From Candidatus Latescibacterota bacterium (GTDB taxonomy: Bacteria > Latescibacterota > UBA2968 > GCA-2709665), in assembly GCA_965205485.1 (NCBI GenBank), contig OZ242180.1:4224001-4288000 (forward strand): DNA of 64,000 bases, given 5' to 3'. The notes under the pieces were generated by a model. The model saw only the letters and a program-made list of their open reading frames with translations, had not been told where the DNA came from and searched no databases. Positions 1 through 64,000 of this stretch are shown piece after piece. How positions within the stretch are numbered: the stretch's first letter is position 1; each line of letters starts with the position of its first letter. Both the position numbers and the translations under genes were made by a program.

Positions 1-10
1 GGCGAAAAGA

Positions 11-90
11 CGAAAAACGAGACGACCGAAAACTAAACGCGAATAAACCGGAAAACGAAACGGCGAAAAACGAGACGACTGAAAACTAAA
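11..90. repeat. Two 27-bp direct repeats (CGAAAAACGAGACGACYGAAAACTAAA) with a 53-bp period, in a CGAAA-rich tract at the window edge
   Basis: Copies at 11-37 and 64-90 differ at one base. The intervening sequence is also rich in CGAAA units. Confidence 0.8.
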
Positions 91-207
91 TACGAAATCA
101 GTGGCTGAGGTCAATTGCCACAAGAGGCCCAAAACCATAATGTTGTGCGTCCGCCTGGCGATGCAACGATTTTCATCACTATGGGTGCCCTATGCGGGGC
201 GTGACAA

Positions 208-227
208 CTGTTTTAAAATTACCGGTG
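208..227. repeat. Solo fragment of the MITE terminus
   Basis: CTGTTTTAAAATTACCGGTG closely matches the reverse complement of the right end of MITE copies 1 and 4 and the left end of copy 2. No second arm was found nearby. Confidence 0.6.
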
Positions 228-352
228 TTCGAATTCCGGCGCGATGCTTGACTTAAGCAATTTCGATACCGAAATTCTGAACGACCCGAGAAAGAACAAG
301 ACCCGCACGGCCCACACCTTTTCGGGTACCTTGTGCCCGATGGTGTACCACC

Positions 353-1729
353 GTGTCCTCACCCGTCGAGCGTTCTTCGATGCCGATCGACCTCCGGTTT
401 CTGGATTCAGGCAAGGCCATCCGGGATCCCATCTGGGGACACATCCACATTCCCGAATACATGATCCCGCTGGTCGACGCCGAAGAATTCCAGCGTCTTC
501 GTGACATCTCCCAGCTTGGCCACGTGCTCCTGGTGTATCCCGGGGCGCGCCATTCCCGGTTCGAGCACTCGCTGGGCGTCTTCCATATTGCAGGACAGTT
601 TCTTCGCCGGCTTGTCCTGGCGGATCCGCCTCCGGACATCAATCTCGAAGACGCACGCGTTCTGCTGGCGGCCAGCCTGCTCCACGACATCGGCCACTAC
701 CCGTTCTGCCACGTTTTCGAAGAAATGCAGATGTTTTTCGCCGACCACGAGGAACGCGGCCGCCAGATTATCCTGGATTCTTCCACGGAAGTCAACGCCG
801 CACTGCAGAGGGCGGAGACGGACCCCCTTCGGGTGGCCAACGTGATCGACTACCGCAACAACAGCGTGGCGGTGCCCGATGCCGACCTGCGCCTGGCGCA
901 TATTCTCAGCGGCACGCTGGATCCCGATAAGATCGATTACCTTCTTAGAGATGCGCGCTACTGCGGGGTGCCCTTCGGCGAATCCGTCAATCGCGACCGT
1001 TTATTGGGCTCGATCACGTTCGATCCGGGCGGACAGCGGCCCGCGATCACCTACAAGGGCGTCTCGGCGGTTGAAGCACTCATATTCACGAGTTATCTGA
1101 TGTATCGCAACGTCTACTGGCACCACGCCGTTCGTTCCGCCAACGCGATGTTCAAACGTGGGGTCCAGGATCTGCTGCTTCACCCGGAAACAAGCCTCGG
1201 CGAAGGAGACTTCAACCGGGCGACGGAAGCAGACCTGATTCATCGCCTGGAACTGGAGATGGATCGGTTGGGTATCGATCAGCGAAACAGCATGATCGGG
1301 CGTCTGAAACGCCGCAAACTCCACAAGGTTGCTCGAATCTTCTTCCCTCATGAGAGGGAAACGGGCCTGACTGCCAAACTCGAGAGGCTTTATTACCACC
1401 CGGTCGAACGGCGGCAGCTGGAAATCGATATGTGCGGAACGTTCGGCGCGAAAACCGGGCTCAGACTCAACGGCGACGAGATTCTGATCGATATCCCACG
1501 GCTCGGGAAGAGCCCCGAGGTCAACCTGAACGTCTACTTCGGATCCCACATCCCCCTTGACAAGGCCGACCCCCTCCGGTTCGACGATCCGGAAGTCTCT
1601 ATGCTCAAGGAGTACCTGATCGGCAACTTTGAGACGCAGGCAAAGGTCGTACGTGTCTTCTGCGACGACCGCCCGACGCTCAGAAAAGCACTTAAGGCGG
1701 AGGTGATCGACCACATCAAGTCGGCTTAG
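353..1729 (+). CDS. HD-domain phosphohydrolase (SAMHD1/dNTP triphosphohydrolase-like); alternative start ATG 380
   Basis: Motifs RDPIWGHI, FQRLRDISQLG, HSRFEHSLG, LLHDIGHYPFCH, DPDKIDYLLRD, MYRNVYWH. Confidence 0.88.
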   Translation: MSSPVERSSMPIDLRFLDSGKAIRDPIWGHIHIPEYMIPLVDAEEFQRLRDISQLGHVLLVYPGARHSRFEHSLGVFHIAGQFLRRLVLADPPPDINLEDARVLLAASLLHDIGHYPFCHVFEEMQMFFADHEERGRQIILDSSTEVNAALQRAETDPLRVANVIDYRNNSVAVPDADLRLAHILSGTLDPDKIDYLLRDARYCGVPFGESVNRDRLLGSITFDPGGQRPAITYKGVSAVEALIFTSYLMYRNVYWHHAVRSANAMFKRGVQDLLLHPETSLGEGDFNRATEADLIHRLELEMDRLGIDQRNSMIGRLKRRKLHKVARIFFPHERETGLTAKLERLYYHPVERRQLEIDMCGTFGAKTGLRLNGDEILIDIPRLGKSPEVNLNVYFGSHIPLDKADPLRFDDPEVSMLKEYLIGNFETQAKVVRVFCDDRPTLRKALKAEVIDHIKSA

Positions 1730-1754
1730 CGAAAGTTGCGCCTCCAGTTTAGCC

Positions 1755-1784
1755 TTGACACAAACCGGCAAAAGTTCTTAATAT
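1755..1784 (+). promoter_or_regulatory. Putative sigma70 promoter for the M23 gene
   Basis: TTGACA at 1755-1760, then TAATAT at 1779-1784 (18-bp spacer). Confidence 0.5.
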
Positions 1785-1857
1785 TCAGACTGCCAGGCTA
1801 AAGTTCAGACGCAAACTGTCTCTTAGCGGAAAATACCGATCAGGAAAGGCGCCGTCT

Positions 1858-2832
1858 ATGTGGAAGAGAAAACTGACGCTGATGGTCATACCCCACAATA
1901 GAGATCAGATGCGCCAGGTCAGGGCCTCTCGCCCCACCGTTTGGGGGCTTGGGGCCGGTTTGCTGTTTGGGTGTCTTGCCCTCGCCGTCGTCTTCTATGC
2001 ATTGGGCTATTTCGTAAACCGACATCAGGAGGCGAATCTCCTGGCGTTGACGTCCGAGAATTCCGTGCTCAGGAATCAAGTCAGCCGGCTGCAGCAAAAA
2101 GTGGAAGGATTGCGGAAAGACGTAAACGACCTTACCGATATGGACCGAATGTTCCGCAACTGGGTCAATCTGTCCGAACCGGGCGACGAGGTGCGGAAGA
2201 TGGGCGTGGGCGGATACGGCACGAGTGCGCCGGAGTGGGAAGGCCGGGTAACCGGAGACATCGGCGAGAGGTTGACGAGGGCAAATACCGATGTGGACCA
2301 GCTCTTGCGAGAAGCCCGTTTTCTCGAAGCCAGTTTCGAGCATATCCGCTCAATCCTCGATCAGAACGAGATCGCGCGCCTGCATACCCCTTCTATTCTT
2401 CCGGTACCCCCGGAGTCCGGATGCTGGATTTCTTCGGGATTCGGCTATCGGACCAATCCCTTTACCGGCGCCAGGCAGTTTCATAAAGGAATCGACATTG
2501 CCGGTCGGTCCGGCACGAAAATTCTGGCCACGGCCAACGGCCGGGTGGAGTCCGTCGGCAAAGACAGGTATCTCGGCTGGTATATATCGGTCGACCACGG
2601 CATGGACTACCGGACGCTGTACGCCCATCTCTTGAAGAAACCGTCGCTTGGCGTGGGTCAGGTCGTGAAACGCGGGCAGGTGGTTGGCAGAATGGGAAGA
2701 TCCGGGCGTGCGACGGCGCCGCATCTGCATTATGCCGTGACGAAGAGGAACGGGGACGAGGAACACCCGATGAATCCGCGAAAATTCATTCACAACCAAG
2801 AGAACCGGAGGCATCGTCTGACGCGATTCTAG
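1858..2832 (+). CDS. M23 family metallopeptidase (TM anchor, coiled coil, LytM-like domain)
   Basis: ISSGFGYRTNPF, HKGID (HxxxD), YAHL and HLHY (HxH) motifs; N-terminal hydrophobic helix. Confidence 0.92.
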   Translation: MWKRKLTLMVIPHNRDQMRQVRASRPTVWGLGAGLLFGCLALAVVFYALGYFVNRHQEANLLALTSENSVLRNQVSRLQQKVEGLRKDVNDLTDMDRMFRNWVNLSEPGDEVRKMGVGGYGTSAPEWEGRVTGDIGERLTRANTDVDQLLREARFLEASFEHIRSILDQNEIARLHTPSILPVPPESGCWISSGFGYRTNPFTGARQFHKGIDIAGRSGTKILATANGRVESVGKDRYLGWYISVDHGMDYRTLYAHLLKKPSLGVGQVVKRGQVVGRMGRSGRATAPHLHYAVTKRNGDEEHPMNPRKFIHNQENRRHRLTRF

Positions 2833-2857
2833 GGCTTTGCTCCAGTGTGAATCCCAT

Positions 2858-2887
2858 AAAAGGACGCATCGACGCTGCGTCCTTTTT
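2858..2887. terminator. Bidirectional intrinsic terminator between the convergent M23 gene and lptG
   Basis: AAAAGGACGCA-loop-TGCGTCCTTTTT hairpin with A and T tracts on either side. Confidence 0.8.
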
Positions 2888-2914
2888 CTCATGGCGGGCC
2901 AGGCGCCCGGCCAT

Positions 2915-3985
2915 CTACCTTCGGGTCCGGATCAGAAGGACCGCGGCCAGACTCGAAAACAGGAAATTGGCGGCCCACGCGCTTGGAAATGGCGGCAGGA
3001 TTCCGTTCCAGCCCATGACCCGGCCTGCCTGAATGCTGCCATAATAGACAAACGAGATGAGCAGACAGATTCCTACAAGAAGAGGCTTGCCCGCGCGCCG
3101 GGTACGGGAAGAGAGTGAAATACCGAATAGTGCCATGACAAACCCGGTGAATGGAAACGAAACGCGCATGTAACGCGTGACCTGTACACGAACGACGTCA
3201 TCGCCCATTCGCCGCTTCCGCTGTATGAGCGCGGTGAGTTCGGAAAAACTCAGTTCATCCGCAGAACGAACGTCCCGGCTGAGATCTTCGGGTGTGAGGG
3301 TGACATGGCGCGCCGGCATTGACATGAACCGGGTTACCCGTTCTCCACTGCCTTCCGAAAACCTTCTCACTTCGCCACGCAGAAACGTCCATCCCCCGCT
3401 TTGCCACCGCATTTCCTCCGCACGCAACTTTTCGACCAGGCGCATCCCCTTATACCTGTCCAGCGTCACCTGCTCCCCACGCGCTTCATTGCGGAAATAG
3501 GTGCCAACGGAGAGAATCTGTCCGTCGACGTCCTGAAGGACAACCTGGGACACGATAGGTGTAAAGACGGCCCGACGGTTGCCCTCGACAATCGCCGCAC
3601 GTTTACGGTTTGCCCCGGGCATGATCCGGTCGGTCAGAAAGAACGAAGCAGTACACACGAAGAGAGCGGCCCCCAGAACGGGGGCCGCGATGCTGTAGAG
3701 AGAGATGCCCGCGGATTTCATGGCGGCAAGTTCGCCGAAGCGCGCGAGATTGCCAAAACAGAAAAGGCTGGCCAGCAACATCGCCATCGGCAAGATAAGG
3801 ATGCCCATATAGGGAGTGGAGAGCGCGTAGTACAGGAGTATCGTGCCGCCGTTCACGCCGCTGTCTATAAAGCCGCTGAGCCTGCCGGCGAGGTCCACAA
3901 CGACGAAAACGGCCAGAAATCCTGAAAAACACAGAGCCAGGTATACGAGGAACTGTTTCTGTACGTATCGACTCAGGATGCGCAA
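2915..3985 (-). CDS. lptG: LPS export ABC transporter permease LptG (start reassigned to TTG 3985)
   Basis: N-terminus (M)RILSRY after a GAGGGGGAG RBS; ELAAMKSAGISL motif; C-terminal AWAANFLF; overlaps the 3' end of lptF. Confidence 0.85.
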   Translation of the reverse strand: MRILSRYVQKQFLVYLALCFSGFLAVFVVVDLAGRLSGFIDSGVNGGTILLYYALSTPYMGILILPMAMLLASLFCFGNLARFGELAAMKSAGISLYSIAAPVLGAALFVCTASFFLTDRIMPGANRKRAAIVEGNRRAVFTPIVSQVVLQDVDGQILSVGTYFRNEARGEQVTLDRYKGMRLVEKLRAEEMRWQSGGWTFLRGEVRRFSEGSGERVTRFMSMPARHVTLTPEDLSRDVRSADELSFSELTALIQRKRRMGDDVVRVQVTRYMRVSFPFTGFVMALFGISLSSRTRRAGKPLLVGICLLISFVYYGSIQAGRVMGWNGILPPFPSAWAANFLFSSLAAVLLIRTRR

Positions 3986-5271
3986 GGTCTCCCCCTCGAC
4001 CGACCGAAACGCCACCCGAGCACCGTTCCGAATACGAGCCATGAACCGCTGGCGAGTACGATGAAATTGGGGCTCCACATGGCAACCCACGGCGAAACAA
4101 ATCCGCGATCGGCCAGCGTCTCCCCGCTGATCAGACAGAGCCACCAGAGAAGAAAGAACCCGATGCTGATTCCTGCCCCGACAGCCGGACTGCTCCCCCG
4201 TACCCGGATCCCGAGCGGGGCGCCAATGACAACGAAGACAATACATGCAACGGGAATCGAGATTTTTTTGTGGATCTCTACCCGGTACCGATCCGCCTGA
4301 CGAAGTTTGTGACTTCCAATCGCGGCGTCGGTTCGCAGTTTCATGGCCAGATCCGTGACGACTCCAAAGGGCCGGCGTTCGGTACCGGGCCCGAAAAGCA
4401 GCCGCCCCAGAGCGGCGCCTGCACTGTCAGCAGCTTCGGCCTGCAATGCGGACGCATCCCGCTGGTACCCTTTGACCTTTTCCATCATCGCATCCAATCC
4501 CATCTCCCTGTCCGTCCGGTAGTGCGACATGGTGCGAATGAGTTGCCGGCCGGCTTCACCGAGGCGCAGGTTTTTTCTCTTGAAACGCGCTCTGATATAG
4601 ACGCCTGGGTCGGCCCTGTCCACCCGATGCCATTCACCGTTCTCCAGCGTCACCAGCGCCTCGTCACTCTCGCTGTCAATTCGAACCCGGCCGGTTTCGG
4701 CCGCAATGGATACCGGATACCCGCCCGCTTCGTACTTGTAAATCAGGATATCCTTGAGAATCGAAGTCCGGCTGTCGATATCACCGATAAGAATCCTGTA
4801 ATTCGCGAAATCCTGAATGAAGATACCGCTCCGATCCTCCAGAGCCACCGTGGGGCGCTTTCGCTGAATGTCTCCCATCAACAAACGCGCCCGATAGTTG
4901 AATTCAGGCAGTACCCGGTCGTTGAAGACAACCAGCCCGATCGCGAGCGTTGTACCGGTCAGGAATACCGGCAGTATCACGCGGTAGACGCCGATTCCAA
5001 GCGCCTGCACGGCCGAAATCTCCCCGTCGGCGCTGAGCCGGCCGAAGGCCATCAGCGTGGCGACAAGTACCGCCATTGGGACTGCCAGAGCAATCATCCA
5101 CGCGGTATTCAACAGAAACAGCTCCAGGACGACACCCGGTGCGATGCCCTTTCCAAGTATCAGGTCCATCTTCTGCAGGATGAGGTCAACGACCAGGAGA
5201 AACATGATCACGGAGAAACCGAACGCAAACGGCACGACATGCTCTCTCAACACGTACCTGGACAGCACCAT
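3973..5271 (-). CDS. lptF: LPS export ABC transporter permease LptF
   Basis: MVLSRYVLRE, FGRLSADGEI, EIHKKISIP and AMWSPN motifs of the LptF/LptG (YjgP/Q) family. Confidence 0.85.
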   Translation of the reverse strand: MVLSRYVLREHVVPFAFGFSVIMFLLVVDLILQKMDLILGKGIAPGVVLELFLLNTAWMIALAVPMAVLVATLMAFGRLSADGEISAVQALGIGVYRVILPVFLTGTTLAIGLVVFNDRVLPEFNYRARLLMGDIQRKRPTVALEDRSGIFIQDFANYRILIGDIDSRTSILKDILIYKYEAGGYPVSIAAETGRVRIDSESDEALVTLENGEWHRVDRADPGVYIRARFKRKNLRLGEAGRQLIRTMSHYRTDREMGLDAMMEKVKGYQRDASALQAEAADSAGAALGRLLFGPGTERRPFGVVTDLAMKLRTDAAIGSHKLRQADRYRVEIHKKISIPVACIVFVVIGAPLGIRVRGSSPAVGAGISIGFFLLWWLCLISGETLADRGFVSPWVAMWSPNFIVLASGSWLVFGTVLGWRFGRSRGRPCAS

Positions 5272-5464
5272 GCCCCATCTCCATGGAACCGTGTGTTTTC
5301 AAAAGAGTTAAAGATCATGACACGCAACGACGCAAGAATATACCTGAATTTCCCTCATTCGGTAGCTCTTTCTGGACCCATCACCTGTCCGGCATGTCTA
5401 TTTTTCTCCTTAAATAACTGTTTTTTAATTTCTTATCTATGAATTATCCCGTTCGGGTTTTCCC

Positions 5465-5493
5465 TTGATCTTTATCACGGGGTTCGGTATTAT
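5465..5493 (+). promoter_or_regulatory. Putative sigma70 promoter for the sprA operon
   Basis: TTGATC, 17-bp spacer, TATTAT, in the AT-rich lptF/sprA intergenic region. Confidence 0.55.
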
Positions 5494-5522
5494 TAGTTTG
5501 ACTCCGTACTCCTGACCACGAC

Positions 5523-8500
5523 GTGCCGGGCCGTCCTCGACCAAGCCGTTCCTATTCACGCATGCAGATCCCATATATCTCCAAAGAATCCCAACGGGGA
5601 ACCACCCACCCGATTCCCGCGATCCTCGCCATTGTGCTCAGCACGAGTCTTTTGTCCGGTTCGGACAAGCTCCATGCCGAACCGGGCATTCAACTCTCAT
5701 TCGGAAGAACACCCGCGCACGTCTTTCATCGTTCCCCGGCCAAACTGACGTATTCCCGTTCCACCGCCTTTCAGCCTCTCTTTCGACAGCGGCGGCAGTT
5801 CACCCAGACGGTCACCCGACTGCTCAACACGGAGACGGGTACCCTCATGGTGTATCGCGCCGCGGGTGAAGTCGTTCATGGCATTCCGGCGGTCATCACC
5901 ATTAAGGGTCTGACCGCATACAAATTCGACGCCGACTTTCGTCGCGTGGTTGCGGAAAAACTCAGTCTTCCCGTGCAAACTCGCCGGGGTATGGGCGGGG
6001 CGCTCGTGGATATCAAGATACCCGTCAAGGTGCCCAAGGCATTGAGTGTCATTGCGGGTGAAGGCGACACCAATATCAAGATCACCGGATCGCGGCGTAT
6101 CGATCTGTCAGGGGTGAATACGACCGTGGGCGGACAGGCACAGACCGTTCGCGCGCGGGCAGCCGAGGGATTTACCGTCAATTTCGAGCAGGAATCCCAG
6201 TTAAACGTTCAGGGCACGATTGGCGACCGTATTTCGCTGAATCTGCAACAGGACAGCCGCGGCCAGACGGATATCAGCGAGTCCCTTCAATTTCGCTACG
6301 ATGGGGACGAGGACGATATCATCCAGGAGATCGAGGCGGGCCGTACCTCCCTCAGTCTGCCGGGTACCCGCCTGGTCGGCTTCAGCTCATCCAACCGAAG
6401 CGGTCTGTTTGGCATCAAGGGTCGCGGGCGCCTGGGGGGATTGGATGTAACGGTGGTCACCAGCCACGACCGTGGCGCCAGCAACCGGAAATCGTTCCAG
6501 GGTCAGGCGGAGGAGATTGCACATAGAATCAGGGACTACGATTACGAAGAAAACCGTTACTTCTTTCTCGACCAGGTATATCGAAGGAGTTTCCCCGACG
6601 AACCCGCTCGACCGGATCTCGTGGACATCAACTCCGTCCGGGTTTTTCTTAACGACTTCAACGATCGCAATGATATTGAACAGCGAGCAGGCCGCGGAAT
6701 CGCCTACGCATTCTGGAGTGGCGAAACGACTCCGGAGCCCGATGCCGGTGTGGATGGCGCACAGAGCGGAGGCATCGAAGAGGGGTTTTTTCACGAATTG
6801 GACCGCTCCGAATTTCTGGTTGACGCCAGAGGCTATTTGATCATGACCGTCGGGAGAGTCCTGCGAAGTCACACGCTTGCCGTTGCGTACCGGACGGCCG
6901 ACGGCCGGGTCTTCGGCGACCTCAATTTCATCCAGAATCCCTCAAACCCGGAAGCGAAAATCAGGCTGAAACTCATACACGCCCGCCAGCAAAGGCCGGA
7001 ATTTCCAACATGGGACCTGGCGTGGCGAAACGTGTATTTCCTGGGAAACCGCGACATCGCGCCCGAGGGATTCGAACTGGAGATCCTCAGAGACGTGCCC
7101 GGCCAGGAAGCGGTGGACAACCAGGGCGGCACCCCCTACCTTCAAATCTTCGGACTGGACAGGCACACGAACGGCGCCTCGGAATCCTCTCCTCCCGACA
7201 ACCTTATCGACATCGACGGAGGCACGAATCTGCCCGGACTCAATCTACTGACCGGCCACCTTGTATTTCCCGACCTCGAGCCATTTGGCGAACGCGGTGT
7301 CGGCGCAGAGACGCTGGCGGACGACGCCCGCGTGCCCGAGATCTACAACACGACCAACAACACCACCCGCGCCCAGAAAGGACAATATTTCCTGCGAATC
7401 CGATCGCAGAGCAGGGCCACCACATTCCAACTGGGATTCGGCCTGATCGAAAACAGCGAGGAAGTGCTGTTGAATAATCGGCGGCTGACCCGCGGCCGGG
7501 ACTACAACATCAGTTATGAGCTCGGTACGATCGAGCTGATCGGGGAGGCCGCGGACCTCGCGGCCGACCCTTCCGCCAGCCTGATCATCAACTACGGTTC
7601 CAAGAGCCAGTTCGGTCTGGGCGGCGGGCAGAAGAGTCTTCTTGGCATCCGGGCGGAGCACCCGTTCAAAGACAACGTCTCCATGGTGGGAGTGAGCCTT
7701 CTCTACGGCAGCGAGAGCGCAACCAGGCAACGGATCCGCGTGGGCGAAGAGCCTGCGCGAACCCTGATCTGGGATATGAACGGCCGGTTCCGCTTCAAGC
7801 CGCAAATCCTGACCGACTTCGCCAACAGGCTGCCGTTTGTCTCCACCCAGGCGCCATCGGCGCTGAACGTCGACATGGAAATTGCCCAGAGCCTTCCCAA
7901 CCCGAATACGAAGAACGTCGCGTACATCGATGACTTCGAAGGCGCCGAAAGCAGGAAGTCGTTTTCGACGTTTAAGTTCGACTGGTCCGCCGGAAGCTCC
8001 CCAACCCGGAACGGACTCCCGCTCTCGATGCCGAGGGGACGCCTCACCTGGTACAATCTGGTGGACCGGGACCGCATAACCATCTACGAGATTCAGCCGA
8101 GCCGCGACGATATTCCCGTGGAAAGCAGTATCATCGACGATGTTCTCAGTGTCCGATTCGAGCCGCACCGCACCAACGGCTTTCCTGAGACATCCAGAAA
8201 CCCGGCCGGAGGCCTGCCGGAAAACTCCTGGGCCGGCATTACGAGTTACCTGTACGGCATGGACTTCTCGCGGTCCAAGTTCATCGAGCTCTGGGTCAGG
8301 GGGAATGCCGGCCGGCTGCATATCGATCTGGGCGAGATCTCCGAGCGCGCGGACCTGCTGCTCGATCACGCGACCTTCAATCCGCCGCCTGCCGGGCAGT
8401 TTCGAACCGAAGACCGTCCTCTTCCCGGTTTTCCCACGGGCGATGACGTGGCCATACCGGAAGAGGACATCGGCCTTGACGGCCTGACCGATGCCCAGGA

Positions 8501-11500
8501 AGATTCGGTCTTTCGCCTGATCTACCCCGGCGTGACCGTACCCGACGATCCGTCCGATGACAACTTCAAGGACGTGGACGACGACCAGGAGGACCTTCGT
8601 TTCCGGTACCCGGCAGGCATAAATGGTACCCAGAACAACAATTCCGAGCGTGAACAAAGACCCGACTCCGAAGACCTCAACCGCAACGGCATCCTGGACA
8701 CGCGCAACCATTACCTGCAATACGGCGTCGACCTGGCGTCCGATCGGGGCTGGAACCCGATGACGGGCGAGTATGACGGCCCTTCCGTTCTCGTCGTCGG
8801 CAGCCAGTCCGATCCTTCCGACAGGCCCTGGAGGCTGTTGCGCATTCCTCTGCGCGGCAGCAATGCGCCTCGCACGGTCGAAGGCAATCCGGATACCACT
8901 TTTGCCGGCGTGTTTGATTTCGCGCGAGTCTGGATCGAACACGACGATACAACCTCCCTCGACATCTACACGATTGCCGCCGTAGGAAGCGACTGGCTCG
9001 AAGATGAAACCCCCGAGGGACATCAGTCGGGTGACTTCAAGGTAGCCACGATCGGCACCGACAATCAGGTCTACGAAATTCCGCCCGGACTCGAACGTGA
9101 GATCGATCCCCAGACGGGAAGGCAACTTCTCGAACGGTCTCTCGTTCTCCGGTTTGAAGACCTCTTCCCCGGTGAGAGCGTGTCGGCGTCGCGAACCTTT
9201 ACCGAGGGCGAGAACTATACCCGATACGGTCTGATGACCATGTTCGTTCACGGTGGGAATCCCACGTCACCCACGTACGAGGCCAATTTTCCCGCCGGAC
9301 CCGATTCAGTCGCCGAAAGCTTCAGCCCGATCGAACTCTTCGTGAGGTTTTCACCCATTGGCGAAGACACGCTCAACTTCTATGAGTTCAGGAAGCCCAT
9401 CTACCGGGGTTGGTCTCCGGAAAACAATACATTCAAGATCGAGCTCGATGTGCTGACGCAAATCAAGGCGAAACTCACAGACTTCAAGGCCATCGGGCAG
9501 TCGTCCGACACCCTGAGGATCTCCCTCCCGTCCGGAGAGATCCTGGCCGACTACGACAGCGAAGCCGGTCAGATACGCGCAGGCCTGCACGGCGGAACGT
9601 ATACCGTGCGGGGCAACCCGGCGCTTTCGAAAATCAAGTCATTCGTGGTCGGCGTCAGAAACACGGGAGATTTCCCACTGGAGGGCGAGAACGAAATCTG
9701 GCTGGATGAACTTCGTGTCGATCGAGTCCGCAAGAAAAACGCCGTCTCGATGTTGCTGAATGTTCAGACGACACTGGCGGATTTGGGCAATGTGAGCCTG
9801 AATCTGGAACGAAGGAGCGGCGACTTCCAGGATCTTCAGGGGCGTTCCACGGGCAATTCGACAACGCAGGTCAGCATGAACGGTTCATTCAATCTGAACA
9901 AGTTCCTGCCCGAGAGGTGGAACACCGTCATTCCGGTCCGGTTCAATTACCTCCGGAACGGCTCGGTTCCCCGCATCCGGCAGGGTTCAGACATCGTATT
10001 GACCGAACAGCAGAAGAGCAGGGAGAGCGCGGTCCGCGCTTCCTCACGGTTCAACGTCTCTCTGCGCAAGCGTCCGGCGGCGAGAAACCGACGCTGGGTC
10101 GCCAGACTCTTCTTCGACCGGATCAATGCATCGCTGAACCTCCTGACCAATAACGCTGTCAGCGGCGCGATTACGAGGCGCCGATCCAACAAAGAACATA
10201 ACTTCAACGGGAGCTTCAGCTATGACGTCAGCTGGCCCAGACAGACGGGCGTTAAAATCCTCACCTGGGTCCCGGGGCTGGGTTCCCATTTCGAGGAAGT
10301 CCAGTTCTTCTACCTCCCGTCAACACTTCGCTATAACCTGCGTTTCGACCGGAAGAACATCAACAGGCGCTCCTTCTCCGCCGTCGAAGGCGATACGTCC
10401 GACGTTATCGCGGTGCTGAACGAGACTTTCAACGTCAACGAGAGTTTCGCCATAAAACTGGCTCCGTTTCGGAGCCTGAACGCCAACTATTCCCTCGCAG
10501 TAAACCGCGACCTCCGGAATTCGTTCGACTTCGCAAGGCTGCAGTTCGGCCGCGAGACCACGCGAAATCAGGAGGTGCGTTTCAACTTCACGCCCCGCGT
10601 TTCCAAGTGGCTCAACATCAATTCCGACTACTCCTCCCGCTATCGCGAACGCCTTGAAACCGGGGGCCAGCGTATTTCCATCGGCAACGAACGCAGAGGT
10701 CTGACCGTGGGCAACAACAGCAGCGTTGGTGGCAGGTTCAGCCTGAACCTGCCCGGTCTCTTCCGACCTCTGGCACGTCCGTCGAAAGACCGGACCGGGT
10801 TTTCCGTCATCCGGATGATTGGTAAAATGGGCGGGTCATTGGAAGCCGTCCAGCTCAACGTCAGTCGCAGACGCACATTCAATCTCTTCGGCCTGCGACG
10901 CCGACCCGCGTTGAAGTTCCAGCTCGGGTTCACCGACACCACCAGATCGCTCCGCTACGGATCCGGGGGTGTCACGCGCGTCAACACCAGAAACATCGCC
11001 GATAATGCGATTCTCAAGGGCGGCGTCCGCCTTCCTGCCGGCTTTCGAGGCAGTACCAATCTGACGTTCAATCATACAAGGAATTTTGGTAACGCCAATA
11101 CGGAAGAACAGAAACTGGAATTCCCGGAATTTGGCGTAAACTGGCGCGGCCTTGGTGAACTGCCGGTCTTGAGGTGGTTGTTCACCAGTTCGAGTCTCAG
11201 CTTCAACTACAAGACAAACCGCATCTTCCGGGGCGACGGCGGGCTGGATGACAATGTCCTGACCAGCGATACGCGGAGAACGGAGTTCAGGCCTCTTGTC
11301 GCGTGGCAGGCCCGGTGGAAGAACAGAATGAGCACGAATCTCCGCAGAAACCGCAGTCGCCAGAGCGACCTCAGGTACCAACGCAACGTGGCCACGGACA
11401 CGACCCTGGCGCAGCCGACGCTGGAGGAGCGCCAGATTGGAACGACCATAACAGAAGCGTCCCAGTTCACGGCATCCCTCAGATATTCACTCAGCTCGAA

Positions 11501-11786
11501 ACTCGTCAGGAAACTGCAAAGCAACCTCGACCTCACCCTGGAGTACGGCACGAACACAAGCCTCAAACGGGAGATTCCCAGAAGCGCGGACGCTACCGAA
11601 AGCGAACAGGCCGTTGTGCGGCAGAGCGAAGATCGATGGCACGCCAGCCTTGCAGGTCAGTATGAGTTCAGCAGCAAGTTTACGGGAGGGACCCGCTTTC
11701 GGCATGAAAACCGGAAAGACAAGCTCCGGGACCTGAACAACAAGGTCTGGGAATTCAGAGTATGGGGAGAAATCCGCTTCAATTGA
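5523..11786 (+). CDS. sprA: SprA-like giant outer-membrane beta-barrel (type IX secretion translocon homolog); start may be ATG 5562
   Basis: ~2080 aa. Motifs YDGDEDDIIQEIEAG, GLFGIK, WDLAWRNVY, AYIDDFEG, LHIDLGEISE, PDSEDLNRNG, EIWLDELR; amphipathic C-terminal beta-strands ending EIRFN. Confidence 0.85.
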   Translation: MPGRPRPSRSYSRMQIPYISKESQRGTTHPIPAILAIVLSTSLLSGSDKLHAEPGIQLSFGRTPAHVFHRSPAKLTYSRSTAFQPLFRQRRQFTQTVTRLLNTETGTLMVYRAAGEVVHGIPAVITIKGLTAYKFDADFRRVVAEKLSLPVQTRRGMGGALVDIKIPVKVPKALSVIAGEGDTNIKITGSRRIDLSGVNTTVGGQAQTVRARAAEGFTVNFEQESQLNVQGTIGDRISLNLQQDSRGQTDISESLQFRYDGDEDDIIQEIEAGRTSLSLPGTRLVGFSSSNRSGLFGIKGRGRLGGLDVTVVTSHDRGASNRKSFQGQAEEIAHRIRDYDYEENRYFFLDQVYRRSFPDEPARPDLVDINSVRVFLNDFNDRNDIEQRAGRGIAYAFWSGETTPEPDAGVDGAQSGGIEEGFFHELDRSEFLVDARGYLIMTVGRVLRSHTLAVAYRTADGRVFGDLNFIQNPSNPEAKIRLKLIHARQQRPEFPTWDLAWRNVYFLGNRDIAPEGFELEILRDVPGQEAVDNQGGTPYLQIFGLDRHTNGASESSPPDNLIDIDGGTNLPGLNLLTGHLVFPDLEPFGERGVGAETLADDARVPEIYNTTNNTTRAQKGQYFLRIRSQSRATTFQLGFGLIENSEEVLLNNRRLTRGRDYNISYELGTIELIGEAADLAADPSASLIINYGSKSQFGLGGGQKSLLGIRAEHPFKDNVSMVGVSLLYGSESATRQRIRVGEEPARTLIWDMNGRFRFKPQILTDFANRLPFVSTQAPSALNVDMEIAQSLPNPNTKNVAYIDDFEGAESRKSFSTFKFDWSAGSSPTRNGLPLSMPRGRLTWYNLVDRDRITIYEIQPSRDDIPVESSIIDDVLSVRFEPHRTNGFPETSRNPAGGLPENSWAGITSYLYGMDFSRSKFIELWVRGNAGRLHIDLGEISERADLLLDHATFNPPPAGQFRTEDRPLPGFPTGDDVAIPEEDIGLDGLTDAQEDSVFRLIYPGVTVPDDPSDDNFKDVDDDQEDLRFRYPAGINGTQNNNSEREQRPDSEDLNRNGILDTRNHYLQYGVDLASDRGWNPMTGEYDGPSVLVVGSQSDPSDRPWRLLRIPLRGSNAPRTVEGNPDTTFAGVFDFARVWIEHDDTTSLDIYTIAAVGSDWLEDETPEGHQSGDFKVATIGTDNQVYEIPPGLEREIDPQTGRQLLERSLVLRFEDLFPGESVSASRTFTEGENYTRYGLMTMFVHGGNPTSPTYEANFPAGPDSVAESFSPIELFVRFSPIGEDTLNFYEFRKPIYRGWSPENNTFKIELDVLTQIKAKLTDFKAIGQSSDTLRISLPSGEILADYDSEAGQIRAGLHGGTYTVRGNPALSKIKSFVVGVRNTGDFPLEGENEIWLDELRVDRVRKKNAVSMLLNVQTTLADLGNVSLNLERRSGDFQDLQGRSTGNSTTQVSMNGSFNLNKFLPERWNTVIPVRFNYLRNGSVPRIRQGSDIVLTEQQKSRESAVRASSRFNVSLRKRPAARNRRWVARLFFDRINASLNLLTNNAVSGAITRRRSNKEHNFNGSFSYDVSWPRQTGVKILTWVPGLGSHFEEVQFFYLPSTLRYNLRFDRKNINRRSFSAVEGDTSDVIAVLNETFNVNESFAIKLAPFRSLNANYSLAVNRDLRNSFDFARLQFGRETTRNQEVRFNFTPRVSKWLNINSDYSSRYRERLETGGQRISIGNERRGLTVGNNSSVGGRFSLNLPGLFRPLARPSKDRTGFSVIRMIGKMGGSLEAVQLNVSRRRTFNLFGLRRRPALKFQLGFTDTTRSLRYGSGGVTRVNTRNIADNAILKGGVRLPAGFRGSTNLTFNHTRNFGNANTEEQKLEFPEFGVNWRGLGELPVLRWLFTSSSLSFNYKTNRIFRGDGGLDDNVLTSDTRRTEFRPLVAWQARWKNRMSTNLRRNRSRQSDLRYQRNVATDTTLAQPTLEERQIGTTITEASQFTASLRYSLSSKLVRKLQSNLDLTLEYGTNTSLKREIPRSADATESEQAVVRQSEDRWHASLAGQYEFSSKFTGGTRFRHENRKDKLRDLNNKVWEFRVWGEIRFN

Positions 11787-11843
11787 AACTGTCCGTCCGC
11801 CGTCCAACCTCCATCGGTTCCCGCCATCTCTGCTGGAGATCGC

Positions 11844-12230
11844 ATGTTTTCCTTCAATCGCAAGGAACGGTTCGTTTTGCTGGGTCTTACCGCGGCATTG
11901 CTCGTTGGCGGGGCGGTCAATCTGGTTGAACGGTACAGCGGCCACGACCTCCCGGACTTTCACGTTCAAAAGGGCGCGGTTCCGGTACCCGACGGTCCGG
12001 AAGAAACTGAATCTGTGCAGCAGCAAACCGGTCCGATCGATCTGAACCGGGCATCGGCGGGACAGCTGACGCGCCTGCCGGGCATCGGCCCAAAAATCGC
12101 CCGTCGCATTGTGGACGACCGAAATCAGCGGGGGCCATTCAAGTCCGTGGATGACTTGACCCGAGTTAAGGGAATCGGAAAAAAGACGGTGAAAAAGCTC
12201 GGTCCGAAGATTACGGTCGACAGTCCATGA
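11844..12230 (+). CDS. comEA: ComEA-family helix-hairpin-helix DNA-binding protein
   Basis: IDLNRAS..QLTRLPGIGPKIARRIV..R..GPFKSVDDLTRVKGIG (two HhH motifs); N-terminal TM segment. Confidence 0.88.
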   Translation: MFSFNRKERFVLLGLTAALLVGGAVNLVERYSGHDLPDFHVQKGAVPVPDGPEETESVQQQTGPIDLNRASAGQLTRLPGIGPKIARRIVDDRNQRGPFKSVDDLTRVKGIGKKTVKKLGPKITVDSP

Positions 12231-13176
12231 CCAGGGCAACGGGGATTCAGATTGCTGGCGACCTGCTTCGATTGGCATGCCTGGAGCGCGCGCCGGCTGG
12301 CTATCGGCTGTGTGCGCTCTTCGAGTCGCGCCTGATCACGCCTCTTTTGCCACATTGGCCTGTTCAACCGCGTGTCATGCGATGCGTCTCGGAGGGTCTG
12401 CGGCGTGCATTCGAGCAGGTTCAGGGTGTGCCGGGGACCGTTGCACTCTCGCTGGGAGGCGGCTTCTTTCACCTGCAAAAGACGCCGCTGGAACTGGCTT
12501 CGCCCGATGATCGACAGGAACACGTCGCGTGGGAGGCAGCGCAAACGCTGGTCGACCCCATCGAAAGGTATACCGTCAGTTACAGAGCCGTGGGACGAAC
12601 TGCGTTCTGGACGGCCATCCGCAAGGAGGTCATCGAATTCTGTTCTGAATTGCTTTCATCGCTTTTCGTGCGAAAGTTCCGTCTGGAAGCCGAGCCGATC
12701 GGACTGTTTTACGCCTGCCTGCTGGCGACAGGTCGGACCGGATCCAGCGCCGTTTTCATGGGCGGGCGCCCCTGGCTCTATTTTGCTGCGACGGAATCGG
12801 GCGTTCTGGTTTCGGCAGAGGCTGCCTGGCTGGGAAACACGAAACGGGAAGACGGGTTGCCACCCAAGACCTTGTGCAAATGCACGAACGCGGAAGATAC
12901 CGACGTCATATTGCGCCGCTGGCTCAACAGACGGCGCGGGCCCGACGCGAGCATGTCCGGATTTGATCGGATTCTGTTGTGCGGCGAAGATCAGCAGATG
13001 GCGACCCTTGGCCAGCGCATAGATGCGGCCGGCGGGCCAGGATTCGAAACCCTCCTGCCCTTTTCGAATTGTACGACGGAGACGCTCCAGGAATCACAGC
13101 GCCGCTTGCTGGCGAACCAGTCTACGTTCAGTGTTGCGGCAGGGCTGGCTTACATGAACCTTGCAAAGGAGCAACC

Positions 13177-13180
<4 letters not shown>
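12227..13180 (+). CDS. Divergent PilM-like (actin-fold) protein
   Basis: N-terminal GIQIAGDLLRLACL resembles PilM GIDIG; late ILLCGE and C-terminal FSVAAGLA resemble PilM I.L.GG and VA.GLA. ATGA overlaps with both neighbours. Confidence 0.45.
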
Positions 13181-14680
<1,500 letters not shown>

Positions 14681-14919
14681 TCACCGATAGAGGTCGCCCA
14701 CCCCGATCCCGCGGACGATACCCCACCTCTTTGGTGTTTCCCTGAAAATTCCTTTCGAACCCCGTACCGCTTCTGAAAATCCCGTTCACCGCAGCGCGTC
14801 TCAGGCGCCGCAATTCCCCCGTTTTTTCTGGTACTCCTTTTGCATACAGATAGACTGAACCTGACACGCACCACACCTGGACACCATCTATCGCTGAGGC
14901 GCGCAGGCCTGTTCCGCTA

Positions 14920-16044
14920 ATGATGTCCAAAGACATTCTGGACTGGTTGACCCTTCATTCTGTCGCCGGGCTCGGACCCGTCGCATTTTCCGCATTGCTG
15001 CGTGAGTTTCGCAGACCGGACGAGGTATTGCGGGCGACCCGTCAACGCCTGTGTACTGTACCGGGCATAGGTCCGGAACTTGCCGACGCGATCCATGCGG
15101 ATCGCGACCCGGCCTGGGCTGAAGAGCAGCTTCGTCGCGCTGAAGACGCGCGCGTGCATCTGCTGACGCTGCAGTGTTCCGACTATCCAGGCTATCTTCG
15201 AGAAACCCATGCGCCGCCGCCAATCCTCTTTGTACTCGGAAAAGTAGATGTTTGCAAGCATCCCACCGTCGCGATCGTGGGCTCCCGCTCATTCACGTCC
15301 TACGGGCGTGACATCGCTTATCAGATGTCCGGAGAACTCGTACGTCACGGTATTACCGTGGTCAGCGGACTGGCCACCGGTATCGATACGTACGTCCACC
15401 GGGGCGCGCTTGCCGAACGAGGATTCACCGTGGCGGTATTGGGCAGCGGACTGGACAGGCCGTATCCGCCACAAAACATGGACCTGTTCCATGTGATCAA
15501 CGAAACCGGCGCCACGCTTTCAGAATTCCCGATGGGCGCATCTGCAGAAGCCCACAACTTTCCTCGCCGCAACCGAATCATCAGTGGGCTCAGCCTCGGC
15601 GTCCTGGTTGTCGAGGCAGGTGAACGCAGTGGTGCGTTAATCACCGCCCGCCTCGCGCTGGATCAGAACCGGGAGGTTTTCGCCGTTCCGGGTCCGGTTC
15701 ATTCCGGCCGAAGCCGCGGCACAAACCGGTTGATCAGGCAGGGCGCGGTTCTGGTTCAATCGGTAGAGGACATTCTGGATGAAATCCGTCCGCAACTGAC
15801 GCAAGTCCCCACACGAAATGTCCGTCCGAAACCGGCTCCGGAACCCCTGGAACTCTCGCATCGGGAACGCCAGGTCTATGAGTGCCTTTCCTCCGACATG
15901 CCGGCCCACATCGATGCCATTGCCGAACGTACGGAAATCCCGGCCGCCAGTGTGCTTTCATTGCTGCTGTCGCTTGAACTGGCGGGTGTCGCCGAACAAC
16001 TACCCGGAAAACGCTTTGTCCGGAAGCCGGTTCGAACCGGATAA
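14920..16044 (+). CDS. dprA: DNA processing protein DprA
   Basis: AIVGSR, VSGLATGID, VLGSGLD, FPRRNRIISGLS, SGALITA, VFAVPG; C-terminal winged helix. Confidence 0.95.
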   Translation: MMSKDILDWLTLHSVAGLGPVAFSALLREFRRPDEVLRATRQRLCTVPGIGPELADAIHADRDPAWAEEQLRRAEDARVHLLTLQCSDYPGYLRETHAPPPILFVLGKVDVCKHPTVAIVGSRSFTSYGRDIAYQMSGELVRHGITVVSGLATGIDTYVHRGALAERGFTVAVLGSGLDRPYPPQNMDLFHVINETGATLSEFPMGASAEAHNFPRRNRIISGLSLGVLVVEAGERSGALITARLALDQNREVFAVPGPVHSGRSRGTNRLIRQGAVLVQSVEDILDEIRPQLTQVPTRNVRPKPAPEPLELSHRERQVYECLSSDMPAHIDAIAERTEIPAASVLSLLLSLELAGVAEQLPGKRFVRKPVRTG

Positions 16045-16139
16045 CGACCAGAGCCATCCATTTCGGAGGCTCTGGTCGCGGCGCAGCACTGCTGTATTCT
16101 TGGATCGGGGTTGAAGACTGGTGGGTAAATTAAGACCCA

Positions 16140-16351
16140 GAAGCTGTTTTAAAATTCCCATCGGTCTTCGCACGGCTGCAAAAGCGCCGGTCGGCGTTGG
16201 TCAAATCCACCCGTATCCAATGTATCGAGGCTGCGCGCCCCTCGCCTCTCTTAGGCGGATTTTCCCGTCGGCGCTGCGCGCCCCTCGCGCCTCATAACCG
16301 CCGCTTTTTCGCTCGTGCTCGGGAACTCACCGGTAATTTCAAAACAACTTC
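16140..16351 (+). mobile_element. MITE copy 1 (212 bp), non-autonomous, IS5-like
   Basis: Imperfect TIRs GAAGCTGTTTTAAAATT ... AATTTCAAAACAACTTC; flanks CCA/TCA, where TCA is the lexA stop codon on the minus strand. Body shared with three other copies. Confidence 0.85.
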
Positions 16352-16981
16352 TCAGAATCGACGCATCAGGCCGACAATCTTGCCCGCAATGCGGAACTCG
16401 TCGCGGCCCGGATGAACCAAGATGGTTTCGAACGCGTCGTTCTCAGGCGTGAGCCGTACCCGGCCCGCGTCGGGGAAATATCGCTTCACGGTTGCCTCCT
16501 CCCCAATCACCGCCACCACGATCTCGCCAGGACTCGCCGTTTCCTGATGGCGTGCCAACACATAATCACCATCCAGGATGCCTGCGTCGCGCATACTCTC
16601 ACCCTTGACTCGAAGAACGAAGACATCCTCTGACGGCAGAAAAGAACGATCGACCGCCACGGTTCCCTCGACGTTTTCAGTTGCCAGAATGGGCTCCCCG
16701 GCAGCCACACGTCCAATTACCGGCACCTCCCGCGTCTCGGACCCTCCGGGAATGTCGCGTTCCATGTAGTCTGTAAGCTCGATACCCCGGGACACCATCG
16801 GGCGCCGCCGGATGTATCCCTTTTTTTCGAGCGCGGCCAGCGTGGTTCTCACGCCATTCGTGGAAGCAATGTTAAACGCATCCATCGTCTCCCGAATTGT
16901 TGGAGGAGCGCCGCCGTCTCGAATCTTCCGGGCGATAAACTCGTAGATTTCGTTCTGCCTGTCCGTCAACTTCTGACGCAT
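16352..16981 (-). CDS. lexA: SOS repressor LexA
   Basis: N-terminal wHTH (LTDRQNEIYEFI, PPTIRE); Ala-Gly cleavage site VAAGEP; catalytic GESM and TVKR. Confidence 0.96.
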   Translation of the reverse strand: MRQKLTDRQNEIYEFIARKIRDGGAPPTIRETMDAFNIASTNGVRTTLAALEKKGYIRRRPMVSRGIELTDYMERDIPGGSETREVPVIGRVAAGEPILATENVEGTVAVDRSFLPSEDVFVLRVKGESMRDAGILDGDYVLARHQETASPGEIVVAVIGEEATVKRYFPDAGRVRLTPENDAFETILVHPGRDEFRIAGKIVGLMRRF

Positions 16982-17076
16982 GGCTCATCTCCTCAAGAGC
17001 CGGACGCCTTTTAAGATTTCGAAAACACGTCCGGTTCGTTTCAATTCGGTCCGTTAACATGGGCACTGCTCATTTG

Positions 17077-17105
17077 AATATAGTGAACATTAGTTCATTC
17101 GTCAA
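17077..17105 (-). promoter_or_regulatory. lexA promoter
   Basis: On the minus strand: TTGACG (17105-17100), 17-bp spacer, TATATT (17082-17077). Confidence 0.7.
17084..17097. promoter_or_regulatory. Putative LexA operator TGAAC-ATTA-GTTCA
   Basis: Perfect GAAC-N4-GTTC inverted repeat lying between the -35 and -10 of the lexA promoter. Confidence 0.75.
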
Positions 17106-17163
17106 CATCAGTTTTGTGCGGTGCCGCAACTTGCCATTGCCGAAAGCGTCGTGGATTCGAAAT

Positions 17164-17176
17164 CGAACAAAAGTAC
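17164..17176. promoter_or_regulatory. Possible second LexA operator CGAAC-AAAA-GTAC
   Basis: One mismatch to GAAC-N4-GTTC, in the same intergenic region. Confidence 0.4.
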
Positions 17177-17262
17177 TCGTCAAACCGGAAACCTCATGAT
17201 GCTACCAGGAAGTTCATCTGCAAACCACTGCAAAACCTATACTTAGATCAAACATAAAGTGC

Positions 17263-17290
17263 TTGACAGGTGTACCGGGTTACGTATATT
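17263..17290 (+). promoter_or_regulatory. Putative sigma70 promoter for the hypothetical-PqqD pair
   Basis: TTGACA at 17263-17268, 16-bp spacer, TATATT at 17285-17290. Confidence 0.55.
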
Positions 17291-17334
17291 TATCCATCCG
17301 GCGCATTGATTCTCCAGGTAAAAGGTGGCGTCAC

Positions 17335-18303
17335 TTGAGGCCATTACGTTACTCAGACTGGTCCCTTTTCGGATGGCACGGGCTGACACTCGAGGTGCCG
17401 TTGGAGTGGAATCCCGGAAAGATAGCGGGCGATTTCAATGCAGGCAGCGTTCGCCTGGATGATCCCACGCTGGCCAGACTGGAAATCGAGTGGAAGGATG
17501 CCCGGGGCGACGAGCGAGTCACGCCGATTGTGGACCGCTTTGTCGATGGACTCGCTCAGAGTGCCCGCAAGGAAAAGAAACGTGTCGACATCAACCGCAA
17601 TCCCGATGCGGGGTGGATTGACCTGCCAGATGCGCGTTCTCCGGTTTTTTTCGCCTGGCAGGCCGAACATTTGGTCCACGCGCTGGTGTTTTACAGTCAG
17701 CCTTCCGACAGGCTCCTGTTCGTCAGAATTCGAACAAGACCGGACGAGGACGCACGGGACAATATCGGCAGGATTCTGAACTCAATTCGGGATACGTCAC
17801 CCGACGGTCACCGGACCTGGGCGCTGTATGATCTCGTGTGTTCATCGCCTCCCCTGTATTCTCTGGAGAGCTATGAACTCAAATCCGGACACCTTCGACT
17901 CTGTTTTCAGCACGGCCGGAATATGCTTCAGGTCGACCGGCTCAGCCTTGCCAGGGTGCTTCTGAAAAGGCGCACGCTTGTGGAGTGGTATCAGGAATTT
18001 TTCCGCAAGAGCCTCCGGCAGGTCAATCTGGATGTCCGCGAGACCAGCGTCGGTAATCACCCGGGTCTGCAGATTTGCGGAAAACCCAAGAGCCGCTGGC
18101 GGGGTTTGCTGATGCCTCTACCGTTCTGGAACGTCAGACCACGTCTGAATATGGAAGCCCGAGTCTGGACCTGCAGCCACGTAAACAAGATTTACGCGGT
18201 TCACACCTACTACAAGAAACAGCAGGATTCCGCGGATATCGAGGATGCCCGCAGCTCCGTGGTCTGCCATCAGGTTGCCGTCCCGGAATTCACGAAATCC
18301 TGA
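17335..18303 (+). CDS. Hypothetical protein (start reassigned to TTG 17335)
   Basis: Long ORF with an AAAGGTGG RBS. The two halves begin similarly (FGWHGLTLEVPLEW and WALYDLVCSSPPLY), suggesting an internal duplication. Confidence 0.7.
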   Translation: MRPLRYSDWSLFGWHGLTLEVPLEWNPGKIAGDFNAGSVRLDDPTLARLEIEWKDARGDERVTPIVDRFVDGLAQSARKEKKRVDINRNPDAGWIDLPDARSPVFFAWQAEHLVHALVFYSQPSDRLLFVRIRTRPDEDARDNIGRILNSIRDTSPDGHRTWALYDLVCSSPPLYSLESYELKSGHLRLCFQHGRNMLQVDRLSLARVLLKRRTLVEWYQEFFRKSLRQVNLDVRETSVGNHPGLQICGKPKSRWRGLLMPLPFWNVRPRLNMEARVWTCSHVNKIYAVHTYYKKQQDSADIEDARSSVVCHQVAVPEFTKS

Positions 18304-18341
18304 CGGCGGCCCGTCTCTGTCTCAGTGCCACAGGTAGCCTT

Positions 18342-18767
18342 ATGCCCTTGTTCTCCTTGAAGAGACAGCCCAAGATCAGTCGCGAGGCGATGTTCAACTC
18401 CAAACCTGCCCGGAATAGCCAGCTGGAATGGAAGACGAACAACGACGATGAGGTGACTATTACGTTGAGACGGGCCGATACCACCAAAGTGAAGATCATT
18501 TCCAAAATATTCTGGGTGCCCGAAAAACGAACGCTGGTCCTTGATGAGATCGGTTCACAGGTCTGGAATATGTGTGACGGCCGCACGTCCGTGGCCGCAA
18601 TGATCAAGCGATTGTGCGACACCCACAAGCTCAATGCAAAGGAAGCTGAAATCTCTCTGTTGAGCTACCTCAGAACCCTGGGACGCAAGAATCTGCTCGG
18701 GTTTTTGGTCGAAAAAGGCGATTTGAGGAAAAAGAAAAGAAACGCCAGCGGAAAAGCCTGGAGGTAG
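18342..18767 (+). CDS. PqqD-family / RiPP recognition element (RRE) protein
   Basis: LDEIGSQVWNMCDGRTSVAAMIKRLC..H.L....AE..L..YLR.L..KNL matches the PqqD winged-helix pattern; ATG at 18342. Confidence 0.8.
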   Translation: MPLFSLKRQPKISREAMFNSKPARNSQLEWKTNNDDEVTITLRRADTTKVKIISKIFWVPEKRTLVLDEIGSQVWNMCDGRTSVAAMIKRLCDTHKLNAKEAEISLLSYLRTLGRKNLLGFLVEKGDLRKKKRNASGKAWR

Positions 18768-18791
18768 CGTACAGCTCCGGACGTCCAGAAG

Positions 18792-18830
18792 ACAGCCCCG
18801 CGATCCTGGACCGCGGGGCTGTTTCTGTGT
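18792..18830 (+). terminator. Intrinsic terminator between the PqqD gene and convergent nuoN
   Basis: ACAGCCCCGCG-loop-CGCGGGGCTGT, an 11-bp stem followed by a T-rich tail. Confidence 0.7.
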
Positions 18831-18901
18831 CTTTGCTGGAAAAACCGGGTCACGCGTGATGCGGCCCGTATCGGGTCCGCCCCTCACCCCGGCACACCGG
18901 T

Positions 18902-20431
18902 TTACCGCATCATGGCCTGAACGGCTTCACCACCGTTCAGGAAAATCGCGGTAGACGTTTCGGCCAGGTCGGCCAGTGGCGCCCAGTAGACGCCAAACAG
19001 CAGCGTACCCACGAACAGGACCGCCAGAGTTGCCGTGGCAAACGGGGATACAACGACGGGTGTATCCGAGCGGGGCTTCTCAAGATACATGGCGCGCACG
19101 ACCCTCGCGTAGTAGTACAGGGAAACGGCGCTGTTCAGCGCGCCAACGACGGCCAGCCAGTAGAGCCCGCCATCGACGACGGCGGCAAACAGATACACCT
19201 TTCCCACAAAGCCTGCGGTCGGCGGCAGGCCCGTAAGAGAGAAAAGAAACGCGGACATCGCAAGCGCAATCCAGGGGGAACGCCAACCCAGGCCGCTGTA
19301 ATCCCCGATATCCTCGCTTCCGATTCTTTCGGCCAACAGCAAAACAACCAGAAACGCGCCCAGATTCATAAACAGATAGGCGCCCGCATAAAACATCACT
19401 GCCTTCAGGCCCGCGGACGACAACATCACCACACCCATCATCATATAGCCCGCGTGGGCAATACTGGAGTATGCGAGCAGCCTCTTCAGGTTGCGCTGCC
19501 AGATGGCCGTCAGATTGCCCAGCGTCATCGTAAAGGCCGAAATGAGAGCGAGCAACTGCGGCCATGCCACACCTAACGCGACACCCGCGCCCGAAGCACC
19601 GTCGAAGGCGGACAGACCCACGTAGAAGAACCGCGCCAGCATGGCGAATCCGACCGCCTTCGGCGCGACCGAGAAGAAGGCAGTCACGGGAGTCGGCGCA
19701 CCCTCGTACACGTCGGGACACCAGAAGTGAAACGGAACCGAGGCCACCTTGTATCCGAACCCGGCCATCGCGAGCGTCGCTCCGAGAAACAACGTCAGTT
19801 CGTAAGGCGCCGTTGTTCCAAGACGCGCGGCGATCCCATAGATATCCAGTGTACCCGTCAGGCCGTAGATCAGGGAGAATCCATAGAGCATGATGCCGGA
19901 AGACACCCCGCCGTAGACGACATATTTCAGCGCCGCCTCATTGGATCGCCGGACCCGTTTCTGATAACCCGCCAATACGTAGGAAGGCAGACTGACAAGC
20001 TCAAGCGCAAGATACATCATCAGCAGATTGGTCGCACCGGCCATCAGAAAGCCGCCCAGCCCCACAGAGAGGAAGAGCGCATAGAATTCACCCATGCGGT
20101 CGGCGTCGATGTCCCGCGATTGCAGGCCGAACAGCGTGACCACAATGGTCGTGACCACGATAACAAGCTTGAAGAACAGGGCAAAACCGTCCAGGGCGAT
20201 CATACCCATGAACAGCGACCGGGGCGCCTCGTCGTACAGATCCGCGATCGAAAACAGACAGGCCACAAGAACCAGAAGCGTCAGGCCCGTCAACAGCGTC
20301 TTCTTCTTTGCGGTCAGAATCAGGTCGACGGTCACGATGCCTATAATTGCAACTGTGATGATGATCTCCGGCCAGATGTATTGCAGGCCGTCCAGATTCA
20401 CCGCGATCGCGTGTTCAATGGCCTCGGCCAA
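18902..20431 (-). CDS. nuoN: NADH-quinone oxidoreductase subunit N
   Basis: EAALKYVVYG, KVASVPFHFWCPDVYEGAPT, KRLLAYSSIAHAGY; many TM helices. Confidence 0.95.
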   Translation of the reverse strand: MAEAIEHAIAVNLDGLQYIWPEIIITVAIIGIVTVDLILTAKKKTLLTGLTLLVLVACLFSIADLYDEAPRSLFMGMIALDGFALFFKLVIVVTTIVVTLFGLQSRDIDADRMGEFYALFLSVGLGGFLMAGATNLLMMYLALELVSLPSYVLAGYQKRVRRSNEAALKYVVYGGVSSGIMLYGFSLIYGLTGTLDIYGIAARLGTTAPYELTLFLGATLAMAGFGYKVASVPFHFWCPDVYEGAPTPVTAFFSVAPKAVGFAMLARFFYVGLSAFDGASGAGVALGVAWPQLLALISAFTMTLGNLTAIWQRNLKRLLAYSSIAHAGYMMMGVVMLSSAGLKAVMFYAGAYLFMNLGAFLVVLLLAERIGSEDIGDYSGLGWRSPWIALAMSAFLFSLTGLPPTAGFVGKVYLFAAVVDGGLYWLAVVGALNSAVSLYYYARVVRAMYLEKPRSDTPVVVSPFATATLAVLFVGTLLFGVYWAPLADLAETSTAIFLNGGEAVQAMMR

Positions 20432-20504
20432 GTGATTATACCTCCCATCGAGTCGGGCTCAAAATGCAGCGAGGTCCCGGAACGTCGAACTGTCTTTCAC
20501 GAAC

Positions 20505-22082
20505 CTACCGCTGCAACACGGACATTACCGGCCCGTTCAGGTCCTTTACAAGCTCCCCGAGCGACTGCGCCAGCAGGTCCAGCACCGGTGAAGGATAAAT
20601 GCCCAGGACGATTACGATAACCGCCAGCGGGGCCAGACTGAAAATCTCGCGCCCGTTGATTTCGGGCAGATCTTTCCACCGTTCGTTGAACGGCCCCATG
20701 AACAGACGTTGAAATGCCCACAGCATGTACGCCGCTCCGAGGAGGACGCCCAGGGTACCCAGGATCGTCATGGTGCGGTGGACCTGGAACGCGCCCAGGA
20801 AACAGAGCGCTTCGCTGATAAAGCCTGAAAGTCCGGGCAGACCCAGCGCGGCGAAGTACGCGACCATCGTGAGACTGCCGTACACCGGCATGTGCGACCA
20901 CAGCCCCCCGAATCCCAGCTTCCCTCGCAGATCCGGATCTTCATAATCGTTGGGATATACAATATACCGGTGATGCGCCCGGTCGTAGATGACGCCAACG
21001 AGCAGAAACAACATCGCCGTGATGGTGCCGTGGTTGAACATCTGAAACACCGCCCCGTTGATTCCGTGGGGCGTGAAGGACGACATGCCGAGCATCACGA
21101 AACCCATGTGACTGATACTGGAATACGCCACCAGTTTCTTCAGATCCGTCTGCGCCATTGCGACAAGTGCGCCATAGATGATATTGATGACCCCGATCAC
21201 GGCCAGGAAATAGCTGAAGTCACGTGTGACATCGGGCAACATCGGGTAGTTGAACCGCAAGATACCGTACGTACCCATCTTCAGGAGCACCCCCGCCAGA
21301 ATGACGCTGATGGCGGTAGGCGCTTCGACGTGGGCATCGGGAAGCCATGTGTGGAACGGAAAAAGGGGTACTTTTATGGCAAATCCGATAAACATGGCAA
21401 TCCAGATGATTACAGGAGCCGAATATCCGAAAATCATGCCGGCCCGAAGCCATTCGGAGTGGTTGGCCTGGTCCATCATGACCAGCATATTGAATGTATG
21501 TTTTCCCGTACCTGGATCGGTGACGTTGAAGTAAAATGCGAGCATGACCAGCAACAACAGGACGCTCCCAGCCAGCGTATACAGAAAGAACTTGATGGCG
21601 GCATATTCCTTTCGGGGCCCTCCCCAGATCCCGATCAGGAAGTACATCGGCAACAGCATCACTTCCCAGAACACGTAGAACAGGAAGAAGTCCAGCGACA
21701 CGAACACGCCCTGCATGCCGGTCTCGAGCAGCAGAAAGAGTGCGAAATATCCCTTGACCCCGCGGTTGATGGACCAGGACGCGGGAACGCAAAGGAAACC
21801 AAGCAACGCCGTCAGCAGCACCATCGAGACGCTCAGGCCGTCTATGCCCATATAATACTGGATGTTGAATGATTCGATCCAGGGAAGCCGTACTTCATAC
21901 TGCATGCCGGGTACGGACCGGTCGAAATCCTGAAACAGCCAGATGGCCAGCAGAAGGCAGAGTCCGGTCGCCGCAAGCGCTACCCGGCGAATCGCATCGA
22001 CCGCCCTGCCGGGCATCAGCAGGATTACCACGGCACCGAGTACGGGAACGAAGGTCAAGAGTGTAAGAATCCACTGATCCAT
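20505..22082 (-). CDS. nuoM: NADH-quinone oxidoreductase subunit M
   Basis: GIDGLS, FYVFWE, AAIKFFLYT, PFHTWLPDAHVEAPT, LKMGTYG. Confidence 0.95.
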   Translation of the reverse strand: MDQWILTLLTFVPVLGAVVILLMPGRAVDAIRRVALAATGLCLLLAIWLFQDFDRSVPGMQYEVRLPWIESFNIQYYMGIDGLSVSMVLLTALLGFLCVPASWSINRGVKGYFALFLLLETGMQGVFVSLDFFLFYVFWEVMLLPMYFLIGIWGGPRKEYAAIKFFLYTLAGSVLLLLVMLAFYFNVTDPGTGKHTFNMLVMMDQANHSEWLRAGMIFGYSAPVIIWIAMFIGFAIKVPLFPFHTWLPDAHVEAPTAISVILAGVLLKMGTYGILRFNYPMLPDVTRDFSYFLAVIGVINIIYGALVAMAQTDLKKLVAYSSISHMGFVMLGMSSFTPHGINGAVFQMFNHGTITAMLFLLVGVIYDRAHHRYIVYPNDYEDPDLRGKLGFGGLWSHMPVYGSLTMVAYFAALGLPGLSGFISEALCFLGAFQVHRTMTILGTLGVLLGAAYMLWAFQRLFMGPFNERWKDLPEINGREIFSLAPLAVIVIVLGIYPSPVLDLLAQSLGELVKDLNGPVMSVLQR

Positions 22083-22159
22083 CTGTCGGCTACCTCCCTG
22101 ATCGACTTCGTAGGACAAATCGCGGACGGCAGAACGGTCCGTGTGTTACCAATTGCCGA

Positions 22160-24238
22160 TCACGATACCATCAATCTGATCACCATCAGGACCAGAATAC
22201 CTCCCATAACCAGAACGACGTAGGTCTGCAGTCGTCCTGTCTGAATGCGCCTCAGCCCGCTGCCGGTCCACCTGATCACCCCTGCGACTGCATTCACGAG
22301 CCCGTCGACCACCCATTCATCGAAAAGGCGATCGATAAACGAGATACCCCGGGTCAACGTGGCCGAAAGATTCACGAGGCCGTCGACAATGTGAGCGTCG
22401 AACCAGTTCAACACCGTTCGCCCGACCAGGACCGCGCGGACGAAGCTGGCCTCGTAGAGCTCGTCGAAATACCACTTTCGGTTCAACACCCGGAAGATCC
22501 CGCCCGACTGAAGCAATTTCGCCTCCACGGCGATCATTTCCTCGCGCCGGTTGTAATACTTTCTGTAAGCCGTATAGATGCCGGCGCCGGCAACCAGCAA
22601 CGAGAGGATCATCGCCGGGTAGTGAGCGGCGTGCGCGGCGTCGCCGGGTGAACCCGCGGCATAGACTTCTGTTTCGGGTCCGACCGGCAACGGCTCGCCG
22701 CTGCCCGCCAGCAGACCCGCTTCAGGCCGCTTCACCAGATGCTGAAACCAGCCCTCGCCGCCCAGCGGGTTCCATGCGTAGAAGATCCAGATACTCAGCA
22801 CTGCCAGCACGATCAGCGGGACCGTCATCACGCGAGGAGACTCGTGGGCGTATTCGACTAGAGATTTCTCTCCGGGTTTCCCGTAGAACGTGAGAAAGAT
22901 CAGCCGGAACATGTAAAACGCCGTTAATCCCGCGGCCGCAAATCCCAGCAGCGGCAACAGGAAATGTACCGGCCGGGAGAGACCGCCGAAACCCAGCGCT
23001 CCGGCCAGTATCGCGTCCTTGCTGAGGAATCCGGACGTAAGCGGCACGCCCGCCAGGGCTACGGTCGCGATCAGAAAGGTCCAGAACGTCAGCGGCATCT
23101 TTTCTCGAAGCCCGCCCATATTTCGCATATCCTGCGGATCGCTTTCGTTGTGCGTCTTGTGGAACGCATGTTCCACGGCATGGATGACGCTTCCCGATCC
23201 GAGGAAAAGACACGCCTTGAAAGCCGCGTGCGTCATCAGGTGAAAAAACCCCGCCACGTACGCGCCCACACCCAGACCCATGATCATATATCCGAGCTGG
23301 CTGATGGTGGAGTAGGCCAGGACGCGTTTGATATCGTACTGGGCTACGGCGATGGTTGCGCCCAGAATCGCCGTGGTCGCGCCGATGTAAGCAATCGCCA
23401 CCAGCGCGTCAGGCGTCAGGATCGGGAACATCCGAGTGACCATATATACGCCGGCGGCAACCATCGTAGCCGCGTGGATCAACGCGCTGACGGGGGTCGG
23501 ACCCTCCATGGCATCCGGCAGCCAGACATGCAACGGAAACTGCGCCGACTTGCCAACCGCGCCGCAGAACAGACACAGGCCCGCAACCGTAAGGAGGCCT
23601 CCGCTCAGTCGTCCGCCGGCTACCCCGTCGTAAACACTCGCGAAGTCGAATGCGCCGACCTTCCAGAAGACAATCATAATGCCTACAAAAAAGCCGAGGT
23701 CGCCGACGCGGTTTACGAGGAACGCTTTCTTGCATGCCGCGGCCGCCGAGGGTTTCTCATACCAGAAACCGATCAGCAGATAGGATGAAAGCCCCACGAG
23801 TTCCCAGAACACATAAAGCAACAGGAAATTGTCAACCAGTACAAGGCCCAGCATCGAGAACGAAAAGATCGCCAGGAACCCGAAAAATCGGGAATATCGG
23901 GCGTCTCCGTGCATATAGCCGATTGAATAGAGATGCACGAGACCACTGACAACCGTGACAACCATCAACATGACGGCGGTAATATTGTCGACCAGCAGGC
24001 CGACGCTGATCTTCGCGGCGCCCAGATCCAGCCAGACCCACGAATCGAGATCGAGCCGCCAGCCCGGATCGTAGGCCGAAAGGGCCAGCACGAAATACCG
24101 GAGAGAAAGCAGAAATGAAATGGAGATTGCAGCGAGGGGCACCCAGTCGCCACCGCGCGGCAAGCGCCGTCCCCAGAAAGCCTGTACGGCGAATGCCGCC
24201 AGAGGCAGCACAGGGATGAAAAGCAGATCTAAGGGCAT
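22160..24238 (-). CDS. nuoL: NADH-quinone oxidoreductase subunit L
   Basis: NRVGDLGF, GKSAQFPLHVWLPDAMEGPTPVSALIHAATMV, AYSTISQLG. Confidence 0.96.
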   Translation of the reverse strand: MPLDLLFIPVLPLAAFAVQAFWGRRLPRGGDWVPLAAISISFLLSLRYFVLALSAYDPGWRLDLDSWVWLDLGAAKISVGLLVDNITAVMLMVVTVVSGLVHLYSIGYMHGDARYSRFFGFLAIFSFSMLGLVLVDNFLLLYVFWELVGLSSYLLIGFWYEKPSAAAACKKAFLVNRVGDLGFFVGIMIVFWKVGAFDFASVYDGVAGGRLSGGLLTVAGLCLFCGAVGKSAQFPLHVWLPDAMEGPTPVSALIHAATMVAAGVYMVTRMFPILTPDALVAIAYIGATTAILGATIAVAQYDIKRVLAYSTISQLGYMIMGLGVGAYVAGFFHLMTHAAFKACLFLGSGSVIHAVEHAFHKTHNESDPQDMRNMGGLREKMPLTFWTFLIATVALAGVPLTSGFLSKDAILAGALGFGGLSRPVHFLLPLLGFAAAGLTAFYMFRLIFLTFYGKPGEKSLVEYAHESPRVMTVPLIVLAVLSIWIFYAWNPLGGEGWFQHLVKRPEAGLLAGSGEPLPVGPETEVYAAGSPGDAAHAAHYPAMILSLLVAGAGIYTAYRKYYNRREEMIAVEAKLLQSGGIFRVLNRKWYFDELYEASFVRAVLVGRTVLNWFDAHIVDGLVNLSATLTRGISFIDRLFDEWVVDGLVNAVAGVIRWTGSGLRRIQTGRLQTYVVLVMGGILVLMVIRLMVS

Positions 24239-24258
24239 TCAGTCTCCCGAACCGTCCG

Positions 24259-24564
24259 TCAACCGCTCAATGAATCCAGTCTGTCGATGTTGACCATCTG
24301 ATAATTGCGATAGATATTCAGAACGATCGCCAGTGCAACCGCCGCCTCCGCCGCGGCGAGTACGATCACGAAAACGGCGAATACCTGTCCCTCCAGCCCT
24401 GTATCGGAAAACCGCGCGAACGCGACGAGGTTCAGGTTGGCGGCATTCAATATGAGCTCCACCCCCATCAGAATGCTGATTGCGTTGCGGCGGGTGGCAA
24501 CGGCCAGAATTCCCAGGCAGAAAAGAATGGCCCCCACGACCAGATAGTGCTCCAGGGCGATCAT
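24259..24564 (-). CDS. nuoK: NADH-quinone oxidoreductase subunit K
   Basis: LMGVELILNAANLN, AAAEAAVALA. Confidence 0.95.
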   Translation of the reverse strand: MIALEHYLVVGAILFCLGILAVATRRNAISILMGVELILNAANLNLVAFARFSDTGLEGQVFAVFVIVLAAAEAAVALAIVLNIYRNYQMVNIDRLDSLSG

Positions 24565-25082
24565 AACTCTCCCTCGTCCTCATCCTGCCCCTGCCCTTTT
24601 CCTGCCAGCATCGAAGCGCCGAGAAGGGCAGCCAGCAACAGCATGCCGGCCACCTCGAACGGCAGGACGTAGGTTGTCATGAGCGACTTGCCGATCTCCG
24701 CGGTACTGGAAGCGGGCGCCGCCCCCTCGGACAGCGGCCACGATGTTTTCAGGATCACCATCACCAGCAGCGCGAACCCGGCGCCAACGACAACCACGCT
24801 GGGCAGGAACTGCACGCGTTCCGCCAGCAGATTCAAGTCGTAAATGCGGTTGGTCAACATCACGCCGAAGAGCAACAGAATCAGGATTCCGCCGACGTAG
24901 ATCAATACCTGCGCCCCGGCCAGGAAATCGGCATCGAGAAATACGTACAAACCCGCGACGCCGAAAAACGTAAATAACAGGGCAAATACCGCGTAAATCA
25001 ACCGGCTTACGAAAACGACCGCAGCCGCCGACCCTACGGTGACGGCGGCAAACATGTAAAACACAATCGTTGAGAGTTCCAT
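24561..25082 (-). CDS. nuoJ: NADH-quinone oxidoreductase subunit J
   Basis: AQVLIYVGGILIL, YVLPFE. Confidence 0.94.
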   Translation of the reverse strand: MELSTIVFYMFAAVTVGSAAAVVFVSRLIYAVFALLFTFFGVAGLYVFLDADFLAGAQVLIYVGGILILLLFGVMLTNRIYDLNLLAERVQFLPSVVVVGAGFALLVMVILKTSWPLSEGAAPASSTAEIGKSLMTTYVLPFEVAGMLLLAALLGASMLAGKGQGQDEDEGEL

Positions 25083-25185
25083 ATGCCAACCAATCCTGAG
25101 CGCCCGGTTTCAGGCAAGATCGTCCGCCTGCATCGGGCGCGTCTCCGATGTCTCCGGCGCCGTGCCCCGCAGGGGTCCCAGCAGT

Positions 25186-25674
25186 CTATTTACGATCGGC
25201 GGACTCTGCGTCGGCGGGCTTCTTTTCGTAGTCCCATGGCCGGGCGTAGCGGTAGACCAGATCGGTCCGATCGTAGACCGACGACTCGTAATTCGGGGTC
25301 ATAATCAGACATTCGGTGGGACAGGGATACGTACAAAGACCACAATAACAGCAAAGCCCCATGTCGATGTCGAAACGCAGCACCTTGAGCCGCTTTTTCG
25401 TCCCCCTGGACGTCAGGCCCAGGTCCTCGTCGGGACCTGCCTTTTCGCATTCTATATAGATACAGTCCACGGGACATGCTCTCGCACACTGGTCGCAGCC
25501 GATACAGTCATCGATATCGTTGAACAGCTGGTTGCGCGCCCGTTCCGGCATCTGCCAACGCTCGTCCGGATATTCCAGGGTGATTGACGGCGTGAACAAA
25601 TGCTTCAACGTGATATTCAGGCCCACCCAGATGGAAGCCGCGGACTGATAGAGATTCCTGAAATACGATCCCAT
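25186..25674 (-). CDS. nuoI: NADH-quinone oxidoreductase subunit I
   Basis: TLEYP; two ferredoxin motifs CIGCDQCARACP and CCYCGLCTYPCP. Confidence 0.94.
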   Translation of the reverse strand: MGSYFRNLYQSAASIWVGLNITLKHLFTPSITLEYPDERWQMPERARNQLFNDIDDCIGCDQCARACPVDCIYIECEKAGPDEDLGLTSRGTKKRLKVLRFDIDMGLCCYCGLCTYPCPTECLIMTPNYESSVYDRTDLVYRYARPWDYEKKPADAESADRK

Positions 25675-25718
25675 TGCATCACCTGTGGAAGAAGGGTCCC
25701 GGGAGATTCACCGTCCTG

Positions 25719-26894
25719 CTACAATGCGGTCTGGGCACGCTGTGTCCGACCGTGCATCAATCCCTGGGCGGCCGAACGCAGCAGGAAGGCAAGAACGACG
25801 GCCATCGCGCCCATCAACCCGACCTTGGAGATATCCTGGAACCAGGTTGGAATGGCGAGGTGCCACACATACGATCCGAGCATGCACAAAAAAGTGGCCG
25901 GCGTGAGTACCTTCCAGCCGACGAACATGAGCTGATCGACACGCAGCCGGGGAAGCGTCCAGCGGATCCACATCTGCACCGCCACGAGCAGGAGCCCCTT
26001 GCCGATCATCCAGATGGGACCGGCCGGAAACGAACCGCCCCAGGGCGCCTGCCAGCCGCCCAGAAACACGACAGCGCCGACCATACTCACGGCAACCATC
26101 GCCGCGTATTCCGCTACGAAGAAGAAGGAGAACCTCATGCCGCTGTATTCGGTGTGATAGCCCGCCACCAGTTCCGATTCGGCCTCGGGTATATCGAACG
26201 GCGTGCGATTGACTTCCGCAAGCGCGGCGACAAAGTAAAGGATGAACGCGAGAAACGTAAACGGATTGCGAAACACGAACCAGTGATACAACGATCCGGA
26301 CTGCGCCGCGACCAGTTCCTGCGTGCTGAGAGTACCCACAAGAGGGATCACGCTCAGGAATGCCATGGCCACGGGGATTTCGTAGCTCACGACCTGTGCG
26401 GCCGAGCGCATCGCGCCGAGCAGAGACCACTTGTTGTTGGACGCCCATCCGGCCATGAGAATGCCCAGAACGCCCAGCGACGAAATGGCGAGAATATAGA
26501 AGATCCCGATATTCAGATCGCTTACGATCAGGCTGCCGCCGAAGGGGATGCACACGAACACGGCCAGGGTCCCGGAGAAGACCAGCAGGGGCGCCAGAAT
26601 GAAGAGGCCCTTGTCAGCCGCCGCGGGAATGATATCTTCCTTGAGGAGCAGCTTGACGCCGTCTGCAATAGGCTGAGCCCACCCGTGCCAGCCCCCGGTT
26701 CGCATCGGTCCCAGGCGGTCCTGGATGTGTGCGGATATCTTCATTTCCATGTAAACCATGATGAGCCCGAGTACCGCGACAAGCGTTACGACGACGATGC
26801 CGGCAAGCAACCCCAATGCAAGGGACACCAGGCCGATCGGCACGGCGCTTAGAAAGCCCACGTGATTTACAAGAACCTCCGCCAATTCGAGCAT
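25719..26894 (-). CDS. nuoH: NADH-quinone oxidoreductase subunit H
   Basis: QDRLGP, ADGVKLLLKEDI, SYEIP, NRTPFDIPEAESELVAGYHTEYSG, PRLRVDQL. Confidence 0.96.
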   Translation of the reverse strand: MLELAEVLVNHVGFLSAVPIGLVSLALGLLAGIVVVTLVAVLGLIMVYMEMKISAHIQDRLGPMRTGGWHGWAQPIADGVKLLLKEDIIPAAADKGLFILAPLLVFSGTLAVFVCIPFGGSLIVSDLNIGIFYILAISSLGVLGILMAGWASNNKWSLLGAMRSAAQVVSYEIPVAMAFLSVIPLVGTLSTQELVAAQSGSLYHWFVFRNPFTFLAFILYFVAALAEVNRTPFDIPEAESELVAGYHTEYSGMRFSFFFVAEYAAMVAVSMVGAVVFLGGWQAPWGGSFPAGPIWMIGKGLLLVAVQMWIRWTLPRLRVDQLMFVGWKVLTPATFLCMLGSYVWHLAIPTWFQDISKVGLMGAMAVVLAFLLRSAAQGLMHGRTQRAQTAL

Positions 26895-26913
26895 CGGTTT
26901 CTCCTCGAATCCT

Positions 26914-28113
26914 CTATCGATCGATCTCGCCAAGCACGATATCGATGCTTCCGATGATGGCGATTATGTCGGCCAGATAGTGGCCCCTGGCGAGCTCATC
27001 GAATACGCTCATCACCGTAAAGCAGGGCGATTTCACGCGCACCCGGTACGGCACGTTGGAACCGTCGCTGATCACGTATACACCCAGTTCGCCCCTTGGG
27101 TTTTCGCTGCGAACGTAACACTCCGCGTCTTTGGGGGGCCGCACGTTTCTGGGGACCGCCGCCTGGACGTCACCGCCCTCGGGGAGTTGGTCGAGCGCCT
27201 GAGACACGATCCTGGCGCTTTGCTCCATCTCGCGAATGCGCACCATATACCGGTCCCAGCAATCGCCCAGGGTCCCCATTTCGCCCGCGCCGCAGGGCAC
27301 GTCGAACTCGAACCGATCGTAGATTGAATACGGTTCTTCGCGGCGCAGGTCCCATTCCACCCCGCAGCCCCGAAGATTCGGACCGGTAATGTTGTGGCTG
27401 TAGGCCGACTCGAGCGACAGAACTCCGACGTTGGCGGTTCGCTCGATGAAGATCTTGTTGTACGTCAGGAGATCGTTGTATTCTTTCAGCTTTCCTTCGA
27501 AGGCGGTGAGGAAATGCCGGCAGCGCTCCACGAAACCCGGCGGCAGATCGTGAGAGACCCCGCCCACCCAGATATAATTGTACAGCATCCGCGCCCCGCA
27601 CGTCATTTCGAACAGGTCGAATACATCCTCACGTTCCCGGAAGGCAAACAAAAAGGGCGTAAACGCCCCAATATCCATTCCGTAGGTCCCGAACGAAACC
27701 AGGTGGCTGGCAATCCGGTTCAACTCACACATGATGACCCGGATGTACTCCACCCGCTCCGGAATCTCGAGTCCCAGGAGTTTCTCTACAGCCAGAACAT
27801 ACCCCATATTGTTGTTCATCGCCGCCAGGTAATCCATCCGATCCGTGAACGGGATGACCTGTGGATACGGCAGATTCTCGGCGTGCTTCTCGAAGCAACG
27901 ATGGAGATAACCGATGTGGGGTTTTGCTTCCTCTACAATCTCTCCGTCCGTCTTGATCTCCAGGCGCAGTACCCCGTGCGTGCTGGGATGCTGCGGTCCC
28001 ATGTTGATCGTCATCAACTCGCTGTTAAGGTTGTCGTCCTCCAGGTCCGCTACCGGCGGCAGCCCCGGCCGCTCCACCGTCACCTCAGTCGCCGCCCGTG
28101 AGATCTCTGCCAT
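26914..28113 (-). CDS. nuoD: NADH-quinone oxidoreductase subunit D
   Basis: NMGPQHPSTHGVLRL, IGYLHR, DRMDY, C-terminal GEIDR. Confidence 0.97.
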   Translation of the reverse strand: MAEISRAATEVTVERPGLPPVADLEDDNLNSELMTINMGPQHPSTHGVLRLEIKTDGEIVEEAKPHIGYLHRCFEKHAENLPYPQVIPFTDRMDYLAAMNNNMGYVLAVEKLLGLEIPERVEYIRVIMCELNRIASHLVSFGTYGMDIGAFTPFLFAFREREDVFDLFEMTCGARMLYNYIWVGGVSHDLPPGFVERCRHFLTAFEGKLKEYNDLLTYNKIFIERTANVGVLSLESAYSHNITGPNLRGCGVEWDLRREEPYSIYDRFEFDVPCGAGEMGTLGDCWDRYMVRIREMEQSARIVSQALDQLPEGGDVQAAVPRNVRPPKDAECYVRSENPRGELGVYVISDGSNVPYRVRVKSPCFTVMSVFDELARGHYLADIIAIIGSIDIVLGEIDR

Positions 28114-28116
28114 AAT

Positions 28117-28587
28117 CTATACCTCGACCCGGATACCGCGATAATATTCCTGAACCTGGTAATCCTTGCGCAGCGGCCACCCTTCCCAGTCGTCGGGGCA
28201 CAGGATGCGACGCAGGTCGCTGTGGCCTTCGAAGACAACGCCGAACATGTCGTATGTCTCGCGTTCGTGCCAGTTCGCCACCCGCCAGACACCCTCCACG
28301 GTTGGCAATCGGGGATTCTCTCTTCCCAATTCCGCCTTCAGCGTAATCTTGTGCCGGTGCGTCGATGAGAACAGATGATACACCAGCGAAAGGTGTTCCG
28401 GATAATCCACGCCGCTCAGACACATCAGCGACTCGAACCGCATTGCCTCGTCGTCTCGCAGAAAACGACCGATTTCGGCGATCGCATCCGCGCTCACCCG
28501 AATAAACGGATCCACGTTTTCGGTCAGATCCAGAACCCGGTCGCTGAACTGTTCTTTCAGCCTTTCGAAAATCTGCTGCGGCGTCAT
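28117..28587 (-). CDS. nuoC: NADH-quinone oxidoreductase subunit C
   Basis: ANWHERETYDMFG, GHSDLRRIL, PLRKD; GGAGG RBS before ATG 28587. Confidence 0.95.
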   Translation of the reverse strand: MTPQQIFERLKEQFSDRVLDLTENVDPFIRVSADAIAEIGRFLRDDEAMRFESLMCLSGVDYPEHLSLVYHLFSSTHRHKITLKAELGRENPRLPTVEGVWRVANWHERETYDMFGVVFEGHSDLRRILCPDDWEGWPLRKDYQVQEYYRGIRVEV

Positions 28588-28631
28588 GGTTCGCCTCCAC
28601 ACGCATTCCGGCGCAGGCTGACTGAGCCAGC

Positions 28632-29117
28632 TCAGCTCACTTTCGCGATGGAATCGATACGGATCTTGTCCTGAAGCTTCAGTACGCCCTCGAGCAGAGC
28701 CTCCGGCCTCGGGGGACAACCCGGGACGTAGACGTCAACCGGCACAACCCTGTCGACACCCTTTAAAACGTGGTATCCGTGCTGCCAGTACGGGCCGCCG
28801 GAGGTTGCACAGCAGCCCATCGACATCACGTACCTGGGCTCGGCCATCTGGTCGTACAGTTTCTTTACGCGAGTTGCCATTTTCAATGTAACCGTGCCGG
28901 CCACGATCATCAGATCGGACTGCCGCGGGGTGGCGCGCGGGACCATACCCAGACGCGACCAGTCGTACCGGGACGCCCCCGTGGCCATCATTTCTATTGC
29001 GCAGCACGCCAGTCCGAACGTCATGGGCCAGAGCGAGGACAACCGCGCCCAATTGACGAAATAGTCGACGGACGTCACAACGACGTTATCCTGGAATCGA
29101 CCTGTGAGCTTTCCCAT
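28632..29117 (-). CDS. nuoB: NADH-quinone oxidoreductase subunit B (operon copy)
   Basis: [39 protein letters not shown]. Confidence 0.96.
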
Positions 29118-29258
29118 AAACGGGCTTGCCTCCTGAAGCGTCAAGCCGGACGGTGCTGATGGAATTCCGTGGATGGCTGCGTAAGGAATCCGGTGAAGCG
29201 CTGCGGTCGGAACGGTTCGAACGACGCGCCGGCAACGAACCGGAGCCGGATCGAACGA

Positions 29259-29678
29259 TCAGGCGACGCGGCCTCCAGTTGCAGGGGCGGGCACCGGCGC
29301 CTGCCGCCCCGACAGCTTGGGGCGAACCCATTCGAGCGCCCCCTTGCGCCAGGCATACGCGAGGCCGAGGAGAAGCACGACCACGAAGATCGACATCGCG
29401 CCGAAGCCGTACCAGCCGAAATCGTTCGCCACAACCGCCCAGGGATACAGCAGGACAACCTCCACGTCGAAGATGATGAAATCCAGGGCGATCACGTAGA
29501 ACCGGATATTGAACTGAATCCAGGATCCGCCCACGGGCTCTTCCCCGCACTCGTATGTACTCAGTTTCTCCGCGCTGGGATTCCGGGGCCGAATCAGGCT
29601 GCCAATGAACAGATTGACCACCACGAAGAGACCGCCGATACCAAGAAAAATGAGTACGTTGGCGTATTGATCCAGCAT
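29259..29678 (-). CDS. nuoA: NADH-quinone oxidoreductase subunit A
   Basis: YECGEEP, FIIFDVEVV..YPWA, AWRKGALEW. Confidence 0.95.
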   Translation of the reverse strand: MLDQYANVLIFLGIGGLFVVVNLFIGSLIRPRNPSAEKLSTYECGEEPVGGSWIQFNIRFYVIALDFIIFDVEVVLLYPWAVVANDFGWYGFGAMSIFVVVLLLGLAYAWRKGALEWVRPKLSGRQAPVPAPATGGRVA

Positions 29679-29776
29679 GAGTTACGGGCCTCCCCGGGAG
29701 CGGCGCCAACAGCCGTTGGCGAATTTGCGCATCGGCCTGAATTCATCTGCTTTGCGCATTCGAAACTAACGGCGAT

Positions 29777-29806
29777 AAATTAGCGAAATCCGGCTGCTTC
29801 TGTCAA
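29777..29806 (-). promoter_or_regulatory. Putative nuo operon promoter
   Basis: On the minus strand: TTGACA (29806-29801), 18-bp spacer, TAATTT. Confidence 0.5.
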
Positions 29807-29902
29807 GAGAAAAGCACCCGTCGAACATCGATCCGCCCGCCCGCTCCTGCGCCGGCATGACATCGGATGAGTTAAACTTGACTTTTTCGTACATTTTTAA
29901 TC

Positions 29903-29931
29903 TTGACACATGGTTGCGGATTGGGTATGTT
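29903..29931 (+). promoter_or_regulatory. Putative suf operon promoter
   Basis: TTGACA, 17-bp spacer, TATGTT. Confidence 0.65.
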
Positions 29932-30016
29932 AAGCGTGAATTCAGAAAACGTTATCGTGGTGACGCATAAACTATAACAAAACTAATGCCCTTTCAAGAA
30001 ATGGAAGGAGCGCGTG

Positions 30017-31483
30017 ATGAGCGAAGAAGTGCAGGAACTCGAAGAACTGGCGACGAGAGAATACAAGTACGGGTTCGTCACGGATATCGAACAGGATGCC
30101 GCGCCCCCGGGTCTGAATGAAGACATTATCGCCTTCATCTCCCGGAAGAAACGCGAGCCCGACTGGCTGCTGGAATGGCGTCTCAAGGCCTATCGCAACT
30201 GGCTCGGAATGGATGATCCCACCCGTCGCGGACGGAGCCGGCAGTGGGCGATGGTCGACTATCCGGATATCGACTATCAGAAAATCATCTATTACTCCGC
30301 GCCCAAGCAGGCGGAAACCCTCCAGAGCCTCGACGAGGTCGATCCCGAAATCCTCCGAACCTACGAAAAACTCGGCATTCCTCTCGAGGAGCAGAAAATC
30401 CTGGCGGGTGTGGCGGTCGACGCCGTTTTCGACAGCGTTTCCGTGGCCACCACGTTCAAGGACAAGCTTTCGGATCTGGGGATCATCTTCTGCTCGTTCT
30501 CCGAAGCCGTTCAGGACCATCCCGAACTGGTGAGGAAATACCTGGGTTCGGTCGTGCCCTACAACGACAATTTCTTTGCCGCACTCAACTCCGCGGTCTT
30601 TACCGACGGCTCCTTCTGCTACATCCCCCGGGGCGTGCGGTGTCCCATGGAACTGTCCACATACTTCCGCATCAACGCGGCCAACACGGGCCAGTTCGAA
30701 CGGACGCTCATCATTGCCGAAGAGGGTGCGTACGTATCCTACCTTGAAGGTTGCACAGCTCCCCAGAGAGACGAAAACCAGCTCCACGCCGCAGTTGTGG
30801 AACTGGTCGCCCTCGATGATGCGCAGATTAAATACTCGACCGTTCAGAACTGGTATCCCGGAGATGAAAACGGTGTGGGCGGCATCTACAATTTCGTAAC
30901 CAAACGCGGCGCCTGCCGCGGCGTCAACGCCAAGATCTCATGGACCCAGGTCGAGACGGGATCTGCAATCACCTGGAAATACCCCAGCTGCATTCTCCAG
31001 GGCGACAACTCCATAGGAGAATTCTACTCGGTAGCCGTTACCAGCGGGCGCCAGCAGGCCGATACGGGTACCAAGATGATCCATCTTGGAAAGAACACGC
31101 GCAGCACCATCGTGTCGAAGGGCATTTCCGCGAAGTACGGACAGAACACCTATCGAGGACGGGTGCAGGTGATGAAGGGCGCATCGAACGCCAGGAATTT
31201 TACCCAATGCGACTCCATGCTCATCGGCGACCGCTGCGGCGCGCACACGTTCCCGTACATCGATGTCAGGAACACGACCTCCCAGGTCGAGCACGAAGCG
31301 TCCACCTCAAAGATCGGTGAAGATCAGATCTTCTACTGCAACCAGCGCGGTATCTCCACCGAAGACGCCGTGTCCATGATCGTCAACGGTTTCTGCAAGG
31401 AGGTGCTGGCCGAACTCCCCATGGAATTCGCCGTTGAAGCGCAGAAGCTGCTTGGCATCAGCCTGGAGGGCAGTGTCGGATAA
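30017..31483 (+). CDS. sufB: Fe-S cluster assembly scaffold SufB
   Basis: [63 protein letters not shown]. Confidence 0.97.
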
Positions 31484-31605
31484 GTCCTTTAGCCCCCAGG
31501 CGGCGAGACACGAACAGCGTCCGAGGCTTTCCCGGGTCCCGAAGCATCGCCCTGTCACGCCGGGCTTCACGCTTCGAATTTGAACGTCTTCCAAAAGGAA
31601 CACCA

Positions 31606-32379
31606 ATGCTTGAAATCAAAGATCTCCACGCAAGCGTAGACGACACCGGGATCCTCACCGGTATCGACCTGAAAATTAATGCCGGAGAAATCCATGCCAT
31701 TATGGGGCCGAACGGGTCCGGCAAGAGCACCCTTGCGCAGGTGTTGGCCGGTCGTGAAGAATATGACGTCACCCGGGGCGAGGTTACCTACGAGGGCGTA
31801 GACCTGCTGGATCTGGACCCGGAAGAACGCGCCCAGGCCGGCGTTTTCATGGCCTTCCAGTATCCGGTGGAGATTCCCGGCGTCAACAGCGCCTATTTTC
31901 TCCGTACGGCACTCAATGAGCTCCGCAGGGCACGCGGCCAGGATGAACTCGACGCGATGGATTTTCTCGCCCTTTCCCGGGACAAGCTCAAACTGGTGGA
32001 AATGGACGAGTCCTTTCTCAATCGGGCGGTCAACGAGGGTTTCTCCGGCGGTGAGAAGAAGCGAAACGAGATTTTCCAGATGGCTATGCTCGAGCCCAGG
32101 CTGGCCATCATGGACGAAACCGACTCCGGATTGGATATCGACGCCCTGAAAATCGTGGCCGACGGCGTAAATGCGCTTCACCGGAAAAACCCCGATGGCG
32201 CGGTCCTCGTGGTCACTCACTATCAGCGGCTGCTGAATTACATCGTGCCGGACTTCGTGCATGTTCTTTTGAAGGGCCGGATTGTCAAATCGGGCGACAA
32301 GGACCTCGCCCGGAAGCTGGAAGCGGAAGGCTACGATTGGATTCGAGAGGAATCTACGGCCCGATTCGCCCGCGCCTAA
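31606..32379 (+). CDS. sufC: Fe-S assembly ABC ATPase SufC
   Basis: [51 protein letters not shown]. Confidence 0.97.
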
Positions 32380-32592
32380 GAAGTCGTTTTAAAATTGCCG
32401 GTGAGTTCCCGAGCGCGAGCGAAAAAGTGGCGGTTATGAGGCGCGAGGGGCGCGCAGCGCAGACGGGAGAATCCGCCCGTATCCTAATGTATCGTGGCTG
32501 CGCGCCCCTCGCCACTCTTGGGTGGGTTTGACCAACGCCGACCGGCGCTTTTGCAGCCGCGCGAAGACCGCTGGGAATTTTAAGACAGCTTC
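32380..32592 (-). mobile_element. MITE copy 2 (213 bp), reverse orientation, with the central core inverted relative to the arms
   Basis: Perfect TAA/TAA duplication (32377-79, which is the sufC stop, and 32593-95). Arms are the reverse complement of copy 1, but core 32479-32519 reads in the same + orientation as the copy-1 core. Confidence 0.88.
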
Positions 32593-32611
32593 TAAAGGAG
32601 GCAGCCGAAAC

Positions 32612-33937
32612 ATGGGGTTCGAAGGCACACAAGGCTATCTGTCGGCATTTGCAAAGTCTGAGGAACGGCTGAACGGAAGGCCCGCCATGTCTCTGCACGA
32701 GCTTCGCAGGGCGGCGATCGGCCGATTCGAGGAACTCGGGTTTCCGGGTTCAAGGGACGAAGCCTGGTTTCACACGAATATCGCGCCGCTCGTCCGCAAG
32801 CCGTTTCGTACAACGACGCCGGAGGATGCACGTCGGGCCTGGAAATCGGAACACCCATTTCAGGAACTGACTGCGACGCGCCTGGTCTTCGTGAATGGCT
32901 TCTACAGCGCCGAAGATTCCAGTGCGGGGAGCCTCCCGAACGGTGTGCGGGCATGCAGCCTTGCGGAATTGAAGGCCTCCGAGTCGGATTGGGTGGAAGG
33001 CAATATCGCGCGGCACGCCGATTACGATGAACACGCTTTTGTCGCGCTCAACACCGCGTTTCTACAGGATGGCGCCTTCATACACGTCCCTCGAGGCACC
33101 GTTGTGGAAACGCCCATTCACGTGGTTTTTGTTTCAACAGCTTCAGGCGTCCCTTCCATTTCACACCCCCGTACCCTCGTACTGGCCGAAGAAAACAGCC
33201 AGGTGACGATCATCGAATCCTATACGGGCGACGGAGCCTATTTCACGAACGCGGTGACCGAAGTGATCGCCGACGACAGCGCGATCGTGGATCACTACAA
33301 GCTGGAGCTCGAGAGTCCGGAGGCGTATCATATCGCCACGATGCAGAGCCGCCAGGGCGCCCGCAGCGATTTGTCCACGCACGCGATCTCTATCGGCGGC
33401 AGACTGGTGCGCAACGAAGTCAACGCGCTGTTGGCCGGTGAAGCCGGTGAAGCCACGGTCAATGGCTTCTATCTGACCGATCGCGAGCAGCATATCGACA
33501 ACCATACCCTGATCGAACACGCCGAGCCGAATTGCAATAGCCACGAACTTTACAAGGGGATACTCGGCGGCAGATCCAGCGGCGTGTTTCGAGGCAAGAT
33601 ACATGTACACCAGAAAGCTCAGGAGACCGACGCGTACCAGAGCAACCAGAGTCTGCTCGTCTCGGAAGGTGCCGACATCAATACCAAGCCGCAACTCGAA
33701 ATCTACGCCGATCAGGTCAAGTGCTCGCACGGCGCAACGATCGGTCAGCTCGATGAAAACGCGGTCTTCTATCTGCGCTCGCGCGGGTTGAGTCACGCGA
33801 CCGCTCAACGTATTCTGGTACACGCGTTCGCGGTCGACATCCTGAACAGAATCAAGCCCGAATCCGTCAGAAACTACCTGGAACGAATTGTCATGGAAAA
33901 ATTCGAACAGGCGCGGGAGGCCGGAGACGCGCCATGA
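32612..33937 (+). CDS. sufD: Fe-S assembly protein SufD (start reassigned to ATG 32612)
   Basis: AAAGGAGG RBS immediately after the MITE; LVFVNG, ALNTAF, KPQLEIYADQVKCSHGATIGQLD, FYLRSRG. Confidence 0.95.
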   Translation: MGFEGTQGYLSAFAKSEERLNGRPAMSLHELRRAAIGRFEELGFPGSRDEAWFHTNIAPLVRKPFRTTTPEDARRAWKSEHPFQELTATRLVFVNGFYSAEDSSAGSLPNGVRACSLAELKASESDWVEGNIARHADYDEHAFVALNTAFLQDGAFIHVPRGTVVETPIHVVFVSTASGVPSISHPRTLVLAEENSQVTIIESYTGDGAYFTNAVTEVIADDSAIVDHYKLELESPEAYHIATMQSRQGARSDLSTHAISIGGRLVRNEVNALLAGEAGEATVNGFYLTDREQHIDNHTLIEHAEPNCNSHELYKGILGGRSSGVFRGKIHVHQKAQETDAYQSNQSLLVSEGADINTKPQLEIYADQVKCSHGATIGQLDENAVFYLRSRGLSHATAQRILVHAFAVDILNRIKPESVRNYLERIVMEKFEQAREAGDAP

Positions 33938-35214
33938 GCCCTACTGCACATGCCCTGGCCGAACGGCTCTCCTGCCCGCTCGTCGAACGCGCGGGGCCTT
34001 TCGATCCCCACCGTATCCGGCGGGACTTTCCGGTACTGGACCAATCCGTTCGGGGCAAGCCACTGGTCTACCTGGACAACGCCGCTACAACCCAGAAGCC
34101 CCGGGATGTACTAGACGTCCTCGAAGTCTTCTACGAAGCGGCGAATGCGAACGTACACCGCGGCGTCCATCATCTCAGCCAGATCGCAACGGATTCTTAC
34201 GAGGGTGCGCGCAACAAGGTCCGCCGGTTTCTGAACGCGGCCCACGACCGGGAGATCATCTTCACCAGCGGAACCACGGACAGCATCAATCTCGTTGCCC
34301 AGACGTTTGGGCGAAAATCCGTCGAGGCCGGCGACGAAATCCTCATAACCCAAATGGAACACCATTCGAATATCGTGCCCTGGCAGATGCTCTGTGAGGA
34401 AAGAGGCGTGAAACTCCGTGTTATCCCCATCGACGACAACGGCGAGTTGCAGATCGACAGGCTCGAGTCACTGATGAACGAACGTACGAAACTCGTGTCC
34501 GTCGTCCACGTGTCGAACGTCCTGGGCACCCTCAATCCGGTTGCTTCAATCGCGGAATCGGCGCGAGAACGCGGTATCCCCGTACTGCTGGACGGAGCAC
34601 AGGCCGCTCCTCATTTCAAGGTGGACGTTCAGGCGTTGGGGTGCGACTTCTATGCCTTCTCGGGGCACAAACTATACGGTCCGACCGGTATCGGAGTGCT
34701 CTACGGAAGAAGCGAACTGCTGGATTCGATGCCGCCATACAGGGGAGGCGGCGGCATGATTCGAGAGGTCTCGCTTGAAAAAACCACCTATGCCGATGCG
34801 CCTGCCCGTTTCGAAGCGGGCACGCCCCATATTGCCGGTTGCATCGGGCTGGGCGCCGCCATCGACTATCTGAACCGGATCGACCTGGAAGCCGCCGCCG
34901 CGTACGAGAATGAACTGTTCGCCTACGCAACAGACGCGCTTTCCGAGATATCGGGATTGAGAATCATTGGTACCGCGCAAGACAGAGTCAGCGTTATTTC
35001 CTTTGTTCTGAAAGGCGTACACCCGCACGACGTCGGTACCGTTGTCGATCAGCACGGGGTGGCGGTCCGCGCCGGACACCACTGCGCCCAACCCGTCATG
35101 CGCCACTTCAATATTCCCGCAACAACACGTGCGGCTACAGCGTTTTACAATACACGGGAAGACATCGACACGCTCGTACGGGCTTTGCACGCGGCCAGAG
35201 AGATTTTTCGTTAA
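33934..35214 (+). CDS. sufS: Cysteine desulfurase SufS
   Basis: YLDNAATTQKP, NVHRGVH, EHHSNIVPW, FSGHK (PLP Lys), RAGHHCAQP. Confidence 0.97.
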   Translation: MSPTAHALAERLSCPLVERAGPFDPHRIRRDFPVLDQSVRGKPLVYLDNAATTQKPRDVLDVLEVFYEAANANVHRGVHHLSQIATDSYEGARNKVRRFLNAAHDREIIFTSGTTDSINLVAQTFGRKSVEAGDEILITQMEHHSNIVPWQMLCEERGVKLRVIPIDDNGELQIDRLESLMNERTKLVSVVHVSNVLGTLNPVASIAESARERGIPVLLDGAQAAPHFKVDVQALGCDFYAFSGHKLYGPTGIGVLYGRSELLDSMPPYRGGGGMIREVSLEKTTYADAPARFEAGTPHIAGCIGLGAAIDYLNRIDLEAAAAYENELFAYATDALSEISGLRIIGTAQDRVSVISFVLKGVHPHDVGTVVDQHGVAVRAGHHCAQPVMRHFNIPATTRAATAFYNTREDIDTLVRALHAAREIFR

Positions 35215-35666
35215 TGTCCAACCTCAGAGAGCTGTACCAGCAGGTCATTCTTGACCACAACCGGAGTCCGCGCAACTACCGGTGCATGTGCGATGCCGAC
35301 CGGACGTCAGAGGGACACAACCCGCTGTGCGGCGACCACTTGAGCCTATATGTCAAGCTCGACGGGAGTACGATAGCAGATATTGCCTTTCAGGGCGAAG
35401 GATGCGCCATCTCCAAAGCGTCGGCATCCCTGATGACGGACGCCGTGAAGGGTCAGACCCTCGAGTGCGCGCAATCGCTCTTTGGAAGATTCCGTGACCT
35501 CGTCACAAGCGATGTGTCTACCGAACCGGCTGTCGACGGCATCGGCAAGCTGGCCGTCTTCGTTGGCGTGAGAGAATTCCCCGTGCGTATCAAATGCGCA
35601 ACCCTGGCGTGGCATACGCTCAAGGCTGCACTCGAAAACAGCAAATTGCCGGTGACCACCGAGTAG
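35214..35666 (+). CDS. sufU: SufU sulfur-transfer/scaffold protein
   Basis: LYQQVILDH, NPLCGD, GCAISKASAS, RIKCATLAW. Confidence 0.95.
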   Translation: MSNLRELYQQVILDHNRSPRNYRCMCDADRTSEGHNPLCGDHLSLYVKLDGSTIADIAFQGEGCAISKASASLMTDAVKGQTLECAQSLFGRFRDLVTSDVSTEPAVDGIGKLAVFVGVREFPVRIKCATLAWHTLKAALENSKLPVTTE

Positions 35667-35689
35667 GTATCCATCGGGAGGGTATCATC

Positions 35690-36193
35690 TTGCTCGAACG
35701 ACTGCTGAACCGTCTCTACGGAAATGAGGAAGGCGAGTCCTCGGCGCGAAGGGACGACGTAGCGGATTCCGGAGCCGCAGACGCGACGACCCCCGTGGAC
35801 ACGAGCGCGCTCACGGAGCACGCCGCCAGACGACAGGAAGAAAAGCAGGAGTCGACCGAAGCGGCCGGAACCGATGGTTCGGTCGACACGGATGTCGTCA
35901 AAGAGAACATCATCGCCGCACATCGCACGGTATTCGACCCGGAAATTCCCGTCAATATCTACGATATCGGCCTTATATACGACATCAAAGTTGAACCCTC
36001 CGGGATGACCCACGTCCGGATGACCCTCACCTCCCCCGCCTGTCCGGCCGCGGGAATCCTTCCCGGTCAGGTAGAAAGCGCTACACGATCGGTTGCCGGA
36101 GTACGCGACGTCATCCTGGACCTGACCTTCGACCCGCCATGGAACCCGGAAATGATGTCCGAAGCCGCGAGGCTCGAACTCGGGCTCCTTTAG
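35690..36193 (+). CDS. sufT: SufT/DUF59 Fe-S assembly protein with an acidic N-terminal extension
   Basis: DPEIPVNIYDIGLIY, MTLTSPACP, FDPPW..EMMSEAARLELG; TTG start after GGGAGG. Confidence 0.85.
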   Translation: MLERLLNRLYGNEEGESSARRDDVADSGAADATTPVDTSALTEHAARRQEEKQESTEAAGTDGSVDTDVVKENIIAAHRTVFDPEIPVNIYDIGLIYDIKVEPSGMTHVRMTLTSPACPAAGILPGQVESATRSVAGVRDVILDLTFDPPWNPEMMSEAARLELGLL

Positions 36194-36309
36194 GTCGACG
36201 GCGGCCGCATTCCCCCTGTGCGCCGGGAACGTTCCCGCTCAACCGCGCCGCCTTGACCCAGCGGACGGCGCGGATCAGACTCCATCCCGACAAGAATTGG
36301 GAAGGCTCC

Positions 36310-36789
36310 ATGAAATTGAGCGCAGGTGAAGAATACGGGCTTCGGTGCCTGCTCCAGATCGGCCGGCGGCAGCGAGAAACCGGCGGCGGCCTTTCCATAT
36401 CTGAAATCAGCCGGATCGAAGGCCTCTCGGTCCCGAATGTCGCAAAGCTGATGCGCCTTCTTCGGCTTGGAGGATTTGTCGAGAGCTCCCGGGGTCAGTC
36501 CGGAGGATACCGACTTGCGCAATCGGCCGACATGATTGTGGTGGGAGATGTGCTGGCCGCCCTGGGCGGGCGGATGTTCAATCCTGATTTCTGCGAAGAT
36601 CACGCGGGCCGTGAAGGGTTGTGTACGCACTCCGTCGACTGTTCCATCCGGTCGCTGTGGAGCTCGGTGCAATCTGTGATCGATCAGCTCCTCAGCCGCG
36701 TCACGCTGGATGATCTTCTGGGAGAAGAACAGGCCATGGATGCATGTCTGCAGAACGTAACCGAAGAGTTGATTCAGGTGTCGGGTTAG
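36310..36789 (+). CDS. Rrf2-family regulator with three C-terminal Cys (IscR-like Fe-S sensor)
   Basis: EYGLRCLL, SSRGQSGGYRLA, C..H.....C.....C pattern. Confidence 0.88.
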   Translation: MKLSAGEEYGLRCLLQIGRRQRETGGGLSISEISRIEGLSVPNVAKLMRLLRLGGFVESSRGQSGGYRLAQSADMIVVGDVLAALGGRMFNPDFCEDHAGREGLCTHSVDCSIRSLWSSVQSVIDQLLSRVTLDDLLGEEQAMDACLQNVTEELIQVSG

Positions 36790-36890
36790 CTGCCCGCCTG
36801 CAATGCGAGTCCAACACGTTGCATCGCGGGGGCCGCACCCGCCGTCGTAAAACCAGGTGACGACTCCAAACATACCTACCGAGGTGTTCA

Positions 36891-37385
36891 ATGGGACTTG
36901 AGACGGGCCTTGGCGACAACGTCATTACCACCACGCTGTCAAAGATGATCAACTGGGCACGCAAGTCATCACTCTGGCCGATGCCGTTCGGCACGGCTTG
37001 CTGCGCCATCGAAATGATGGCCACGCTATCCGGACGCTTCGACATGGCCCGGTTCGGCGCGGAGGCCGTACGGTTCTCACCACGACAGTCCGACCTGCTC
37101 ATCGTATCGGGCCGGATATCGATCAAGATGATGCCTGTACTCAAGAAGATATACGACCAGATGCCGGATCCGAAGTGGGTGATTTCCATGGGTGCGTGCG
37201 CATCGTCAGGAGGCGTCTTCAATACTTATACGCTGGTTCAGGGCGTGGACCAGTTTCTTCCGGTCGACGTCTACGTGCCCGGCTGTCCCCCCCGGCCCGA
37301 AGATCTGCTGTCCGCGCTTATGAAGATACAGGAAAAGATAGACCGGGAACAACCCGCAAGGTCAGCCGTGGCGCTGGAATCCTGA
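36891..37385 (+). CDS. nuoB: Second, orphan NuoB-like [4Fe-4S] subunit
   Basis: [41 protein letters not shown]; no adjacent nuoA/C/D. Confidence 0.9.
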
Positions 37386-37425
37386 ACGTCCTGCCACTGC
37401 CAATCTCTCTGAGGGGAAGGTCGAT

Positions 37426-38010
37426 ATGAATATCACCGTTACCGAAGCCGCGCAGAAGGAGGTTGTCAACCTGATCGGGAGCCAGGATTCGGACATCGTT
37501 GGCGTTCGAGTCAAGGCCGAGGCGGTGTCGCCACTGCAGGCCAATTACCGTCTCGCATTCGTTGCCCGCGGTCAGGAAGAGGATGACGACGTCGTCACGC
37601 CGTTCGAGGGGTTCAACATCTACGTAGACCCGGTAAGCGCGCCCTATGCCGAGGATATTTCGCTGGACTTCGTGGACAGCCTGATGGGCAGAGGGTTCAA
37701 AATCGAGAATCCCAACAAAGTACCGCCGCATCTGAAGGGCACGGCAGCCGAAAAGATCCAGAACATCATCGACGAAAAGATCAACCCCAGCGTCGCCATG
37801 CACGGCGGCCACATCTCACTGATCGACGTAAAGGATAACAAAGCATACGTCCAGTTCGGCGGCGGATGTCAGGGTTGCGGTATGGTGGACGTCACGCTCA
37901 AGCAGGGCGTCGAAGTTCTCATCAAGGAGGCTGTGCCGGAAATTGAAGAAATCCTCGACGTGACCGAACACGCGGACGGCACAAACCCCTATTATCAAAC
38001 CTCAAAATAG
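37426..38010 (+). CDS. nfuA: NfuA-type Fe-S carrier (degenerate A-type domain plus Nfu domain)
   Basis: ITVTEAA N-terminal domain without Cys; INPSVAMHGG, GGGCQGCG, TLKQGVE, DVTEH..GTNPY. Confidence 0.9.
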   Translation: MNITVTEAAQKEVVNLIGSQDSDIVGVRVKAEAVSPLQANYRLAFVARGQEEDDDVVTPFEGFNIYVDPVSAPYAEDISLDFVDSLMGRGFKIENPNKVPPHLKGTAAEKIQNIIDEKINPSVAMHGGHISLIDVKDNKAYVQFGGGCQGCGMVDVTLKQGVEVLIKEAVPEIEEILDVTEHADGTNPYYQTSK

Positions 38011-38025
38011 CGAGCGCAAACGACA

Positions 38026-38070
38026 AATGGCAGACACCATGGGGACCTCCCCGTTGTCTGCCGTTTTTTT
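38026..38070 (+). terminator. Intrinsic terminator after nfuA
   Basis: GGCAGACA..GGGG-ACCT-CCCC..TGTCTGCC stem followed by G and 7 T. Confidence 0.8.
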
Positions 38071-38083
38071 GGATGGTCGACCA

Positions 38084-39511
38084 TTGACGATCAATAGCCC
38101 ATCGGGTCCGTTCAAAGCTGTACTCGTGTCCACGTACGAACTGGGTCGACAGCCATTCGGTCTGGCCTCGCCGGCAGCGTGGCTGCGGAGGGCGGGCATC
38201 GATGTGGTCCAGGCCGACGTTTCGATCGAAGATTTTCCCGCCAAAGACGTGCGCGACGCCGATCTCGTGGCGTTCTACGTGCCAATGCATACCGCGACGC
38301 GTCTTGCCGTTCCACTTGCCTTGCGGGCTCGAGAGCTGAATGCCAACGCTCACCTCTGCTTTTTCGGGCTCTATGCTTCGGTCAACGAATCCTTCCTGAG
38401 AAGCCTGGGCGCACAGACCATTCTCGGCGGTGAATTCGAAAACGGTCTTCTTCAACTGTGCAATCGCCTGCGGGAGGCTTCAGGCGCGAACGGAACGCAG
38501 GAAGAACCCGTCGTTTCCCTCGCAAGACAGCATTTTCATCCGCCCGATCGTACAGGCCTTCCCAACCTGTCCCGTTACGCAAGTCTTTGCACCGGCGACG
38601 GACGTCTCAAAACCGTCGGCTATACAGAGGCAAGCCGTGGCTGCAAGCATCTCTGTCGCCATTGTCCCGTGGTGCCCGTGTACGGCGGCAGGTTCCGGAT
38701 CGTACAAAGCGACATCGTACTTGACGACATCGCCCAACAGGTCGCATCGGGTGCGGGCCACATCACGTTTGGCGATCCTGACTTCTTCAACGGCATCGGC
38801 CACGCCCTGCCGCTTGTCGAAGCGCTCCACGGGAGATTTCCCGATCTCACCTACGACGTTACCGTAAAGATCGAACATCTCTTGCGATTTCGCCGCTATC
38901 TGCCCACCCTCCGAGATACCGGGTGTGCACTCGTTACGACCGCGGTCGAGTCCCTCGACAACCGTGTTCTCACGCTGCTGGACAAGGGTCATACAGTCGA
39001 GGACTTTTACGAAGTCGTGGACGTCTTCACGAAACACGGGCTCGTGATGAATCCGACGTTCATTCCGTTTACGCCCTGGATCACCATGGAGGGATATGCC
39101 AGCTTTCTGGACACGCTCGCCGGCCTCGACCTGATCGAGTACGTCTCTCCCGTTCAGCTCACCATCAGGCTGCTTATTCCCGGGCAATCAAAGCTGCTGG
39201 ACCTTGCCGACGTGCGCAATTCTGTGGGTCCGTTCGAACCGGCAGCGTTGTCCTACCCCTGGGCGCATCCCGACGCCCGTCTGGACCGGCTTCAGAATGA
39301 ACTGACCCGGCTGGTCACACGGCTTCAGAACAGGGACGCTCCCCGGCGTGAGATCTTCCACAGGATCCGTTCGCGTGTGTACGGCCTGACGGACCGCCCC
39401 GCCCCAATCGCGGGTTTTGATGCGGACTCGGCCCGCCTGTCGCTTCCCCGGCTCACCGAACCCTGGTACTGCTGAGCGGAACCCACCGAAGAGCAGTTCG
39501 CTCTTGTCTGA
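38084..39511 (+). CDS. CUAEP-tail radical SAM selenoprotein (B12-binding-like N-domain plus radical SAM); UGA 39473-75 read as Sec
   Basis: STYELGRQPFGLASPAAWL; CxxxCxxC (GCKHLCRHC); FGDPDF. The frame continues WYC-TGA-AEPTEEQFALV-TGA. The TTG 38084 start is chosen because the upstream ATG lies in the terminator. Confidence 0.85.
39489..39505 (+). promoter_or_regulatory. Putative bacterial SECIS hairpin
   Basis: AAGAGC-AGTTC-GCTCTT stem-loop starting 14 nt after the in-frame UGA, with a G in the apical loop. Confidence 0.65.
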
Positions 39512-39582
39512 CCTGTGAAGCCACTCGAAACAACAACACTTCCTTTCATCAATCCCCGCCCAACCGGCTTGTTCACTGCCGT

Positions 39583-40803
39583 TCAATCCTCAATCACGAC
39601 GTCCAGCAGTCCATTGGCCTCCCTGAGCGCCGTTTCCACCGCCTCGGGCGTCCTCCCGCGCGCGAAGATGAACCCCAGATACCGGTCTCCTTCGGGCAGC
39701 GGCTGAACGGTCTGCCCCCTTGGAACCGTGATCACGACGTCCAGAATTCCCGGCATACGCCGTGCACGTGCCGTCCCGCGCACCTGCCGAAGCGTTCCCG
39801 GCTTCGGCACCGGAAGCATGATCACTCCCGCCGCCGTATCCTCCCGGAGTAAATCGCCCGGAGCTCGACCCGCTGCCTGGCGCAGGATCAGTTCTTCCAG
39901 CGACACGCCCGCGCCGAAGCGCAATACCCGCGAACACAGCCCGCCAATGGATCGCGCCGCGATTTCCACCACGTGGATGCCACGCGCGTTCAGCCGTAAT
40001 TCCGCGTGTACCGGCCCCACGGTCAATCCCAGGGCCGTTGCGGCCTGTTGCGCGGCGACGCTTATCCGCGCCTGATCGCAATCTGATAGCCGGGACGGCG
40101 TAATGTACAGCGTCTCGGCGAAATATGGACCGCAGAGCGGGTCCGGTTTATCGAACAACGCGAGGGTGTGAAGCTCACCGTCGACAAGCAATCCCTCCAG
40201 CGCGACTTCCCGGCCGGGAATGTAGTCCTCCACCAGAATAGCCTCGGGCAAGCAATCTTCGGATCCCGAAATCATCCCCAGAATTCGATTGAAAGCAGCT
40301 ACGAAATCCGCCTCCTGGTCCGCCCGAATTACGCCGCGGCTCGCCGAGAGAGAAACGGGCTTCAATACGCACGGATAGTCGACGGTTGCGGCCGCTTCCG
40401 CCGGTTCGTCCCGAATTGAAAAAAGCCTGAACCCTGGCGAGGGCAGGCCTTTTTCGGCAAGCATCCGGCGCATCACGTGTTTGTAACGGGACGCCCGGAC
40501 GGACGAAACCGGATTGTGCGGCAGTCCAAGCGCCTCACAGGCCATCGCGGCGAGAACGACGGTCTCGTCGTCGACGCCGACCACCGCCCGGACGGGGTAT
40601 TCCTTCGAATGGGCGACGATCTTGCCGACCGATACTGCCGGCCTGGTGAAGTCCAGCGCGAGCGTCTTTCCGGGCGTCAGGCTCGCCAGCGCCTGGCGGC
40701 GGTCCGATCCAACGACCACGGCAACGTTAAGTGCAGCCGCCGCGGCCATGAAATCGCGGGTACGGTAGGTCGAAGTCGGAATAAGCAGCAGAAGCCGGTC
40801 CAT
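39583..40803 (-). CDS. ATP-grasp ligase (L-amino acid ligase-like)
   Basis: YPCVLKPVSLSASRGV, LVEDYIPGREVALEG, HAELR, EIAARSIGG; C-terminal YLGFIFARG. Confidence 0.88.
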   Translation of the reverse strand: MDRLLLLIPTSTYRTRDFMAAAAALNVAVVVGSDRRQALASLTPGKTLALDFTRPAVSVGKIVAHSKEYPVRAVVGVDDETVVLAAMACEALGLPHNPVSSVRASRYKHVMRRMLAEKGLPSPGFRLFSIRDEPAEAAATVDYPCVLKPVSLSASRGVIRADQEADFVAAFNRILGMISGSEDCLPEAILVEDYIPGREVALEGLLVDGELHTLALFDKPDPLCGPYFAETLYITPSRLSDCDQARISVAAQQAATALGLTVGPVHAELRLNARGIHVVEIAARSIGGLCSRVLRFGAGVSLEELILRQAAGRAPGDLLREDTAAGVIMLPVPKPGTLRQVRGTARARRMPGILDVVITVPRGQTVQPLPEGDRYLGFIFARGRTPEAVETALREANGLLDVVIED

Positions 40804-40849
40804 GGCCGACCCAGTCTTGGCAGCCCGTTGGAAAAGCCCATCCGGACTG

Positions 40850-41251
40850 CTACGCGCTCACGTCGTCGTCGCCGGAATTGGTGTCGGCTTCCGCATCGGC
40901 TTTCTTCCGGTCTCGTTTCTCCTTCAAGGCTTTCACTTTCGACAAGAGGTCGGGCGCCAGATCCAATAACCCCTTGATGGAGCCTTCCTTTTCCTGGACG
41001 GGAAGAATCTGGGCCTTTCCGTCTTGAATCACGACAAATGCCATGGGTTCCACGGATGCCCCGCCGCCGGTGCCGCTCCCGCTGCCGTCCGACTTGTCCC
41101 CGCCGCCACCCGCGCCGAACCCGAACGAAATCCTGGAGACGGGCACCACGACGGTGCCCCCGATATCGATTGGCTCCCCGACGACCGTCTCGGCCTTGAC
41201 GATTTGCCTGAATTCCGTCATCACCGTCCTGATGAGATCCTCAACTGACAT
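40850..41251 (-). CDS. GerW/YtfJ family protein
   Basis: TVVGEPI....VVPVSRISFGFGAGGG...GGGASVEPMAFVVI. Confidence 0.85.
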   Translation of the reverse strand: MSVEDLIRTVMTEFRQIVKAETVVGEPIDIGGTVVVPVSRISFGFGAGGGGDKSDGSGSGTGGGASVEPMAFVVIQDGKAQILPVQEKEGSIKGLLDLAPDLLSKVKALKEKRDRKKADAEADTNSGDDDVSA

Positions 41252-41275
41252 AATCCCTCCTTGAAGCCCGCTCAC

Positions 41276-41974
41276 TCAACCCGTGGCGCCAGCGCCGATA
41301 ATGTCCTGGTCGGACCGCTTCCGGTTGCGTCGTTCCGAAACCCATGCGAGCGCAACGCGCCATCCGAGACAGACGGAGGCCAACAGGAGCCTGTGGGGAT
41401 AGATCTGGATTTCCACCCGGCCTTCCCCGTCCAGCCGCTGTGTCTGGAAATCGGGTATCACGTGGACGCTTCCCGTTGCACCGGCCAGAGACGATCCGGC
41501 CACGATGCATCCGTAAACCTGTCCGGTCGTGGCCGGATCGGATGCGCCGAACGTTATCTTGCATTCAATGCGACGAAGACGGAAGCCGTTCAGAAAACGC
41601 AACGCGGAACGCCGCAAGGGCAACGTCAGGTTTTTTAAACGCCTTCCGGCCCGCACGAGCCGTTCAACCTTTGCCGAAAACCTGTCAGAAACCTCCGCTT
41701 CCGCCCTGCGCGTTGCGTCAGGTCGCCTTTTCTTCTTCCTGCCTCTTCCCGTTCTCAATCGCGCAACCCAAACCGTCCACCAGCCCAGAATCGCGCCCGC
41801 ACGCCAACCGCCGTCAGTGTAGAAAAGCCGGATACCCGCCAGACCGATCCACGGCCTCAAGCGGATGTCCAGGGTCGGACCACACCCTGAACCGTTTTCG
41901 CCGTACACCCGGAGACGCATCGGCGCGAGGACGATCAGGAAGCACAAAAACAACAAGAGCAGGAGGAAATCCAT
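41276..41974 (-). CDS. DUF2953/YtfI-like protein
   Basis: N-terminal TM segment; FGASDPATTGQVYG and PDF motifs; directly upstream of the ytfJ-like gene. Confidence 0.7.
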   Translation of the reverse strand: MDFLLLLLFLCFLIVLAPMRLRVYGENGSGCGPTLDIRLRPWIGLAGIRLFYTDGGWRAGAILGWWTVWVARLRTGRGRKKKRRPDATRRAEAEVSDRFSAKVERLVRAGRRLKNLTLPLRRSALRFLNGFRLRRIECKITFGASDPATTGQVYGCIVAGSSLAGATGSVHVIPDFQTQRLDGEGRVEIQIYPHRLLLASVCLGWRVALAWVSERRNRKRSDQDIIGAGATG

Positions 41975-42178
41975 ATGACCAACTCCTTATAACTGTTTCA
42001 CTTACGATCAATATGCACATTGCCTTCCGATTGTCAAGCGATTTATATGTTGATCGGCGCGTCTCATCCGATATATTAAAAAGCGCGGTGCCGACTGGCG
42101 AGCGCGAGGCAACCGAGTTTCCGGCCTCAACTGAATCGGCGTCAATTCAACAGGAGCGCGCCTGTGCAGAAAAATCCG

Positions 42179-44020
42179 ATGGACATGATAAAAAAAATCA
42201 AGGTCTGGGTCGCCGCGGGCGATCTGTCGGAAGCTGCCGGAGAGCACGCCGCGCTCTGGCTTACCGACCCCCGATTCGCGGCTTCAATGGAGGAAATCAA
42301 GAGCCTGATCCGTGCCGGAGATCTGAACGAACTTGAAGACGCCTTTCGAACGAGGATCGAGTTCGGCACCGGTGGCATTCGCGGCCCGATGGGGCCGGGC
42401 CCGAACCGCATCAACCTGCGCACTGTCGGCGAAGCCGCACAGGGTATTGCCCGGTACGTTCTTAAATCCGGGTCCGATGCGCCGCGCCGCGGCGTGGTCA
42501 TCGCTCACGACACACGGAACAACTCACGAGCCTACGCCAAGGAGCTGGCGACTGTTCTTGCCGGCAACGGCATCCGCGCCAGTATCTTCGAAGGCTGTCG
42601 GTCCTCGCCTGAACTTTCGTTTGCGGTCAGGTCGACCAACGCGGCGGCCGGCGTAGTGATCAGCGCCAGCCACAATCCCCCGGGCGACAATGGCATCAAG
42701 GTGTACTGGTCCGACGGAGGCCAGGTCGTACCCCCTCACGACAGCAACATCATCGCCGAGGTCAACGCCGTATCCGAGGTCAGGAAACTCGACTTCGATC
42801 AGGCGGTTGAACGGGACCTTATCGGAATCCTGGATCGCACGGTCGACACCCGTTACCATCGTGAGCTGGCCAGCCTGACTCTCAGGCCCGCACGCCGGAT
42901 CCGGGTGGTCTACACCCCACTGCACGGCGTGGGATTGACGTCGGTATTGCCGGCGCTGGAAATCCTCGGCTATAAGGATTTGCACGTCGTCCAGTCGCAG
43001 GCGAAACCGGACGGCAACTTTCCCGCGGTTCCCGGCGGCGTCGCCAACCCCGAAGACCCGCGCGCGCTGGCGGTGGCCGTCCGGGAAGCCGCCGAAATTA
43101 ACGCCGATCTGGTCATCGCCAGCGACCCGGATGCGGACCGCCTCGGCTGCGCCGTACCGGATTCCAGCGCCGGGTGGAACGCACCCCTCGAGGATCTGGC
43201 GCTCAACGGCAATCAGATCGGCGCTGTTCTGTGCCATTACATCCTGGAATCAAAAAAAAACCGCCGGGAGTTGCCCGCCGACGGATTTGTCGCAAAAACG
43301 ATTGTCACGACCGACCTGACCTCCATCATCGCGCGCGCCTTCGGCGCCACGGTCGTGGACGACCTTCTGGTCGGCTTCAAATACATCGGCAGCCTGATCG
43401 ACGATCTTCCAACAGATGCCGAATTCCTTTTCGGCGCCGAAGAAAGCCACGGCTATCTGACGGGTACGTTCACAAGAGACAAGGACGCCGCGGTCGCCGC
43501 CGTACTCCTGTGCGAATGCGCGGCGGCTCTCAAGGCTCGCGGTCGCACCCTACGAGACTACCTGGACGAGATTTATGCGCAATACGGTTACTTCCGAGAA
43601 ATCCAGCAGTCCGTAGTCAGAACCGGAGCACGGGGCAGCCGGGACATCGTTCACGTCATGGAATCCCTGCGCTCAAGGCCGCCTCGGCAGATTGGAGGCC
43701 ACAACATCGTGGAAATCATCGACAGAAGGACCGGGAAGGCGCTTAACCCGCACACCGGGGCCGTCCGAACAATGGACGGTCAGAAGGGCGACGTGATTGC
43801 CTTCACGTTCACCCCCGCGGGCCATACCCGGGTCACCGCCCGACCGTCGGGAACCGAACCCAAAATCAAATACTACGTCTCCGCCGCTTCGGTGGACCAT
43901 CCTCAACTTTCCGGAACCGGTCTGCACGACACGAAAAATGCAATCGACCGGCTGGCGTCGCGGATTCTTTCAGGTATGGTGGACGAGGCCGAGTCACGTC
44001 TCGGTACGGGTAAACCCTGA
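42179..44020 (+). CDS. Phosphoglucomutase/phosphomannomutase
   Basis: EFGTGGIRG, ISASHNP (phospho-Ser), DPDADR, GFKYI, GAEESHG, RPSGTEPKIK. Confidence 0.94.
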   Translation: MDMIKKIKVWVAAGDLSEAAGEHAALWLTDPRFAASMEEIKSLIRAGDLNELEDAFRTRIEFGTGGIRGPMGPGPNRINLRTVGEAAQGIARYVLKSGSDAPRRGVVIAHDTRNNSRAYAKELATVLAGNGIRASIFEGCRSSPELSFAVRSTNAAAGVVISASHNPPGDNGIKVYWSDGGQVVPPHDSNIIAEVNAVSEVRKLDFDQAVERDLIGILDRTVDTRYHRELASLTLRPARRIRVVYTPLHGVGLTSVLPALEILGYKDLHVVQSQAKPDGNFPAVPGGVANPEDPRALAVAVREAAEINADLVIASDPDADRLGCAVPDSSAGWNAPLEDLALNGNQIGAVLCHYILESKKNRRELPADGFVAKTIVTTDLTSIIARAFGATVVDDLLVGFKYIGSLIDDLPTDAEFLFGAEESHGYLTGTFTRDKDAAVAAVLLCECAAALKARGRTLRDYLDEIYAQYGYFREIQQSVVRTGARGSRDIVHVMESLRSRPPRQIGGHNIVEIIDRRTGKALNPHTGAVRTMDGQKGDVIAFTFTPAGHTRVTARPSGTEPKIKYYVSAASVDHPQLSGTGLHDTKNAIDRLASRILSGMVDEAESRLGTGKP

Positions 44021-44052
44021 AACGCTGGCCGCCTGTCACCATGGTCTGATTG

Positions 44053-45119
44053 CTAGAAGATATCGCTCCACCAGTAGAAAGGTCCTTCGCACTCCGGCAG
44101 CGACGCCATCCATTCGGATAGCGATGCATCCGGTTCGGCCGCCTTCTGACCGTACAACGCGCGCCAGAACGCGCCCTCGTCCTCCGGTGCCCCTCCTTGT
44201 GGTTCCCCGTTCAACTTTTCCCGCATTGTTCGCCAGTTGATCCCCTTCAACATCATTTCATCGTGGATACCCCACGTTGCGGTGGAACCAGAGACCGCTT
44301 CGAGCGCACTTGCGAGGCCATGTCCGGCGGGAAGGCTGCCCTCGATCCGCTTCAATCCGTTCTGGCGGGCGCAACCGCAAATCAACTGCGCCAGGTCGAC
44401 AAACGCGCCGTCACCGGAGGCTTGACGCACCCTTCTTTCACCCAGATCCGGTCCTCGGACACGTCGAACGTCGCATAACCGCAAAGTTCAGAATCCACCG
44501 CAACGCCCCACTCAGGGAAGACACCCCGTATTCGCGAGGGTCCGGCGCGCCAGTAGTCTCGCGGTCTCGTTTCCGGGCCGGTCAGACAGCCGGAACTACG
44601 TTCGTAAATCGCCATCACGGCATCCAGGTCGCGGTCGATATCGAGAGCCCGCACGCGCGTGGAAGGCGGATCACCAGCCTCAGACTCGAGATCGATTACA
44701 AACGTCGGCAGCGGGATGGGCGTCCAGCCCAGCGCCTGGTAGAACGGCGTCCCGATAATCGTGAAGAGGAGACCGACGTCGTACCCCGCGTCCAGCATAT
44801 AGGCCTCCGCATTCCGCATCAGCGCGCGCGCATATCCCCTGCCCCGGTAATCGGGATGGGTCAGCACGCTGCCGATACCTCCGGCGCGAATCAAGGAGCC
44901 ACGCACGCGGATTTCCCGGTCCCAGACCCGAAGATGCGCTGCGATTCGCCCGTTTTCCAAGAGAACCCGCGATTGTTCCAGCAGATAACCCGGATCGTCC
45001 CGCACGTACGTCCGGTACCGTTCGAGCGCTGCTTCCCCCTCGTCGGGCCGGAACACCAGCCGCTGGAGCTCCAGCGTCTCCTTGATTTCGTCCTCCCGGA
45101 CGGCTCGAATCTCCATCAT
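44053..45119 (-). pseudogene. Eis-like GNAT acetyltransferase split by a 1-nt frameshift near 44420 (pseudogene or assembly error)
   Basis: The N-terminal ORF (GGIGSVLTHPDYRGRGYA, FYQALGW) goes out of frame after EGCVKP. The other frame continues to a family-like ending FYWWSDIF. Confidence 0.65.
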
Positions 45120-45128
45120 CTCTCCCAA

Positions 45129-45338
45129 GAAGTTGTCTTGACATTCCCAGCGGTCTTCGCGCGGCTGCAAAAGCGCCGGTCGGCGTTGGTCAAACCCACC
45201 CGTATCGAGAGGTCGAGGCTGCGCTTGCTCGCCTCTCTTAGGCGGGTTTTCCCGTCGGCGCTGCGCGCCCCTCGCGCCTCATAACCGCCACTTTTTCGCT
45301 CGCGCTCGGGAACTCGCCGGTAAATTTGAAACAGTTTC
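45129..45338 (+). mobile_element. MITE copy 3 (210 bp)
   Basis: Same arms and core orientation as copy 1; flanks CAA/TCA; abuts the RBS of the GNAT gene. Confidence 0.85.
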
Positions 45339-45392
45339 TCAGCCTGACTGCGCGGTAGCGATGCATCCAGAGCGATTTGCACTCTTTGTTGC

Positions 45393-46166
45393 TTACACGG
45401 GCGCGAGCCAGCCGCCGTCCACCGGCAACGCCACCCCCGTGATCCACTCCGCGTCGGAGGAGGCGAGGAAGACGCATGCCCGGCCGATATCCCGTGGCAA
45501 TCCGAATCGGGGAAGCGGCGTCCGTTCCAGCGCATCCCGGATCTGTTCCTCGGTCAGATAGTCCTGTATGGCTGTTTCGATATACCCAGGGCACACGGCA
45601 TTCACCGTCACCCCATCGGACGCCACCTCCATCGCCAGATCGCGGGTGAGGTTGACCACGCCGGCTTTCGCGGGCGCGTAGGCCGGCCCCCCTCCACCGC
45701 CAAAGGAATGCACCGACGCGATGTTGATGATCCTCCCGGCCTGAGATAATTTCAGATGAGGAATCGCGGCTTTCGATGCGACGAATACGCCCCGGATGTT
45801 TACGCCTGTCACCCTGTCCCACGACTCCAGCGACAGCGTCTGGCTGTCGCCGGGAATGTGTATACCCGCATTGTTTACCAGAATGTCCAGGCCGCCGTAT
45901 GCGTCTACCGTCCGCTTCACCAGCGCCCCGACGGCGGCGGCGTCGCCCATGTCGGTTTGGACGAATTCCCCTTCACCACCCAGTCGCCGCACCTCCTCAA
46001 GCGTGGTTGTCCGGACTTCCTGTTCGTGATATTTGCCCTGCTTCGGCGCCTCCCGGACGTCGGCCACCACCACCGCCGCCCCCTCTTTGGCGAACTCAAG
46101 GGCGACGCCGCGGCCGATACCGGAACTCCCGCCGGTTACGACGGCAACCCTGTTTGTCAGTACCAT
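45393..46166 (-). CDS. Short-chain dehydrogenase/reductase (SDR)
   Basis: TGGSSGIG, NNAG, YAPAK (YxxxK), PGYIET, VDGG. Confidence 0.93.
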   Translation of the reverse strand: MVLTNRVAVVTGGSSGIGRGVALEFAKEGAAVVVADVREAPKQGKYHEQEVRTTTLEEVRRLGGEGEFVQTDMGDAAAVGALVKRTVDAYGGLDILVNNAGIHIPGDSQTLSLESWDRVTGVNIRGVFVASKAAIPHLKLSQAGRIINIASVHSFGGGGGPAYAPAKAGVVNLTRDLAMEVASDGVTVNAVCPGYIETAIQDYLTEEQIRDALERTPLPRFGLPRDIGRACVFLASSDAEWITGVALPVDGGWLAPV

Positions 46167-46282
46167 TGAGGCCCTCCATTTCAATCGATTCACGAGCATC
46201 GGAGCAATTGGAGGCTTGCATTCGGCCGCCTTAGCGACCCTTCCCGCCGAATCCTCACGTTCGATTCTCCATTATCGGGGAA

Positions 46283-47785
46283 TCAACTCGAGACCCAGAT
46301 GGGACTTGCCCACGCCCACTGGTTATTCTCCTGCACCACCCGAACGTAATAGAAGTCGGTCTCGTACTCCCGCTCTGCATCTTCAAAAACAAGCGTCGTC
46401 CGCAGCCGGGCCTCGGGAACCGCCCGGTGTACGAGCATCGCCTCGGAACGCCATCCCCTCACGAACTCGCTCCTGGAACCCTCCAGAAGATCCGCCAGCA
46501 GGTATCGACACGTCCTTCCGTTGACATTGAATTCCAGAGCCGCAGCGCGCGGGGCGTTCATTTCCAGGACCAGCGCGTTCGTCCCCCGCAGGTATGGATG
46601 CTCGTTGCCCCGGGTATGTGAAAACCACGCGACGTGCCGGTCATCCTGCGCCACGATCCCGTGAACGGGCTCCTCGCCGGTTGCCGCAATGCCTCCGTCC
46701 GCCGACGGCGCCAGAACGGGATCCCCGGTGAAACATGGTTCCACGGAAAGCAGCCGGCCATCCGACAGGCGCACGCTCGCATCCCACCGAATCCATTCCT
46801 CCTTGTCGCCCCATCCCCATTCCACCCGAACCTTCGCCCGGACCGGGTCGGGCGTCTCCACCCCGGGCGCGGGCCCGAAAATCCTTTTCAGGGGACGGTT
46901 GTTCCTGATGACCTCTATTCGATCCAGCGCATCGGCTCCACTGACGGACACCCGGATTTCGCGGGCGCCGGTCCCCCCGGTTTCCTCGCCCATCGCCGCG
47001 TCGTTGACGGAAAACCGCAGCCCGATGCGATCCCCGGTCACCGCGTAACATCGCCTTGCGCGGATCGAGTCCCAGATCGCCTGCCGGGTGAGTTCCGGCG
47101 CGTACACGCCGGTCCTTCCCTCGCCGTAATGCCCCGGATATCCGCCATGATGATCCGTACCACCCAGAAACCCGAACCGGTGACCCAGCTCGAGTCCGTG
47201 CGCCACAGTGCCCCGATATTGTCTGGGGCCCATGGTGTGGTACATCGGATATGGACCGCCGTCCCGCTCGGACCCGCCGTGCCCGGAGAAGATCTCGACG
47301 GCCGGCGACCGTCGTGAGCTGAAGTGCGACCAGTTGATTCCCCTGAAGCCCGCACCGTAGCCGATGTGGTGGGGGTGGATCATGACATCCTGCCCCTCGA
47401 AGGCCTCATCCAGTTCCTCAAGGCTGTTTCGTTCGACGATTTCACCACAATCGTCCGGATAGTAGACGTTGTGGTCGCCGAAGGCGCAGGAGTGCCACTC
47501 GTAACCCAGAAAGGAGACAAACCGCCCCGGCCGGTTGTGTTTCCGTACCGTTTCCTGCACGCGCGGCCAGTTTCGCCTCAGCCGGTCGAAACCCTCCCGG
47601 TGGTAATCGATAATGAAGCCGTGACGTTCCCGATCGACCGGCATGTCGTGCCAGGTTGCGTGCCCCACCACCGAACAGAAGTCCAGATGCTCGTTCGCCA
47701 GCCTGAACGCCCTTTCGAGACTGCCGTAGCCATAACTGATCGCACAGTGCGCGTGGAGGTCACCCCAATACAGCGAATCTTCCAT
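46283..47785 (-). CDS. DUF3604 / PHP-like metallohydrolase
   Basis: WGDLHAH, GYEW, GDHNVY, HPHH, GGTDHH, RRCYAVTG; C-terminal YYVRV.Q....AWASPIW. Confidence 0.75.
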   Translation of the reverse strand: MEDSLYWGDLHAHCAISYGYGSLERAFRLANEHLDFCSVVGHATWHDMPVDRERHGFIIDYHREGFDRLRRNWPRVQETVRKHNRPGRFVSFLGYEWHSCAFGDHNVYYPDDCGEIVERNSLEELDEAFEGQDVMIHPHHIGYGAGFRGINWSHFSSRRSPAVEIFSGHGGSERDGGPYPMYHTMGPRQYRGTVAHGLELGHRFGFLGGTDHHGGYPGHYGEGRTGVYAPELTRQAIWDSIRARRCYAVTGDRIGLRFSVNDAAMGEETGGTGAREIRVSVSGADALDRIEVIRNNRPLKRIFGPAPGVETPDPVRAKVRVEWGWGDKEEWIRWDASVRLSDGRLLSVEPCFTGDPVLAPSADGGIAATGEEPVHGIVAQDDRHVAWFSHTRGNEHPYLRGTNALVLEMNAPRAAALEFNVNGRTCRYLLADLLEGSRSEFVRGWRSEAMLVHRAVPEARLRTTLVFEDAEREYETDFYYVRVVQENNQWAWASPIWVSS

Positions 47786-47874
47786 CTATCGGTCACCAGT
47801 GGTTTGTATGCCGGTCTCGCCGCGGTCGAATCCGACAGGGAAGCCGTTACCCCGCGCAGGCCGGCTTTCGTACA

Positions 47875-49074
47875 CTACGACCGCCGAAGCACGGCTGCGA
47901 TCGATTCACAGAGATAGTCGATGTTCGCCTCGGTGATTCCAGCGACGTTTATCCGCCCCGAACCCACCATATAGATCGCGTATTCCTCCCGCAGGGCGTC
48001 CACTTGCCGGCCGGTCAACCCCGAAAATGAGAACATCCCCCGCTGCCGGGCGATAAAGGAAAAATCGCGACGAACGCCCTTCCTCTCCAGGGTATCCACG
48101 AATAGCGCCCTCATTCGATTGATCCGGTTCCTCATCTGGGCCACTTCGTCCTCCCACTGCGGGCGAAGTCCGGAGTCATTCAGCACCTCCGTCACGATGG
48201 CCGCACCGTGGGCCGGTGGATTCGAGTAGTTGGCCCGGATACAGATCAACACCTGGCTCATCAGCGCGTTGGCCGCCTCCGGAGTGGATGCCACGACGGT
48301 AAGCGCGCCGACACGCTCGTTATACAGGCCGAAATTCTTCGAAAACGAACTGGACACCATCAACTCGGCGCCCGATCGGCAAAACGCCATCAGTCCCCGT
48401 CTGTCCCGCTCGAGCCCATCCCCCAGCCCATGATAGGCAAAATCCACCAGAGGGATCCATCCGCGCGCGCCTGCCACATCCGCGAGCTCCTCCCATTGTT
48501 CGGGTGTGGGATCGATCCCGGTGGGATTGTGACAACAGCCGTGCAACAGTACGACATCCCCCTCTGGGACGATTTTCAAGGCATCGCGCATCGCGTCGAA
48601 ATCGAGATCGTTCGTCTCCTTCTCGAAATAAGGATACGTTTCAACGGCCACCCCGGCGTGTGCGTAGATATTGGGATGGTTCGCCCAGGTCGGATCGCTC
48701 AGCCAGATTTTCGCCTGCGGATACAGCTTGTGGACGAAGTCGCCTGCAACGCGCAGTCCACCGGTCCCCCCAGGCGCGTGAACCGTGGCCGCCCGTTGTC
48801 CGGTGACGATTTCGTGCTCCGGTCCGAACAACAGGGCCTGTACTGCCGCCGCATATTCGGGCGCGCCCGAAATCAGCAGATAGTCCTTTGTGGTCTGCCG
48901 TTCGAGGATCCGGGTTTCCGCACGCTGTACGGAGTTGAAAACGGGCGTGTTGCCGTCGCCGTCCTTGTAGACACCCACGCCGAGGTTGATTCGATCGGGG
49001 TTCGTATCCTGTTTGTACGCCGCGGTCAACCCCAGTATCGGGTCCGCGGGCGCCGTCTCGAGCGTTTCGAACAT
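47875..49074 (-). CDS. aspC: Aspartate/aromatic amino acid aminotransferase (class I)
   Basis: DPILGL, NLGVGVY, PTWANH, HGCCHNPTG, SSFSKNFGLYNERVG, GMFSFSG, GRINVAG. Confidence 0.93.
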   Translation of the reverse strand: MFETLETAPADPILGLTAAYKQDTNPDRINLGVGVYKDGDGNTPVFNSVQRAETRILERQTTKDYLLISGAPEYAAAVQALLFGPEHEIVTGQRAATVHAPGGTGGLRVAGDFVHKLYPQAKIWLSDPTWANHPNIYAHAGVAVETYPYFEKETNDLDFDAMRDALKIVPEGDVVLLHGCCHNPTGIDPTPEQWEELADVAGARGWIPLVDFAYHGLGDGLERDRRGLMAFCRSGAELMVSSSFSKNFGLYNERVGALTVVASTPEAANALMSQVLICIRANYSNPPAHGAAIVTEVLNDSGLRPQWEDEVAQMRNRINRMRALFVDTLERKGVRRDFSFIARQRGMFSFSGLTGRQVDALREEYAIYMVGSGRINVAGITEANIDYLCESIAAVLRRS

Positions 49075-49277
49075 CCTCTTTCCTTTCCAGGTTTTGGCTG
49101 TGAGCTTGCCGGATAACACCAGGTTGACGTTCGTTGTGAATGACGATTGACTGCGGTCTGCAACCCCGGCAGACCACCCTGCCTGACGTCAGGGTGGACC
49201 GGTATCGATTCTTCAACCGTGCATTGGGCGACACCGGTAAGATCGGGGTTCCGCCGACTCGCGCCCCTGTCGAGCGC

Positions 49278-50846
49278 TCAGATTGCGGCCATCGCCATCC
49301 CCGGAGAGCCGGGATCGGCCCCTCCATCGAGGGTTCCCGTTGCCGGATCGAGAATGATGCCGTGCACCGACGCGATTCCGCCGTAGCCGTCCAGCAGGGA
49401 ATGGACCTCGTGGCCCATCGCCCTGACGCCCTCGCAGACGGACGGTGCGATTCTGGAGTGGGCGACAACCACGTCGCTCTGGCAATCGAACCTGGGGGCC
49501 GCGATCGCCTCGGTGGCCGACATTCCGTGGTCGATCACGTTCAGAATGGCGTGCAGAATCCCGGTCACAATCCGCGTACCCCCGGGCGCGCCAACAGTGA
49601 ATAAGGGCTGGTCACCCGTTTTCACCAGCGTCGGCGCCATACCCGTCGTTCTCGACTTGCCCGGCTCGATTGAATTCACCTGCCCGGGCATGGGGTTGAA
49701 ACAGTTCATACAGTTATTGTACATGAAGCCCAGTCCTGGCGTAATCACATCCGAACCCGATCCCAGCGAGTGGGTGAGCCCCACCACGTTACGCCACTGA
49801 TCCACAACGGAAATATGAGTGGTATTGGGCGGCTCCTGCGGGCGCCATCGCGGGATGGTGATTTCTTCCCTGGCATCGATGCGCCGGCGCCAGGCGGCGG
49901 CGCGTTCTTCGGACAGCAGATCCTCCACGGGAACGTCCACAAATGCGGGGTCTCCGATCAGGTTCGCCCGGTCCGTCCAGGCAGCCTTCATCGCCATCGC
50001 CACGGTATACACGTATTCCGCGGAAAGATGCACCATATTCGAAAGGTCGTAACCCTCGAGGATCTTGAGCATCTGCAGAATGGTCAACCCGCCGCCGGGG
50101 GGCTGGTTGGAGGCGACGGTATAGTCACGATACCGTGAATGCAGCGGCGAGGTTACCGCCACCTCGTACCGGTTCAGGTCTTCCAGCGTCACGAATCCCC
50201 CGCCCTTCTCCATGTCTTCAGCGATTGTTCCGGCCATGTCCCCGCGATAGAATACCTCTTTACCGCCCTCGGCCAGCACCGAAAACGTCCTGGCCATATC
50301 CGGGTTGGCAATCAGCTCGCCCCCGCTTTCGTGGGGCGACGCAGCTACCGTTGTCCAGGGTGTGGTCTCGGGAGTTGGAATCTGTTTCCAGGCGGCCGCC
50401 GCCGCGCGGGTCACCTCGTAACCGCCGGCTGCAACCGCGATGCCAGGCTGGAGAGTCGTTCGCCACGGCATGGACCCGTAGTCAGTCTGAGCCATGAAGA
50501 GTCCGGCCACCGTGCCGGGTGTCGTCACCGCGCCGTAGCCGCGATCGTTGACCTGACCCCTCAGCGAGTATCCGTAGCCCGTGGCATTCTCACGGAGAAT
50601 CTCATGCTCCCACATATCCGGCCGAACCCGTGCGCCCGCCTTCCCGTGAAAATCCAGAATCGTATCCGTTTCAGGCGTATGGATGTACATCATGCCGAAG
50701 CCGCCAACGCCGCAGCTGCGCGGCGTGGTCACCATCTGGACGAATGCCGCCGTTACAGCCGCGTCGACGGCATTCCCGCCATCGAGCAGTACCCTGACAC
50801 CGGCGTCTACCGCCAGCGGCTGAGGCGCCGAAACCATGCCCTTCAC
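49278..50846 (-). CDS. ggt: Gamma-glutamyltransferase family protein
   Basis: GGNAVDAAV, TPGTVAG, NTTHISVVD (Thr nucleophile), GAPGG, APRF, GGADP; GTG start after AAAGGAG. Confidence 0.88.
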   Translation of the reverse strand: MKGMVSAPQPLAVDAGVRVLLDGGNAVDAAVTAAFVQMVTTPRSCGVGGFGMMYIHTPETDTILDFHGKAGARVRPDMWEHEILRENATGYGYSLRGQVNDRGYGAVTTPGTVAGLFMAQTDYGSMPWRTTLQPGIAVAAGGYEVTRAAAAAWKQIPTPETTPWTTVAASPHESGGELIANPDMARTFSVLAEGGKEVFYRGDMAGTIAEDMEKGGGFVTLEDLNRYEVAVTSPLHSRYRDYTVASNQPPGGGLTILQMLKILEGYDLSNMVHLSAEYVYTVAMAMKAAWTDRANLIGDPAFVDVPVEDLLSEERAAAWRRRIDAREEITIPRWRPQEPPNTTHISVVDQWRNVVGLTHSLGSGSDVITPGLGFMYNNCMNCFNPMPGQVNSIEPGKSRTTGMAPTLVKTGDQPLFTVGAPGGTRIVTGILHAILNVIDHGMSATEAIAAPRFDCQSDVVVAHSRIAPSVCEGVRAMGHEVHSLLDGYGGIASVHGIILDPATGTLDGGADPGSPGMAMAAI

Positions 50847-51065
50847 GGGATCTCCTTTCAGTTGCGACGGCGAAGACTCACACTTGTGGGGAAGACCGCT
50901 GGAACGCGGCGATCGGCGGGTCCGCGCGTCCCGATGAACGTCCCCGCCGATCCGGTGCGGTGCGCAGAAGGAAACGTAGCGCTGGCATCGCATGCGGCGG
51001 GATATTATATTCCCGCGCCCCTTCAAAAGCAAGTGCAAACCCGCCACAACGACGGAGGCAACCCG

Positions 51066-51884
51066 ATGGAAATCTCACTCGCGGGATGGAGTCTTCACCG
51101 GCGGTTCAGGGATTCCGAGAACCCCTTGCGACTTCTTGACTTTCCCGCTCTCGCCGTTGAAGAATTCGACATTCGTGTGCTGGAACTCAACAGCCCCTTC
51201 TTCGTATACGCCGATTCGGACAACCCCGCCAGGAGCCGCCTGGCCGCCGGGTATCTCGTCGAACTGCGCCAACGCGCCCGGGATGCGGGCGTGCGCCTGC
51301 TGAACGTCGCCGTGGACGGCCACGGCGACCTTGCCTCGCCGAACGAAAGGGATCGAAAACAGGCCGTTGACAACCACAAGAAGTGGATCGATGCCTGTCT
51401 GGCGTTGGGCTGCGACGCATTTCGGGCCAACAGCGGCCCCGCCTGGGGCGAACCGGTTACCGAAACCCATATCGGACAATGCATCGAGAGCTTTGGCGAA
51501 CTCGCGGAACTTTGCGCGGGGGCGGACATCCGGTTGATGATGGAGAATCACGGGGGCGTTTCGGTATCGGCGGACAACATCCTGCGTGTCATGGAAGCCG
51601 TAGGAAGCGACTATTGCAGGGTCCTCGCCGACTTCCTCAACTGGCCGCCGGAAGACGACAAGCTCGATAACCTGCAGCGGGTCGCCCCGTACGCCTGGGC
51701 GACTCACGCGAAATTTCTCAGTTTCGCCGACGACGGTGAGTCGCGGGAAATCGACTGCGCCGGCGCCATCGGCATCCTGAAGGACGCGGGCTACGATAAC
51801 CCGTTCGGTATCGAGTACGAGGGCAAGACCAACGACCGCGAGGGCGTGCTGAAGAGCAAAGCGCTCCTTGAAAGACACGCCTGA
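51066..51884 (+). CDS. Sugar phosphate isomerase/epimerase (xylose isomerase-like TIM barrel)
   Basis: SLAGWSLHR, ENHGG, DFLNW, HAK, IEYEG; GGAGG RBS before ATG 51066. Confidence 0.85.
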   Translation: MEISLAGWSLHRRFRDSENPLRLLDFPALAVEEFDIRVLELNSPFFVYADSDNPARSRLAAGYLVELRQRARDAGVRLLNVAVDGHGDLASPNERDRKQAVDNHKKWIDACLALGCDAFRANSGPAWGEPVTETHIGQCIESFGELAELCAGADIRLMMENHGGVSVSADNILRVMEAVGSDYCRVLADFLNWPPEDDKLDNLQRVAPYAWATHAKFLSFADDGESREIDCAGAIGILKDAGYDNPFGIEYEGKTNDREGVLKSKALLERHA

Positions 51885-51924
51885 GCGTTCGATCAACGGA
51901 CTGATGGGCGACGTATCCCGGAGC

Positions 51925-52383
51925 CTACGCTCCTGCGACGGGAAACTGGATTTCGGTCACGAAGTCCTTCGGATCTCCACCGGGCGTGAAATGCAGGTAG
52001 ACCTCCCTGCCGGGCCCTGTAATCCGGTAGCCGTTTTCCCGGATCCATTGTCGTACGGCTTCGTACGCGTTTCGGAACCCGTCGAACGGGCCGTGGTGAA
52101 CCAGGCACGCCATTTCTTCTCCCGGCAACTCCCGTACCGTGACGCGATCACCGTCCGGCATTGGACGATCAATCGGCAGCGCCGCCTCCGCGTCCAGAGG
52201 ACCGTGCCAGATTGTAATCCCCGGTCCCCGGATGTTCCCGTTTTCTTCTCCGATATGCGTGGCGACCTCATTGTACATTCGGTTCATCGCCGAACCGATG
52301 GCGCCGTAGCCCCGAATAGATTCCCGCCGGGAAGCAACCAGGATAGGCTCGACGGACTTGATCTCGACTTCACAGACAGCCAC
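51925..52383 (-). CDS. Stand-alone GyrI-like small-molecule-binding protein
   Basis: HHGPFD...AYEAVRQWIRENGY...GPGREVY...TEIQFPV; no MerR/AraC DNA-binding domain. Confidence 0.85.
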   Translation of the reverse strand: MAVCEVEIKSVEPILVASRRESIRGYGAIGSAMNRMYNEVATHIGEENGNIRGPGITIWHGPLDAEAALPIDRPMPDGDRVTVRELPGEEMACLVHHGPFDGFRNAYEAVRQWIRENGYRITGPGREVYLHFTPGGDPKDFVTEIQFPVAGA

Positions 52384-52486
52384 GTCATCCTCCAGGGTCT
52401 GTCGGGGCAAACATGATCGATGCACAACATAGCACCGTAAATGGAGTTACGCATTCACATCGGGACTCTCTACGGCACAACCGGAA

Positions 52487-54034
52487 TCACCCGGGCGCCG
52501 TGAACTGAAACGCATACAACTTGCAGTCGCGCATGACGAAACGTATCCTGACCGGCCTTCCGGACAGTTCGCCAACGTCCGTCCGGTCGCCCCAGCGCAC
52601 AGGCATCCGGACGGAGTTGCCGCAGAGCCAGGACGCGTCCGCTTCGGCGTAATTCCCGATCGGCCGACCGAGATCGTCCTGCAGTTCCACTTTCACCGAA
52701 CCTCCCCCCCCGGTATCCAGATTCAACTCCAGTTGCGTGCCCTCAAATCGAATCGCGGGCGTGATAAGCTCGCCGCCTCCGTAGCCCGCATCCGCCGATA
52801 CGAAGCCGTCCAGCCGCATCACGGCGCGGCCGATTCCGCTCAGATGCCTCCCTGCAGCCGGGTCGACCACGCCGTCGTGATCCCGGTTCGTGCCGCTGTA
52901 ATAGATCCACAACTCGTCGCCCATCGGTACGGGATGCGGCATCGCCCAGACCATGCGGGAAGAGAAGCTCCCCTCCCTGCCGGGCTTGAGGAACGCCTGG
53001 CGCCCGCCGCATCGCCGAAAGTCGATGCCGTCGCGGCTGACGGATAACCGGGCGTCGAAACGACTGGGGCCGTAGATTCTCTGGGTTTCTTCCCTCGCAA
53101 CGCCCATATCGTCCCGCACAACGGTGACAATCGGCTCGCGGTCGAACCAGTACCAGTTTGCATTGGCCAGCATGATATAGACACCATCGGGGTCCGGATA
53201 TTTGAATACCAGAGCGCCGTAATAGTCCACCGGTACCCGTCCGTAAGGTTTCTCCGGTCCTTCGGGGCAAAGGGGAGAAGGCGTCTCATAGGAATCCATA
53301 TCCGCGTCGTCGGGCCGCATGACGATTCGCTGATTGCCCCACTCCTTCAGGTCCTCGGACTCCAGCCGGCGCACCGTCCGGTAATTGAGATTGCCACCGG
53401 CGGTGCCATGGCGCTTCGCGAACCAGTGCCGGGTATACATCGCGTAGCGCCTGACCGGCGGGTCCCAGAACACGACGGTCTGCGTATCCCAACCGCCCCG
53501 GCTGAGCCGGACGTCCCGCGCCAGCTTCCAGTGAATCCCGTCAGGCGATCCGTGCATGTGCAGATGGCCCCATACCTCGGGCGGCGAATACACCTTTGCC
53601 TGGTTCCGGTAGCGGGAGTCAGGTAACGCGTGAGGATCGATCCAGACGGAACTTCCCCCGATTTTACCCGGTATGACAACGTTGTTCTCCGTTGTGCCGC
53701 CGGAATCAAACAGATTCAGGACCGGTTTGTTAAAATGGATGCCGTCGGCAGACTCGGCGTAGGCGACGTGGGCTTCGTCGCGGCCGGACCGGTAGTCGCC
53801 GATGCGAACGTGATACCATGCGCGGACCCTTTCGTCGACGTCTTTGAGAACGCTGCTGTAAATCCCGTAACTCGTCCCGGGCCGCTGCTCCCAGACTGCG
53901 TCCGGCTTCAGTACCGGATCGTCCGCCTGATAGGGAGGATTCATGACAAATGTGACACCCGCGCTGGATTCGACGAACTTCGAATCCACGAACAGTTGCT
54001 TTCCGGATCCCACGTCGATGACTTGATTCGGCAT
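52487..54034 (-). CDS. Putative beta-propeller glycoside hydrolase-like protein with a C-terminal beta-sandwich
   Basis: KQLFVD; Asp-box-like SADGIHF, SPDGIHW and SRDGIDF; DELWIYYSG; RLDGFVS; KLYAFQF. Confidence 0.6.
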   Translation of the reverse strand: MPNQVIDVGSGKQLFVDSKFVESSAGVTFVMNPPYQADDPVLKPDAVWEQRPGTSYGIYSSVLKDVDERVRAWYHVRIGDYRSGRDEAHVAYAESADGIHFNKPVLNLFDSGGTTENNVVIPGKIGGSSVWIDPHALPDSRYRNQAKVYSPPEVWGHLHMHGSPDGIHWKLARDVRLSRGGWDTQTVVFWDPPVRRYAMYTRHWFAKRHGTAGGNLNYRTVRRLESEDLKEWGNQRIVMRPDDADMDSYETPSPLCPEGPEKPYGRVPVDYYGALVFKYPDPDGVYIMLANANWYWFDREPIVTVVRDDMGVAREETQRIYGPSRFDARLSVSRDGIDFRRCGGRQAFLKPGREGSFSSRMVWAMPHPVPMGDELWIYYSGTNRDHDGVVDPAAGRHLSGIGRAVMRLDGFVSADAGYGGGELITPAIRFEGTQLELNLDTGGGGSVKVELQDDLGRPIGNYAEADASWLCGNSVRMPVRWGDRTDVGELSGRPVRIRFVMRDCKLYAFQFTAPG

Positions 54035-54087
54035 CGCTCAGACTCCCCTGATTACGGCCGACGGCGAAAGCCATCGGTCAAGAGCGG

Positions 54088-55911
54088 TTACTGGCTCGGC
54101 GGTAGACCGGCATTCCGGTTCCATTCGCGGACCTCTCGCCACAGTCTTTCCGCGTCGACGTTAAAGCCGTTTTCGTTCAGACGAATGTATGTACAACCCT
54201 CATAGAAGTTGTAGACGTCGAATCCGTCGGCGGCGATACGACGGATATTCCGCAGTTCCATATCCACGAATTCCTCCGCGCGCATGCCCTCGAATCTCGG
54301 ATTGGGCGTGTAGGCCATTCGCAGTCCAAGCTCATTGCAGAAATGCAGCGCCTTTCGATAGAAACGGTCGATTGCCGCCTGTTGCCCGGCCGAGAGGTTT
54401 CTCGCCTGAAACCGTTTGAAATTCACGACGTCCACCCAGCCTTCCGCCAGCCATCTCCGCCAGTTCCAGTAAATCTGATCCAGGCTTTGCTGCCGGGGCT
54501 CCCGATCCATGCTCGGATACGCCGTGAGGTGGATCCATGATTCCCTGCCGTGCAACCGGATCAGTTCAGATGCGGCCTTCAGGAACAGATCGAAATACTC
54601 CCCTCGCAATTCCCGCCAGGCGCCCCGATCGAACGATTCGCGCGTAATGTCCACCCCATATCGATCGCGAAACGCTTCGACAACGGGTTTCCCGAATCCG
54701 TAATTCTCGAAATCCATATTCTGCGTATGACTTTCGACACGGATGTCAACCCCGTCGCATCCCGCGTCGATTTCATACTGAACGATGTCGAGCAGCCACT
54801 GTCTGACATCCGGATACCCGAGTTCGACTGTTGAAGTCAGAAACCGGTTTCTTCCCCGTGCGATTCCTATGAACGGTACCTTGTCCACGTTCAGCCTGTA
54901 CCTTCCCGCGGAGTGTTGCCAGTCGTGTCCACCGGGATGGTTTTCGAACGGAATGAGCCAGTTGGCGTCAAACCCGATTCCGGACTCCTCAAACGTTCCG
55001 AGAGGCCTCGAGTAGTCGGACCTGGGAGAAAATCCCGGGGTGAAGACGACGGGCGCACCCGCAACGTCCTCGACCTCCAGGAGTGCCGTCAGTGTGTTCG
55101 TCACGCCGACGGGGCCGGAGAAACGGAGACAGAAAAACGGCTGAGATATTTCCAGTCCGGAAATTTCGATACAGACGAATTCCCCTTCGTCGGCAAAACG
55201 CTTTTCGGGCGCGGGCGCAAATACAGGCGGCCTTCTTCTGCGCACGGAAACGCCGACACGGCTGCCGCCCCGATAGGGCGTGTATCGCGCATTCGTCTCG
55301 CTGACAAACAACTCGATGTCAGGAACCCCCTGCAGGCGCTTTGCTTCGTGCCAGAGGCGAACGGTCCGCACGGGTTTCCGAACACCATCCGCTTCCAATA
55401 AGGAAGGGTGAATCTCCACGCGGCGGTCGGGATGTTCGCGGAGCCACCGGAACGCCATCTGGCCCGAGCCGCCTATCTGGGGTATTCCCGGTAACACGTC
55501 AGGCGCCGTTCCAATAGGATAAAACCGTCCCGGTCCAAAGCTGGCCATGTCGTTTATCTTGTGCACCGCGTAGACTTTCAACCCGATGCGATGGGCCTCT
55601 TCGCACACCAACGCGAGTGGATCCGGAACGGCTTCCACGAACGTACGGGCCCCGCCCATCAGATCGGTGGAGGAACCCCTGTCCCACTTGCCCATCTCCC
55701 GGTCCCCCATCTCAACCCAATGAATGCCCTTCATACCCAGATCGGCCACAAGGCGGATGTATTCCCGCAACCGTTCAGGGGTCCATGGGACCGACGTCGC
55801 CGTGAAATCGTCCCTGAAATCCAGGGTCATATGGAATTCCATTGTGCGGCCTCTCAATGTCCCGGCCAATTCCTCAATGCGATCTCGCGTGAGGACCTCC
55901 CGCCTTGACAT
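54088..55911 (-). CDS. Hypothetical protein, possibly a glycosyl-hydrolase-like (GHL10-type) TIM barrel
   Basis: DPLALVCEEAHRIGLKVYA, YPDVRQWLL, DGVDI, FRDRYGVD, WRELRGEY, WRRWLAEGWVD. Confidence 0.5.
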   Translation of the reverse strand: MSRREVLTRDRIEELAGTLRGRTMEFHMTLDFRDDFTATSVPWTPERLREYIRLVADLGMKGIHWVEMGDREMGKWDRGSSTDLMGGARTFVEAVPDPLALVCEEAHRIGLKVYAVHKINDMASFGPGRFYPIGTAPDVLPGIPQIGGSGQMAFRWLREHPDRRVEIHPSLLEADGVRKPVRTVRLWHEAKRLQGVPDIELFVSETNARYTPYRGGSRVGVSVRRRRPPVFAPAPEKRFADEGEFVCIEISGLEISQPFFCLRFSGPVGVTNTLTALLEVEDVAGAPVVFTPGFSPRSDYSRPLGTFEESGIGFDANWLIPFENHPGGHDWQHSAGRYRLNVDKVPFIGIARGRNRFLTSTVELGYPDVRQWLLDIVQYEIDAGCDGVDIRVESHTQNMDFENYGFGKPVVEAFRDRYGVDITRESFDRGAWRELRGEYFDLFLKAASELIRLHGRESWIHLTAYPSMDREPRQQSLDQIYWNWRRWLAEGWVDVVNFKRFQARNLSAGQQAAIDRFYRKALHFCNELGLRMAYTPNPRFEGMRAEEFVDMELRNIRRIAADGFDVYNFYEGCTYIRLNENGFNVDAERLWREVREWNRNAGLPPSQ

Positions 55912-55947
55912 TGGCGCTGAGAGGTCCTATCTTGTACCTGCCGTTCA

Positions 55948-56031
55948 GAAGCTGTTATAAATTTCCCAGCGGTCTTCGCGCGGCTGCAAAAGCGCCGGTC
56001 GGGAACTCACCGGTAATTTTATTACAGCTTC
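55948..56031 (+). mobile_element. MITE copy 4, internally deleted (84 bp)
   Basis: Perfect TCA/TCA duplication with both TIRs retained. The left arm is joined to the right arm at a shared TCGG. Confidence 0.85.
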
Positions 56032-56072
56032 TCAGGTTTCTGTTTCAGACCCGGAAAGAGGGAAACGTCCCG

Positions 56073-56450
56073 ATGCCGCTGACCATCAACAAGACCATCC
56101 GGCCGAATGCGATCTGGCAGGAGATGTATCTGCGGGTACGCGAGGGCCAGCGCCTCGTCATTTCCGCCGAAGGCATCTGGTCGCCCGAGATGCGTCCTGC
56201 AACCATCACATGGTGCGGCGCGAACGGAATCGAAGGCCTCCTGGCCGGAGACGACTACCTGCTGCCCGGCACCAACGTGGGCGCCCTGATCTGCCAGGTC
56301 GGTGCAGAGAATCCGCCCATGGCGGCAGGGGTCTATTTCGACCTTTTCTCACCATACGAAGGACCGCTGTTTATGGCAATGAACGAAAACCCCGAATACC
56401 TGAACCAGGCCGGCTCGATTCAGGCCCAGATCATTCTGTTCGAGCGGTGA
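56073..56450 (+). CDS. Small LecA/PA-IL-like lectin-fold protein
   Basis: W....L.V..GQ.L.I.A.G.W ... GALI..VG ... G.L..AMN ... N.AGS pattern; GTGA overlap with the permease gene. Confidence 0.5.
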   Translation: MPLTINKTIRPNAIWQEMYLRVREGQRLVISAEGIWSPEMRPATITWCGANGIEGLLAGDDYLLPGTNVGALICQVGAENPPMAAGVYFDLFSPYEGPLFMAMNENPEYLNQAGSIQAQIILFER

Positions 56451-57238
56451 TTCTCGCAAACGTCGTCCGCGTACTCATCCGGGAATACGGCCTCTCCTTC
56501 GTCTTCGTGTTCGTCACGCTCGGTATCTGGGAACTGCTGGTCTATGCGTGGGACGTCGCGGACTATATCCTCCCGGCGCCTTCGCGTATCTTCGGCAAAC
56601 TGATCTCCGCGCGATACACGCTTCTTTCTCACGCCTGGGTGACCCTGCAGGAAGCGCTCTGGGGTTTTCTTCTCGGCGCCGGGACGGGCGTGGCAGGCGC
56701 CATTGTCATGGCACGCTCTCCCATCATCGAGCGCATGCTGTACCCCATCGTCATTTCGTCCCAGACCTTTCCGAAAGAAGCGCTCGCCCCGCTGTTTATC
56801 GTCTGGTTCGGCCTCGGGCTCTTCCCCAAGGTGGTCATCGCCGCGCTCATTTCTTTCTTCCCGGTCATTATCAACACGACGCGCGGCCTCCTGGCCGTGG
56901 ACCCGCTCATTCTGGATCTGATGCATGCGCTTTCCGCCGGTCGCCGCCAGATACTGATCAAAGTCCGCCTGCCGCACGCCATTCCCTATCTTTTCGCCGC
57001 CTTGAAAATCTGTGTCACCCTGAGCGTGATCGGTGCGGTTGTTGGAGAATTCGTTGGCGCAAGCGCCGGCCTGGGGCACCTGACGCGGCTGGCCAACTCC
57101 GAGCTGGCTACGGATCTCATGTTCGCCGCGCTGATTGTGCTTGGCGCGATGGGTACGCTCCTCTTCCTGATTGTGGAAGGCCTGGAAAAACTCCTGCTCA
57201 AACGCTGGGGCGATTTCCACGAACCGCTCAGGCGTTAA
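56447..57238 (+). CDS. ABC transporter permease (SsuC/TauC/ThiX type)
   Basis: YILPAPS, APLFIVWFGLG, FFPVIINT..GL, KVRLP.AIPY.F, GAVVGEF. Confidence 0.9.
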   Translation: MILANVVRVLIREYGLSFVFVFVTLGIWELLVYAWDVADYILPAPSRIFGKLISARYTLLSHAWVTLQEALWGFLLGAGTGVAGAIVMARSPIIERMLYPIVISSQTFPKEALAPLFIVWFGLGLFPKVVIAALISFFPVIINTTRGLLAVDPLILDLMHALSAGRRQILIKVRLPHAIPYLFAALKICVTLSVIGAVVGEFVGASAGLGHLTRLANSELATDLMFAALIVLGAMGTLLFLIVEGLEKLLLKRWGDFHEPLRR

Positions 57239-57272
57239 CCATCAATCCGGAACCGTCCAATGGGGGAATCCA

Positions 57273-58244
57273 ATGAACCGTCTGTCCTGGCTCTTTCTTA
57301 TTTTTCTGGTTGCCTGCGGCGAACCGCCCGAGACGTCAAATCGCATCCAGTTGCTTCTGGACTGGAAAGCGCAGATGGAGCACGCCGGCTTCTTCACGGC
57401 GAAGGCGAACGGATTTTACAGTGCCGAGGGGATATCGGTTGAGATTCTCGAAGGTACCGGTGCGCCTACAACAGCCCGTCTCGTCGGCAGCGGCAAATAT
57501 CAACTCGGGGTTTCCAGCGGATCGGCCACCCTGATCGCGCGCACAAGGGACATTCCCGTGGTCTCCCTCGCCGTGATTAACCAGCATTCGCCGGTTGTGG
57601 TGTATGCGTTGGAAGAGAATAACATCCGAAAACCGGAGGATTTGATCGGCAAACGGGTCGGCGTGAATATCGGAGGAACCAAGCACCGGGAATTTCAGGC
57701 CTTTCTAAAGAAGGTGGGGATCGACGAAGAACGCGTACGGGTGATGGGAATGACGGAATCCAGTCCCGCACCCCTCCTTGCCGGCAAGGTCGACGCCATG
57801 CTGGGTTATACCGAAGACCAGCCGGTAACCGTCGAACTCCGCGGGCGAGCGGTGACCCGAATCTCATTTGCCCAATACGGCATCGACCTCTACAGCACCA
57901 ACATCATCGTCAATGCCGACTATCTGAAGAAGAACCCGGACGTCGTGCGAAGATTCGTCCACGCCAGCATGAAGGGCTGGCGCTACGCCGTCGATAACCC
58001 CGAAGACGCGGTGGCGGCGTACATGGCCGAACGCCCGGAGAGCGACGCCGAGTTCAACCGGGCGAATTTCGCAAGGCTCATCCCCATTCTGATGAGCCCG
58101 GACGTGGAACGCCTGGGGCTGGGGGCACAGACCGTGGAGCGGTGGTCACACACGCAGAATATCCTGTTCGATCTGGGTCTGATCGACCGCAGGATCGACG
58201 TGTCCGGGCTATTCGTTTCCGATCTGCTTCCGACGGCTCCCTGA
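57273..58244 (+). CDS. ABC substrate-binding lipoprotein, NMT1/THI5-like (ThiY/SsuA)
   Basis: Lipobox LVAC; LLLDW...EHAGFF.A...GFY..EG; F..AS.KGW.YA..NP. Confidence 0.88.
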   Translation: MNRLSWLFLIFLVACGEPPETSNRIQLLLDWKAQMEHAGFFTAKANGFYSAEGISVEILEGTGAPTTARLVGSGKYQLGVSSGSATLIARTRDIPVVSLAVINQHSPVVVYALEENNIRKPEDLIGKRVGVNIGGTKHREFQAFLKKVGIDEERVRVMGMTESSPAPLLAGKVDAMLGYTEDQPVTVELRGRAVTRISFAQYGIDLYSTNIIVNADYLKKNPDVVRRFVHASMKGWRYAVDNPEDAVAAYMAERPESDAEFNRANFARLIPILMSPDVERLGLGAQTVERWSHTQNILFDLGLIDRRIDVSGLFVSDLLPTAP

Positions 58245-58317
58245 TCGCGCCGATGAGAGTTTCCTGTCGGCGCCATGTCCCTTCAGGCCGGGCGCACGAC
58301 AGGACGCGGTATCCGTG

Positions 58318-59076
58318 CTATCCCGCCATCAGGGTTCTCAGGTGCGCAACCATCTCGACAAAACGTGGCTGAGAAAGCAATCCGACGTCTCTGGGTCTTG
58401 GAAAATCCACCGCCACGTCTCCCACCAGCCTGCCGGGGCGCGGCGACATCACCACCACCCGGTCCGAAAGCAGAACGGCCTCCGGGATGCTGTGCGTAAT
58501 AAACAGCACCGCCGTCTGTGCATCCCTCCATATTCGCAGCAGCTCCAGCTGCATGCGCTCTCGAGTCATTTCGTCCAGCGCGCCGAACGGTTCGTCCATC
58601 AGCAAGAGGTCGGGGCGGTACGTCAGCGCCCTGGCGATGGCCACTCGCGACTGCATACCCCCCGACAGCTGCCTTGGATATGCGGACTCGAAGCCCTCGA
58701 GTCCCACGGTTCGAACCATTTCACGAGCCCTGGCCGCCACGCTGGAATCGTTGAATACCTCTCCGGGAAGCCCGACGTTCTCTTCCACCGTCCGCCAGCC
58801 CAGCAGCGCGGGACTCTGAAAGACCACGCCTATTTCCCGGGCCTTCCTGGCTTCCGCGGGCAACTTTCCGTTCACGCGAACGGTCCCGGACGTGGGCGTC
58901 TCCAGGTCACCGACGATACGCATCAGGCTTGTCTTTCCACAGCCGGACGGTCCGACGACGCTCACGAAAACGCCCTGAGGAACCTGGATATTTACGTCCC
59001 TCAAGGCCTCCACCCGACCGGTGTCGCTATCGAACACCTTGCTCACTCCGCACACGTCGATGGCCAGACTCTTCAT
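58318..59076 (-). CDS. ABC transporter ATPase (SsuB/TauB type)
   Basis: GPSGCGKT, LSGGMQSR, LLMDEPFGALD, ITHSIPEA, DRVVVMSPRPG. Confidence 0.93.
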   Translation of the reverse strand: MKSLAIDVCGVSKVFDSDTGRVEALRDVNIQVPQGVFVSVVGPSGCGKTSLMRIVGDLETPTSGTVRVNGKLPAEARKAREIGVVFQSPALLGWRTVEENVGLPGEVFNDSSVAARAREMVRTVGLEGFESAYPRQLSGGMQSRVAIARALTYRPDLLLMDEPFGALDEMTRERMQLELLRIWRDAQTAVLFITHSIPEAVLLSDRVVVMSPRPGRLVGDVAVDFPRPRDVGLLSQPRFVEMVAHLRTLMAG

Positions 59077-59091
59077 CGCGCATCCTGTTAA

Positions 59092-61089
59092 CTAATAACC
59101 GTGAATATAGTGGCCGCCCTCGGGAAACCAGATCAGGTCCACCAGAAAGGAACATCCAACAGCGAAGACGTAACCGACGATCAGCCCGTAACAGACCGGC
59201 TTTACGCGCCGATACAGGGAAATACCGCCAAAACGCAGGACCATCAGCTTGGCCAGCCACACCAGGAATATATCCAGCACATAAAGCCGGACGTAACCGC
59301 TCGACATCAGCATAACCCCCAGGGGATGAAGCGGCCACCAGGAGAATCGGCTTTGCATCAGCTGTATGGCGCCCGCGGCCAGCCCGCCCAGGAGCCACAC
59401 GCCTATCTTTCCAGGATCGGTCACCTCGGGGTCCGTGTCGGCCACCGCTTTTGCGATACCCTCGTACATGCCTCGCGGCGCGCCGACCAGAGACCACGTG
59501 CGAAACGTGCTGCCGCCTTCCTGGTAGCAGATGGAGACCGTATAGACGATTGCGGCCAGCATGCCCGCAACCAGGCTGACGGCCACGACCCATCCCGTAC
59601 GGCGCGGCCGCCCGGCCAGACGTTCCACGTGAGGAAGCGCCGCCGGCAACCGCCAGCCTGCCAGCAACCTCCAGTTCACCAGACGGAGCCCCACGAGCGT
59701 GGACTCGTTCATCCGGTTCGCGCCCACGGTCATATTCAGGATCGAAGTCGGAAAACTTGGAAACAGATAGGCAAACCCGCTCGCGGCCAGAAATTTCATC
59801 ACAACAAGGATACTCGCCCAGAACAGCAATAGCCAGGACAGGCCGACTGTGACGCTGTATCCCGCCCTGCTCAACCAGAAAACCATATAGATGCCGCCGG
59901 CCAGAATGGCGAACAGGGCCAGTCGAGGAGACAGAATCGCCGTCTCGGGCTCTTCATCGGCTCGCGGCCTCGCGACCTGCCGAAAGACACGCTTCAGGTG
60001 TCCCCTTGCGGCCCAGAGGGTCCAGACCACGAGGCCCATGCTGACGCCGTGCGTGAACAGGCCCAGGATGGTCGACGGCTTGGCCTCCTGCCCCGCCAGG
60101 CCCACCGAGAATCCGACCCGGGACATCGCATACAGGCCCACTTGCCCGGAAAGCCACAACGACCATATGCTGAACAGGATGTCCAGGTCGCACAGGAACG
60201 TAAAGCCAAGAACGGTGGGCAACATCCGGTAGGAGAACGGCTGAAGATAGCGGGACAGTTCGGCGCCTCTGGGCCCGGTCGGACCATAATACGCGTCGAA
60301 AATCGCCAGCCGTGGAAATCCGGGACTCCAATATTCAATCAGATTCCACAGCAGGGGAACGGCTGATATCGCGAAACCTGTCCAGAACAGCCACTGACGC
60401 GCAAACGGAGGCCAGCCACGCTTTCGGTCGAAGCCGTCCGTCAAATCGATCGGCACCTGCGCCAGCGGATAGGTCAGCCGTTCGTGCCGGACCCACTGCT
60501 TCTGAAACACCGCCGTCAGCCCCACCCCGATCGCCGTCATCGCGGCGCCGGCGGACATCGCCCAGAAGACAGGGCCCACCCATGCCCCCCAGGGCACGCC
60601 CGCGCCCTTCTCGATACCCAGGAAAAACCCTTCAGTGACGCCAGGAAAATCCGACGGAAACATCCACCAGGGCAGATAGTCGAATATCAACTCCCGCCAC
60701 CGGTTTTCGGGAGAGGCGTAATACCTGGGGGCCGCCATTGCGCCAACCCACTGCGTAATCCAGTTATATCCTGCAAATGAACCGCCCACCCAGAGCATGC
60801 TCAAGGCCATCCTCAACTCCGCCGACGTCAGGGACAACCAGGGCACGAACCTTTTCAACAGAGCGTTCACCAAAAGCCACGCGACAAAGGGCAGCAACAC
60901 CGCCAGTGGCAGATTCGCCATGGCCATATGTGCGGAGCGAGACCTGAACTCCAGAAACGTCGCCGCGACACAAGCGAAAACCAGCATCGCGACCGAAAGC
61001 GCGATAACGGTTCCGCGCAGTCCCTCCTCGGCTGAGGCCGGAGAATCTTCCGGCAGCGCGATGCGATTGCGGGAATCGGGCTGACTCAT
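59092..61089 (-). CDS. Large polytopic membrane protein (DUF6785/DUF6784-like, putative transporter)
   Basis: Many TM helices; QWVRHERLTYPLAQVP, WWPLHPLG, WLAK..VLRFGG..LYRR..P...GLI.G. Confidence 0.65.
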   Translation of the reverse strand: MSQPDSRNRIALPEDSPASAEEGLRGTVIALSVAMLVFACVAATFLEFRSRSAHMAMANLPLAVLLPFVAWLLVNALLKRFVPWLSLTSAELRMALSMLWVGGSFAGYNWITQWVGAMAAPRYYASPENRWRELIFDYLPWWMFPSDFPGVTEGFFLGIEKGAGVPWGAWVGPVFWAMSAGAAMTAIGVGLTAVFQKQWVRHERLTYPLAQVPIDLTDGFDRKRGWPPFARQWLFWTGFAISAVPLLWNLIEYWSPGFPRLAIFDAYYGPTGPRGAELSRYLQPFSYRMLPTVLGFTFLCDLDILFSIWSLWLSGQVGLYAMSRVGFSVGLAGQEAKPSTILGLFTHGVSMGLVVWTLWAARGHLKRVFRQVARPRADEEPETAILSPRLALFAILAGGIYMVFWLSRAGYSVTVGLSWLLLFWASILVVMKFLAASGFAYLFPSFPTSILNMTVGANRMNESTLVGLRLVNWRLLAGWRLPAALPHVERLAGRPRRTGWVVAVSLVAGMLAAIVYTVSICYQEGGSTFRTWSLVGAPRGMYEGIAKAVADTDPEVTDPGKIGVWLLGGLAAGAIQLMQSRFSWWPLHPLGVMLMSSGYVRLYVLDIFLVWLAKLMVLRFGGISLYRRVKPVCYGLIVGYVFAVGCSFLVDLIWFPEGGHYIHGY

Positions 61090-61326
61090 AACATTCTGAA
61101 CCGGATTGGCGTCAACAACCGGACAATGACACGTGCGCCGGAGGAGGTCTCTCAGCACGACCGATGCAGCGCGAAGGCGGACTCGACGGCCGTGAGATAT
61201 GGATGGTTTGCCGTCCGGATTGACTTCGGCACTGCTGGAACGGCGTCCACGGATACACACAAAAAACAGAGGCCGCCCATGCGGGATTCAGCCTCGATTG
61301 CGCTTTATCCTCCAATTTCCGTATGG

Positions 61327-62466
61327 TCAGGGATTGTAGACCAACGCATGCTCGAGATACAGGAACTCCTCGTCCACACCCCCGGCCACGAGTACCCGCC
61401 CGTCGTTCAACAGGGTGGCGGTGGCGCCGCTTCTAATCCTCCCTGCGTCACCGCCGACGAACTGAAAGACCCGCGTATTGGGATCGTAGATCTCCGCATC
61501 GGCCGCCGCACCACCCACGAAGAGCACCGTTCCGTCGCGCAGCCTGGTGGCCGAGTGGCCGAACCTCGGCGTCAGCATATTTCCCGTGTCCCGGAATGAC
61601 GGGACGTCGGGATCGAAAATCTCCGTGCTGCTCACGGGGCTGAACACGCCTCCACCGAACTCGGCGCTGCCGCCGGCCAGCAGCACGCGTCCGTCTTGCA
61701 GCAACGTCGCCGTATGCCCGAATCTGACGACCTGCAGGCTGGCGCCGCCCGGCGCCGTGAACAGGTCGGTGTCCGGATCGAAGCGCTCGGCGAGTCCCCT
61801 GGCGCCGCCCGCGATGAGCACGTCTCCGCTGTTGAGAAGCGTCGCGGTCTGCTGCACGCGCCTGGTACCGACGTTGAGGGACTTTACAATTCGGTCTGTT
61901 TCCGGGTCGTAAATCTCCGCCATGAACGTCAGGTCACCCAGCAACAGCACCTTTCCGTCCCCCAATGCCGTCGCCGAACTCGGACGCTGGATTCTGCTGC
62001 CCGCCGAACTGCCCTCGAAAGAGCCGGAATCGGGATCGTACAGGACCAGTGATTGCCGGCCTCCTCCGGCAATCAGCACCTTGCCCGTGTTCAACAAGGC
62101 GGCCACGTGACCGCTGCGACCTTCAGGCAGGTCGCCTGTTCGCCGGAACCTGCCCGTGGCCGGATCGAAGACCTCCGCGCTCGTCAGCGGTTCCTCGACG
62201 CCTGCGGTAACCACGTGTATCCCTCCGGCCACCAACACGGAACCGTCGGACAGCCGTGTGGCCGTATGATCCCGCCTGGGCTCAACCATGGGGCCGACCG
62301 CGCCAAAGGACCTGGGCGCCACACTGCCCAGCGGCCCCCCTGTTTCGTCGACCCCGCACCCGTACAGAGCCATTCCCACGACGGCGGACCATACGACGGG
62401 AAGAACCCTCCGGCCGCAGACCGGTGGCATAGCGAATCGCGAGCGTGAATGGCAGTTGGTTGTCAT
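61327..62466 (-). CDS. Kelch-repeat beta-propeller lipoprotein
   Basis: About 7 repeats of R..HTAT.L.DG.VL..GG...AE.[YF]DP; lipobox-like LYGC. Confidence 0.85.
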   Translation of the reverse strand: MTTNCHSRSRFAMPPVCGRRVLPVVWSAVVGMALYGCGVDETGGPLGSVAPRSFGAVGPMVEPRRDHTATRLSDGSVLVAGGIHVVTAGVEEPLTSAEVFDPATGRFRRTGDLPEGRSGHVAALLNTGKVLIAGGGRQSLVLYDPDSGSFEGSSAGSRIQRPSSATALGDGKVLLLGDLTFMAEIYDPETDRIVKSLNVGTRRVQQTATLLNSGDVLIAGGARGLAERFDPDTDLFTAPGGASLQVVRFGHTATLLQDGRVLLAGGSAEFGGGVFSPVSSTEIFDPDVPSFRDTGNMLTPRFGHSATRLRDGTVLFVGGAAADAEIYDPNTRVFQFVGGDAGRIRSGATATLLNDGRVLVAGGVDEEFLYLEHALVYNP

Positions 62467-62482
62467 TTACCCTGATCGTCCT

Positions 62483-63406
62483 CTATTCCACCGCCCCGTA
62501 ATGGGGCCCCCAGTCTGCCGCCACCTGCCGCCCGATGCGCTCGGCATCGAGACTGTCCGCTCCATCCAGCGGCGTTGTCCGCCGCGCCCATTCCACGTTC
62601 TGCACCAACTCGGCCTCCGAAAAAACCCCCACAACCGCCGTACCGACCCCGGGAAGCCCCAGCGCGTACCGCAGCGCCGCCTCGTGATCGTGCGGACCGT
62701 GCGCGGCCAGGGCCGAAGGCGCCGGTTTGTCATAGTTCATGTCCAACGCCCCTCCATAGACCTTCATGGCCGCGACGCCAACGTTTTGTTCAAAGGCGAT
62801 CGGGAGTACTTCGTTCTCAAAGTTGTACGTGTATCGGTCCGCGATGTTCATGGCCAGCATCACCACGTCGATTTCGGCTTCCTTCAATACCCGGGCGGTG
62901 CGCCAGGGCGCGTTGTGCGCCGTCACTCCTATAAACCGGGTCCAACCTCGCCGGCGCGCTTCCATGAGGCCCTCGAGCGCGCCATCGGACGCCAGCACCC
63001 TGTCTACGTCACGATTGCCCATGGAATGCACATAGACCAGGTCGACGTGGTCGGTCTGTAGATCTCTCAGGCCTTTCTCCAACATCGCAAGCGCCGAGGC
63101 CGCGTCGTCAGCCGGCGTCTTGGTGACCAGGAAGACTTCGTCCCTGCGGCCGGCCATGACCTGCCCCAGCTGAAGGTGCGCCCGGCCGTAACCTGGCGCG
63201 GTATCGATGAACGTCACGCCATGGTCGATCGCCATGTGGCAGAGCGAAATGGCTTCATCGTCATCCATACCGATTCCACCGGGGGCCGAACCGTAGCCAA
63301 GGACGGGCACACGCACACCGGTTTTGCCCAGTATCCTTTGGGGTAACTGCATTGTTTGACGCTTCAATGACGCTGCAACCGGGCCAATCTCAACGGACTG
63401 AGCCAT
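62483..63406 (-). CDS. Aldo/keto reductase (start may be 63352)
   Basis: RILGKTG, FIDTAPGYG, FLVTK, LQTDHVDL..VH, IGVTAH, AMKVYGG, LRYALG. Confidence 0.9.
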   Translation of the reverse strand: MAQSVEIGPVAASLKRQTMQLPQRILGKTGVRVPVLGYGSAPGGIGMDDDEAISLCHMAIDHGVTFIDTAPGYGRAHLQLGQVMAGRRDEVFLVTKTPADDAASALAMLEKGLRDLQTDHVDLVYVHSMGNRDVDRVLASDGALEGLMEARRRGWTRFIGVTAHNAPWRTARVLKEAEIDVVMLAMNIADRYTYNFENEVLPIAFEQNVGVAAMKVYGGALDMNYDKPAPSALAAHGPHDHEAALRYALGLPGVGTAVVGVFSEAELVQNVEWARRTTPLDGADSLDAERIGRQVAADWGPHYGAVE

Positions 63407-63523
63407 GGCTTTCTCCCGAGAGTGAGGTTCCACACGGCCTTAGCTTCAGGTATTTTAAATATGACGACACAAGGCACGAACTGTCAAATGCAGATGTACC
63501 GGCCGGCTTCCGGCCGGTACCGT

Positions 63524-63859
63524 TCAACCCGTACGCTCTCCACCCATTCTTCGCAGGGAGTCGTACGTATAGATACCCGTATCGTGACCGTCTCCCCACC
63601 TGATCTGTATGGCGTACCGCCCCACCGGTACCACATCCGTAACGTCGGCGGTCGCGTCGCGCTCCTCGGGTGTCAACATGTGCAGTCCCCGTCCCCTGAC
63701 CTGTTGTTCGCGACGGTCCGAACACAGCGCGCAGGGACACCATCTCCGCAACGCGGAAAGTGACAGACTGTCGACGCGGCCTCCCCGCCACTCGATTTCC
63801 ATCTCTCCGGCGTCCCGGTTCACGTCGATGCGTATTGGAATGTCCGTTCTATCGTTCAT
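63524..63859 (-). CDS. DUF971 / GBBH-like N-terminal domain protein
   Basis: LRRWCPCALC, VGRYAIQIRWGDGHDTGIYTYDSLR. Confidence 0.88.
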   Translation of the reverse strand: MNDRTDIPIRIDVNRDAGEMEIEWRGGRVDSLSLSALRRWCPCALCSDRREQQVRGRGLHMLTPEERDATADVTDVVPVGRYAIQIRWGDGHDTGIYTYDSLRRMGGERTG

Positions 63860-64000
63860 TACGCCGCAACCGGCCGGGTAACAATATACCCGCGACCCGT
63901 TTTTCAAGTTTGCGCTTGACTTTTTATATGTCTGTACTAATTTAGTGGTTTATGGCGACAGGTACGTCGACGCGATCGCAGCGAACCGATCGTTCACCTG

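Follow-up and report, generated by a model that had tools for sequence, protein, structure and literature searches.

In the 64,000-nucleotide stretch of Latescibacterota DNA analysed here (the window), a radical SAM gene lies between an NfuA-like Fe-S carrier gene, the final gene of a suf-like run beginning at 30014, and a convergent gene of the L-amino acid ligase type (Table 1; L numbers denote related loci). Read from TTG at 38084, its frame reaches TEPWYC, meets an in-frame TGA (39473-39475) and goes on as AEPTEEQFALV to a second TGA (39509-39511); this continuation, which an earlier note on the same DNA had read, was reproduced exactly from the sequence. The start at 38084 is backed by L008, which has ATG at the codon that aligns with it, and the longer ATG start given by the ORF caller (38027) falls within the terminator-like hairpin that precedes the gene. 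Homologues were taken as the best 80 of at least 584 loci in species-representative genomes (hereafter the best 80 loci), and 38 of these 80 terminate 11 residues past the U/C position. Read-through of the second TGA was also considered, and is ruled out by the TAA that L007 and L009 carry at its position and by weak folding downstream.

Table 1. Coordinates of the features at the locus and of the gene cassettes found in other lineages.
Feature	Position	Strand	Remarks
NfuA-like Fe-S carrier gene	37426..38010	+	PF01521 + PF01106; TIGR03341 161 bits, below cut-off 269
Terminator-like hairpin with T-run, nfuA to radical SAM start	38025..38069	+	-27.6 kcal/mol, z -5.6; also in L007, L008, L009
Predicted CUAEP-tail radical SAM selenoprotein gene	38084..39511	+	475 aa; B12-binding-like N-terminal domain, radical SAM barrel, C-terminal tail
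CxxxCxxC [4Fe-4S] motif, CKHLCRHC, C187/C191/C194	38642..38665	+	invariant in 80/80 loci (best 80 of at least 584); aligns with ArsL motif
Predicted Cys463-Sec464, TGC-TGA	39470..39475	+	aligned codon in 80 loci and 33/33 phylum matches
Predicted SECIS hairpin, 6 bp, loop AGUUC	39489..39505	+	overlaps codons for TEEQFAL; TGA-vs-Cys contrast, compensatory changes
True stop codon, TGA	39509..39511	+	TAA at same place in L007, L009; downstream folding weak
ATP-grasp gene, L-amino acid ligase type, convergent with radical SAM gene	39583..40803	-	invariant Cys290 in ARxIGGLC
CUAEP radical SAM + CpaM + HgcAB-like cassette	L037:9515-12249; L063:9603-12282		
Metagenome cassette loci	L093, L094, L097, L098, L100, L103, L106, L109, L110, L111		all Sec form

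The terminator-like hairpin, kept in L007-L009, ends about 15 bases ahead of the radical SAM start. Since this leaves little room for a promoter or leader, the gene is probably expressed by read-through or from an overlapping promoter. A promoter and terminator scan returned chance-level matches only and missed this hairpin, and an Rfam scan of 35000-42000 gave two matches, both at chance level. Within the suf-like run, a second, stand-alone nuoB-family gene (36891-37385) sits between an Rrf2 regulator and nfuA; the other nuoB-like ORF (28632-29144) lies among nuo-like genes.

Evidence for recoding of the UGA at 39473

The codon that aligns with UGA 39473 is TGA in 48, TGC in 27 and TGT in 5 of the best 80 loci. 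The CCAEP form envisaged in the earlier note is thus found in 32 of the 80, and A-E-P continues in frame after that codon in all of them. Among the 151 genomes sampled from the phylum, 33 carry an NF040546 match over the cut-off, each with one TGA. Cys forms appear nested within TGA clades at several places in a quick tree.

A search for the selenocysteine machinery found selA, selB, selC and selD all present in the source genome: selA (3225171), selB (3226583) and the tRNA-Sec gene selC (3228602) are clustered (G000 3225171-3228699), and selD, at 2394761, carries its own in-frame TGA with a similar 7-bp hairpin. Genomes with the TGA form have selA in 44 of 48 cases, against 20 of 32 for the Cys form, a difference with a Fisher p of 0.003 that overstates its significance, since related genomes do not count as independent; of the four TGA-form genomes without selA, three are assemblies of less than 2 Mb. 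In the phylum sample, selA is present in 32 of the 33 carriers.

The 6-bp hairpin that the earlier note had placed 14 nt downstream of the UGA is there as described, with stem AAGAGC/GCUCUU and its first base the 14th after the UGA. By itself it does not stand out from chance: its z is -0.68 and 48 of 200 shuffles fold equally well, and a lenient SECIS-like rule is passed by 578 of the genome's 3186 frames that end in TGA and span 250 codons or more (shadow frames included). Comparatively, the evidence is strong. Only 109 of 5000 synonymous recodings of the tail leave all six pairs intact. The stem is present in 47 of 48 TGA homologues vs 5 of 32 Cys homologues among the best 80 loci, in a count that allowed two registers, the second chosen after the data had been inspected, and the mean folding energy is -9.7 kcal/mol at TGA loci vs -3.4 kcal/mol at Cys loci. 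In an alignment of the window with 40 of these 48 TGA homologues, pairing holds in 84.6% of cells, vs 44-55% in a control with the partners slid, and both sides have changed in 27 cells.

That UGA 39473 is a real stop, with the protein ending at WYC, is scarcely credible on these data. It is true that 109 of the best 120 database proteins end at W-x-C, that the hairpin taken alone lacks significance, and that the support for selenocysteine is comparative. However, such W-x-C ends are the expected output of table-11 gene callers, and a real stop does not account for the Cys codons at 32 of the best 80 loci, the in-frame AEP at all 80, the association of both hairpin and selA with TGA, or the 22 bits gained on the NF040546 model by reading through. 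The proposal of a hidden selenoprotein is borne out by the Sec machinery in the genome, the Cys that homologues have at this codon, the sequence conserved beyond the UGA and a hairpin specific to the Sec form: SelB almost certainly reads UGA 39473 as selenocysteine via the hairpin just downstream, yielding a predicted 475-aa NF040546 enzyme that ends W-Y-C-U-A-E-P-T-E-E-Q-F-A-L-V.

Family, fold and relation to ArsL

The protein scores 609.3 bits against NCBIfam NF040546 when read through and 587.1 bits when truncated, the cut-off being 500. Both hallmarks of the family, the CxxxCxxC motif and the C-(U/C)-A-E-P tail (C463-U464-A-E-P), are present, the match is full-length, and no difference from the family was found. 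Therefore it is a plain member of a curated family, as the earlier note had recognised from the CUAEP/CCAEP tail. One preprint calls NF040546 uncharacterized (10.1101/2022.07.06.499078). In a literature search on CUAEP/CCAEP that covered few subscription papers, this was the sole relevant paper and no biochemical study of the family was found; passages of PMC13149037, PMC5322559 and PMC7438021 gave nothing on it.

An AF2 model, computed with Cys for Sec and with one extra terminal residue from the true stop, has a mean pLDDT of 91.6, with the tail at about 78-81 and a preceding linker at 62. It comprises a B12-binding-like domain and a radical SAM barrel, nearest in fold to AprD4 (the best match), TsrM and OxsB; PF02310 misses the protein, yet is listed for many homologues. 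A PDB sequence search returned no relative of the radical SAM protein and no ArsL structure. The invariant C281 opens a barrel strand in the model, in a GC motif that we take to be structural, and its candidacy as a replacement third ligand was considered and put aside.

The tails vary in length among the best 80 loci, with 6 to 38 residues after the U/C and V, F, I or L as the last residue in 74 of the 80, hinting at a docking role for the extreme C-terminus. An actinomycete subclade (L116, L117, L119, L120) has a CCSEP tail and adjoins aldehyde dehydrogenase, EthD, TetR and, in some cases, Ldi-like genes; one of its genomes has two copies, and the subclade possibly acts on a different substrate.

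By sequence, the closest named relative is ArsL, the enzyme of C-As bond formation in arsinothricin. ArsL (NF040542) is the next-best family at 274.3 bits (E 2e-81), below its cut-off of 450 bits, and the family after it reaches only 2e-10; identity to an annotated ArsL is 34% over residues 10-403. The two share the two-domain architecture and have a vicinal Cys pair at their C-terminal ends; of 136 family-conserved positions, 63 are common to all three RCCLKC-tail proteins compared. However, the other 73 differ from at least one of these three ArsL-type proteins, including the PMHTATR motif and the third tail Cys. The ArsL tail is C-C-x-x-C, whereas here it is C-U-x-x-P, reached after an insertion of about 45 residues, and all of the best 80 loci have Pro where ArsL has its third arsenic-binding Cys. 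Of the arsM, arsQ and ars-operon context of ArsL, nothing was found here in the flanking ORFs scanned or in the genome. Given the Pro at the third ligand and the 73 differing positions, the enzyme may work like ArsL, but it is not ArsL.

In ArsL, SAM is split into methylthioadenosine and an ACP species, with an ACP radical formed, and arsenite binding requires the CCxxC tail (10.1101/2024.02.01.577332). A later preprint reports mass spectrometry in support of arsenite bound by all three cysteines, and SAM bound by ArsL as in a canonical enzyme (10.64898/2026.04.29.721666). Because of the latter, ACP chemistry is not readable from sequence.

Two RCCLKC-tail (ArsL-type) clusters on Bacillota plasmids (L089:3330-4858 and L090:3118-6770) also hold an ATP-grasp gene, in one case beside arsM and arsN1, and a carboxymuconolactone-decarboxylase-family gene. 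These two genes suggest that arsinothricin-like products may come in peptide form. The ligases linked to CUAEP and to RCCLKC enzymes are only 21-26% identical, and their orthology was considered but is unsupported.

Partner genes

For the pathway, the convergent ATP-grasp ligase gene, which the earlier note missed, offers the best lead. Its product matches PF18130, PF13535 and PF18603 (ATPgrasp_N, ATP-grasp_4 and LAL_C2), all over the Pfam cut-offs, and falls below every NCBIfam cut-off. The best PDB relative is 3VOT (BL00235; E 2.6e-35), which makes Met-Gly and Met-Met according to PMC6920838. The ligase has the three-domain LAL architecture in common with BL00235 and BacD, but is distant from both and has its own invariant IGGLC motif, whose Cys290 is kept in 48 of 48 aligned orthologues. 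An ESM Atlas search with it returned generic ATP-grasp clusters only. In the phylum sample, ligase and radical SAM gene occur in the identical 33 of 151 genomes, three of which have the two genes 1.3 Mb apart or on different contigs. Among the best 80 loci, the ligase adjoins the radical SAM gene in 53; of the other 27, 17 belong to genomes that have it at another place.

Of the 33 carriers, 29 have a DUF169 gene (G000 C1 2117604-2118383 in the source genome), vs 5 of the other 118 phylum genomes, and it adjoins 11 of the best 80 loci. Its co-occurrence with the pair and its adjacency make it a likely third component. The commonest neighbours at the best 80 loci are Fe-S related, namely YggX (35), aconitase (26) and Nfu/IscA-type (14), a single Acidobacteriota clade contributing most of the YggX and aconitase counts. 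YggX was not found in the source genome, so here it is ruled out as an obligatory part of the system. The radical SAM gene itself occurs once per genome, in all 22 genomes of its family, with housekeeping genes around it.

Other lineages show a different context. In genomes free of the ligase, 7 of 10 loci have a metal-related neighbour (MerB-family, DF, HgcAB-like, SaoD/DsrE or ArsR-family) vs 2 of the 70 others among the best 80, a count that is biased because the queries came partly from the same loci. For example, L037 and L063 have the order radical SAM, DUF169, CpaM (NF043040) and HgcAB-like fusion (NF043039), the latter two over their cut-offs. A metagenome scan with the L063 fusion, thus seeded from a CUAEP-linked locus and returning kin that are not independent, gave 25 loci, in 10 of which a CUAEP enzyme, always of TGA form, stands next to CpaM and the fusion. 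Of the close loci, 11 reach far enough upstream, and these 10 are among them; nine close loci are too short, and five distant ones (35-45%) lack the CUAEP enzyme. In L098 the radical SAM gene is split over two frames. The cassettes are flanked by MerB-family (3), MerR (3), MerT/HMA, CsoR-type repressor, DF selenoprotein and SaoD/DsrE genes, the MerB-family proteins scoring below the NCBIfam MerB cut-offs. In four loci (L094, L100, L103, L106), genes for 2-oxoacid dehydrogenase E1 and E2 in divergent orientation lie beside the CpaM-type cassette, upstream of the radical SAM gene, with NifU-like and SaoD/DsrE genes downstream.

A tblastn search of the source genome did not find the members of this cassette. 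Our literature search, which covered few subscription papers, found no paper linking the NF040546 family to ATP-grasp or HgcAB-like genes, or the CpaM/HgcAB-like cassette to the CUAEP family. Two preprints bear on the cassette proteins: fused hgcAB of P. furiosus does not methylate Hg, the function of other fusions being unconfirmed (10.1101/2022.11.21.517362), and DUF169 and UbiE-like methyltransferase genes lie near hgcA-like genes of Nitrospina (10.1101/648329).

Actinomycete Cys forms without the ligase occur in further settings: L012 (9452-14594) adjoins aminotransferase, DUF169 and MerB-family genes, L081 (6414-14187) ArsR, NRPS, CmlA-like and MbtH genes, and L068 (5324-11796) ArsR, cation efflux, DUF169 and carbamoyltransferase genes.

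A candidate pathway and its meaning

The partner genes suggest that an unusual amino acid is made and then joined into a dipeptide by the neighbouring ligase. We infer the chemical steps as follows. SAM would be cleaved at its C-gamma-S bond on the [4Fe-4S] cluster, like in ArsL, and its 3-amino-3-carboxypropyl group would be passed to a soft, thiophilic atom that the Cys-Sec pair holds. Since the ligands number two vs the three of ArsL, a two-coordinate substrate is more likely than free arsenite, and might be an already alkylated As(III) or Sb(III), or an Hg-like metal. The product would be a non-protein amino acid shaped like methionine, and the L-amino acid ligase inherited together with the enzyme may join it to a second amino acid. 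ArsM methylates after ArsL, according to PMC8552651; in other lineages, a corrinoid methylation pair (CpaM and the HgcAB-like fusion) might take the place of ArsM and methylate the product. The Nfu, YggX and Suf neighbours would service the oxygen-labile cluster. By analogy to ArsL, we tentatively favour such ACP transfer followed by ligation, rating its chances at slightly short of even. Against it, the gene is single-copy, present in 22 of 22 genomes and in a housekeeping setting, unlike a resistance or antibiotic island.

The earlier note had further proposed that the vicinal Cys-Sec tail binds a soft metal or metalloid, which is plausible, given that ArsL is the nearest named family and that sister loci lie among CpaM, HgcAB-like, MerB, MerR and MerT genes. 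Haft's preprint likewise takes the Cys-Sec dipeptide as suggesting contact with heavy metals (10.1101/2022.07.06.499078). The dipeptide is also shared with CU-motif selenoproteins of organometallic systems (the SAO locus and HgcA), and SaoD/DsrE-family and HgcAB-like genes adjoin some homologues; however, the folds are unrelated and those neighbours were not found in the source genome. The analogy carries less far for arsenic, considering the Pro at the third arsenic-binding position. In the 97%-complete source genome, no Acr3, no ArsM over the cut-off and no LMWPc-type ArsC were found, and tblastn with single ArsB, ArsC, ArsR, ArsH, ArsQ, HgcAB-like, MerB and YggX queries gave no match; a partial ArsN1-like match (36-42%) was obtained. 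In the phylum sample, 5 of 33 carriers have Acr3, a lower share than the 39 of 118 among non-carriers. With no arsenic resistance or methylation genes found in the genome, and with Fe-S neighbours, a role for arsenic specifically is doubtful, and we consider it unlikely to be the atom involved.

Alternatively, the same recoding and ACP chemistry could serve sulfur or selenium. The tail would then carry S/Se, as a persulfide or selenosulfide, or be a redox arm like that of thioredoxin reductase, the product would be of the homocysteine or selenohomocysteine type, and the ligase would make a small thiol or selenol dipeptide that helps to maintain Fe-S clusters and to buffer metals. Redox arms with Cys-Sec at the C-terminus are known. 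The predominance of Fe-S related genes among the neighbours of the best 80 loci, the position of the gene here after a suf-like run, its vertical, single-copy inheritance in a genome in which arsenic resistance genes were not found, and the SaoD/DsrE and NifU-like genes that flank CpaM-type loci are all consistent with such a role. However, homocysteine can be made from SAM with no radical enzyme, a terminator-like hairpin stands between nfuA and the radical SAM gene, YggX was not found in the source genome and its count, like that of aconitase, stems chiefly from one Acidobacteriota clade, and the MerR, MerT, MerB and HgcAB-like neighbours are explained less directly. We regard sulfur or selenium chemistry as not very probable.

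Rather improbable, in our view, is a canonical 5'-deoxyadenosyl (or cobalamin-assisted) radical enzyme acting on an organic metabolite or protein, in which Cys-Sec would be an accessory metal or redox site and the likeness to ArsL a matter of ancestry only. The fold does match AprD4, TsrM, OxsB, QCMT and MiaB, none of which is an ACP transferase, no ArsL structure surfaced in the PDB sequence search, many conserved active-site positions differ from ArsL, and no metal gene was recognised beside the actinomycete CCSEP clade, with its aldehyde dehydrogenase, EthD and Ldi-like neighbours. However, ArsL is far closer in sequence than any of these enzymes, a C-terminal vicinal Cys pair is common to both families, and an amino acid product would match the reliance on an amino acid ligase.

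Returning to the ArsL-like reading, its broadest form holds that NF040546 is a second, much larger class of ACP-transferring radical SAM enzymes, whose Cys-Sec tail makes a carbon-metalloid amino acid that is finished by the ligase (in the source genome and at 70 of the best 80 of at least 584 loci) or by the CpaM and HgcAB-like pair. We put this forward as speculation, with the odds against it. If true, an organometalloid metabolite would be widespread among Acidobacteriota, Latescibacterota-like and further uncultured lineages, and a branch of the HgcAB-like fusion proteins would be given a job.

The recoding is a routine annotation fix, and the gene is a member of an already named family. 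Since 109 of the best 120 database proteins end at the Sec codon, they lack what is probably the business end of the enzyme. The family is large, with at least 584 relatives in species-representative genomes, and now has concrete partners in a ligase of identical distribution, DUF169 and, elsewhere, CpaM with the HgcAB-like fusion. What matters is the pathway rather than the recoding: if the chemistry is ArsL-like, non-canonical SAM cleavage and microbial organometalloid synthesis would extend far beyond the arsinothricin producers.
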